Below, in pieces: positions 1-64,000 of a stretch of DNA of 64,000 bases. Source of the stretch: Octopus vulgaris (Eukaryota); NCBI GenBank assembly GCA_951406725.2, contig OX597814.1, positions 128,526,001 through 128,590,000 on the forward strand, written 5' to 3'. The notes beneath the pieces are model-generated. The model searched no databases. It worked only from the letters and a program-made list of their open reading frames with translations, and was not told where the DNA came from. A program made the position numbers and the translations under genes. Positions within the stretch are counted from its first letter, which is position 1, and the number at the start of each line of letters is the position of its first letter.

Positions 1-269
1 GTCTCTAAGCAGAGATAATTTCAATAAATCAAGAACTTATCTTGTATGGTATTTAATGTACCCTTATCCAACTTTATGGTTCAAATAACATGCGGCATCC
101 AGCTGTAAAAACTGCCAAAAACAGACTAGAGAGTATGATGCACCTCAAACCTCAGATCCTCATGCTGTAGAACATTTGCAAATCTCTTACCTTCAGCTAT
201 TCTTTTTGCTGTGTAAACCTGACACCTAGCTGTCTTTTTGGGTACCTGATATAGGTGATAGAAGTCATA

Positions 270-720
270 TGACTGCAATAACTGGCATATACATGTGCAT
301 GCATATGGAGCAGGGTGATATCGTGTGTAGTGTTGGTGAATTTCAGGAAGCATGGAGGTTTTAAAGGACGCAATATCTCAGCAGCTAACAACTGATGCAG
401 GTAGTTTGTTCCATGCTTCAGCAAGTGTGAAAGTCATTGGAGCTGTGCTGTTTTCTGACTTTGTAGGCATGCCTACATGTGTTAGACATATGGAGCTCAA
501 AAAGGTGCTTAAGGTGGTTGTTGGCACAATGGTTAATAATTTTGTGGGTGTTTACCAAGTCAGTTGCCAGATGGTGGAGCTTCACTGTATGCTCAGGAAG
601 CTAGGCGTTCAGAGTATGGTAGATACTTGATAGAGGGTATTCGTTTGGTTACATGTCTCTGAACAGTTTCCAGGTGATGCAAATTCCAAATGTGGCCACA
701 CCACAGCCATATATAGCTGA
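270..720 (-). mobile_element. 3' fragment of a CR1/L2-group LINE
   Basis: Minus strand gives decayed HLEFAS..., HAYKVRKQHS and AWNKLPASVV, typical of CR1/L2 ORF2 C-termini. Homologous to 18575-18925. Confidence 0.65.
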
Positions 721-859
721 CAAAGGTCTTCTCTATAGTAGAAGACACTTACCCAAGGTGCTGTGTAGTAGGAGAGAACTTGAAACCATGTGATTGCAAA
801 GCAAGCTTCTTAACCACACAGCAATGCTTGTACTTATGTTGTTAAAGGTTTAAGAGGAA

Positions 860-1083
860 CTCTTTACTCTTTTACTTGTTTCAGTCATTTGACTGTGGCC
901 ATGCTGGAGCACCGCCTTTAGTCGAGCAAATTGATCCCAGGACTTATTCTTTGTAAGCGTAGTACTTATTCTATCGGTCTCTTTTGCCAAACCACTAAGT
1001 TACGGGGACGTAAACATACCAGCATCGGTTGTCAAGCGATGTTGGTGGGACAAACACAGACACACAAACATATACACACACAC

Positions 1084-1130
<47 letters not shown>

Positions 1131-1295
1131 TACGACAGGCTCCTTTCAGTTTCCATCTACCAAATCCACTCACAAAGCTTTGGTCGGCCCGAGTCTATAG
1201 TAGAAGACACTTGCCCAAAGTGCCTCTCAGTGGGACTGAACCCAGAACCATGTGGTTCATAAGCAAGCTACTTACCACACAGCCACTCCTACGCC
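860..1295 (-). mobile_element. tRNA-derived SINE family A with internal (TA)/(TG) tract and (TAAAAGAG)n tail
   Basis: Head ggcgtaggagtggctgtgtggtaagtagcttgct...ggttcagtccc (A/B-box-like). Many copies in the window. Confidence 0.8.
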
Positions 1296-1448
1296 TGTTT
1301 GTCATTGGTTCTCATATGAGACAGAACTAAAACAAATTAAGACATGCTCCATCATAAATTTATTAAGGCAGCTTGTTAAAGCAAAGATGAACATGCTAAT
1401 ATTTTACAAGCATGGATAACAATGTTTGAGGAATTGGTTGTTGTTTAA

Positions 1449-1668
1449 CCCTTTAGCATTCAGATTACTCTGTCAAATGTAAAGCCTGTTTAATCACATG
1501 GTTTTAAATTAATTGTACAGCATCTTGTAACTCTGAGATTTTGATGATGTCCCTGTTTATTTTTAGAATGACTTTGTAGGGTAGGTGTGAGAGGTCAGAG
1601 CTGGCTGGTTTGAGCATATAACAGGAAGGCAATTTTAGCCTGGTATGACCAGTTTAAACACTAAAGGG
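1449..1668. mobile_element. TTAA-flanked MITE family 1 (piggyBac-type ends CCCTTTAG...CTAAAGGG)
   Basis: TTAA-CCCTTTAGCATT ... CTAAAGGG-TTAA, 220 bp. Homologous to 23781-24381 and 54469-55015. Confidence 0.75.
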
Positions 1669-3427
1669 TTAATCTCAGATAAGCCTTAACCAAATAGAAC
1701 TACAATCATAGACATTGTATCCAGAATATTCATTACATCCTTACTTTTTTACAGTAGTAAGGGTGTGGTTTGATATAGATTTAGCTGATATTTCTAAAAC
1801 ATAGAACCTCCTTCATTAACTCATAATGGTTTGGTTTTCTATATAAATTGAAATGATAAATATTTTTCTCTAACACTATATAACTCAGTGAAAGTTAGTG
1901 AAATATAATGGAAAACTATTAGTAATTACTGTATCTTGTTTTTCAAAATTTTTTTTTATGGCCATTATATATTAATTAATTATTAATGTAATAGAATTGA
2001 TAAAAGCTATCTCAGCTATTGATCTTGTTGTGGAAGTGTCAGAAGTTCAATAAGCTGTTAACCTGATGTAGACAGGTCAGCATTAGCAAGGTACAGGTCC
2101 TAACTTACTGAGGCCAGACACATTTTAGAATATGTCTGATCACAAGGTTTACTACTACATTGTCGCCGTCATCGTCTTCGTCATCATCATCATCATCATC
2201 ATCATTTAATGTCAGGTTTCCTATGCTGGTATGGGTTTGTTAGTTTGACTGAGTTTGATGATTTGAAGAACTGCATCTTGCATCAATGTCTACTTTAGCT
2301 TGGTTTCTATGGCTGGATGTCCTTCCTAATGTCAACCATTTTACAGTGTAGTGGGTGCTTTTTATGTGCCACCGGCACAGGACCCAGAGGAGGCTAGCAA
2401 CGGCCACGATCGGTTGGTGCTTTTTACATGTCACCGACACGGATGCCAGTCAGGTGGCACTGGCATCTACCACGTTCAGATGGTGCTTTTTACGTGCCAC
2501 TGACACAGGTATCACAACTACAATTTCCATTTGATTTTTATTTTGATGTTGGTGTTGATGTACTTGACTCAATAGGTCTCCTCAAGCACAACGGTCACTC
2601 TACAATCCAAGGTTAGCACTTCTTGAACTTAAACTTACACAACTGTACTTTGGCCTTTTGGAACACTTTCAAATGCACCTTTTTTGTAAAATATAGTAAT
2701 GTGTAGTAATTTATTACATGGACTATTGGGATATCTCTGAATACTAAATGTTCGTATGGTATTTGATGCAAACATATTTATTCAAGTGTTTTCTGCCCAA
2801 TGGCCAGATAAAGGATAGCTCAGTATTGTCAGCTCATAAAACATTGACTTATCTATTCCTTTTAAATACATTTCAATATGAATATTTGATCATTGTTGTT
2901 ATACATCAACAGAGAACATTTTCTCCCTTCAGGCAATCACTGGTGTTTTGGCCTCATTGTGTGTCTCTTCAGTAGAAGCTTCTCCACACTGATGTCTCTC
3001 ACAAGGGCCTGAGCTCTTATAAGAATCAGCAAACAAATTATTTGTTAGAGCATGCAGATGTCTGCCAAACATAGTAATCCATAAGATGCAAGTAGAATAG
3101 TGAAAATTCAAACAATAACATATCCGTGCCGGTGGCACGTAAAAAGATCCATCCGAACATGGCCGATGCCAGCACCGCCTTGACTGGCTTCTGTGCCGGT
3201 GGCATGTATAAAGCACCAACTGATCGTGGCCGCTGCTAGCTCCCCACCCGCACCTGTGCCGGTGGCACGTAAAAAACACCCACTACACTCATGGAGTGGT
3301 TGGCGTTAGGAAGGGCATCCAGCTGTAGAAACACTGCCAGCTCAGACTGAAACCTGGTGCAGCATCCTGGCTTCCCAGACCCCAGTCGAACCATCCAACC
3401 CCTGCTAGCATGGAAAATGGATGTTAA

Positions 3428-3464
<37 letters not shown>

Positions 3465-4057
3465 TATCCATACATTCTTAATATGTTCTGGTAGATTCCA
3501 ATATGAATATATTCTCTGATGGTGAATAACAACAGTGGTCTGATATTCACACTTGAATCTGCAAGAACATATTGAGAATGAATACATTATTGTCTGGATT
3601 CTTACTGTTCTTCATGTACCACATGAATCATTAATAAAACATTCTTTTATTAGAACTCCCACAGCTTACAGTGCTCTTTTAACTGTATCCTTTCAAAGCT
3701 AAGTGAACTGGGCCACCATAAATTGTATTTTTTCACAGATTCTGTGAAGTGTTGATAACAAGATTTTGCATTATATTTTATCACATAATCAAAAATAAAA
3801 AAAAACAAAAAAGCAGTAGCCATTAATCTTTTCAGGGTCTCCAAATTTAGTGGAAACCTTCTTGCAATAGTGGACTCCACTAAAAACATATATGGACCAA
3901 ATTGTGGTGTTCAAGCTAATGATGGATTAAGCCTACCATCCAAAAAATACACATGTATACAACACACACTTGGAAATAGAGACTTGAACATCAGCCTTTC
4001 ATATACACACACTTACAGTCTCATACACTATATCTCTACCCCTCTCTCACTCAATTA

Positions 4058-4603
4058 TTGGGTTGTCTGGAAAGTTCATGCCGGTTTATAGTAGCTTACC
4101 TTTCGACTTATTTTAGAACATGGTTGAGTCCATAAAATAGGATTTGATGACACCTCCGCTTAGAGCACAGTTTAAGCTATCTTTTCCTATAACCTGTGTT
4201 AATTCTGTAATCCTTTAAAATGGAAGATAAGAAAGTTCATTTTCGGCACTTGATGCTTTAGGAACCATACAAAAATTGTTGCAGCTTTGCTGGGATGTGT
4301 TACCCCACCCTCCATATTCACCAGATATTGCTCCTTTGGATTTCCACTTATTCAGGTCTCTGCAGAATAGTCTTAATGGTAAAAATTTCAATTCCTTGGA
4401 TGACGTAAAAAGATACCTTGATGAATTCTTTGCCATGAAACCACCTCAATTCTGGGAAGAGGGTATTTTCAAGTTAAAGGAAAGATGGAGACGCATTGTG
4501 CAACAAAATGATTCATATTTGGTTGATTAAAAATGGAATGGCAAGTATTTATTGACCTTTTTCTTTCCTTTAAAAATCGAAATGAACTTTCCGGACAACC
4601 GAA
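4058..4603 (+). mobile_element. Internally deleted mariner (Tc1/mariner) element
   Basis: TA-flanked imperfect ~28-bp TIRs (ttgggttgtctggaaagttcat / atgaactttccggacaaccgaa). ORF 4276-4530 encodes a transposase C-terminus, HPPYSPDIAPLDFHLFRSLQNSL...GIFKLKERW. Confidence 0.9.
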
Positions 4604-5109
4604 TACAAACACACTCACATACACATAATACTGATACATTATATGCACTTAAAGGCATGTGTACACACACATACAATATACATATTTGTGTTGAGTAGGA
4701 CCTTTTTGCTTTATAGCTTATTTAACCAGTATTGAGTCCTCTGTCAATAAATGTTCTGCCATTAAAGAAATGTCAATTTAACATAAATATCATGTACTGT
4801 AAGATCTTCTGCAAACACATGCTGTGATATGCATTTACAGCCCCACAGTTACACATATGTCACACTTGAAAGCAGACTCATTCTCACATATACACACTCA
4901 TACACCTATGTACAACACAACAAACTTAACTCCATGAATGGACGAGATTCTATATGGTTGCTTGATCTGCTAAAAGTAGCAGCTAAATCTCCACCAAATC
5001 ACACACTCTACCATCTTTGAAAAAAAGACGCACTGAATACTGTAGTCCTTGATATTCTGTTCCTAAATATATGGTAAATTAGATACAAATTTAAGTAAAT
5101 GCTGTTTAT

Positions 5110-5520
5110 AGGTGTAGGAGTGGCTGTGGTAAGTAGCTTGCTTACCAACCACATGGTTCCAGGTTCAGTCCCACTGCGTGGCACCTTGGGCAAGTGTCTT
5201 CTACTATTGCCTCGGACTGACCAAAGCCTTGTGAGTGGATTTGGTAGACAGAAACTGAAAGAAGCCCATCATATATATGTATATATATATATATATATAT
5301 TTGTATGTATGTGTGTGTTTTTTTGTCCCCCCAACATCGCTTGACAACCGATGGTGGTGTGTTTACATCCCCATAACTTAGCAGTTCGGCGAAACAGCCT
5401 GATAGAAAAAGTACTAGGCTTACAAAGAATAAGTCATGGGGTCGATTTGCTCAACTAAAGGCGGTGCTCCAGCATGGCCACTGTCAAAAATGACTGAAAC
5501 AAGTAAGAGTAAAAGAGTAA
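5110..5520 (+). mobile_element. SINE family A, full length
   Basis: Same head, ttgggcaagtgtcttctacta core, TA tract and gaaacaagtaagagtaaaagag tail. Confidence 0.8.
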
Positions 5521-6786
5521 AGTAGTCTAAGAGAAATGTAGAGTTGTTACAAGCAAAATATAATGGTTTCAAATTTTGGCACAAGGCCAGCAATTTTGGG
5601 GGAGGGGCCTAATTGATTACATTGACCCCAGTACTCCAACTGGTACTAATTTAATCAATCCCGAAAGGATGAAAGGCAAAATCAACCATATCAGAATTCA
5701 AACTCAGAATGTGAAGACAGACGAAATGGTGCCAAACATTTTGCCTGGCATGCTAATGATTCTGCCAGCTTGCTGTTGCCTTACATGCAAGGTATAATAA
5801 TAAAATCATGTTTAGGAACAGTCTGAGAAAGTGTGATGTACAAGTGTGTGTGTGTGTGTGTGGAAAGATGTTAAAGAACGATTCTTTATATCTGAATTGA
5901 AATCGTTATAAAAGTGCAGCCTTGCAACATTCTAGTAATGTCAGCTAACAAACAAAATCTGCTGTGGGTAGAGGAATAAGGAATAGAGAACTAGTTCTTG
6001 GTGGTATTTTAGTTTCTAGTGAATAAAAAGGAAAAAGAAAGCATTTGCTGGAAAGTTTTCAAAAAATGTGAATATACATTTTGCTGTAATGAAAATAAAA
6101 ATAACTAATTACAAATTAAAGTTTTTTCTTGAAATACTATTTCTTATAAAAAAATGAAGTTATGTACACACGCACACATACACATTGAGTGTGTTGTTAA
6201 TATGACTGGTGTTTTGTGATCATGCACTGCTAACTTAATTAAATTGTTCTTCAGTCCCAGGTGATCTTTAAATAAAGACATTCCAGCTGTAACCATTCCA
6301 TCTTTATTTCAAAACTGAATCTTGGACTGTTATCTGTGTGTCCTTCCTTTTATGATGGTAATGAGTTGAGGGAGCTTTAGCTGCTATTTCTAGCAGACCA
6401 AATTGATCAGTAATTTCATTACTGTCCTTGATGTTACATTGGGAAAACTGGAATGAGAATATTACCAGCTTTCTTTAATACAATTGTTCATGTGTCTATA
6501 AAAACCTGTATTGTTTTTTTTTAATCTTGTGTGATATGTCCATATGTTGAGCTCACTGAGTCTGTACTTTTTTGTTGTGGTTTATGGTTTTAGTTTACTC
6601 ACATTTGTCAAGTTCAAATTCACCAAAGTCAACTTTGCCTTTCCATCCTTCCAATGTCAATAAGTTGAAGAACCTGCTAAGTACTGGAGCCTATTTGATT
6701 AACTAGCCCTTCCTTCAAATTTCATGCTTTGTGTCTATGTCAGAGACAATTACTAAGGACGGTTGATTAGCAGATTTATTAAAGTA

Positions 6787-7168
6787 CTAGCAGTATAGCC
6801 CAGCGTTGCTCGGGTTTGTTTTCTTTTCGACCCTTTAGAATTGGAATTTTTGAAAAGTAAACATTTTGCATTATGTAGCTTGTTATTCTCTTTAAGTGAA
6901 CATTTTTCTGGTTGAAATACACCAAAAAATGGTGACACAGCAGTCAAAAAATAGGGATTTTCGTAGAAAAAAGCACCTTTTTGATGTAAATAATTTTTGG
7001 TCTTAACATGGTCCGATTTGAATTTTTTCTACGGAATGAAGAGCAAGTCTTCTTCTATCATACTCTCAATTTTGGACAACTTGTGCCGCAAGGTCTCGGA
7101 GGAGATAGTGTTAGTTGAAGGCTACCAAACCTGACACACACAGACAACTTCAGCTTTATATATAAAGA
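6787..7168 (-). mobile_element. Non-autonomous Helitron
   Basis: Minus strand begins TC (tctttatatataaag), ends in a GC-rich hairpin (cccgagcaacgctggg) plus CTAG, and is inserted between A and T with no TSD. Confidence 0.75.
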
Positions 7169-10100
7169 TTAGAGAAAATGTATTGTGTGATTTGTTACAG
7201 CACTTTACATTCTGAATTCAACAAAATAGAGTACCAGTCCATACTGGGGTAAATGTAATTTACTAACTTCCTTCACTCAGAAACGCTAGCCTTCTGCCTA
7301 AATTAGAAACAATTAATATTAGCAGTAGCATTAAGTCTCAGCAGGATGTACTGTCCTGCTCACATTCACTTTTATATTTTGAGGGTACATCCTGACAATT
7401 CATCATCACCATTTCCACTCCTTTTCCAGCTGGGATAGCCATGTATCTCCTCTATAGAAAGATACATAAGACAGTGAGCTGGGAGAAACGTTAGGACGCT
7501 GGACGAAATGCCTAACGGTATTTCGTCTGTCTTTACATTCTGAGTTCAAATTCCGCCGAGGTCAACTTTGCCTTTCATCCTTTTGGGGTTGATAAATTAA
7601 GAACCAGTTACGCACTGGGGTCGATGTAATCGACTTAAACTATTTGTCTGTCCCCTCTATGTTTAGCCCCTTGTGGGCAATAAAGAAATAAGACACCTGT
7701 TCCTGTCCTTCTATCATATTCTTGCTTCTCAACATTTGGCAAAAAACCACTACCCTTAATACTACACCCCTTACACTCAAGGCGTATTTTCTTGTGGACT
7801 ATTAGGTGACCCCACAAGTGCCAATGACACACAAAAAGGCATCCAATACACTCTAAAGTGGTTGGCATTAGGAAGGGTATCTGTTCTTACAAACCATGCC
7901 AAAACAGACATTGGGCTTGATACAAACCCCTGATCTGTTGGATCATGTCAAACCATCCATTTCCTGCCAGCAGGGAGGAATACAGACTCTAAATGATAAT
8001 GTAATAAATGTGGTAAATGTTCATGAAGTTGGAAATCACTTTTTGTTTTTGGCTGGCAAAGAATAAAATGTATTTAATACAAATTGTGATTAGTTGAATT
8101 CTTGCAGGTTTGTGGATAAGAGGAAAGTCAAAGCAGGAAAGATGCTTGAAGGGAACAGTTCTAGGAAAGAAAAACTGGGCAAAGTTGGTTTAATAATGAA
8201 AGAAACAGAAGGCTAATCTAAGGAGATAAAACAGGTCAATTACTAAGATTTATATGTAAAAATGGGAAATAGTCAGCAAGTTTAGGACAGAGACAGTTAT
8301 AGTAAAGGTAGAAAGCAGCATTTTACTTTTTTATGTAAAAAAGTAGTTTAGAATGTATATGCATACAGTAAGCTGCAATGCCCGAATGTGAGAGTACTTT
8401 AGAATAAAGCATATTTGTTGTAAATGGTTTATCATATGTTCACAGGGTTGAAATATATTTCCTGCTAAAGAAAGGAAACCCAGCCTTTGTGATGGTCAGG
8501 ATAGTTTGTCTCATTCATAAGGTGTGCAAATAGGGTTTAACTGTGTTAAAAATCAAATGAATATTGTGCTGAAATGTGTAACTAATTGTTAATGCTATCA
8601 AGTTCTCAGTCTTGGATGTTTTAAATGTTGCTTGCTATTCATAGACTTCCTGAATGCTTGTAAGTTGTGGTGAAAGAAGCATGTGTGAGAAGAGAAGAAT
8701 TTGGTTATTAGCCTATGTGTTTGTGTTGTTAGTATGACATTAAGTTGGTGATTAAACAATCCCTGAATGCAATGTGAGTTGATAATGAGTACTTTATCAA
8801 ACATACTGCAGTGCAGAAATCTGACAGGAGAGATTTTCTTTTATATATTTAAATGATTAGTGACAAGTGGAGCTGTCCATAATGAATTACCCTGGCCTAT
8901 TTTATTCTGGAAGTTATATAACTATTCACAAACTATTAAGACCTGTGGATTTGTTAGGAATATTTTTGTTGTACAGATTTAAAGAAAATGTTTTATAACG
9001 TTTATATAGAAACCTCATAAACAGAGATCTTTGTTAGAGTCAACCTAATTAATGCTGCTTGTGATTATAGTGAAAATATAAATTATAGTTACAAAAGGTA
9101 TATAAGCCCAGAGAAGTGTTACCTTTATTTTAAATTGCAATTTGTGAACAATAGTTTTGTTGGTTTCCAATGGGCCAATCATTTCAACATTGAATCTCTG
9201 ATAGTAAGTGTGACAAGGGGGTGTCTGTTAATTTGGTTCAAAGAGCACTGGTTTTTCAATAATACACAATCACATTTAAACACATAGCTTACACTGGGTA
9301 CATCTTATGGAGTTTCTACCTACACCTTTTCTATAGATTGAACAGGGCCACCTACCTGGTGGTGGTGGGGGTGATGTGTTCACCTTCCTACTTACTAGAA
9401 CTTTGGTCTTTGCAACACTGACTCTAATACACAAACGGCCATTGGATCAGAACAAATAGTTTTTAAAAGTTTTTTAGCCAAATTGCTAAAATGATTTAAA
9501 AATTATTTTAAATCATATATACAATAGGTCTTCATAGTTTCAATTTACCAAATTTTATTCACATATTACTGGTCCACTCAAGATAGAAATATTTGCTGAA
9601 AGTGCTGTGGCATGGAAGAATCATGTGGTTATAGAGTGAATTTTCTAATCACACAACCATACTTCTAACAATGTCGACTATAAAGAGTTTCTCTCTGTGT
9701 GCAACAGACAGATTGTGTATGAAGCATGTTTAAAAGGTATTTTACTTAACTGAGTGCAGAATATCTAGAAAAAAAAAATGGTAAGATTTTGGTTGAGTAT
9801 GATCTAAGCAACATTAATTTCCAGGAAATGAAGGGTGCTTTGAAGCATTACTTATGCTGGAGACATAGGTGTATGGATAAACTCTGGTTATATGATAGTG
9901 AAAGGTAGTCTTGGTAGAAGAAAAGACAAATCCCAGGCCAACCATGCCAGTATGGGTGTTACCATGATTTACTAAACTGATTGTTGAATTAACTCAGGAT
10001 AGTTTTCTCTAATTCAGTAAGAAGCACCATCTTAAGCCAACTCTTGTTTATTTTATTCAAATGGGCACAATTAGATTTCAAAACATATTCTACTGATTGT

Positions 10101-10347
10101 TTTAATATAAACAACTTAGATTAACACACTCACACTTAATGTATAATGATTTTTCAGCAAACATTTTGAACTTAAAAACTGTTTAAATATTCACTTCCAT
10201 TTTGTTATTTTGTGGTGAGTAGTGATTATTTCGTGTAGAAACCAGTGAATGATAGTCTGAATTGTAACCCCTTCCATTTTCTGGAATTTTGATATCTGTG
10301 ATTGTCACTTTAAAACCAAAGAATCCATGCCTATGTAAGAAATCAAT

Positions 10348-10602
10348 TTATTTATGCGCCCTTTTCAAGCCTAGCCAGGCTCATAGGCCCGGTTTTCTGG
10401 TTTCTGTGGCATATGTGTTCCCCCCAGCTGGACAGAACGCCAGTCCATCACAGCGTTACTCATTTTTGCCAGATGAGTGGACTGGAGCAACGTGAAATGA
10501 AGTGTTTTGCTCAAGAACACAACGCGTTGCCTGGTCCAGGAATCAAAACCACAATCTTACGATCATGATGCTGACACCTTAACCACTAAGCCACGCGCCT
10601 CC
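10348..10602 (-). mobile_element. SINE family D (tRNA head, V-SINE-like gatggactggcg..tgtccag domain) with a perfect 15-bp TSD
   Basis: Head ggaggcgcgtggcttagtggttaagg...gattcc. TSD atgtaagaaatcaat at 10333-10347 and 10603-10617. Confidence 0.85.
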
Positions 10603-10827
10603 ATGTAAGAAATCAATACTTGCCTTATTTGAAACTCAAAGCTAATGATATACATTTTCATTTTGCATTACATTAATATAAATTTAGAAAAATTTTATGA
10701 TTTAATGGATAAAATGGATGAAATTTGCATATTACTGGACGACTTACAAACTAAATGAAGTGTAAAAAGAGTTTATTGCAACTTTTATTTTCTCTGGGCA
10801 ACAGAAATAGAAAAAAACACCTGGTTT

Positions 10828-10863
<36 letters not shown>

Positions 10864-12283
10864 ACACACACATTTTTGGAAACGGCCATTGGATCAGAAC
10901 AAATAGTTTTAAAAAGTTTTTCTTAGCCAAATTGCTAAAAATTTTGTTGTTTTAAAACAAGCAGTTTTTAAAAAATTATAAGTTGACTCAAAAAATTAAT
11001 AATTAGATGAGAAGTAAAGCAATCAGCTTTTTCTTATTTATTTGACCTGTAAGAAAAAAAAAATATATGCACATGTTCAATGAGAAAGTGGTCTAACTAA
11101 GTCATAACATTTGCTTCAAAATTGTTTATTGTTGGTAGAGTTTGTTAATTCTCAATTCTGTTACATGCTTGTTCTCAGTCTCCAAGTAGAGGATAAAAAG
11201 CTGTAGGATACAAGACCATAACAGTTCTTAATCAGATGTTTTGCTTAAGATACTTTCAGTAGGTGGCACTAAGATACCAATATAAAAGAAAATAGAGAGA
11301 AATGGGGTGGGATAGGGTAGGGGGAGGGAGAGAAACCTTATAATGAATATTAATGTAAATGAAAAATACATTAGAAAAATAAAAGAATCTGCTTAAATGA
11401 AGTGGGTTACAAAAATAATTTTTCTTTTGGAAAAGGAGAAAATAATAAAAGAATGACAATTTAAAATGCCAGTGGGCAGAAGATAAAATAAAAGAAAATA
11501 GTAGTGGAAAAATAAATACCACAGAGCTATTCTAAGTAATATCATTCATATCTAAAGAATGTATAAAGAGTAAATTAGCAACATTGTAGTAAATATCTCA
11601 TATTGCAAATCACAGTCAAGGAAATAACTTAGAAATTTTTTAAAAAAACCCAAATAAATAAATAAATAAATAAATAAAATCTCTGAAATATGGTCAAATA
11701 TATGGAGAGGGAGATGATAGTAATAATCCATTCAGAAATGTTAGGATGACAAACTGCCATTACCGAGAGTTATTAAAAAAATTTAGCAACTAAATTTCTT
11801 TATTAGCCATAATGAAATAAGGAAATGACAAGGGGCCCACAAATGTTGAAATGCTGTGCTGGAGTAGGCCAGTGTAACCCACACTAGCACATTTTATATA
11901 TACATGTATATATTTTGATGTAAAATGATGATCAACCCATAAATTTCTGAAAGGAATACTATAATAGACTCGGGTGATGTATAAAAGAGATGAAGAAAAA
12001 TTAAGCTCAGAGAAAGTGTGAGGATGTAGAAATTCTAAGGATACTAAAATGTTAAAGACTTTCAATAAAACCTTGGAGTGAAAATAAATATAATGGTGTG
12101 GTGTGTGTGAGTTAGTGTTATATGTGAGTAGCATTGATGATCTGGTATCACTATCTTCACCCTAATGGAGACAAATGGAAGATGAATTTACTATGTGTGT
12201 ATGCATTGGTTTATGAATTCTACAATGAATTCAGCTATGAGTTACACCCTGAGTACAATGATAAAATCACACTCTCTTAAAAA

Positions 12284-12289
12284 TTTATT
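12284..12289 (-). promoter_or_regulatory. Candidate polyadenylation signal (AATAAA) for PPM1D, implying a ~2.5 kb 3' UTR
   Basis: AATAAA on the minus strand followed by a GT/T-rich tract (gagagtgtgattttatcattgt), within a U-rich, repeat-free stretch downstream of the stop codon. Other AATAAA sites also exist. Confidence 0.35.
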
Positions 12290-14774
12290 TAATATTACAA
12301 TTATTAAAAATTTGAATATTCATTAAATACCCTAAAGATTAAGGGTAAAATTATAAAATATGTTGTATTTTAAAGATAATGTATGTCTTTGGTCTTTGAA
12401 AGATTTTATTGTTAACAAGAAGGTAACTTTATTCTGCTGTAGGCAAATATTACCCACTGTGATCAAGTTAAAAGAAGGCAGCCAGTTCAATAATTAACAA
12501 TGTAATTAAAACAATTTTACGATGTAATCTATTGAAAATAAACAAGAAAAGAGTAACTTTTATGAAATTATCAACAAGTATATTAACTATCAAGTGAAAT
12601 CTAACTGTTGTTTCCAAATGATTAAGAATTTTGATGAATGACTTTTTTCAAACAGAAAATGAACCCTAAAATTTAAAGGGAATATGTGAATATTTAAGGG
12701 TATCAGGAATTAAAGTTAAATGATAATAACAAAGTGAAACCTTGAAACATTACCATGGCTGCCGAGAACTTACTGTTGCATAACAATACATGATATTTGT
12801 TATTAGGAAACGGAAATTTGTTCTGACTAGATACAAGACTAATTTTAAGGGCAGGAGACATAGTTTATTGAACTGCTATCAAAATATTGCACCCACAGGA
12901 AATAAAACTGATAGTGACTATAGTAATGCTTTCAGTCAGAACTGTAAAGCATCCAAGCCAATTCTCTGCTATGATGATGATGAACAATATAAATGTTGAT
13001 TACATAAAGTATTTGGTAGGTAAGTGTCATAAAGTTTTCAGTATACTTGAATTCCAAATTACTAATTAAAAATAAGTGATGAGGTATATCTAAAAGATGA
13101 ATCTGAAGATGGCTATTATTTTACAGAGTACTGTAATAAATGGAATGAGAAAACATACTGGTCAGTTGTGGAACAGCAAAAATTCATAAACAGCTGTTCA
13201 TACAATTGTAAATAGAATGTGATGTAGGACTTGGGGTCAAGTCAATAACAAAATCTCTATAACGAGACAGGGCTCTTTCAGTGAACTGGTTAGAATATAA
13301 CAATTTACAAATTTTTTAATGAAAAAAGTTGTTTTTCTAGAAGCAGATATTTGATAAATAAAAAAACTGGATTAGTCAATGGTATCACTAAATTATTTAA
13401 AACCAAATAAAAAAATATATTAACAATGATAGTTTTTTGCAGAACTGGGCAGAGAATAGACTGGAAGGAGAGACAAGTGTATAGCTGGCCTACGTATTGA
13501 ATGATGAACATGGATGAACCACTGTTGCATTTCCTTTTGCCATATTTCATTTCAATTTCCTCAAAAGAAATATTTCTCCAAAGTATGGATGCAGTCTAAA
13601 CCGAAAATTTGAGGAAGACTCACAAATCTTTACAGCATCAAAAACAAGTCAACTTGCCCATTACAAAATCCTAATAGGACTGGGGAACCCAATTTTTACA
13701 TACACACAAAGAAAAAGAAAAAAAAGCAGTTCTTTGTTCTATGTCAATAACTTAAGAAAAAAATGTTTCAAAACAATTTAGTTGAATCAACTTATGAATC
13801 TCATGAATTAAAAATACATATTATTTTTTTAAAAATGTTTCAACAATTATGCAGGTTGATTTGACAACTAAATATTACAGAAGTGAGAATAAAGAGAATT
13901 AATTATAGAACATTTAAAGATGAGTGGAGTATTTCACAAACTCCAATTCTTAAGTAATTTTTTTTCCTTCTTTTATAAGGTTTTATGTATTGAATAAAGC
14001 TCTATAGGTTTTTGCCCCCTGGTATCCTTCACGATTTAAAAACTAATTGCTTTCAGAGCAACATATCATTAATTAGGAAGTTAATTGCAGTAAAAAAAAA
14101 AAAAAAAAAAAAAAAGGGAAATCTATCATTAAAACTTATATTCTTTAGTACTCAATAGGAACCAAATATAACAAGGCACTTGACTAACTCAAAACCCCTG
14201 AAGTAAATTTCAGGAAGATATTAACGAAGAGACAGCAGTTTTATAATAGCTTTAAATCTACTTTACAGTACCAGATTGCAAGAGATTTCATTCATAAGAA
14301 TAAAGTGGGAGGTGAGCAGGGGTAGGACGGGGGCGTTAGCCTAATGAATTTTATTTCTTAAAAAAAAAAAAAAAGCCACCCACCATTAGGAATTGTCTGT
14401 TTTTAAATATATTTATATCACTGTAAACAGAATTGCAAAAAATAAAAATAAAAATGTAAAAATAAGAAAATCAAGTTAAAAAAAAACCATTTCTCTGTAA
14501 AGAATAAAAATATTTTATATGTCAAATAAAGATGAAAGTATTAAAAATGTATGAACAGAAATTGAAATGCTTCTTTTTGTGTAAGATATAAATGAGTGGG
14601 GAAAAAAAAAGTTCTGTTCATTCTGATCCTTAATTGTTTAAACTAAAATTTAACATTCTTAGACATTTTTGGTTCCCTGTTAAATAATACTTTAGAATTT
14701 AGAAGTCTTTCCAATAGCAGTTAAATATCCAAGAGAATAAGCTACTAAAGATCACAAAGCCAATTTAAAGGCTC

Positions 14775-16220
14775 TTAACCATCTACTTTGATACTGCTGC
14801 TTGACTGTTCTTTTCTCAATGGTGTGTGGCTAAATCGTAAGTTAAATTTACAAGAGCGTTTTATGCAAACGTTTTCAGCTGAAGTTTCTCCAGAGTCATG
14901 TTTTCTTTTACTGTTGCGATGGTGAGGTTTGGATGATTTGTGATCACCAATTAATTGTTGTTGCCAGGCCAAAAACCGTTTCAGAACGTGCCGTTTTTCG
15001 GAATTACACTTCTTTTCTTTGCTGGTCGGGAACTGCATGCAGTTCAGGGACAAAGTTCTATTTGGAACAGAGTTTGTCTTTCGCTTGCTTCTGGTCGCCA
15101 TTTCTGAAAGCTTTTGAGAAGAGATTTCTTCTGATATGTTTGAGTGGGAATGTTGATTTTGAGTGCTGTTAGCTGACCGTAGGTGAGAGCCACTGCTTTC
15201 AGAAATATTTTGTGTATCGAACAAATGTGAGCTGAAGAAGCGTTTTGTAAGCTTTTCTTTGAAATCAAGTTTACCACGAGATAAAATAGTTTTGTTGGGT
15301 GTGACCTTCTCTTTTAAGGTGACTTTATCACTCAATCTACTTTTACATAGCTTATCATCAATCTTGTGAGTTCGTGTTCTTAACAAATTTGGTCGTAGAC
15401 TAAGCCGCCTTTGAACAAGTGGAGACGTGGATACTGACAAACTACTGAGGGAAAAGTCTTTGCTTTTGACAGCAGTAGTTTCTTTATTTTCACTTGGTGC
15501 AGTGTCATCACAGATATTAGCATTGTGGTCAATTTCTCCAGTCTCAGCACACCGAGAACCATCACTCCCTAGATCACTACTTTCATCATCTTCTTCTCCA
15601 GACAAACATAAAGAAAACCGCATTCTTGATGTACGATACAGTTTGCCAGCAGAAAGATTTTCTGGTTCTTTACAAATAGAAATTTCAGGTGTTATATCTC
15701 CATCTGATGATGTATCTCCTATAGAGGAAGGAGAAGCATTTAAGTTGTTGTTTTCTGAAGATTCAGTGATGGAATTGTGATCAAGAGAGGGGTTAGTCTC
15801 TGAATCAGACCTGCAGTCATTAATGTCAACATTGGATGTGTTAAGTAGTAAGGAATTAACTTTAGTTCTGTCATTTTCTAAAGGCAGGTTTTCTCCCTGA
15901 ACCTTGACCTGTATCTGGCCAGCGGTTATTGGTGTAGCAGTCAGAACAGGTGCATGACACTGACCATTATTAGCATTAGGCAGCAAGTGTTGTTTTAGAT
16001 AAGCATTGATGTCCATGCTCAGTTTGTGTTGTTTGTTTAGCTGTTGGATGTGTTCTTCTCGTCGGCGCCGTAAGCGTTCTAATTTGCTTGGTCCCATAGT
16101 ATCAATCATAACAACAACACAAGTGGTATTATCTGCTTTCAGCATCCGTTCATGCCATTTTTGAAGAGCAAAATTGACTAAGTGTTCTGCTGGGTTATTC
16201 CAGTATGTCAAGGGGGACAA
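14775..16220 (-). CDS. PPM1D: PPM1D/Wip1 phosphatase, terminal coding exon (end of PP2C domain plus long low-complexity/basic C-terminal tail)
   Basis: 481-codon open frame starting exactly at a polypyrimidine-CAG acceptor (ttttcag|TTG at 16220), phase 0. AEHLVNFALQKWHERMLKADNTTCVVVMID matches the PP2C motif-11 region of Wip1 as I recall it (human ...[20 protein letters not shown]). Stop TAA at 14775-14777. Confidence 0.93.
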   Translation of the reverse strand: MSPLTYWNNPAEHLVNFALQKWHERMLKADNTTCVVVMIDTMGPSKLERLRRRREEHIQQLNKQHKLSMDINAYLKQHLLPNANNGQCHAPVLTATPITAGQIQVKVQGENLPLENDRTKVNSLLLNTSNVDINDCRSDSETNPSLDHNSITESSENNNLNASPSSIGDTSSDGDITPEISICKEPENLSAGKLYRTSRMRFSLCLSGEEDDESSDLGSDGSRCAETGEIDHNANICDDTAPSENKETTAVKSKDFSLSSLSVSTSPLVQRRLSLRPNLLRTRTHKIDDKLCKSRLSDKVTLKEKVTPNKTILSRGKLDFKEKLTKRFFSSHLFDTQNISESSGSHLRSANSTQNQHSHSNISEEISSQKLSEMATRSKRKTNSVPNRTLSLNCMQFPTSKEKKCNSEKRHVLKRFLAWQQQLIGDHKSSKPHHRNSKRKHDSGETSAENVCIKRSCKFNLRFSHTPLRKEQSSSSIKVDG

Positions 16221-17741
16221 CTGAAAAAGAAAAAAAAAATTCTATAATAATGAATTTATTGTATAGTGCACAGATGCACAACTTGTCAGAAGAGAAAAGA
16301 CAAAATAGAAGCATCTATTCAAATAAAGAAAGACAACAATAGTAGTTAAAAGTGCATGCACAGTCCACAGACTAAAACAGAAAAAAAAATTCATTCTCAA
16401 ATAAAAATCTCTCCATATTAAAGTGGCTGAGAATGATAAAGCCCAACAATAAAGAGAAGGTAGAGATATTGGAATACATTCTGTGGTTCCTATATTTTAG
16501 TTTTTGGGTTAAAATATGCATAAATAGGTGCAGGAGTGGCTGTGTGGTAAGAAGCTTGCTCCCCAACCACATGGTTCCAGGTTCAGTCCCACTGCGTGGT
16601 ATCTTGGGCTTGTATTTTCTTCTATTGGCTTCTGTTTGCTGAAGTGCTAAGTTATGGGGATGAAAACCAACCAACCAATACCAAATGACAAGCAGTGGGA
16701 AAAAAACACACACATACACATATACAACAACTATGTTTGGTTCAGTTCTCAAGAACATGCAATGACAACATTACATTTGCTTCTTTCAAAAATGCTGCAC
16801 CAAATCTTATCTGTACAACTATGTTTCTGAAACTTATCTGCAAAATTGCTTCTTTTTTGTACAATCCCATATTAGACAAATGTCCAGCAACTTATTCTTT
16901 ACACTCCTGTAACACCAAAGAGCCCTGCTAGGGTACAGGTAATGTCTTATAAGTTTTATTATCATCATCAAACGTCCACTTTCCATGTTTGCATTGGTTA
17001 GACGGAATTTGTTGAGGCAGATTTTTCTACAGCCACATTCTCCTCTTATCACAAAACTGCAACTGTTTTTTAGCAAGGTCATATTTTTTCCATGGAAGAC
17101 TGGAAATGAACAACCTCACTTGCATGATGATAAAACTCATTTACAATAATCATGTGACATCTAGACAAATCCACCTATAAGGTAAGCCCAGAGCTATAGT
17201 AAAAGACACAAAGTGCCATGCAGTGGGACTGAACCAAAGACTACATGATTAGGAAGCAAGCTTCTCAGCCACACAGCCAGATGTCTGCAACTATCTTAGT
17301 TTATATAGAAAAAAACAAAAGCACAATGTATTTTAATTACAAAAAATTAAAAACCAATAGAAGAATAACAGAGTCTTATGCATTTTTGATGGAAACAATG
17401 GTTTAGTCATTGTTAATAATCATCATTGTTCTATGTTGATATTAGTTGGAGAGGTCTACTGTATAACATGCAGCCACTGGGCTCAACATCCAGGGATCCA
17501 ACCTCAATGTTTCTACCAATGAGTACTTTCTAGTGTCAGACATACTATAGGCTACTCCTAGCAGACGTAAGCCAAGAAAAACTTATTTATCTTGTTATGT
17601 GACATTGCTAGATAATAGAAGACACTCTCATCCAAATCCAACCAATAAACTATACACGAAAGTAGTGATAATTACAGAATATAACAACTATTTTGCAGGT
17701 CAATGAATGTAATCATAACTTTATGGTTAGAAACTACTTAC

Positions 17742-17947
17742 TATGTCATTAACTACAAGTTCATCAAACTTTTGTTCGTCTTCCAAAACAACCATGACAG
17801 CTTCAAGGGGAGTCATCATATTCCAAAGGCCATCACTACCCAAAATTAGGCATTTGTCATTCTTGGGAAGAAGGTTGTGGACAGATACATCGGGCATTGG
17901 AGAGATAATGAAGTCTCCATAAGCATAGTTGAAACTCCACAAATCAC
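17742..17947 (-). CDS. PPM1D: PPM1D internal exon (GDLWSFNYAYGDFIISPMPDV...LILGSDGLWNMM...VVNDI)
   Basis: Acceptor tttttcag|GT at 17947, donor ATA|gtaagt at 17742. 206 nt, phase 1 to 0. Contains the PP2C SDGLW metal-binding motif. Confidence 0.95.
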
Positions 17948-18574
17948 CTGAAAAATAGAGATTAAAAAGAAATTTGTTAAAGTTTTCTTGATCCAGAAAG
18001 AATGTTCCATGCATTCAAAATATCAAGTTAATCTTAGAATTTATTAGAACAATAGTGTAGGGCACAAGTAAAAGTGTCAAACTTTTAGGTTTGGTGTCCT
18101 ATTTGCTTCCAAGGTCAAATCAAATCAAAGCGCAACTTAATTCCATTTCCTAGATGCTAAAATAGTTTCTTTGTTGTGTTGTATTAGAACTCAAAATGGT
18201 GAATAGGGGAGGAGCATATTTATGTTCCATAAGTGATTTACCTTTAGAACCACATCCTGCTGTGAGAGACAATGCAACTTTTCAAATATAAAGATTTGCC
18301 TAACAAACAATTAAAAAATATATACAGACAAAGCTAAAAATAACAAAAATCAGAATTAACTTGAAGCTTAAATAGTTAATGCTGACTTTGGAAAAGCAAT
18401 GTTCACAGCTGAAGATTTTTTTTTGCTGTGTTTCGTAAACATGTAAGCTACATGACAAATAAAGTTAACTTTGAATGTAATGCATATTACTAAAATAAAC
18501 TGCTCATATCCCAGTATTAAACACTTTAAACTTTTTATTAGATGATTTAAAAACATATGGCAGTTTTGCATTTT

Positions 18575-18925
18575 ATTAATAATAAAATAATAATAATGAA
18601 ATTATTGTATACAGTGCTCCGGTGCACCACAACTTGTCAAAAGTGCGTATAAAGCATATGCAGTAATGTACAAATGTCTGGAAAGTGAACAGTGTATGAG
18701 TCAGATACATGCTTGCATGTGTATGGAGGGGAAGAAAATCAGGTGTAGTGTTGGCGAATCTCAGGAAGCATGGAAGTTTTGAATGATGCAGTGCTCCAAC
18801 AACTAACAACTGATGCTGGCAGTTTGTTCCATACTTCAGCAACTCTTGGTGTGAAAAAATGTTTCCGAAAGTCATGGGAGCTGTGCTGTTTTCTGACTTT
18901 GTAAACATGTCCACGGGTGTTAAAC
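18575..18925 (-). mobile_element. 3' end of the same CR1/L2-group LINE with an (ATT)n-type tail
   Basis: Aligns by eye with 280-490 (ctcaggaagcatggaagtttt...catgggagctgtgctgttttctgactttgta) and ends in a taa/att repeat. Confidence 0.65.
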
Positions 18926-19143
18926 AGGTGTTATGCAGGATTGATCTGATTCAATAAAACAATCACGTTGCAAACTTGGAAAACTAATTAGTCTTATCAC
19001 ATTAATTTACAGACATGATTTTAATAAAACTGTTTCATCGAAGAATTCTACCAATATACAAACTTGACTTTGTAGAAACAACAGCCAATATTACCCACAA
19101 ATTATACTAAACTATACATGAAAAAAAGAAAAAAGATAATGTG

Positions 19144-20306
19144 CTGGGTCATCCCATAAATAATGCAGTTTTTTTATACTTCTTTTTTTTTTTTTTTTCA
19201 AAATTAAGATAAACAAAGTTCTTTTTAAATCTAAGATATACTCTCCACTTTCTACAATGCTCTTCCATCTATCTGGTAGACTTGCAAGGTTCTTCTTCTA
19301 AAATTCACCTGTCCGTGATGAAATATACTCCTCCAGGAACTGTTCTGACTTTGTCTACAGAATTCATATTTTTTTCTTCCAAATGATTTTGAAGACTGTG
19401 GAATAAATGATAATCAGATGAGGCAATGTCCAGCGAATATGGTGGGTGAGGCATCGTTTCCCATTCAAACTGCTGCAGCCTTTGGAATGTCATCCTTGCT
19501 GTTATGGCTGTGTATTATCCTGATTGAAGAACACCTTTTGTCTTGAAACCAAAGATGGTCGTTTTCCTTCTCATGCTGACTTAAGCCGCTCAAGCTGCTC
19601 ACAGTAGATCTCCTTTGTTATTGTTTGGTTTGGGTTTAAAAGTTCAAAGTAAACCTTTCATATCCCAGGGTCCTGGTGTTTCTCTTTTCCCTACCCACTG
19701 TCTTTGGTGCTTGACATTTTTATAAAGAATCCATTTCTTGTCACCAATCACTATTTGGTCCAAAAAAATGCTCATTTGTGAGGAACCCACTGACCCAATT
19801 TGATGACTTTTCCAATGGCACAAGGTGTCAATGAATAGTTGAATGACCAAATCCAAGCTTCTCTGCTAGTTCCTCAAAAGTTACAAAAGAATTTTGTTCC
19901 ACCAGGGTTTGCATGACGTCTTCGTCAAGCCCTACAGATCTTCCAGGCTGAGGCTCATCTTCTAGGCTGTAGTTTCTGATTTGGAATTTCTGGAACCACC
20001 GCTGATACTGGCTTATGCTTATTGACCAATCCCCATATACTGCATTAATATTCCTTGCACTTTCTGTTGCGTTGTTACCTTTATTGAACTCATAAAGCAA
20101 AAATATGCTGAATATGCTCTTTGTCACTTCCATTATAGCTTTGAAAAAAATAACTGTTAATCAAACTGCACTATTCAAAACTTACACTAAGAATAAGGAC
20201 AGGGTAAAATTACTACCTGCTTTTATAGCAAGTTGGTGCAGGTAGTTTATTCCATCCCCTTAGTTCATGCAATTGAAAAAACTACATTATTTATGGAATG
20301 ACCCAT
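19144..20306 (-). mobile_element. Near full-length degenerate mariner transposon (pseudogenised transposase)
   Basis: TIRs tgggtcatcccataaataatgcagttttt / aaaaaactacattatttatggaatgaccca. Frameshifted ORF pieces give the HTH region (ATESARNINAVYG..RWFQKF..LEDEPQPGR), IVIGDKKWILYKN and HPPYSLDIASSDYHLF. Confidence 0.9.
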
Positions 20307-20623
20307 TAGTTCTATTAACACTATACCCATAAAAAGGGTGGAACAGTCACAAGTGGAATATCTCTGATCAAAGATCTAACCTTGGATTAAATAACCACAG
20401 CAACCTATGGTCTTTAAAATAACTTCATTTTACATTTCAGTCAGCTTTTTGTTCATATTCACTCAAAGACAATTAACTTCTTTATTATATAACTGCATCA
20501 TTCATAGTAACACTCCATCATCGTTTATCTGAGTCAGTGAAGGAATTTCTGCATGATCACTCAGCTTGCTACAAATAACGGTAAATCACAACCTACTGTC
20601 TTTAAAAAAAAGACAGGCACATA

Positions 20624-21020
20624 TAGGCACAGGAGTGGCTGTGTGGTAAGAAGCTTGCTTCCCAACCACATGGTTCCGGGTTCAGTCTGACTGCGTGGCA
20701 CTTTGGGCAAGTGTCTTCTACTATAGCCTTGGGCCAACCAAAGCCTTGTGAGTAGATTTGGTAGACGGAAACTGAAAGGAGCCCATTGTATGTATATGTA
20801 TGTGTGTGTTTGTTATTTGTGTCTGTGTTTGTCCCTCCACCATCACTTAACAACTGATGTTGGTATGTTTACGTCCCTGTCACTTAGCAATTTGGCAAAA
20901 AAAAGAGACCAATAGAATAAGTACTAGGCTTACAAAGAATAAGTCCTGGGGTTGATTTGTTTGACTAAAGGTGGTGCTCTAGCCTAGCCATAGTCAAATG
21001 ACTGAAACAAGTAAAAGAAT
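20624..21020 (+). mobile_element. SINE family A, full length
   Basis: Colinear with 5110-5520. Further partial or decayed copies at ~730-830, 16527-16625, 17180-17280, 26680-26995, 31590-31905 and 33425-33515. Confidence 0.8.
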
Positions 21021-21946
21021 CATAAGAATGCTATGAGAAGGTCATGGTTAGAGTGCCTCTGATAAGTCTGCTAAATCGCAACTGACCTGGGACTAAACAG
21101 CAACAATCTGCTCCTATATTATGTGACTTATCAAGTTTCTCAGAATTTTCTCACATTGCTTTTGTAATAATCATTTTCTGAGAAAACATATTGATGTCAC
21201 TGTATCTAGAGTCAATCTTTACCAGGAAGTTTTACTTTTTACACAACTGAAATTAACCTATTTTTGATATGCCTATTTCTTCCAAGCTAGCATGGGTTAG
21301 ATGAATATGGTAATGAGGCTAGTTGAATGTGATACTGTTTTGCAGTTTGATGTCCTTCCTAAAGCTATTTATTTATTACTGTAGAAACAAAATGGATATT
21401 TGGACATTTTAAAACTTCATCTAATATTGTCAGCTTACCCTCAACCAAGTCTTTAATAGTCATTGTCATTCCATTTAATTTAAAATCTGAAGGCTGTAGA
21501 TGTGGCTCAGACAATAGAGCATTTATTTTCTGGTTTCAGGGTTCAAAACTCACTAAAATTGACTTTACATAACTCTAGTGTTGATTAGAGTAATATGCTA
21601 TTTCAATGCAGTCATAGCTACATTATACCTGGGAAAGAAAAAGCTTGTTTAAAGCTAGAATACATTTGGTTGTAGCTGATCAACCAAATACTTGATCAAT
21701 ATTGACCTGGAGCTAAACAACAAAATTCTATATTTTGAGGTTTGTACATGATCATTATCATTTCATATCCATTTTATCATTCTTGCAGGTCTTGGCTGGG
21801 TCTTCTTCAATAGTGTCTTGCAGTCTTCACCACTTCTTCACATATCTTCCTCTTCTGTTAATCCTTTGGTTTTTGATTTCTAGACACTTTTTCCATCTTG
21901 TATGCATCACATATCTATTCTCTTTCATGCATCTAATTCGGCTTAA

Positions 21947-22167
21947 CCCTTTCATTACCAACCCGGATGAAACCGGCTCTGGCTCTTTAGTACAAATGTC
22001 TTATTTTCATAAGTTTTGAATTAAAATCTTCCACCAAACCGTAGTCACAATTTATGTTCCTAACACGAGCTTAATGATAACGAAGTTATTTTACTAAATT
22101 CTTTGTTACATCTAAAATAATTAAAGGAATCACAAAGCATCTCAAAATAAATACGGTAACGAAAGGG
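21947..22167 (+). mobile_element. TTAA MITE family 2 (TIR CCCTTTCGTTACC-like)
   Basis: TTAA-CCCTTTCATTACC...GGTAACGAAAGGG-TTAA, 221 bp. Confidence 0.8.
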
Positions 22168-22437
22168 TTAAACCCAGTTTTCTCTCAACTGATTTCTCCT
22201 CCATCCCATATGGTTGCTAACATTACCCAATCTCGGACATCAGACTCACTCCATTTGTCTTACCTTTGCTCATCCTCTGTACTCAATGCTTGTGCTTCAC
22301 TACCATGTAACAAAACATTTAATACAAAAACAGCATACAATGTCCTTCATCTGGTAAAAGAACATCTTTGTTGGCAACAGAAGCAATAGCTCAAATAAAA
22401 CAAATCAAAACAATAAAAGCCCTTGAGATTGACTTAC

Positions 22438-22618
22438 CTAAAGAACGTGCCACAGCCAAAAAAGGTATCTTGTCCGTAACTGTGCTACGTCTAATAGGTC
22501 CTTTGTGAGTAAGCTTAGGCCGGTTCCACACCACCCTCTGTACACCAGCTTTAGTTACAACTTCACCGCCACAATCTTCTATTCGTTTACGTTCTTCAGG
22601 ACATTCGGGTTTGTGATC
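22438..22618 (-). CDS. PPM1D: PPM1D internal exon ([61 protein letters not shown])
   Basis: Hand-translated, not in the ORF track. cag|GAT acceptor, G|gtaagt donor, 181 nt, phase 0 to 1. Includes the Wip1-specific basic B-loop (RVVWxRPxLTHxGPxRRST). Confidence 0.96.
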
Positions 22619-22787
22619 CTGTGAAGGATAAAATTAAAACATAAGATACATTTAAAATATTTTAAGTTTTTGTATTGCAACAATTATAAAGCTACATATT
22701 GTTCAATTAATTACTAGTAAAAAGATGAGGGTGTACATTTTTCTGAGAAAAGGCAGAATTGATTTTATTGACTCCACTACTGAAGTA

Positions 22788-23137
22788 AAGGAAAGAAAGG
22801 ACTCCCCTTCAGTCATGAATGACCATGGGATTGCACCTAGAAAGTAACCCTCTGAGGTACAAGTCTGGGCAAGGTTGTTCATGGACAACCAGCAGTTGCC
22901 CATCCATACCAGCCTCCCCTCTCCATGCCACCAATGTTATCCAATGGAAAGGCAAAGGCCAATACAGCTTGGCACCAGTGATGTTGCAACTCATTTCTAC
23001 AGCTGAGTGAACTGGAGCAATGTGAAATAAAGAGTCTTGCTCAAGAACACAACATACAGCCTACTCCAGGAATCAAACTCACTACCTCATGATTATTTGC
23101 CTTGACACTCTAATCACTGAGCCATGCATCTTCACAG
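22788..23137 (-). mobile_element. SINE with a family D-like head and an RTE-like 3' tail
   Basis: TSD tactgaagta (22778-22787 / 23138-23147). Shares tgtgttcttgagcaa..tttcacattgctccagt with 10348-10602, then diverges. Confidence 0.7.
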
Positions 23138-23780
23138 TACTGAAGTAGTGCTTATTTTATCAATCTGCAAAGATAAAAACTAATTTGATTTATGTTGGAT
23201 TTAGACTCAGAATGTAACTAATATATTTATGTATTTTGTTTTGCAAGATTCTTGATGTGAAACTGTGAGTTGAAACAGATATTGCTATATTTGGGGATGT
23301 TATTTGCTATTTGGCATACACACACACAAAGATTATCTCCAAATATGACAGTAATTAATATAATTATTGATGAAATTGTCCCAAAGATTTAATTTTTGTG
23401 TACTGTAACAAAGGTAGCTAACTTTAGAACCCATCTCTCTCCTAGTTATTGACCTACAAATACAATTAGCAGCACTGTTGTTTTAACATCCACTTTCTCA
23501 TGTATTGGGCCAGATGGAGTTCATTGAAGCAGATTTTCTATGGCCAAATGCCCTTCCTGTCACCATCCCATATCTGTTTTCAAGCAAGGTTAATATTTAC
23601 ATGGCCAGACATATTTCTGCAGAATAGTGGAAATGAATGGTGTTCATTTACAACAATCCCATGATTTCAGCACAAGAAGACACACACACACACACACACA
23701 AGCTTCTTTCAGTTTCTATCTACCAATCCACTCACAAGGCCTTGGTTGGTCTGGGGCTATATTAAAAGACAATAACTTAA

Positions 23781-24381
23781 CCCTTTAGCATTTAAACTGG
23801 CCATATCAGACCCAAATTTTCTAGCTGTTTTATATTCAAATTAGCCAGTTCTTGCCTCTCATACTGACACTACAGTGTCATTCTAAAAATTAACAGTCAC
23901 ATCATCAAAATCTCAAAGCTATAAGATTATGAATGATTAATTCGAAAAATCATCACCATCATCATTTAACATCTGTTGTCCATGCTGGCATGGATTGGAC
24001 AGTGACTGGGCTGGCACACTGGAAGGCTGTGCCAGGCTCCAGTCTGATTTTACATGGTTTTCTATGGCTGGATGTCCTTCCTAACACCAACCACTCCAAG
24101 AGTGTAATGGGTGCTTTTACATGCCATTTGCATAACACCGGTATCTGCCACGACTGTGGTTTTGCTTGGCTTGATGTGTCTTCTTCTCAAGCACAACATA
24201 ATGCCAAAAGTCTTGGTCATTGCCTTTGTGGGGCCCAACGCTCTCAAAAGGAACTCAACCACCTTGCCTCTGTGAGGCCCAACACTTGAAAAAAACTCAG
24301 CCACTTTGATTCCATGAGGCCCAATGTTCAATGTGACTAGATAAGCCGTAGATTTGACTGAGTAATCTGAATACTAAAGGG
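23781..24381. mobile_element. TTAA MITE family 1, interrupted by a (GAT)n-tailed repeat and itself inserted in a tRNA-SINE
   Basis: Left end TTAA-CCCTTTAGCATTTAAACTGG, right end CTGAATACTAAAGGG. Insert at ~23950-24330. The SINE sequence resumes at 24382 (ccaaagtgtcatgcag). Confidence 0.7.
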
Positions 24382-26199
24382 CCAAAGTGTCATGCAGTTG
24401 AACTGAACCTGAAACTATGTGGTGGGAAATAAATTTCTCAATCACATAGCCATGTCTGCACATAAACGACTGGATGAGGCCCTAGGACAATTGGATCCCC
24501 AAGGTCACAATGTGCATTTCAAGAAGTGAATGTCCACTGAGTCCTACAATCTGCACCAGTTCACTTGGACAGCCATGCTCTTCATTAACATACATGTCAA
24601 ATGATCCCATGAATAAGTGGTATCAAAATGGCTTGCCTAGGAATTGAACCTATACTGTAAGCTTAGCTTGCAAGAGGCCTACCAGAAATTTATGATACTA
24701 GTAAAGTTATAGATGTTACTAGTTATAATGTTAAAATGGTTATGAAGTAGAGATCCTGGTTAGTTTCAATTTATAATGATGCTACTAATAATACATTTGG
24801 GAATGCTTGAGTGCCACAGTATTCCATTTTCCTCCCTAGACTTTCTAAAAACAAAAACGCAAGTCAAAAAAATAAATAAATAAACCATAAAACCCCCAGC
24901 TAATCATAACTAATACACTGATATAGAAATGCTATTAAGCGTTCACTTGAGAGTGTGGATTTGACTCTCAGTAGACTAACATACAGAAATAATATTTTTT
25001 GTTTATATGCAAGCACGTCTTGAATAGTTTTGCACCAAACTACTTAAGTTCCTTTATTATTGTCTTTCTTTTTAAGCAATGAAATATTCAATAGGACAAT
25101 TGAAATGTTGGGAAGTTTGAATGAAATCTTATGATGAAACCCAACAAACACCCAATAACTTTTCTGAAAACACACACATGCGCGCACACATGCACTACTA
25201 CCTGACAGAAATAAATATCCAAAGAAAAAAAAAAAGGACTTTGATGTCTTCACAAAGCAGGAAAGCAGCAAATAAATGTTTGGCAAAGTTATTTTTTTTC
25301 TGTCTTGCCTGTGGTAATGAAGCTTACAGATTGGTGGGAATCCCAGACTAATGCAACACAGCAGACTTGTGGGGAAGAATTATTCATGTTCTTTAGTGTC
25401 AATTATCTAGTATTCTGTGTAAGTGATTCAAGCTGGAAACCTGAGTGCACTGAAATATTTTGTGATGGTGCCAATGTGTTCTGAAATGTAGGAGGCCACA
25501 GTAGTAGTAGTAGTAGTGGTGGTGGTGGTAGTAGTAGTAGAAGAGCAGTTGAAGAAAACAAATGTATCAATGCATCAAGATAGAGCTATTTTGATTCAAC
25601 CTGCTTGAAACCACATCTTGGTTCTATGATACACTCCATTTCAAAGAAATCTTAATACTTTCCATCAAAATTCCATACTAATCTATATTCCAAACACTAG
25701 CTTAATACTGACAAAACTATTTCAATGAATTTGCTATTATTTTCAAAATTAAATTAAAATAAAGACTGCATTATAGACACAAAGAGTTAAGCACTTTCTA
25801 ATGACAATAGTTGTGAAGTTATATTTTAATTCAAATTGAGGTGAAGCTGTTAAGTTTGTTTCAGAACTTTAATACTTTTGGTGAGAGATCCGACCTGAAA
25901 TCATGTGTCAGAACAAGATATCATCATCATTTTAGCATCTGTTTTCCATGCTGGTATGGGTTGGACAGCTTTGACAGGAACTGGCAAGGCCAGGGGCTGC
26001 ACCAGGTTCCATAGTCTGTTTTGTCTTGGATTCTACAGCTGGAGACCCTTCCAAACACCAACCACTTTATAGAGTACACTGGGTCTTTTTATGTGGCACC
26101 ATCACCGGTGCTTTTTATGCAGCACTGGAACCAGTGCTGGTAGGGTGATTATTATCATTTGCAAATTCATAATCATTTGTACTATTATATATTCACTAA

Positions 26200-26431
26200 A
26201 AAGGTGGTGAGCTGGCAGAAACGCTAGCGCCGGGCGAAATGCTTAGCAGTATTTCATCTGTCATTATGTTCTGAGTCCAAATTCCGCTGAGGTCGACTTT
26301 GCCTTTCATCCTTTCAGGGTCGATAAATAAAGTACCAGTTTCGCACTGGGGTTGATGTAATTGACTTAATCCCTTTGTCTGTCCTTGTTTGTCCCCTCTA
26401 TGTTTAGCCCCTTGTGGGCAGTAAAGAAATA
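26200..26431 (+). mobile_element. SINE family C (tRNA head + ctttcatcctttcggggtcgataaa..agtaccag conserved domain)
   Basis: 14-bp TSD tatatattcactaa. The central domain resembles, from recall, the Meta/Sauria-type conserved SINE domain. Confidence 0.8.
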
Positions 26432-27919
26432 TATATATTCACTAATCTCTGCTTTATTGATAAGAAAGACTAGCATTATCCACTGCCATTGCCATTCTCA
26501 TCACTGTTCAAATGTTCACAATTCCATGCTTGTATGGGTTGGAAGAAGTTATATTTGAAGCAAATTTTCTATGACCAGATGCCCTTCATGTTGCTGACAA
26601 TCCCACTATGTCAAGATGAGGAAACAAGCATGCACGCATACTCATTTCAGCCATGTGGCTGTGGTCATGTTATATATATCTTTTATTTGTTTCAGTCGAT
26701 AGACTGCCTTGAAGAATGAATTGACTTCAATGCTTTTGCCAGAGAGTTAAGCTAAGGGTCATAAACACACCAACACCAGTTGTCAAGCAGTGGTGGGGGC
26801 CAAACAGACACAAAAGAACACATGGATATACATGTACAAGACAGGCTTCTTTCAGATTCCATCAACCAAATCCACTCATAAAGCTTTGGTCATCCTGAGG
26901 CTACAGCTGAAGACACTTTCCCAAAATGCCACACTGTGGTACTGAACATGGAACCAGGTGATTGGTAAGCAAACTTCTTAACCACATGGCCACACCGATG
27001 GTTTTGTAAAATATTACTCTAATTATAATAAAATAGTAAGTTTCAAAAACAATACTTTTAAGTTACTTGAAGGGAATCAAGATATCTGATGACATAAAAA
27101 TTGTTAAAAATGCTTTATTAGTATATTTATTACATAGGAATGTTATTATCAGTATCACATACAACTAATAACTGAAAGCAAAAGTTGTGTAGTTTTCCAA
27201 TGCCATAACTGACTGGTAGTGTAACAAGAAACTTATACACGAAACACCTGCTCAACTACTTTATAGCATTACCCTATATCGCAGAACAGAACCACTTAAA
27301 TCCAGTAAGTACAGCACTAAAAAGGTTTTTTAAAGAAACTGTCAAAGGGATTAAGTTTACGATTAGTTAATTGCTTTGTTTTTATTTGTTTTTTTTTTGT
27401 TTTTTAAGAACCAAAGCTGAAAATGTCACAAATATATTAAATCTGGAAAGTGAATTAATCAATCAGTTAATTATTCTTTTAGTCAAAAACCAAAGATTAA
27501 AATGTCACCTGTATCATATTTTGCAAATGAATTTTTCGTGCTACTCTTGTCAAACAGCTAGTATGCCATTACCACTACAACTACCATTCTCAATTTAGTA
27601 TTGATTTTTCACCACCTCTTTACTGAACTAAACTGTAAACTAGAATACATATTTGTCTAATGTAGCAGATTTTTCACAATGATTAGGTTCCATCTCCGGA
27701 GATGAGATTTCAAAGGGATAATAAATATGTAATTTACTTTTTTTGCTAAGTGCTTTATGTTAATTTTTAAAGCCAACACAGGATAGTTTTACATAGAAGA
27801 ACATTTACATCTCAACTATTAAAATAACTTCTAATAAAGGTTGAGTTTCTTGTAGTGCTAACTAAACAAAAATATGCATATTGTGACCATATAGGGTGCA
27901 AAGAGCACCGGCTTGATCT

Positions 27920-28350
27920 GCCAGTGGCACCATTCGAGTATGATCGTTACCAGCGTCGCCTTACTGGCACTTGTGCCCATGCTAGTAGGGTGCCCAGAGC
28001 ACCATCTGATCGTGATCGTTGCCAGAGCGGCCAACTGGCACGTAAAAGGGCACCATTCGAGCATGATCGTTACCAACATCACCTTACTGGCACCTGTACC
28101 AGTGGCATGTGTAAAAAGATTCGAGCGAGGTCATTGCCAGTACCGCCTGACTGGCCCCGTGCCGGTGGCACGTAAAAAGCAACCACTACACTCTCGGAGT
28201 GATTGGCATTAGGAAGGGCATCCAGCTGTAGAAACTCTGCCAGATCAAGATTGGAGCCTGGTGTGGCCGTCCGGTTCGCCAGCCCTCAATCAAAATCGTC
28301 CAACCCATGCTAGCATGGAAAGCGGACGTTAAACGATGATGATGATGATG
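27920..28350 (+). mobile_element. (GAT)n-tailed retroposon family B (RTE-type tail) with internal tandem modules
   Basis: Ends catggaaagcggacgttaaacgatgatgatg and has internal repeats of gtgccggtggcacgtaaaaagcacc. Other copies at ~2165-2510(-), 3125-3460(+), 23950-24160(-), 25920-26135(-), 30500-30757(+), 32165-32482(+), 33535-33780(-), 38450-38947(+), 45628-46040(-), 48898-49205(-) and 52355-52623(+). Confidence 0.75.
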
Positions 28351-28863
28351 ACAACACAATCATTAATATTGAGAAGGAAGGGTATTGAAGAGAAATAACC
28401 AAATTCTGAGTTGATAGACTCCAACTTGAACATGTGACAATATGGCAACTTTACTGACAAAAATCTTCCAATTCAGGTATTTAGTGAAGTGGCGCCTATA
28501 GAGCCAGCTTTGTTTAGAAGTTTCTAATGTAAAACAGTATTGAAGAGTTGAATTATGCCAAAGGCAATGGCTTTGCATTCACTGATGTTCAAGAAACCAT
28601 TAATAAATGTAATGAGTGATACTTCTGTTGGACCTACTATACTGGTGGTCAATGAACAGGGAAATATAATCAACACTGTTCATGATAACTTAATTTGAAT
28701 GAACTAACATTTTAAGAGATGGGAACAATAATTTAATGATCTGTTTGTACAGCCTTAGATGTGGCAGCAGTATTGAATGATGCTATAAACTTTTAGCAAT
28801 AAACTAAGATATAGCCCACATTTCCTGGAATTCGGTGGTTAAGAATGTTCAAAGAATACTTAC

Positions 28864-29030
28864 TTTAGTTAACATTAAAGCATGAATATCAGAATGCTCC
28901 CCTTGGAAACCAAGAGCTACTCCAGAATCTCCAACATGTCCGATGTATAATTTGCTGTGCTTTATAATTGCAATACTGGCTGTTGTTCCAGATGTGCTGG
29001 GGAACCCACTGAGAGTTTTGGGCCATTTAT
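28864..29030 (-). CDS. PPM1D: PPM1D internal exon (KWPKTLSGFPSTSGTTASIAIIKHSKLYIGHVGDSGVALGFQGEHSDIHALMLTK)
   Basis: Hand-translated. tttcag|AT acceptor, AAA|gtaagt donor, 167 nt, phase 1 to 0. Contains the PP2C SGTTA and HVGDS motifs. Confidence 0.95.
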
Positions 29031-29835
29031 CTGAAACAATTGAAAATATAAAACATTTACAATATCAAAAACAACAATAGCAAAAAAAGTATATTAAGAA
29101 ATAGGCTAATAGTAGCAACCATTCTAGTTTATTTACATGTATATAATTTGATCTATAGTAAGCAGAAACCGATTTCCACTTCAAAAATATCAGATAAAAA
29201 AGAGAAAATAAAATCAATATTTCCTTAATCACTTATCATTGTTTTAAATGTTTGGCAGTATAATCAGGAAATTGTAGCACTGAAAGGCTCAAGCCTCAGG
29301 CTGATTAAAACACACAATTCTTACTAAGCTGATACTAAACTCTTGATGACATTCACAGAGTAGTATATATTTTTCTATAAAATTTAGATTTTGCTTTCAT
29401 GATAAAATCAATTTGATCAATCAATCTAAATTTAGCCAGAATTATCTTTGACTTAAAATGTTGGAAAAGTGAAATTTGAACTAATGTTTCTCTCTATAAA
29501 CTTACAATGTATATAGTGTAAGTGCCAAGTGAGAGAAGAGAAGAGTTGTCTATTAGAGAAATTGTAGCACTATTTTTGCTATGAGACAATATCACAGTAT
29601 ATTGAAAAAGTTAGATAAAAAAAAAACCCCAAAAAAACCCATCTTGTAGATAGTTGAATCAAACTATGTAAGAATCTCAGAGATGAAATATGAATGGATT
29701 ATTGTAAAAAAACAAACTGTTTGGTTTAATGATGGAAAAACTAATGTTAGTGATAAAAGTAAGCATAGTTTAGATAATCAACACAACACTTAACACTTTT
29801 TAGTAATAATTAATTGAAAACACATCTGAATATAA

Positions 29836-30076
29836 TGGTTTCAAGAAATTTCGTCGTAAACATTTTTGCCATAAGAAAATTCATTGAAAGAAATTTTTAA
29901 ATGACATCATCATGTTTTCCTTTTAATGTCTGATGCTGACTAAAGACTTGTTTTTATGAAACCTTTTAACATTCTTTCTTTTTTATCTTTAAAAATGCTG
30001 ATATATGCTTTATCATTGTCCATATGGCAAATTTTCCTATATGGTGAAATTTCTTACGGCAAATTTTCCAGACACG
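29836..30076. mobile_element. Possible MITE with ~15-bp subterminal tandem repeats
   Basis: gaaatttcgtcgta.. units on the left mirror ..tatggcaaattttcc/tacggcaaattttcc units on the right. Confidence 0.35.
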
Positions 30077-33000
30077 AAATTTTATGCACAGCTCACTATA
30101 ATATAGACTTACACCTCAACCTGTTGTATATATATAGTATAGAAGTGTACATATAACCAAGAAGAAAATTTAAACTTAGAGAGAAAAGTGAGCTTCATAT
30201 ATACAGCAAAAAATGTTACTTTCCACATTGTGGGAAGATCATTTCACAACAAATTATTTGAAACACTTGAACATCTTTTTGTTCACATTCTTTCTACAAG
30301 CCAACAAGGGAATTTCTATGTGCTACTTGACATGCTAGTAAAAGTAGCCAAGCCTGCCTCAAATTACACATTAATGTCTTTAAAAAGAAGGACTTAAGAC
30401 TGAATGACCATGGCAGGAACACCTTTTATGAAGGTTGAGCTGGATCTAAATGACAACCACATATTTTCTTCACTCTCTCCAGTTTTATATTAATATTACC
30501 GCCAGGTAGTATGTAAAAACACCCTTTGAGCGTGAGCGTGGTCGTTGCCAGAACCGCCTGACTGGCCCTCGTGCCGGTGGCATGTAAAAAGCACCCACTA
30601 CACTCTCAGAGGTTGGCGTTAGGAAGGGCATCCAGCTGTAGAAACTTTGCCAGACCAGATTGAGCCTGGTGTAATCTTTAGCTCACCAGTCCTCAGTCAA
30701 ACCGTCCAACCCATGCCAGCATGGAAAGCAGAGGTTAAACAATGATGATGATGATGATTGGATTTTCAGAAGCTTATAGAAAAGAATTCTCATAACAAAA
30801 GCATTATTTCTATCCACTCAATGATTCATTGACAGTTTTACCAGCTTATTTTAGAACAAATAAAAACAATATATAAACATTCTTCAGATGGCTATCTTAA
30901 CTATTTTATATATTATTATGGCACATAATGGTCCTAAAATTTTGTTTACCTCTTTCATATCTTCAGGCGAGATCTTAATCTAGATTTTCTTTTAATCTAC
31001 CTTTAATCCATACATCAATATTTAATCCACATTTACAGAGTTGATTAGTCTATTTATGTTAATTGTATTAAAAATTGTATGCGATTCTCTAGCCTCAAGC
31101 TTAGGTCTGGTTTCAAGGCATAATGTAGACAAGAGTTAAATTTCCTCATGGATAGGACACATTTCTAGAAGGCATGTCATCTATTCCTGACAAGCAGAAT
31201 TGAAGTATTCTATTTAGAAACACATCAAAAGATTTGTAGCAGAAATGAACACAAAATCTACAAGTCTAACAGTACAACGAAAAAATATCTGAACTAATAT
31301 ATAACATCTGGTGCCACAGTTTTACTTAAATTTGCTAGACTGACCATTTTTTCTTTTGCTTTAGGCAAATTCATTTTATTTGACTGCTGTTGTTGTTATT
31401 GTGTCTTGAACATTTATAATCAGAATGTGTTCCACCTGTGTACATCTTGTCTTTTTATTTTTTTTTTTAATCTAGGACTTATCTAATGTGTCTTACTTTT
31501 TTTCTTTTTCAAACAATAAGATGTGATTTGAAGTAAAGTTGTTTTTAGCAGGTTGAACAACCATATAAAGTCTCCTACAATGGCCCACCATCTTTTACTT
31601 GTTTCAGTTTACATAGATACAAACACACACAGAAAAAAGCCCCTCATCTTAGTACTTATATCCATCTCTTTTGTTGAACTGCTAGGTTCATATACAACCC
31701 GACATCAGTTGCCAAACAGCATTGTATGTGGGTAACACAAACATAGGCACATACACACGCATATATGTGTGTTACATATATATGCACATATACATATATG
31801 ACAGGCTTCCACACAGTTTCCATCAACTAATTTCACTCACAAGGTATTGGTTGGTCTGGGACTATAGTAGAAAATGCTTGCCCAAGGGGCTGCACAAGTG
31901 GGAGTGACCCTGACTGAGCAAGCTTTTTTAGTCAAACTGTTGAAATTAATAGCAATGAAATCAAATAGTTTGTAGCTAAGTGAAAATGAAAATATACAAT
32001 TCTGCTGTGGTTACATTGTGATAAATAACAAAATAGAAGTCTGTAATAGAGACCATGGCCACCACCATCATTGTTTTAGTACCCACTTTTCCAGGTTTAC
32101 ATGAACCTGATGAAATCCATTGAAGAAGAGTTTCTACAGCCAGGTCCTCTTCTTGCTGCCAATATTCCGTGCCGGTGGCACGTAAAAGACACCATTCGAG
32201 CGTGATCGTTACCAGTATTGCTTTACTAGCATCTGTGCCAGTGGCATGTGTAAAAGATTCGAGCAAGGCCATTGCCAGTACCACCTGACTGGCCCCGTGC
32301 CAGTGGCATGTAAAAGCACTCACTACACTCTTGGAGTGGTTGGCATTAGGAAGGGCATCCAGCTGTAGAAACTCTGCTAGATCAAGATTGAAGCCTGGTG
32401 CAGCCATCTGGTTCGCCAGCTCTCAGTCAAATCGTCCAACCCATGCTAGCATGGAAAGCGGACGTTAAACGATGATGATGATTCCTTGTTTCCAAGTAAG
32501 TTAATGTTTTCCTAAGTCTTTTAAACACAAACATTGCAGAAGCCAGTCATGTTTCCACACAGGATTGCAAATGAATGACACAGCTTGCATGACAGTGATG
32601 TTCATTAACAATTAGTGAGAAGGAGACACATGAACACACATACATCCACACAACAGGCTTCTTTCAGTTTCGATCTACCAGAGTTACTCGCAGGATTTAG
32701 ATTGGCCTAGGATTATTGTAGAAGATACTTGCCCAAGAAACCATACAATGGAACTGAACATTTTTGTATGCTCACAAACACATAATAAGACTTGTTCAAA
32801 TACAATCAGTTTAGAAAAGAACTCGAGAGTTGTTAAAAAGACACACACACACACACAGCCATGTATCTTCAATAGAAAGACACTTGTTCTTATCCTTCTA
32901 CCATACTCTTACTTTTCACACCTAGTATAAGACATAAGCCACCTTCCTCAGTATTACACCTTCACTCAATTAAGGGGTCTGGCTTTGTAAGCTACTCGGC

Positions 33001-34789
33001 AACTTCACTGGTGTTGGTGAAACAGAAAAGCACTCAGTACATTCTATAAAAAAAGTTTGTATTAGGAAGAGCATCCAGCTGTAAAAACCATGTGGAAACA
33101 AACATTGGAGCCTACTGCAGTCCCGTAATATGTTGAAGCTTACCAAACTGTCCAACCCAATCCAGCATAAAATATAGATAATAAGTGATGATTATATATA
33201 TGTGCCATGTAAAAAGCATAGGGCTGGTACCACATAAACAACATTGGTGGAGGAGCCATGTAAAAAGCACTGGTGCTGGTGTTAGGAAGGGCATCGACCA
33301 ATAGAAACTATAATGAAACAGACAATGGAACCTGGTGCAGTTCCCAACCTTGTCAGCTCCTGTCAAACCATCCAACTCATACCAGCATGGAAAACAAAAG
33401 CTAAATGATGATGACGAGGATATACATACAACATGGTTTCAGGTTCAATCCCACTTTATGGCCACTTGGGCAAGCGTCTTCTACAATAATCATGAGACAA
33501 CCAAAGCCTTGTGAGTATATATATATATATATATCATCATCATCATCATCATCGTTTAACGTCCGTTTTCCGCGCTAGCACGGGTTGGACGGTTCAACCG
33601 GGGTCTGGGAAGCCAGGGGCCGCTCCAGGCTCCAGTCTGATTCTGGCAGAGTTTCTACGGCTGGATGCCCTTCCTAACGCCAACCACTCCGTGAGTGGAT
33701 TGGGTGCTTTTTACGTGCCACCTGCACAGGGGCCGGGGGTCCGGCATCGGTCACGATCGGTTCGAGCTTTTAACGTGCCAGGGACACGGGGGCAACGGGA
33801 TGCGGGGTAGAGTTGAGTTGGGGGGGGGGGTCCAGCTGAGAAAGGTTTCACCAGTGAAAAGAGAGGGAGAGATAGTAAAGGGGTGCAGGTAATATAGGGG
33901 AGCACCAGTGGGGAAGGTTGGGGGAGGAGGAACGATGGCAGGAAGGGTTGGTGAAGGTTCGTAAGAAATATAAACGTAGGATGTGTATATATATATATGG
34001 GTAGGTGTGGGGAAGGTTGGGGGGGTAAGGAGGAACGATGGCAGGAAGGGTTGGTGCAGGTTCGTAAGAAATAAAAACGTAGGATATTACGAGGCATGGA
34101 GGGGACTGGAAGGAGATAGTAGGATTGAGGCAGTGTCAGATTCAAAACAGGAGGAAGCGTAAGATCAGAGGGCGGTTGATGAGCTGAGACGCTAGCAGCT
34201 TGTCTTTTCTCAGTGAAAGCATATGAGGAGAAGGGGTAGGAAGGGGTGGTGGGGGAGGAGGAGGGAGTATCCGGTGTAGATGGTGAGAACAGTGTTCACC
34301 AGTATTGGTGGTATTGGCGGTGGGGGGTGGGTGGTATTGGTGGTGGGGGTGGTATTGGTGGTGGGGGTGGTATTGGTGGTGGGGGTGGGAGGGCGGGCGC
34401 ACCGCGCAATGGGAGAAGATGAGATTTTTAGGCGGCAGAAAGAAAGACAGGATTTGAGATGGAATGCTTTGCGATCGTGTGCATAAGTTTCTATGAGTGG
34501 AAGTTGGGAAAAGATGGGTTAGAGAATTAAGCGACAGAAAGAAAGACCAAATTTGAGACGAGATGTTTTTGCGAAGTTTTTGTGAATGAAAGTTTATATG
34601 CTTCAGCTAGCATTTGAGACGAAAGACAACGATAACGCCAATATATGGGGAAACAATAATAATAAGAAGGCTTGATGGTGATGATGATACTTGCAAAAAC
34701 AATGAAAAGAAGGAACAGGACTTAGCTGATATTTTTCATCCTGCGTATTGGCTAAGCCTGTGGAAGCGATATATATATATATATATATA

Positions 34790-34986
34790 TATACTTTATT
34801 TAAAGCAGCAGAAAAAATTGATATATCGGTTCCATTCTAGCAAAAACTGTCCGATGAACGGCAACGGGAAACTCAGAGTAACAGGTTTTGTTGAATTTTC
34901 TGCTGCTTTAAATAAAGCATATTGCTCTACCACTGGTATTTGAGTACTCTTTTTTCCACCTTTTTTCACATTTATGTGTTTACTCC

Positions 34987-34990
<4 letters not shown>
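34790..34990 (+). mobile_element. Probable solo pseudo-LTR / 3' fragment of a second Penelope-like family, inserted in (TA)n
   Basis: ~200 bp flanked on both sides by (TA)n. Has a ~25-bp inverted repeat (ctttatttaaagcagcagaaaa / ttttctgctgctttaaataaag) enclosing a hammerhead-like motif, followed by a T-rich tail. Confidence 0.55.
34841..34890 (+). ncRNA. Minimal type I hammerhead ribozyme-like motif
   Basis: CAAAAACTGT-CCGATGA-ACGGCAACGG-GAAACTCAGAGTA-ACAGGTTTTG: 10-bp stem I with one mismatch, CCGAUGA core, short stem II with a GCAA loop, stem III ACTC-A-GAGT, GUA triplet ending at 34880. Confidence 0.62.
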
Positions 34991-35025
<35 letters not shown>

Positions 35026-35779
35026 TATATAAATCCTTTAAAATGTTTCAGCCCAAAATCTGTGGCCATGCTGAGGCACCACCGTTGACTGTGCTACACT
35101 AGTATGTGAAACCCCCTCTGATACATGGCACTTAGTCAACAAGGGAGTTCGACACTGCTGCCCGCATCTGTGTTTTCTGCAGAAAGGTAGGTTCATCTAG
35201 AACATACATACATACATATGTGTTTGTGTGTCTTGACATTGCATGATGGTTGTAAAATGAATATCACTGCTGTGCATGTAGAGTTGTTCACTTCCAACCT
35301 TCAGTGCAAAAACAAATGAGGGTTGGTGACAAGAAAGGCATATGGCAGTAGAAAATCTACTTCAACAAATTCTGCTTGACCCATGCAAGCATGGGAATGT
35401 AGATAGTAAAACAATGATAATTATGTTGCTGCTGACATATATATATATATATATTATTTATATTATTATATGATTGAATGCCACACATCCTCTTCCAAGT
35501 AAGTTATATATAATATAATACAAGATTGCCATGGCTTATTCATATATTCAATATCATGCAAAGTGTTCTGGCTAATTTTGAATAACTTTGTATATAATAT
35601 GTAACTATGGAAATTAAAAAGATTTTGAACTTTTGCCAGATGGTTTAATGAATAGAAATATCTTGAGAAATTTTCGCCATCTCTTTATATAGAAAACTTT
35701 GCATCTGAATATTTGATAGACAGAGTGTATAAAATATTTATATGAGTGAAAACAACTGACCATAAGTGAAAAGCCCTCA

Positions 35780-37060
35780 CACACCACCAGGTAGTGGCAC
35801 AGACTATCTCCTATAGAAATGCAGGAAACAGATAGCAACCTACACACTCCAGAAACAGATTTTTGAGTCGCAGCCATCGGAGTTGATATAATGGAAAGTA
35901 GATTAGAAGAGATTATAGAAATGCTAAAGTGTGTGATATGTATAAGAAACAAAATAGTGGGAAACTTCAGCCAGATAGCAATGGGACAAATTTTTTTAGA
36001 TGGGTCGCAGTGGTGGGTGATGGTGCAGGCATATTTTTAGTGGAGAAATGGACAGATAAGGTAACTGATGGAGTCAGAGAGTGTGATGAAATAATTAAGT
36101 ATTGAGCAATGTAACAGCAATTCCTGCATATACTCCACAAAGAGACCTAATAGACAAACAAAAGGACTGTTTTTATGAGTTTCGACTGCAGACTATATTG
36201 ATAACAATTGACAGTAACCACATATCACAATGGGCAATTTTAACGAACATAGTGGTGGTCAATATCATAATGGTCACTCTGGTATCCATGATGGTTCTGG
36301 ATATGGTGCAAAAATGAGGAGGAATGAAGGATCCTGGAATTCTGTGATGCAAATGATCAAATGATTTGCAATGCTAACTTTAAGAAACCATCTGGTGAAT
36401 AAATGAATTAGACAGACTTCATTCTCATCAGGAAACAGGATAAATAGACAGTTGAGAGTTTGAAGTTTTCTTTAATCAAGAATGCACTACTCAACAGAGA
36501 CTTTTGATGACGGACTTCAGTAAGAAATACATAAACCTAGAAACAGAAGATAATCTGGAGAAGGAGCTATGGAAGTTGAAAGAGATCTTTATACTAGAAA
36601 ACAGCACTATTGATGTTATCTTCCTAGTGAGGCAACTGAAGGAAAAGTAGTTAGGAGTATGATAATTTGAGCAGGGTTCAACATATGATATTTACTAAAG
36701 AAACAAAGGATAGAAGACTGGCTTGTGAAGGCCGTTGTAACAATCATGTACAGAGTTGTAATTAGCAACTTGAGAGTCAGAATGAATTTAATAACATATT
36801 TAACATGTAAGCAGGGGTTCACTGGGGCTTTCCTTCTTTTATAGTTCCCCAGGCCACAATAAAAGAGCTTAAAACTGGTTGTTCATGGGAACCCCTGTAT
36901 GGTGATAGTTATTATAGCAGAATCTGTAACAGTTTTAGAAGAAATTCCAGACATAAAAGCTAAACCTGGATTTGAGGGGCCACAAAGCAACGTTAAACAA
37001 AAAGGTGGGGGAACATAAGTTTTATTAAGAAAGAAGACAGGGTCCTAAAATCACTAGGGA
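35780..37060 (+). pseudogene. Highly decayed RTE-type LINE (APE + RT remnants)
   Basis: Scattered motifs: IEMQET, GAGIFLVEKWTDKV, AYTPQ, RILEFCDANDQMICNANFKK, and STID.I..VRQL-like and LYGD-like RT remnants, with many stops. Confidence 0.55.
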
Positions 37061-39089
37061 AACAGTGATATATGTGACGTGTTGTATGCACATATACACA
37101 CATGGATGTAGGCTTGGCTAACTGAGTGGTTAAGACAGTCACACCACAACTATGATATCATTGCATGCTATCTTGGGCAAGTATCTTTACTTTAACTTCA
37201 GGTTGATTCAAATTGGATAGATGGAAACTGTAGAAACATATACTTGTAGTTCAAAGAGTCAACTGTGACATTTTGATTTCACCTGAGAATTATATTAAGG
37301 ATACATGTCTGCAGACAACTCACCCATTTTATACAGTAATTCAATGATTAAGTTATTCAGCCAGTCCAACCCATGCCAGCATGGAAAACAGATGAATGAT
37401 GATGATGAATTGATCAGACAACTGGCTGCTCATATATTGAAATTAGCAGGAGAATCCATTATACACACAACTGATGCATATATATGTAAATTGTGCATGT
37501 CAGCTGTGCAAGTATACCTAAATGCATCTGTGTACTTGTGTATGTATACATATATGCATAACTAGCAGCCTTGAATACTTGTGTGTGTGTGTGTGCACGT
37601 TTCATAGAGGAATAACATCAACACTTCAAGACTGGAGGGCTTTGATACCAACCATTTACTTTGGTGCTCTCATTGCTGGAAAGTAATTGAAGATGTAAAG
37701 AAGAAACACATTTGACACCACCAGAAAGCAGAAAAGAGGCTTGCATGAAGATTAATACCTAGTTTTTTTGCAACCAAGCATTCACAAGTCTTGTGCGCAA
37801 CTGAAGTTGCATATAAAAAGTTGTGATGTACAGTAATCAAAGAATCCTTAATTGAAGCAGAAAATGGTCATCATAGAATTCAGTATATCGACTACATGTG
37901 TGTATATATTTAGTGGGCAACATTCACCTCCAAATCAAATTTAATATCCATTAATATTAATCTCCCCTTACGTTAACAGACGTCAATTTCCTGTTACTCA
38001 ATGACCATAACAAATAACCAATATTTTTTTTTTACTTTATTTTACAGTAATTTTCATTCTCTAATAATTTTTGCAACATTCTGTGTTTGCAAAACTTTAA
38101 ACAAATGCTATCTTAGGTATGGAAGGAAATTGATGACATAATATATTATGCACACAACATATTGTAAGAAATGACTAGTAAGGTATACAACAAATTAGAA
38201 GACATATTCTGTTGTGTCTAGGGAGAGTCATTTTCTTTTTGTGCCTTATAATTTAACACACTAGTAAAATTTCCACTTATTTCTTATTTTTATTTTCCTA
38301 AAATTTTCATTGCGTCTTGCAACCTTTTCAATAGTCTCTCAAGAGTCAAGACTATTGAAAAAGTTGCAAGATGCAACAAAATTTTTAGAAAAAGAAACAA
38401 GTGGAAATGTAACGGTGAGTGTGTTAAATTATAAGATACTAAACTCTGCTTGCGAAAACCTGTTGAGGCAAGTGAAATCGAAATCAAAATCAAATTTGAT
38501 GACTGTCATCCGTGCTAGTGGAGCGCTAAGAGTACCATATCAGTGAGATCGGGGCCAGAGCAACAAGCTGGCCTTTGTGCCGATGGTACGTTAAAAACAC
38601 CATCCAAGCGTGATCATTACCTGCGTCGCCTTACTAGCACTTGTGCTGGTGGCACATGAAAAACATTCGAGCGAGGTTGTTGCCAGTGCCGCTAGACTGG
38701 CTCCTGTGCAGGTGGCACATAAAAAGCACCATTTGAGCGTGGCCATTGCCACCTGACTGGCCCTCGTGCCGGTGGTACATAAAAGCATCCACTACACTCT
38801 CGGAGTGGTTGGCATTTGGAAAGGTATCCAGCTGTAGAAACTTTGACAGATCAGATTGGAGCCTGGTGCAGCCCTCTGGCTTGTTAGCCCTCAGTCAAAC
38901 CATCCAACCTATGCCAGCATGGAAAGCCGACATTAAATGACAATGATATATATATATGTGTGTGTGTATACACACACACTTACACGCTACAACAGACAGT
39001 TGAGTCCAGACAGCTACCTGTTAGCTAGCTCCAACATCCAGCGCATGCCAGCATGAAGACCGGTCCCTAAGCGATGATGATGATATGCA

Positions 39090-39319
39090 TATATATAGAT
39101 ACATACATACAGATACATACATACAGATACATATATATATCTATATATATATATATATGTATCTGTATGTATGTATCTATATATATATATATATGTATCT
39201 GTATGTATGTATCTATATATATATATATATCTGTATGTATGTATCTATATATATATATATATATATATCTGTATGTATGTATCTATATATATATATATAT
39301 ATATATCTGTATGTATGTA

Positions 39320-39361
<42 letters not shown>

Positions 39362-39438
39362 TACATACATACAGATACATATATATATATATAGATACAT
39401 ACATACAGATACATATATATATAGATACATACATACAG

Positions 39439-39477
<39 letters not shown>

Positions 39478-39490
39478 TACATACATACAG

Positions 39491-39523
<33 letters not shown>
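39090..39523. repeat. Compound satellite (TA)n / GATACATACATACAGATAC, left flank of the PLE pair
   Basis: Directly visible. The sub-block at ~39158-39323 is in the opposite orientation. Confidence 0.95.
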
Positions 39524-39526
<3 letters not shown>

Positions 39527-42038
39527 ATAAAACGGTAAGATAACAAAAGAAAGAAAGAGACCTCAATATTATGTAAATAGAGGAAATTTATCTATACAAT
39601 ATGTTACATTACTCGGTAGTCAAGATAAAACTCTGAGTTTCAGATGCCGAAGTGGAAATCCACAACACCATCTCTTCGGTTATCTGGCTATTTGAAAACG
39701 TTATGAAAAAATACCGTTAAAAATGAAGGGAAATTACTCTGTTATAACTCTGCTTTGCCTGCGTACTTATACATCGCTCGCATTTTTCGTCATAAAAATT
39801 ATATAAAAATACATAAAAATATATAAAAATATATAAAATCTTCTTGGGACATAACACAGAAAACATGTTCTATCCGTTTTCTTTAGGGGACCAAAAACGT
39901 AACAGAAATTTAGTCACATGTGGGCATGATCCGAAAAGCTCTGTCCTTGTATTTAGACATGTGGTAGGGTCTAAGCTGCTTTTCCAGATAAGCCATCTCT
40001 CCATGTCGCATAAACCGCACCTTCCGCTGCCGTTAGTATAGGGCTTACATCTGGCCAAAATCTTCCATTGTATGTTATAATCAACACCTTTATCTCTTAA
40101 AGACCAAATATGATTGGATAATTGTGTCGCTTTTCTTTTGTTCCAGTGCCTAAAGCTCAAAGTGTGGTTATTGAACCTGGCCTTGAAATTACCCTCTGTC
40201 AGGCCCACGTATTTCTTCGTCGAAACGGTGTCTTTAGTGGTTATAGAGTTTACGGTAGCTTCATATATGATGGTCTTGGACATGCAAGCTCCATTTAGCG
40301 GGCACAATTCTTTATTCCTGCATGAACAGCTGTTTTCTTCTTGTGTTTTTTGTATGTTATGATTGATTATGTTTTTAAAATTAGTAGTTGAACTAAAACT
40401 AATTTTTAAATTGTGTCTATTGAAGAGTTTCCTATAAGCATGGTTAACTGGAAAATGTCTATCTATCAGTGCTAGGAAATATTTACCTATATTGAAGGCC
40501 ACCTCGGGTGAGTAAGGGGGCGTAAACCAGATGACCTTCCTATTTCTATTATTCCTTTTCCTTATTGTTGGGCTGGTGATAGGTGTATATTTTATTTTTT
40601 CGCTAAAACCACTATCTTTTAAAGCTTTATTATAAACTGGGGCAACGCTATTGAAGATGTCCTCATTAGATGAGAGGCTAGAAATCCTCTTACTAATATT
40701 TTTAACTAAATTTTTGAATACTATAGGGGGATGGCATGAACCTACATTAATATAACTTAGTCTATCATTGGGCTTCCTATAAGGCTTATAAATATTATTA
40801 TTAAGATCTAAGGAAACGTCTAAGAAATTGACAACCGTCAGGTTAGTGTCTATAGTTATACTAAGTCCGAAGTGTTTCATTAACTGGATAATATCCTTCC
40901 TAAAACGATCTTGTGCTGGTCCATTTGTATTAGCTGTTAAGGCGAGGGCATCATCTTTGTAGATGGCGAAATGTACGTTAGGGAATGTCTTACCGAAGGT
41001 ATCTAGGAGAAAGAGTCCAATTAGATCACAGATGCCTGCCCCATCATATGAACCCATGCTCACATCGAAAGCGCCCTCCGTGTCGGTGTTTTTACCCACT
41101 TTGCATTCTCACTGAAAAGTAATGTCTTTCTAGCATGGAAGATTATATCCTTATCATTGGTACTAATTTCTATGAAGTCACTAGCGAAGATTAGGGCTTT
41201 ATCTAGCAGTTCTTTAGAGATAGAGGCATAAAAATCAACAATATCGAATTGTGTAAACCTCGCTTTTTCTTATTCTTAATAGCTTTAAACCAGTCTACGA
41301 CTTCTATACTATTGGACCATTGCACTAGCCTAGTATCGGTCTTAATTTTCGTATTTATTTTATCTAAAATTTCTTTGCTAATAATCCCTAGTTCTGACTT
41401 GGCTGGGTTGATAAGCCTACATTTAGGATTGGAAAGGAAGTTTTCTTTGTGGTCTTTAATAGTAATAAAGGCCTCTTTTTGGGGGGAGGGTTTCTATTTT
41501 TTTATCTAATTTAAGTTTAGCGGCGATGACGCTAGCTTCTTTATTAATTTCGTTATATGTCTGTGCCCTAGCCTTAGTATAATTATTAATGATGCTGTTG
41601 TGTAAGAGTTGTGTGTATTTGCTGTTATCTACCAGGTATAAGTTCTTGGTTTTATCCGAAAAAAGTGCTTTTTTCTTGGAGCTTTTTATATGATCAATAT
41701 CTTTTTTCAATTTATGTTGGAAATTGTTAAAAGACTTACGAAACTTTATTTTGCTCATGATCTTCAGCAGGTCCGCTTCGAAATCTTCCAAGCCTTTAAT
41801 CCTAGGAGGGAATTTTTTGGATTTTATCCGATAGCAAATGTTTTCCTTGGTGTTCGCTTCTGTGTCAAAAAAGAAAGCCTTCCATCTCATACGCTTAATT
41901 ACATCAGTAATTTTTTGCAGAAGTTTCTTAGAGTAAAAATCCTTTGATGGGATCGGTATATTTTTCATAGAATAATCTATGTGATATGCGTCCATATTAG
42001 ATTCTTTTGTTTGTGAGAGTCCTCAACCGATGTTAGGC
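39524..42038 (-). mobile_element. Penelope-like retroelement (RT + C-terminal GIY-YIG endonuclease, Hydra-clade-like), left copy of inverted pair
   Basis: ORF pieces 41995-41456 and 41099-39870 encode YSMKNIPIP/KRMRWKAFFF, RT motifs (MGSYDGA..CDLIG, YKDD, NFLDVSL, YRKP), a CxCx5Cx5C linker and GIY-YIG motifs (IIY..YVG..KARFNNH..H..CxxC..LN). Frameshifts occur only at homopolymers. The 3' end abuts (TA)n. Confidence 0.92.
39623..39685 (-). ncRNA. Mirror copy of the hammerhead-like motif in the left PLE
   Basis: Exact reverse complement of 44434-44496. Confidence 0.6.
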
Positions 42039-42073
42039 CGTATTAGCTCTTAGTTGAGAATAACGGGATTATC

Positions 42074-44530
42074 GCCTAACATCGGTTGAGGACTCTCACA
42101 AACAAAAGAATCTAATATGGACGCATATCACATAGATTATTCTATGAAAAATATACCGATCCCATCAAAGGATTTTTACTCTAAGAAACTTCTGCAAAAA
42201 ATTACTGATGTAATTAAGCGTATGAGATGGAAGGCTTTCTTTTTTTGACACAGAAGCGAACACCAAGGAAAACATTTGCTATCGGATAAAATCCAAAAAA
42301 TTCCCTCCTAGGATTAAAGGCTTGGAAGATTTCGAAGCGGACCTGCTGAAGATCATGAGCAAAATAAAGTTTCGTAAGTCTTTTAACAATTTCCAACATA
42401 AATTGAAAAAAGATATTGATCATATAAAAAGCTCCAAGAAAAAGCACTTTTTTCGGATAAAACCAAGAACTTATACCTGGTAGATAACAGCAAATACACA
42501 CAACTCTTACACAACAGCATCATTAATAATTATACTAAGGCTAGGGCACAGACATATAACGAAATTAATAAAGAAGCTAGCGTCATCGCCGCTAAACTTA
42601 AATTAGATAAAAAAATAGAAACCCTCCCCCAAAAAGAGGCCTTTATTACTATTAAAGACCACAAAGAAAACTTCCTTTCCAATCCTAAATGTAGGCTTAT
42701 CAACCCAGCCAAGTCAGAACTAGGGATTATTAGCAAAGAAATTTTAGATAAAATAAATACGAAAATTAAGACCGATAGGCTAGTGCAATGGTCCAATAGT
42801 ATAGAAGTCGTAGACTGGTTTAAAGCTATTAAGAATAAGAAAAAAGCGAGGTTTACACAATTCGATATTGTTGATTTTTATGCCTCTATCTCTAAAGAAC
42901 TGCTAGATAAAGCCCTAATCTTCGCTAGTGACTTCATAGAAATTAGTACCAATGATAAGGATATAATCTTCCATGCTAGAAAGACATTACTTTTCAGTGA
43001 GAATGCAAAGTGGGTAAAAAACACCGACACGGAGGGCGCTTTCGATGTGAGCATGGGTTCATATGATGGGGCAGGCATCTGTGATCTAATTGGACTCTTT
43101 CTCCTAGATACCTTCGGTAAGACATTCCCTAACGTACATTTCGCCATCTACAAAGATGATGCCCTCGCCTTAACAGCTAATACAAATGGACCAGCACAAG
43201 ATCGTTTTAGGAAGGATATTATCCAGTTAATGAAACACTTCGGACTTAGTATAACTATAGACACTAACCTGACGGTTGTCAATTTCTTAGACGTTTCCTT
43301 AGATCTTAATAATAATATTTATAAGCCTTATAGGAAGCCCAATGATAGACTAAGTTATATTAATGTAGGTTCATGCCATCCCCCTATAGTATTCAAAAAT
43401 TTAGTTAAAAATATTAGTAAGAGGATTTCTAGCCTCTCATCTAATGAGGACATCTTCAATAGCGTTGCCCCAGTTTATAATAAAGCTTTAAAAGATAGTG
43501 GTTTTAGCGAAAAAATAAAATATACACCTATCACCAGCCCAACAATAAGGAAAAGGAATAATAGAAATAGGAAGGTCATCTGGTTTACGCCCCTTACTCA
43601 CCCGAGGTGGCCTTCAATATAGGTAAATATTTCCTAGCACTGATAGATAGACATTTTCCAGTTAACCATGCTTATAGGAAACTCTTCAATAGACACAATT
43701 TAAAAATTAGTTTTAGTTCAACTACTAATTTTAAAAACATAATCAATCATAACATACAAAAAACACAAGAAGAAAACAGCTGTTCATGCAGGAATAAAGA
43801 ATTGTGCCCGCTAAATGGAGCTTGCATGTCCAAGACCATCATATATGAAGCTACCGTAAACTCTATAACCACTAAAGACACCGTTTCGACGAAGAAATAC
43901 GTGGGCCTGACAGAGGGTAATTTCAAGGCCAGGTTCAATAACCACACTTTGAGCTTTAGGCACTGGAACAAAAGAAAAGCGACACAATTATCCAATCATA
44001 TTTGGTCTTTAAGAGATAAAGGTGTTGATTATAACATACAATGGAAGATTTTGGCCAGATGTAAGCCCTATACTAACGGCAGCGGAAGGTGCGGTTTATG
44101 CGACATGGAGAGATGGCTTATCTGGAAAAGCAGCTTAGACCCTACCACATGTCTAAATACAAGGACAGAGCTTTTCGGATCATGCCCACATGTGACTAAA
44201 TTTCTGTTACGTTTTTGGTCCCCTAAAGAAAACGGATAGAACATGTTTTCTGTGTTATGTCCCAAGAAGATTTTATATATTTTTATATATTTTTATATAT
44301 TTTTATGTATTTTTATATAATTTTTATGACGAAAAATGCGAGCGATGTATAAGTACGCAGGCAAAGCAGAGTTATAACAGAGTAATTTCCCTTCATTTTT
44401 AACGGTATTTTTTCATAACGTTTTCAAATAGCCAGATAACCGAAGAGATGGTGTTGTGGATTTCCACTTCGGCATCTGAAACTCAGAGTTTTATCTTGAC
44501 TACCGAGTAATGTAACATATTGTATAGATA
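42074..44530 (+). mobile_element. Penelope-like retroelement, right copy of inverted pair (ATG 42117, stop 44239)
   Basis: Reverse complement of 39589-42038. ORF pieces 42783-43622 (FDIVDFYASI, YKDD) and 43607-44239 (GIY-YIG). Lacks the last ~65 nt present on the left copy. Confidence 0.92.
44434..44496 (+). ncRNA. Type I hammerhead ribozyme-like motif (variant core) in the PLE 3' region
   Basis: AGATAA-CCGAAGA-GATG..CATC-T-GAAACTCAGAGTT-TTATCT: stem I AGATAA/TTATCT, core CCGAAGA...GAAA, stem III ACTC/GAGT, GUU triplet ending at 44490. Deviations from consensus are U4C and one extra U before G12. Confidence 0.6.
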
Positions 44531-44607
44531 TATATATATATATATAGATACATACATACATACAGATACATATATATATATATATATATATATAGATACA
44601 TACATAC

Positions 44608-44646
<39 letters not shown>

Positions 44647-44701
44647 TACATACATACAGATACATATATATATATATATATATATAGATACATACATACA
44701 G

Positions 44702-44737
<36 letters not shown>

Positions 44738-44794
44738 TACATACATACAGATACATATATATATATATATATATAGATACATACATACAGATAC

Positions 44795-44830
<36 letters not shown>

Positions 44831-44843
44831 TACATACATACAG

Positions 44844-44874
<31 letters not shown>

Positions 44875-44929
44875 GATACATACATACAGATACATATATA
44901 TATATATATATATATATAGATACATACAT

Positions 44930-44963
<34 letters not shown>

Positions 44964-44974
44964 TACATACATAC

Positions 44975-45009
<35 letters not shown>

Positions 45010-45022
45010 TACATACATACAG

Positions 45023-45056
<34 letters not shown>

Positions 45057-45069
45057 TATACATACATAT

Positions 45070-45118
<49 letters not shown>

Positions 45119-45127
45119 CATACATAC
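44531..45127. repeat. Compound satellite (TA)n / GATACATACATACAGATAC, right flank of the PLE pair
   Basis: Directly visible. Same unit and orientation as 39359-39495. Confidence 0.95.
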
Positions 45128-46421
45128 AAACCCACACACTACTTCAACAGGTCTATCAAGTGACCCTGTGCACAAAGGAAGAAATACCATTATGGTGGTG
45201 ACCAAAAAAAGGTAAAAAAAAAAAAAAATGTTGATCCATGTGTTTTCCTACATCTTGCTTGAGACTTTGCCCTTCATTCTTCAGAGATCGATAAAATTTA
45301 ATACCAATACTATATGAGGGTTGAAATCAATCATTTGTATCCCAGCCCTACAGAAGTTGGCTTTGAGCCTAGCCTTAAAAAAAAATCAATATTTATTAAT
45401 AACAGCACAACCATTACTCTCCCCATCTCACTGACCTACTAATCTGCACATCGATTATTACAAGAATAAATTTAACAGACCGAAATATATACACGAACGT
45501 TTTCAAATTCATTGCTAACCTGTTTTGTCGAAGACAATGTAAAAGGCATAAATTTAAGTCTCAAAGACAATCAAGCCTTTAAGCAAGAATAGTTCAGTAA
45601 GTGACAGAAATGGTAGTGCCAAATGAATTTACCGTCTGCTTTCCATGCTGGCATGGGTTGGACGATTTGACTGAGGGCTGGCGAACCAGATGGCTGCACC
45701 TGGCTCCAATCTTGATCTGGCAGAGTTTCTACAGCTGGATGCCCTTCCTAACACCAACCACTCCGAGAGTGTAGTGGGTGCTTTTATGTGCCACCGGCAT
45801 GGGGGCCAGTCAGGTGGTACTGGCAACTACCTCGCTCGAATGTTTTTACATGTGCCAGTAAGGCAATGCTGGTAATGATCACGCTCTAATGGTACCTTTT
45901 ACGTGCCACCAGCACGGAAGCGAGTTAGCCACTCAGGCAACGATCACACTCGGATGGTGCTCTTAGTACCCTACTAGCACGGGACACAAGTGCCAGTAAG
46001 GCGACGCTTGTAGCGATCACACTCGAATGGTGCCTTTTGCAATGTAGTGAGTACAAATTCTGGTAGGTTCAAATTTTCCTTCCAGCCATCTGGGTTTCAT
46101 AAAAACACACACACAAAAAAAGTATCAGTAATATACTAGTTTAACTTAACCAACCATACAACATCATCGTCATTTAATGTCCATTTTTCCATGCTTGGAA
46201 CTTTTTGAGTCAGATTTTTTGCAGCTAGATACCCTTACGGTTGTTAATCCTCACCTGTTTCTAAGCGAGGTAAGATTTTACTCTGTCCAGACATGATTTT
46301 CATAGAGACTGGTAATGAACAATCTTACTTGTAGGACATTGATGTTCAATGCAACCATCAAATGTCTGAACAAGGGGATGCACAAACACACATACACATG
46401 CGACAGGTTTTATTTAGTTTT

Positions 46422-46653
46422 AGGGTGGTGAGCTGGCAGAATAGTTAGCACACCGGCTGAAATGCTGAGTGGTATTTCGTCTGCCATTACGTTCTGAGTT
46501 CAAATTCCGCTGAGGTCGACTTTGCCTTTCATCCTTTCGGGGTCGATTAAATAAGTACCAGTTACGCACTGAGGTTGATATAATCGACTTAATCCGTTTG
46601 TCTGTCCATCTTTGTCCTCTCTATGTTTAGCCCCTTGTGGGTAGTAAAGAAAT
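46422..46653 (+). mobile_element. SINE family C with a perfect 17-bp TSD
   Basis: TSD aggttttatttagtttt at 46405-46421 and 46654-46670. Inserted in an older SINE. Confidence 0.85.
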
Positions 46654-47983
46654 AGGTTTTATTTAGTTTTTGCCTACCAAATCCCCTCACAAGGCTTTTG
46701 TTGGTCTAAGGTGCCATACAGCAGGACTGAACTCACTTCCTTAAAGATTAGTGGCCTAAGGCAAAAATTATACTGCAACATATTACCAAGCCCAGGTAAA
46801 GAAATTGTAAAATAAAGAGTGTACGTACTCTTCTTGTTTTATCACAGCTCATTATCAGTAGCAAGAGGAAACACAATGTGCTGCTGGCTAACTAACTTTG
46901 ACAGGTTTGGTGGCAATGTACTGATTAGGTTGGCCTAGATCAGAAGATAATGGTTAATGGCTTCCTTAATGTTTTTTCTCTTTGATAGTGAAAAGGGAAG
47001 TAGTTGAGGGGAGGGGGAAAATAAACAGAGGAACCATTGCAGATTACATACATGAAAAATGAAAAGAAAAAAAGAAGGGTAAGGAGTAGAAGAAAGTAAT
47101 GTATGGAGAAAATGAAGTAGAATAGTTTAAGAAAGGTCTTTTTAGTGCATAGTGTTATGATAAAAGTTGCAGACAAAATGTACCAGGAGCCATATATTTT
47201 TGTTGCAACACCATTGTTGAGTATTTAATCAAGATCTGCTTGTTTATTTTAAATTATTGTGCTGAGCTACCATCACTCCATCAGGTGCCACTGTTTTACT
47301 GTTTGGTCATGGTTGTTTGCTTGCTTATTTGTTCTGCTGAATCATAGAAAAAAAAAAAAGCTAGGAAATTTTTATAATTCTCTCTCTTTTTTTTATTTTT
47401 TTTTACGAAAGTAGAGTAATGACTGTTGATTTATTAGTAAATTGCGTGAACATTAAACATATAGCAGCCCTGCTCTTATACATTGAAGTTATGGTTATAT
47501 GAAATGCAAATCAATTGAATAAAATACAAAATGCAATAGAAATAAATTGAGAGAAGGTGAAGTAGGAATTATACTAATAATTTGCTTAGTTAATCAAGCA
47601 ATGTATGATTTCATCAATGGCTAGTGTAGCAAAGAAGGGTAATTATAGAGGTAAAAGATTTGAAAGTTGGTTTGGTTGTATGATTAGCCGAGATGTAATG
47701 CAGTGTGGATTTGTACTACAATGTAAAACCATAGATGTCATATTTCTAGAAAGACAACTGTAAAGAAACTACTCTTTGACATTTGGTGCCTTGGAGAGGC
47801 CTTCAACTGAAGCCCACACTCCACAACTTGATGGGTCCAAAGAAAAATTGTTATGTAGATGAATGATTTGTAACAGCTGTTCAAGTAAAATATGGTGTAA
47901 ATCAATTTAGGTTTAATGGAAGAGTTTGTAAATATGTGAGTGTTCACCAGAGATCTGTTTGCTATACAACAGTATTTATTATA

Positions 47984-48214
47984 TATTTCTTTACTACCCA
48001 CAAGGGGCTAAATACAGAGGGGACAAACAAGGACAGACAAACGGATTAAGTCGATTACATCGACCCCAGTGCATAACTGGTACTTAATTTATCGACCCCG
48101 AAAGGATGAAAGGCAAAGTCGACCTCAGCGGAATTTGAACTCAGAATGTAGCGGCAGACAAAATACGGTTACGCATTTCGTCCGGCATGCTAACGTTCAT
48201 GCCAGCTCGCCGCC
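47984..48214 (-). mobile_element. SINE family C
   Basis: Reverse-complement homolog of 46422-46653. Other copies at ~7470-7692(+) and 5560-5785(-), with decayed copies around 50390-51060. Confidence 0.8.
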
Positions 48215-51200
48215 TTTGTCTTACAATAATATTTATTATAGTTAAGGTCTGACTAAAGAAAAAAATGTCTTTAGAAACTTTTAATGCTGATGACATGCAC
48301 CTTGAGCAACAAAAAAGTTTCAGACTCAAAGTAATATTTTAAAGGTGGCCCAATGCCTAAAAGTCATCATGGTAAACACAAAATTCTTAATTAGTAATAG
48401 AGAGTACAAAATCTAAGTGCCATTTAAATGTAGCCTTACGTACTGAGTAAAGAACAAACAGAAAAAATGCAGTGGGATCTCCGGCAGACTGATGGGGAAC
48501 CAGAAATTCATGTGCCCCTACTGTTTAAATTGTGTGTACAATACAGAATTTGCCCTTATTTCTTACAAGGTCACTTCCAGAAGGTACTGGTTGTAGTAAA
48601 TTTAATTAAGGAAATAAGGATGGTCATGATAAAAGTCTACTGTTTCTGTCATTACACTACTCTTTGAAATAAGAAATAATAACAATGTTAATGGATTTTT
48701 AATTATACATCAAATATTTATTTGTGAGATAAGATATTAAGTGACTTTCCTAAAATCACTTTACTACACAGAACAGATATTCACAGCTCTATCGGTGGTG
48801 TAAAAGTAAATAGTGTTGCATGGCATGTGGAAGACTAGGTCTGATAAATATAGTTTTTTTTTTTCTATGTAGAAGTGAGAAAGATGACTCGACTGGATCA
48901 TCATCATCGTTTAATGTCTGTTTTCGATGCTAGCATGGGTTGGACGGTTTGACTGGGGTCTAGGAAGCTAGGAGGCTGCGCCAGGCTCTAGTTTGATCTG
49001 GCAGTGTTTCTATGGCTGGATACCCTTCCTAAAGCCAACCACTCCGTGAGTGTAGTGAATGCTTTTTATGTGCCACCGGCTAAGGGGCCAGAGGAGGCTT
49101 GCAAACGGCCACGATCGGTTGGTGCTTTTTACGTGTCACCGACATGGATGCCAGTCAGGCAGCGCAGGCATCAGCCATGTTCGGCTGGTGCTTTATACGT
49201 GCCACCGTTGGAATAAAAACACACTGGGTTTAAGTTCAAATCTGCTGCAGGTGATTTGTTGTTTCCAAGTTGGTACAATCGTCAGAAAAAAAAAAAAAAA
49301 AAAAAAAGAAGTCATATGGAAATATTATCTGCTGGCATTAAACCCAGAGGGAGATTTATCATCCATTCACTTCACCCAATGAAACTAGAACTAAGCACTG
49401 GTACACAAAGTCTCTCAGTGTTTTAAGAGATTATGTACAAGTCTAGGACTTAATCACCTATCCACTATGTCAGTAACTCTAATAATTACTTTTCACACAG
49501 AATACAAAACCTAGATATTTTTATGTTGGAAGAACAGGAAGTGAAATGGCTCCAACAAAAAACTGAAGCCAACTCAGATTAATTGGCTTGTCATGAATAT
49601 ATTCCACTCTAAGAGTAACAAAAGCAATAAAGACGGACATGACATCAGGTCAGTTTTTGCAGAAGAGTTGGCTTGAATGCTTGTACCCTCGGGAAAAGTA
49701 GTTGGTTCTAGTGGGATTTCAGTAGGAAACAAATGGATAGCTGCATAACTGGTTACTACATGACTGTATTGCTAGGTCTCTTTACCATCTTATAATAATT
49801 CTGCTTGTTTCTGTTACTTAGCCTCTTTGTAATGCTTCCAGTGATTAGGGGGAGGGAGAGGTGGTGGTAAGTGAGATGTGTAATTTTTTTTTCTTTTGAA
49901 CTAAGTTGTTTTCCTTTGTTACTTAGCCTGTCTGTAACGCTTTCACGTGATTAGCTGAAGGGAAAAGCAGACAGCGAAAGAAAAAGAGGGTAAGGCAAAA
50001 AGTGAGAGAGAGAGAGGGAGAGTGCTGTGTATAAAGTTTATAAAGTGCATTAAGTAATCATTGTATTCCAATTTCCTTCACTTTTCAAAGATTAGCATAT
50101 GAGTGACTATTTTTGATACAGACACAACACAAGCTATGCTTTCAGGTTTTTTGGATAAAGTTTTCAGAAATAACCCAATAAATTTACCATTAATTCCGTG
50201 AAATATTTACAGGTCCCGCTCGTAATAATAATTTCTTTTGTTGAACCAAGTACTTGATTGGGAATAATTTCAGTGATTTAGATGAAAGGCAAACTTGACC
50301 TCATAAGATATTGGACTTAGTACTTAAAAGGGACATCACTAAATACCACAAAACATTTTGGTTTTCTATTGATAATAATGATAAGTGTTTCTAATTTAGA
50401 TGCAAGGCCAGCATTTTTGAGGGGAGGGGCTTAACTGATTACACACTTCATAAACGCCGGAAGAATGAAAAGCAAAGTTGACTGCTGGAATTTGAACTCA
50501 GAAATAAATATCACAAAGCATTTATTTAATGTTCTAATAATTCTGCCAGTTCACTGTCCTTGATAACCATTTCTTACAATGGCCCAAATTTGCTTAGGAT
50601 TATATCGACCCTAATACACAGCAAGTACTTATTTCATCAACCAGAAACATGAGGTGCTGTAATTCAATACTGCAACATATTTTGTCTGATGTTATTGTTT
50701 ATACCACTTCACTGCCTTTCTTTTACCACATATGCAATAATAATAGAAATGGTGTTTAACTTTGGCACGAAGCCACAATTTTGTAGGGAAGGGGTGAAGT
50801 CAATTATAATCAGAATCAGTACATATCTAGTACCTACTTTAACCCCAGCCCAACCCAAGATGAATGAAAGATAAAGTTGGCCTTGGTAAATTCAAACTAA
50901 AGGTGCAAACTGATGTTCTACATTTAGCCACTCTACTGGTCATAACAATTATCATCTAGGCACAAGGCCAGAAATATTGATGGAAGGGACAGTTAGTTAC
51001 ATCAGTCCAGTTACTTATTTACAAAAATATGTAAATTAACACTGGCTCTATTTGGATTTGAACTAAACACATAAAGGGATATAGTAACCCTAACCTAAAT
51101 CAGACATACACTCTTCTATTGTTTATCATCTAAAATTATATCAGATATGAAGTTCATTAACACAGTTTATATTCTGTATTACTTTAATCATAAATATTTC

Positions 51201-51520
51201 TAGCTTTGGCAAAAAGCCACAAGATGAATGAAAACAAAAGGACATTTTTCTTAACATGTGTTTGGTCAATATTTGACTAAATTATGCACTACTAATCTTT
51301 ATTAGCTGCCAGTAAGTATCTGAATGAAATTGTGTTTCTATGTACTTACATGTATGACTATAGCTTTTATTGTGCTTAATTTATTTTTCATATAAAATAC
51401 ACTGATTGCCCGGTATAAAAACATATTGAACAGGGTTTAGTTTTATTTACATCCAAATAACAAAGCAACATTTTTGTGGTCCTCCCACCATTCCTAAAAG
51501 AAAAAAATGCATTGAAATCA

Positions 51521-51903
51521 TCTCTCTCTATATAAACGGCAGTTTGTCTGTGCGTGTTTCTGTGTGTCTGTTTGCTTGTACCCTCACCCTGACCACGGCT
51601 TTCAACCGATTCTGATGAAACTTGACACACACATAGCCCAATGTCATAATTCAAAACTAACGCAGCGAAAATTTTGAAAAGTTCCCCCAGTTCTGAAAAA
51701 AATCGATAAATTCGACATGGGGTCGAGAATCAGAAACACAACCTGCAAACTGTCTAGGGGACGCAACTCCACCTTTTTTTACTCTCAAAAAAATTTACCA
51801 TCATTATTTTCCATTTTTTTGCTATTTTTTGGCTATAACTCTCTAAAAATGCTTTATAGTTATTTCCCTTACAAACCTGAGCAACGCCGGGCGATACTGC
51901 TAG
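51521..51903 (+). mobile_element. Non-autonomous Helitron
   Basis: A|TCTCTCTCTATATAAAC...(CTGT)-rich...cctgagcaacgccggg hairpin...CTAG|T. The 3' terminus resembles that of 6787-7168. Confidence 0.78.
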
Positions 51904-53433
51904 TTGAATTACAAAGGTGTAGTTCTTAGCTTCGACAGGGTCTGAGTTAGGGATTACCTCAAAGGAATAACCAATTACACAGACAAGCACTGCTAAAATG
52001 TTAGCACCTAATGCTTTGGTGAATTCGAAGAATGTGATAGCAGTGCACAACACACAAGTTAAAATGTTCTAAAAATGGTGTGTATGTGTGTGTGGGGGGG
52101 AGTGGAAACTTTTCTTTCATACATATTTCATTGAAGGCCTGACTATGTTCCAGTTTTATCCTTTATATTTATAAATTTTTCATATTTTCTATCAGTTACC
52201 TGGAACTGATAGTTCCTATAGATATAAGTTTATAAATCTACATTCAACATTTCCACACCTTCACAGATGCAAAATCTATTTCAGTTCTTGAAAATGAGAC
52301 TGCAAAAGTGTGGAAGCATTGAACATGAATTTAGAAACTTTATTGTTTTAAAACTGGACTGGCTCCTGTGCAGGTGGCATGTAAAAAACACCATTTGAGC
52401 ATGGCCATTGCCAGTATCGCCTGACTGGCCCTTGTGCTGGTAGCACGTAAAAACACCCACTACACTCTCAGAGTGGTTGGTGTTAGGAAAGGCATCCAGC
52501 TGTAGAAACTCTGCTAGCTCAGATTGGAGCCTGGTGCAGCCATCTGGTTTGCCAGTACTCAGCCAGATTGTTCAACCCATGCCAGCATGGAAAGCGGACG
52601 TTAAATGACGACGATGATGATGATATATATATATATATATCAAACTGGGCAGAAACATTCAACTTAATCATCATCAGAAACAATTAGCACATAACACTCA
52701 TTTACAGTTGAGTGATTAGTGTCATAAAACACTAGTCCAGTAATTCATAATTTGCTGAACTATCCATGATTCATATAATTAGACAAAAAAGAAAGAAAAA
52801 GTAACAGATGGCAGAGGTGGTAATGTGGTAGTGCGTTCGACACAATACTTTGAGAGATTTTGTTCAGTCCTTTAATATTCTGAGTTCAAACTCTGTTACA
52901 GATGATTTTACCTATGGCAGTAGATGAAATGTGCATCAGTGAGTTGCAGGGCCTAATGCAAAAGGTACCCCAGCAAAAAGAAAGAGGAGAGAAAAGTCAA
53001 CAATATACTTTGACCTCTGGTCCTCAGTTACGCTGTCTTTCTTTCCTTCTGCCTTTTCTATTGCCCAACTCCTCAGAGCTGTCTGGACTTGTGCCAACAC
53101 CACTCCCTTGCCCCCACCCTCTAGCACCCACATTGTGCCCAATTGCCTAATCCCTGCATTAACCATTATATCCAGTCTTTCTTGAACAAAGTGTTGGTAT
53201 TCAGAAATTCTCTCCCTGCAGTTTTTGATTAGCAACAATTTAAGAAATGGCTTTTGTGTGTTTCTTAAATGACTTATAAACACCTTCCACGCTGCAATTG
53301 TTTTCGTTTCAGCACACGATCTCAGATCAAATTACTTGCTATGCGAGTACATCTCCGTAATTAATTAAATGCATTGATCTTAATGATCTTGGCAGGCCTG
53401 CTATAGTCATGGGCACACACACTTCCTCTAGAC

Positions 53434-53681
53434 TAGTGCTTCTCAACTGTTTTTTTTACCTATGGACCCCCTTAATTCCTGTTTCATCCAGATGGACCCT
53501 TATAACCATTTAATGTTTAAAAAATCATATATTTTTATAATTAAATATTATGAAAAAAAATTAAGATAGTAAGGTATTTTGTGTATTATAGAAGTACTAC
53601 CAATTTATTGCAGATAAATTTTTATGACAAAAACTTATATGGAACCCCAAAGGTCATGTGGATCTCAACTGAGGACCACTG
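53434..53681. mobile_element. Degenerate hAT/Charlie-type MITE
   Basis: Ends (t)agtgcttctcaact ... aactgaggaccactg resemble CAGTGGTTCTCAAC TIRs, with subterminal tggacccc motifs. The TSD is eroded. Confidence 0.5.
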
Positions 53682-54468
53682 CCTTAAGCCAATCCAGCAA
53701 AATTAAATTTAAAAAAAAAAAAGTCCCACCTAAATATTCTTATTAGAAGACGGACCCACCCAAGATAAAAACAAAATCTGTTTCAACAATGTTTTCACAT
53801 CAGGAATCTTGCAAACCAAATACAAAATAAAAGAAACTAATTAACAAAAAAAAAAAGAAACAACACTGAATAATATAAATTGGCTTATCTTAATTATCTA
53901 GCTAATCCAATTTCATTGAATTTTATAATTAGTGGCATACATACCACACCTCTGTTCATATTTTATAATAGGTTACCCTTTTAGCCAGTGTCTTGTGCTT
54001 GTATTCTGGGTGTATTTCTATATATTGACTACAAACATAAACATTAGACAGTAACAAAATATATCACTTCTCTTTCTATAAATATCCTGTCCATCAATGG
54101 ACAAGATATATGTAGAAAGAGAGTGAGGAACCCCTTCCTCCAGTGCAAGTGAAATTTTACCCACATTCATTCAAATGTAAAACTTTCCTCTAATGATGTC
54201 TCTGAAAGCCAATATGATAAAATTGTTTATGCCTTAAGACTAAAACATCTGTTGCATAACTTTAAATTATTGAAATTAATAATTCAATATTTTTCTTAGT
54301 ACAGATGCACCCCCAACAAGTTCTAATACATTTGTAATTCACTCCTGGCACCAGAAAGACTCCCTACTGCTAATGAATTTAAATGTGATCATTGAGACGA
54401 TGTATCTAGGGCTACATCACCCAATTGGCTAATAGTGTCTTTTCTGAAGACAACAAAGTATGATTTAA

Positions 54469-55015
54469 CCCTTTAGCATTTAAACTGGACATTATTTTAT
54501 TTATGCGCCCTTTTCAAGTCTAGCCAGGCTCATGGGCCCGGTTTCCGGTTTCTGTGGCGTATGTGTTCCCCCCAGCTGGACGGGATGCCAGTCCATCGCA
54601 GTGTTACTCAAGAAACAGGAGGAAAAAGTGAGAGAAAGTTGAGGCGAAAGAGTACAACAGGGGTCGCCACCACCCCCTGCCAGAGCCTCGTGGAGCTTTA
54701 GGTGTTTTTGCTCAATAAACACACACAACGCCTGGTCTGGGAATCGAAACCGCGATCCTCCGACCGTGAGTCCCTTGCCCTAACCACTAGGCCATTGCAC
54801 CTCCACTTAAACCGGACATAGCTAATCAAAATATTCTACTTGTTTTATGTTCAAACTGGCCAGATCTTGCCTCTCGTGCCTACTCTAAAATGTCGTTCCA
54901 AAAATATACAATCATATCATTGAAATCTCAAAGCTACAAGATAATAGATGCTTAATTCAAAACAATGTGAATAGATAAGCATTGCATTCAACAGAATGAT
55001 CTGAATGCTTAAGGG
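54469..55015. mobile_element. TTAA MITE family 1, interrupted by a SINE
   Basis: TTAA-CCCTTTAGCATT...AATGCTTAAGGG-TTAA. SINE insert 54493-54806 with a 13-bp TSD. Confidence 0.75.
54493..54806 (-). mobile_element. SINE family D-related, same 3' half as 10348-10602 but a different middle
   Basis: TSD ttaaac(t/c)ggacat at 54480-54492 and 54807-54819. Confidence 0.8.
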
Positions 55016-55285
55016 TTAAGGAAGATTGTGCTGCTGTTTCTAACAGGTCAATTAACCACTTGGAAAGTTTATCATTGGTTCATGTTAATATATAATGATG
55101 GCTGTAAATTGGCAGAATCATTAGCATATCAGAATAAAATACTTTGTGGTGTTTAGTTACATTCCATTATGTTTTGAATTTACATCCTAACAAAAATAGA
55201 TTTTTGGTTTTTATTACTTGATAGCTTGAATGTGTAGAACCAGTTCACTGACAGATCTTAAGAAATAAGGAACATCAAATCTTAA

Positions 55286-55508
55286 CCCTTTTGTTACCAA
55301 CCCGGCTGAAACCGACTCTGGCTATGAGTACAAATATCTTGTTTTCAGAAGTAGTTTTGAATTAAAATCTTCCTCCAAACCTTGGTCACAATTTATGTTT
55401 CTAACACTAGCTGAATGATAACTAAGTTATTTTAGTAAATTCTTTGTTGTATTTAAAGTAATTGAAAGAAACACAGAGCATCTCAAAATAAATACAGTAA
55501 CAAAAGGG
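55286..55508 (+). mobile_element. TTAA MITE family 2
   Basis: TTAA-CCCTTTTGTTACC...GTAACAAAAGGG-TTAA, colinear with 21947-22167. Confidence 0.8.
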
Positions 55509-55765
55509 TTAAAGCAGTTTTGGAACTGTTTTCCAACACAATTAGATGACAAATTCAAAGTGGTGGAACAATGAAATATAAAAAACTTTTGAGGAAAAGT
55601 GCGATGAATTCTGGATATGAAGTTTAAATGCCTCACAAATAAGCAGATTCAAGTCAGGAATAATAACTCAAAATATGCAATTGTGTGTCTAGAGATAGAC
55701 AAAGATCTGCCGAATGCATAACTGAATGAAGGAGGACCTGAGTAGAAAGGAAGAAATAACATTAA

Positions 55766-55985
55766 CCCTTTCATTACTGTATTTATTTTGAGATGCTCTG
55801 TGTTTCTTTCAAGTACTTTAAATAGAACAAAGAATTTAGTAAAATAACTTAGTTATCATTCAGCTAGTGTTAGGAACATAAATTGTGACTAAGATTTGGT
55901 GGAAGATTTTAATTCAAAACTTATGAAAATAAGACATTTGTACTCGGAGCCAGAGCAAGTTTCAACCGGGGTGGTAACAAAAGGT
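55766..55985 (-). mobile_element. TTAA MITE family 2, opposite orientation
   Basis: Reverse-complement homolog of 55286-55508, TTAA on both sides. Confidence 0.8.
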
Positions 55986-58900
55986 TTAAGTTATTTCTTG
56001 ACTGCATGGTTTATGCTCATAGCAAAAACTGTTTTCCAATGCAAGCTGATAAAACTCAAGTGTGTTTGTAATCCGTAACAGTGTGCTGAACACGGTCATA
56101 ATGCCCATTGCTTGCAGCACATGATATCACAAGAAGGTAGAACAACTCAAGGATGTGGCTGTTGAGATAGCTGACTTTTTGGCCTCAGGTACACCCAGAT
56201 CTATCATGCCCATGATCAAAAGCACTCCAGTAGTAGCCATATTATCTTACTTTCAGGAATAATGCATCTTCTTAATCTCACAAATTCATTCCTCAATGTT
56301 GTCTGAGCTTACTTTTACTTTCATACTACCTAGATTTATGTGATGAAAGTCATTCCAACTGTGACTAACACAGCTTAATTTCAGACATACTGGATAAAGA
56401 AATCCTGACTATACTGTGTCCTGAAGACGGTAGAGTGTAATTCGAAGGATGTTTGGCAGGGCAATCAATCATATCAAAGCTTTCTCTGTTGTTGATAATG
56501 ATCATGATAAAATAGTTAGTGCCTAACTAAATCACAGAAACCTAGTTTATAAGTCGTGAGTAATCAGGTAATATACTTTCAGAGAATAAGATTTATTGGT
56601 CTTAATTTAAGCTCCATGTAACATTTTAATCACTAGTAGCAATGATTAATAGTACACAAGAATAAATCACGCACACACAGTCACTAGCACTAAACAGGTT
56701 AACCTTTCTTCATAGCTATATAGTTTAAACAGTACAAAGCAACTGTTGTTGATTAATATAATTGTGATGCAAGCAGCAGTTAGTTTGTACAGCCAAAAAT
56801 AAAGACAAACTCACATATCTTCACGTTACGAAGAACACAAATAAGTCGCAGACAATTTGAGGGAAATGGACAGGAAGAGAAGAAAGAAAAATCAAAAACC
56901 CAACAGCAAAAAAACCCCAAAACAAATAAAAACCTAAAACTCTGTAAAATGTACATAATATTCCACACTAATCTATTCTTGAGTTAAAAATTCAAATTAA
57001 AACTTAAAAATACAGAACAAACTTAATGTAAAAATATTAATTGAATGCTCCAATTAAATTACTAATTGAAAGAAAAAAGTAACATAATCACCAATACTGG
57101 AATATATTATAGTATTATCTTTAATGCAACGAAGCCATTTCAGAAATCCTGTTCTGTCTATTTTCATTTCTAAGGTTTTAGATTCACATTTTTGTTGCAA
57201 TCATTTAATTTTTTTTGTTTTTTTTTTTTTTGCTAAGCTTTCACACATTATGCAATTCTAAGTAGACCAATTTCTCAAAGGAAACTTTCATTTTCTCAAA
57301 TATTTGTTCTTAGAAGTTTGTCAAGTAAAAAAGTAAGACCATTATCATTGCTGTCATCATCATCATCATCGTCACTGTTACTTTTATTAAAACTATTCAT
57401 ATTTCTATGTAACTTTTAGAGGGTTAAACAGATTTATAAAATTATATTTCCAGCTGAATCAGCCCCAAATAACTTCAACCAGTAACCGTCTGATCAGACT
57501 ATAATGTATGTTAACAAAGAAACCAGAAAGTACATCAGTCAAAATAGCGTGTATAAAAAGAAAAAAAGAAAAAGAAAATAGCTTAATAGTCTGAATAAAC
57601 ATCTTACATTCTATTTAACACCGCATGTCAAAAATTGCTATTTTCATCGTTAAGCCATTTACAAAAATCATAGCCTTTTCTTTATTTTTTAAATTTTGGC
57701 TGCAGTTCAACTATGTTTCCTATCTATTAATATTCCAAAATATACCTGCTTCTCATTTTCTTTTTACATCACATGTTTATACTATGCGAATTGTTGAAAC
57801 TTGGTCTCATGCAACATTTGATATTGTGAATACTTGGTTACCATGGAACTCTTTTGCTAGTTCCAGCTTCATATTTACTTTACTCATTCAGTAGATCAGA
57901 CCTATTGTACTCTTTTGTGACACATGCCTATCTTATCCACTACTCTCACATTCTTCAGACAAGATTCTTATATAAAGAAACTATTTCTTTTTAAACTGAT
58001 AACCAGAGACATTTTTAATTACTCACAATGTGTAGCCATATGAAATAATCAAATCACAAAATATGTTTGACTGCTGTAATTATAAAACGATTTCCAGGGT
58101 CTTGTATTTATTTATCATCATCATTTAACATGTCTTCCATGCTAGTATGGGTTGGGTGGTTTGACAAAAAAGAAAAAAAAGTGAAGTTGTGATGTTGATA
58201 CTTTTCTAAGAGTAACAGCATCAAACCGTATTTGGTGGCATAAAAGATGCACCCTAATTGTAACAGTGCATATTCAGGAAGACAGTTTTTACTGCATTAA
58301 AGCTTATGACAGGCCCAACTTTGCATACAGAACTCAGGGTGATTTTTGAGATTAATTTTTTTTTTTTTAATAGAAAAAGTGCACTTTAAATGCCATCAAA
58401 CACAGAACTAAAATAGTTCTAACTGGGAATTGAAACTATGTTGTGGCTTTGGCTCATTGAGAAATTATCACCACACCAAGGGAGGAGGGCTGTAACACTG
58501 CATTATTACTGTGTTGTTTACTGGCTTCTTAACTCTGAAAACACTACAATCAGTGATTAATTGTCAAGAGATTAATTATATCACAGGGATTTTGTTAATA
58601 ACAATTACCTACAAGGAAATTTCTCAGACATTAGTTCATCCAAATGACTCACAACTACATGACTAGATTTGTTTGTCTTGAAATGGTTTTGATTCACTAC
58701 AGTTGAATACTTCATTTTCCACTTGTTTAACAATCCTTACAACTACCACTGATTAAGGACAGGTAAACTGCCAGCATATTAAATTTGTAACCTAGTTACA
58801 TTTCTCAGTTGAATTCTTTTGTTATTCAAAATTTAATTAAGAAACAAGACAATTCAGAATTAAAAAATAAAGTAGAAATCAGAATCCAAGGAAATTAGAG

Positions 58901-59149
58901 ATGGCTCACTTTATACATAATTCCTAAATATTTTTCATAAAAGACTCAACTTCAAACATCAGATCTTGTTTCTCCACGTGGTACAAACTTACATGAACTT
59001 TACAAAAATTAAGTTAATTAAAAAAAAAGAACTTCCCCATGAACTATGTTAAGATATGAGAAATCTAAATTTATAAGATTTCAACAAAAGATTTTAGAAA
59101 TGGGAATCATCTACAGATGCACAATACTTGGTAAGAGCTACTATTTAAT

Positions 59150-62100
59150 ATGGCACTCTCACAAACTCTTGCCCTCAATGATAATTTTCTTAATACCAGC
59201 AGATGAAGGCAGTGTCTGATGAGGTAGATTCCAGTAAACTGGGTATCTGACAGTCCACTGCAGCAGAACACTACCCCTACTGTTGCATTATCTTTGTGTT
59301 ATGTCACAAGACCAAGATGCTGGAAATGAAGATAGTGTTGATCTGATGATCATAACTGATGAACCTCTTAAACAATCTATGCAGAGCTGTTTGCCTTGCA
59401 AACTAAAGTCAATTGCTGTATCTATAGCAACAATGTAAACTATTTATGTATACATAACTAAAAATCAAAATATTGAAAAAACATTAATTTCTCAATCATA
59501 CAGTAGCTTTCTGAAATTATGCTTCAAATATAGGTATACATACAATCAGTTTCTCACTGCCATCAGTGCTTATGCTCTAACTCTTGTGAATAATAAAAAA
59601 AAATTCATGGATGTTTTCTATGGATTGCTACATGTAATTCCACACAGTCTATCACTGGATGACACAGGTAAATGCAATGTAAGTAGATTTTAACTCCTGA
59701 AGTTTTGTTCGGGGTTTGGCCTCATAACTATTTTCTCTCAAAACGTTAAACATGGATACATCATGTTCAAATAATTGACAATTAATTGATTTTGTTGTTA
59801 CATGGACTTGATATATTAAATGTGCAGCTCACAGGATCAATGTGATCTACTGAAGAGTGCTGAACAGAGTAACACTAAGAAAAATTATAAAATTCATATA
59901 CAAATGCTTATCCAGACTTCAACACAATGTTGAAAGGAAGAAATATGTTAAAATGTCTTAAAAATCTCAATGTTAGCAACAATTACTGTACTTTTTGAAG
60001 CAGTCTTTGGGATCTTGACTGAAGAAGAGCAGTACTTGATGTTGCAAAAATAAACCTTGATTCACACAGTAAGCTAAACAGTTCAATGAAAATAGCCACA
60101 CAATAAAAGCACTAATTGTAGAAAGGAAAAAGAGTAAAACTTGACAAAGGGAACAGTACTAACTGTAAAGTCAAATACAGAGTTTGTCATGTCAGAAACA
60201 CAACAAAGAAAACTTAGAAATACACAGAATTAATGGTGGCTTGACAAAGCCTCGAGAAATATAAGACTGTATAGACAAGGACCAATCAAGAGGCTTCTTC
60301 AAAGTTTTTAGGCACACAGACATGAAAAAGGTCCCAAATAATTTGCAGATGGAAATCTCACTGTAAAAAAAAAATGCAATACTGGTGAGATGATGAAAGC
60401 ATTTTGAAAATTTTATTGTCCGTCACATACATCACTTGAATATAATGACAACAGTACATCAAAGTATAGAGAAATAGAGAGTTGAGGGACACTGTCCCAT
60501 AGCAGTAAACTGTTCCTCCATGCCTGGCTGTTCTACCACAACTGACAGAACCTCGATGATCTCCAAAATATGAAATAACACACTTGGAGGATCAGATAAA
60601 ATTCTGGTAATGAAATTAAAAAAGAATGAATATAGCGTGTAAATTACTGAAGTATTTCTCTTTTCTCCATAGTTGGAAAAGTCCTCATAACAACTTTTAT
60701 AGGTAGGCTGATTTCTGCTTGTAGAACAAATACTTCCAAAGGGCCAATGAGCATTTAGACCTGATCACAGTGTGGAAGATATCATTGTTTCCTTATGACA
60801 AACCCAAGTGTTTAACAAAGCTGTTCTCTTTGAACATTTTCCTGTGATCTTATCAAGGCTTTTGATGCCATATGGCACTATGATGAAGATTCCTGATTGC
60901 TCTGGAGACCCACTTCATTTCTTAGGGCTCTTCATTATGATATGACAAGATAAATAATTTAAGGGAAAACCATTTTGTCTTTCTATTATTGGTAAGGGTG
61001 CTCAACAGGATGCTGTTCTTTCTCTGACTGCGTTAATCTATATCCTGTAGCTATGCTGCAATTAGTACTATAATTACCAGCTGTAATTCCCATTTAGTTT
61101 CATTATAATGGAAATGCTTTCAACTTTTAGTGGCTAAAAACAGGAAAACTGATGTCTACTTCTAATATACTGAATAGCTTCAATATACTGAAAACATTGT
61201 CAGAAAGCAGAGTCCTGAAGACCCCAAGGCTGCTTCAAACATATTTGTGACTGTTTATGAACATTTTGAAGTGTAAGATAAAATTTAAAAAAATAAAGGT
61301 CTTGGCACAATCTCAACAAATAAATTATATATAGTCAAATTCTTGATTCTGAGAGGTAAATGTACAATGGGTAACCGGGATATTATTCTAAGATATATAT
61401 ATATATGGTTGTGTGTTGGTGTGTTTACGACCGATAGAATGAATACTAGGCTTTAAAAAAAAAGTCCTGTAGTCGTTTTGTTCGACTAAAAGTCTTCAAA
61501 GTGGTGCCCCGGCATGGCTGCAGTCATATGGGTAAAACAAGTAAAAAACCTGGAATAGAAACACTTATTTTCAAATTCAAATCAACCACACTGAACAAGT
61601 TGAATGTTTCTTGCTATCTGGGATACATCAAGGATAAAATAAAGATGCAACAGGATCCAATGAAATTTCAAAATGTATTTGCCTTGCATATGTTGCATTG
61701 AGAAAATGTATAAAAGCCTCTTATGTTGAGATGTAATCAAAGCAAGCACCAAGTTGATGGTTTACAAAGCTGTTGTTCTCATAACCTTCTTGTAAGGATA
61801 TAGATGTGAAGCCAGGATGCTTTATTGAAAAAACATAAAAATGTTGGAAAACTTCCATCATACAAAGCTGCAAACCAATTTGTGTATACACTGGCAAAAT
61901 CATATTACAAATAATGAAATACTTGACTGAGCCAGACTCAGCAGCATTGAGGCTGAAGTGTTACATTGTCAGCTGCAATCATCATCATAATAATTTAGTA
62001 TGAACATCCATGCTTGCATGGGTGAAACAGAATTTGTTGAGGCAGATTTTCTACAGCCAGATACCCCTCTTGTCAGCAACCATCACCTGTTTCTCAGTAA

Positions 62101-62620
62101 GGTAATATTTCTTCATAGCCAAACATGTTTTTCACTGAAGACAGGAAATGAATAGCATTGATCATTTACAACCACCACATGATGCCAAGACAAAGGTACA
62201 CATAAACATATATGATTGGTTTCTTTCAGTTTTCATTCACTGAATCCACTCACAAGGCTTTGGTTGATTCAGGGTTATAAGTGTACACTTGCCCAAGACA
62301 CAATGCAGTGGGACTGAAGCAAACTTCTTCACCACACAGCCATGCTTGCAATGGGCACTACATATTGAAAGAATGTCATATTACTCACTGACTGTAAGAA
62401 GAGCTTATGTAAGACTTATAAGATGCATGTCCAGTAAGAGCCGAGGTGAGAATACAAGGATCAACTAAAGTGAACACTGAAAAACTGATGTATCTTTATG
62501 GAAGGTTGAAACATCTCATCGACGGCTCTGGCTGAGAAAATAACATATTAGACGTGTATAAAGAGGAGGCTGAATGAAACCCAACTCTTAGCAGCACTCC
62601 AATTCTCATGTCCTCGCAGG
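59150..62620 (+). pseudogene. Highly decayed RTE/BovB-like LINE, interrupted by younger inserts
   Basis: Remnants ISAYAL, DLIKAFD (60846-60866), GAQQDAVLS, KIKVLAQ, YLG, LENFHH..LQ and YKDQLK in colinear order. Confidence 0.55.
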
Positions 62621-62890
62621 CAAGGTACTAAAAGGTGTAAACTAGATTAATATAGAACAAATAAATTAAATATAGTCAAATTCTTGATTCTGAGAGGTGA
62701 ATGTACCATGGGTAACCTGGATATTATTCTAATATATATATATATATATGGTTGTGTTGTGTGTTTACGACCGATAGAATGAATACTAGGCTTAAAAAAA
62801 AGTCCTGTAGTCGTTTTGTTCGACTAAAAGTCTTCAAAGTGGTGCCCAGGTATGGCCGCAGTCATATGGGTAAAACAAGTAAAAAATAAC

Positions 62891-62951
<61 letters not shown>

Positions 62952-63927
62952 GCTGAATAACAATATATAAATCTAGACTTACCCGACACATTAACAAAAA
63001 AAATTACGCTTCAGTTTCTTTTAAATCAAGCAATTTTATTTTTTAAGAAAATATCGTATTAAAAATGATCATAATAATAATAATTAGCACTGCATCAATA
63101 CGTAAAAATATTAGCTCTTCTAAAATACCACATAAGTTTTATTTAGCAAACAAAAAACGTTTTCAATGCATTGTCAGTTATGTGCGGTTCATTTAAGTAT
63201 AATAAATATAGTAAGTAAATAATCACAATGAAATTCATTCAGTAAAATATTTGACACCTAACACACCTTTAACTGCATGGGCCTGTGTAGTAAGTTTAAA
63301 AAAAGTAGTAATGCAAGTGAATGCAACATCGAAGAGACGAAGCAATTACAGGTGTGACGAACACCGAGAGGAGAAGAAACACTTGTCAAGTTGTCACAGA
63401 ATGTTTGATGATAAAACGGAAACAGTTCCTCCCACTTCACCCTCAGCCAATTCTATCGAATCGGCCAGCATCTTAACAATAACTTGCATTGCTGCTTTAG
63501 TCAAACAATGCAGCTCAAATGGCCCGCAAAATATGAATTTCTTGACAAAACTCATATCAACAACACACTTAAACAATAATACGACGTGGCAAAGTAGTTA
63601 ATGGCAAACTCGCCCATAGTAGTTGTAATTTTGTGCATCAAGTAATATTAATACGATTTACAAGGAAAACAAATTTCAAAATTTAGCACCTGGTCAGCAC
63701 TGAATAAACAAAATCTATGATCAAAGGTATTTCCAGCCACGACTATCCCGTCTTTTTTTTATATATATATATATGTTTATCTTTTTTGTTTTGTTTTTTT
63801 CAAGCTGGCTCAATGCTATTTGGTCGCTCTTTCTAGCAAGACGAGTTGCTTTGGAGATTCCCTCGGCTTCGATAATTTCTTATGGTGTTAGATAAATAAA
63901 TAAATACTATGTTAATTTATTGTCTAT

Positions 63928-64000
63928 GTGGTACATACGCTGTGTGTTGTGGTACATAAGATGTGTATTGTGGTACATACGCAGTGTGTTGTGCTACGTC
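63928..64000. repeat. 21-bp minisatellite (GTGGTACATACGCTGTGTGTT)n running off the window end
   Basis: About 3.5 imperfect units are visible. Confidence 0.8.

Follow-up and report, generated by a model that had tools for sequence, protein, structure and literature searches.

The closest described relatives of the octopus elements reported here are the PLEs of the Hydra clade, for which the relevant sections of Craig 2021 (PMC8557442) describe an ORF of ~700 aa with a C-terminal GIY-YIG domain, RWK and DKT motifs, targeting of (TA)n, an inverted, truncated 5′ copy with a tail on one side only, and a type I hammerhead with a short palindromic stem III. These features are shared by the Octopus vulgaris family under study, here termed family B. 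In File S2 of that study, a 1-nt loop III and an unpaired position beside stem II are common in the Hydra rows, and stem III of the form ACUC-N-GAGU with a 1-nt loop is present in elements from coral, sea cucumber and Hydra. Family B differs from the published Hydra elements by a tail of 71 nt instead of 30–40 nt, a 3′ UTR of ~1 kb and a stem II of only 2 bp. All 26 published Hydra rows have U at position 4 of the hammerhead core, whereas 58% of the motifs found here have C, a comparison to be read with the fact that the published descriptors were built on CUGANGA.

For Poseidon of Anolis, the part of Frangieh 2024 (PMC11167929) on this element places the tail between two internal priming sites, with uncleaved RNA as the template and no ends at the cleavage site, as appears to apply to family B; Poseidon belongs to another clade, however, its hammerhead overlaps the ORF start and priming takes place inside the ORF, whereas both ends of family B are located upstream of the ATG. 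The minimal PLE hammerheads of Cervera and de la Pena 2014 (part of PMC4209133; see also the review PMC6765202) resemble the family-B motif in their dimer-dependent fold with low in vitro activity, an extra nucleotide after A9 and the occurrence of many solo truncated copies, but the core variant named in that part is U3-A8 and not U4C. The U4C substitution is described for a viroid hammerhead, which according to a passage in PMC3088659 is slower in vitro and viable in vivo; that case concerns one viroid variant, as opposed to thousands of copies in several families here. Finally, non-LTR retrozymes (parts of PMC7229834 and of Li et al. 2026, 10.64898/2026.07.22.740005) have a type I hammerhead and a proposed PLE origin, a description which fits another octopus family (family D, see below), but not the unit studied here, which is continuous with an ORF and is not a tandem monomer.

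The unit at 34790..34990 and its family

The window is a stretch of 64,000 nt of O. vulgaris contig OX597814.1 (forward strand, 128,526,001 to 128,590,000), and positions below refer to the window. The unit, and the larger element used for comparison, have the following features:

34769..34793, no strand: left (TA)n target tract, from the sequence
34794..34815, minus strand: inverted arm, a 22-bp perfect reverse complement of 34896-34917 which stops at the short end of the family; longer versions in other copies
34816..34988, plus strand: forward arm, consisting of the last part of the family-B 3′ UTR, the hammerhead motif and the tail; 97–98% identity to the best other copies
34847..34884, plus strand: type I hammerhead-like motif, from the sequence and pairing counts, its layout checked visually against Craig 2021 File S2
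34847-34850 with 34881-34884, plus strand: stem I, 4 bp adjoining the core
34851-34857, plus strand: core CCGATGA, with C at position 4 (34852)
34859-34860 with 34865-34866, plus strand: stem II, 2 Watson-Crick pairs with a GCAA (GNRA) loop and an A·G mismatch at 34858/34867 (10.1-11.1)
34868-34871, plus strand: GAAA
34871-34879, plus strand: stem III, ACTC-A-GAGT, with a 1-nt loop at 34875
34880, plus strand: A at H17, with predicted cleavage 3′ of A34880 (site GUA)
34918..34988, plus strand: 71-nt tail between the short end and the long end, which in full copies runs on via a 67-nt leader to the ATG
34989..35031, no strand: right (TA)n target tract, from the sequence
39524..44527, no strand: comparison element, an inverted insertion of Hydra family A with two frameshifted ORF arms, long end on the left arm and short end on the right
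near 39629-39679, minus strand: mirror hammerhead motif of family A
44440-44490, plus strand: hammerhead motif of family A

The initial annotation presented the unit as a discrete, non-autonomous mini-element of ~200 bp between (TA)n tracts, with a 25-bp inverted repeat enclosing the ribozyme. The tracts were confirmed, and a genome-wide DNA search with the unit gave 1,117 candidate places, the best 40 at 97–98% identity. Other copies reach varying 5′ points, up to the full ORF, and many have an inverted arm of variable length, so that the unit is not discrete. The inverted repeat is perfect over 22 bp only and represents the shortest form of the variable arm, the window copy, with 22 bp in its inverted short-end arm and 173 bp in its long-end arm, being the minimal case.

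Full family-B copies have the order 3′ UTR, hammerhead, tail, ATG and a 711-aa RT/GIY-YIG ORF, and long inverted pairs hold this ORF ~1 kb upstream of the motif, which contradicts a non-autonomous mini-element. Among 30 loci chosen with an ORF probe, 12 contain the junction of 3′ UTR, hammerhead, tail, 67-nt leader and ATG, and four (L067, L071, L082 and L085, all with U4) have an unbroken ATG-to-stop ORF of ~711 aa. The window's own C4 subfamily is joined to the same ORF at L095 and L096, with 87–93% amino acid identity in the main segments and with frameshifts. No intact ORF was present in the two long C4 copies examined, and C4 copies could therefore have moved in trans via a sister subfamily.

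The family-B protein has the RT DD at 346, YTG..R at 598, RWK at 37 and DKT at 113, and lacks CCHH in a literal-string search. With published proteins compared by eye, the ORF, RWK, DKT, the lack of CCHH and (TA)n targeting would assign family B to the Hydra clade, of which it is a new family; the element itself is ordinary. A Pfam scan gave no family for the B protein and a sub-threshold GIY-YIG for A. The ORFs of A and B are 40% identical, and a quick protein tree, made with 40 of 120 listed, unnamed homologues and with one fusion left out, did not resolve A and B as sisters and put family C on an unreliable long branch; as had been suggested, the hammerhead-like motif thus sits in a separate lineage. 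The reported lack of flank similarity to the large element also held (nucleotide z 0.1–0.5 against 2000 shuffles), and a remote similarity between the tails of A and B was rejected by the shuffle test. A CxCX5C linker is intact in family A and in 7/30 family-B ORF copies. Its second Cys is Tyr in one copy and Phe in 22 of these 30 young ORFs (L065-L094), of which the sampled arms are still in (TA)n.

Insertion in (TA)n, an inverted truncated 5′ arm and a one-sided tail were all found in family B, whose 3′ ends are fixed at two points 71 nt apart, located 37 and 108 nt beyond the predicted cleavage site; family A has the same layout, with ends 38 and 105 nt after its predicted site. The long end was present in 14, the short end in 13 and another end in three of the 30 arms that had been anchored downstream of the core. 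An inverted partner was located within 1.5 kb for 18/30 arms, and all seven cleanly classified pairs combined one long with one short end. This anatomy matches that described by Craig 2021 and Frangieh 2024 and so supports a double-priming account, in which the element's enzyme would prime reverse transcription twice on uncleaved RNA, at the long end and at the short end, with both reactions stopping early to leave the truncated and inverted arms. Formation of the tail by internal priming at two sites is carried over by analogy from the Poseidon biochemistry in that part of PMC11167929, and may apply here. Ends of different hammerhead families were also seen nested at the same (TA)n sites (G000:C1:2221132 and 2221884; L016; L267), sometimes on one strand and <1 kb apart.

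The unit is very probably the 5′-truncated, 5′-inverted end of an ORF-bearing Hydra-clade PLE family in (TA)n, likely formed from two primings on uncleaved RNA which both stopped early. That it is instead an independent mini-element or retrozyme of ~200 bp, moved in trans by PLE proteins, we consider highly improbable, even though copies with an ORF are far fewer than short ones (435 candidate ORF places in the genome versus about 8,474 end arms), an intact C4 ORF was not seen in the two long copies, and a true retrozyme, family D, is present in this genome. Against it, the 5′ ends are scattered and extend into the 1-kb 3′ UTR and the ORF, the tail leads into the leader and ATG and not back into the unit, and no head-to-tail short repeats were found among the copies examined; L095 and L096 largely refute it. 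An ORF-less head-to-tail monomer layout (170–400 nt) was likewise absent from the window unit, so the retrozyme guess applies to family D and not to this unit. The window unit, with its predicted self-cleaving motif, is an unremarkable truncated member of a second autonomous Hydra-clade family.

Family D (L259-L283, e.g. L274 and L277; G000:C1:84907410 and 93938214) lacks an ORF and is arranged head to tail in units of ~363–366 bp. Its type I hammerhead is well paired and fixed for U4C, and stem III has either a one-base loop or none. The family has inverted arms, targets (TA)n and possesses two 3′ ends separated by about 55 nt, features consistent with a non-LTR retrozyme that is mobilised by the machinery of PLEs.

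Hammerhead structure, stem III and position 4

The motif, its CCGATGA core, stem III and A34880 are located where the letters had predicted, and all positions of the hammerhead core (CUGANGA...GAAA and an NUH site) are present except for U4C. Stem I, initially given as fully pairing, has an A·G mismatch (A34846/G34885) in its 10-nt register, with 4 bp adjoining the core. Rfam scans in gathering and E-value modes gave no hammerhead match to the motif. Three copies of the stem III 12-mer are present in the window, where chance would give 0.45 on average, and the expected high frequency in the genome was borne out by 13,170 matches to stem III plus core, with none for a reversed control. Different stem I sequences do pair, as proposed, with 4 bp in family B, 6 bp in A, 3 bp in C and 4–6 bp in D, stem II has 2–4 bp across families and stem III is palindromic, with the helices kept under sequence change. 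The suggestion that a 1-nt loop III implies dimeric folding agrees with what is published for PLE hammerheads; for the monomer, the lowest predicted energy was −11.2 kcal/mol versus −8.1 kcal/mol for the hammerhead, so that the hammerhead would not be the preferred fold.

Stem III had been thought cephalopod-specific, which is contradicted by ACUC-N-GAGU in 5/26 Hydra rows of Craig 2021 File S2. Among these, Penelope-3_HM has the same A loop and an identical stem III 9-mer, and Hydra-2_aMil has the same 4-bp stem I, A at H17 and ACUC-N-GAGU; Hydra-1_oBim has a different stem III, and a close relative of it is present in this genome at L119. By comparison of these rows, stem III is a trait of the clade.

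Position 4 is C in 7,676 and U in 5,494 of the 13,170 genomic matches, which agrees with the notion that U4C is frequent in this genome. A class defined jointly by CCGANGA and ACUCAGAGU did not hold up: the two are uncoupled, with U4 in 42% of the ACUCAGAGU motifs, and C4 combined with other stems III in families D and E. In family A, the p-distance was 0.186 among U4 arms (n = 7) and 0.075 among C4 arms (n = 18). In family B, with loci picked by best identity left out, the most diverse group was C4/C7 (0.050, n = 6), and C4/U7 (0.012, n = 7) and U4/U7 (0.014, n = 11) were both young. Family C has C4 in 9/13 arms and family D in 97/100 among the matches listed (490 matches), C4 is also seen in single copies of other families, and the large family L103-L120 mostly keeps U4. 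The subfamily trees were short and weakly supported, with no starred branch in B, and the direction of U/C change is tentative. U4C thus recurs in at least four families, including the separate 363-bp retrozyme, and is no class marker, as its state flips within families. The simplest reading is that position 4 is under relaxed U/C constraint, and that U4 and C4 each drove bursts of thousands of copies; decay of CpG may aid the change from C to U.

The logic of stem III and dimers is already in print, while recurrent U4C is apparently unreported for PLEs: literature searches, whose coverage did not extend to the likeliest source (Lunse 2017), found no report of U4C in PLEs, of CCGANGA, of an octopus hammerhead on this subject or of heterodimers. 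A metagenome scan gave two loci, one with flanks (L257), which has U4 and a different stem III. Searches fixed on CUGANGA would miss over half of the motifs (7,676/13,170). The genome also supplies natural pairs, U4 versus C4 and 3-bp versus 2-bp stem II, in amplified subfamilies, and since both members of a pair were amplified, whether PLE hammerheads must cleave at all becomes directly testable.

Two further families were observed. Family C (L122-L146), the third to share this stem III, is old and carries mostly C4; many of its copies are short fold-backs with their centre immediately 5′ of the core, and one copy, L142, leads into a decayed Hydra-like ORF. A very abundant family (L103-L120) has a canonical U4 hammerhead-like motif with a different stem III, and accounts for most of the first 100 matches listed out of 14,035 (control 4,395).

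Evidence on cleavage

Family-B arms matching an anchor just 3′ of the predicted site number about 8,474. Homology on the 5′ side is lost at the cleavage site in 136 arms, compared with 56 in one control window placed 5 nt further 5′ (2.4-fold), counts for which the control anchor differs in length and both patterns catch part of the breaks. Among 30 site arms, eight proved to have indels or internal deletions, 17 were fold-backs and five simply ended, and A17 was kept in 18 of the 22 non-indel arms, where it is inside a 4-nt microhomology; the excess at the site is explained equally well by indels, internal deletions and fold-backs via this microhomology. When breaks were sampled blind to the site over a 12-nt window, 16/30 were non-indel and these were spread, with one at the site. 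There was no clear peak of cleavage-defined 5′ ends in the genomic copies, and in ~98% of copies the sequence continues across the cleavage site, so that nearly all insertions derive from RNA that was uncut, or re-joined, at this site.

Internal deletions between short direct microhomologies take part or all of the hammerhead at L204, L211, L201, L224, L232 and L237, some of them spanning the interval between the two arms of stem I. These deletions could reflect the RT slipping across folded RNA.

We lean towards the motif being a slow ribozyme, dependent on a dimer or on protein, which would need either a second copy (with stem III swapped, normally the copy in the transcript's other pLTR) or the protein of the element. 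It is rather unlikely that the family-B motif is a decaying relic which no longer cleaves, with the element spreading without cutting. Such decay would account for the read-through in nearly all copies and for a stem II of 3 pairs in the most diverse subfamily which in younger ones has 2 pairs with A·G, A·A or A·C, and it accords with the lowered in vitro activity of the U4C viroid (in the passage of PMC3088659) and with hammerhead mutants that left Poseidon insertion in vitro unblocked (in the part of PMC11167929 concerned); on the other hand, every B subfamily seen has an intact core, stem I and stem III together with a GNRA loop II, A and B retain the motif though their flanks cannot be aligned, an unpaired 10.1-11.1 position is common in the published Hydra rows (Craig 2021 File S2), and natural hammerheads with a 2-bp stem II exist. 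Another proposal is that of a selected, lineage-wide CCGANGA/ACUCAGAGU class in which identical stems III would allow families to heterodimerise and trigger each other. Families A, B and C carry exactly the same stem III 9-mer, the predicted energy of the swapped duplex is −7.4 kcal/mol, and shared (TA)n targeting puts ends of A and B at a distance of 750 bp on the same strand (G000:C1:2.22 Mb); A/B heterodimers may thus be possible as far as sequence goes. We nevertheless doubt the proposal strongly, as the 9-mer or its loop variants are found in coral, sea cucumber and Hydra elements, for which shared ancestry or a small sequence space is sufficient explanation, C4 is not tied to the 9-mer, other families here use different palindromes, and older B arms often have C or T in the loop.

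A-to-G changes at A34880 and another open frame

A-to-G at the two bases on either side of the predicted cleavage site, window 34880-34881 (corresponding to L095:1075-1076), was observed in two runs guessed to be RNA and not in genome-like runs, and is a candidate for ADAR editing. Cephalopods have heavy RNA editing, and UA is a favoured ADAR context in inverted-repeat RNA. At 34880, the change amounted to 15% of depth across 26 contigs in X1 (organism A) and to 18–21% across 22–31 contigs in X7 (organism B), with A-to-G in X7 also at 34881 (17%) and 34875 (3%); these values come from contigs of public runs, with the kind of run guessed. X3 (also guessed RNA), X16 and X17 gave 0, X15 (organism A) gave 0.013%, and G is found at the position of 34880 in 1/106 genomic arms. 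The change is possibly ADAR editing, and the UA context alone may explain editing in inverted-repeat RNA, which need not be regulatory. Cleavage is blocked by G at this position, and inosine is taken to have the same effect (passages of PMC3923133, in which the position tested was the neighbouring one). No natural case of ADAR acting at hammerhead position 17 was found among the papers listed in a literature search.

A further-reaching and quite unlikely idea is that the hammerheads of this lineage are slow switches, in which U4C would have spread repeatedly in unrelated families and the retrozyme, while host ADAR would edit A17 to inosine in dsRNA formed by inverted copies and so block self-cleavage. 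If true, the ribozyme of a retroelement would here be under natural control by RNA editing; if the A-to-G change is editing, it links cephalopod RNA editing to ribozyme control.

Elsewhere in the window, a 488-aa open frame with a long low-complexity tail is located at 14775-16241 on the minus strand. A Pfam scan of this frame gave nothing; its start resembles what we take to be the end of a PPM1D/WIP1-type phosphatase domain, and it is probably a last exon of the host.
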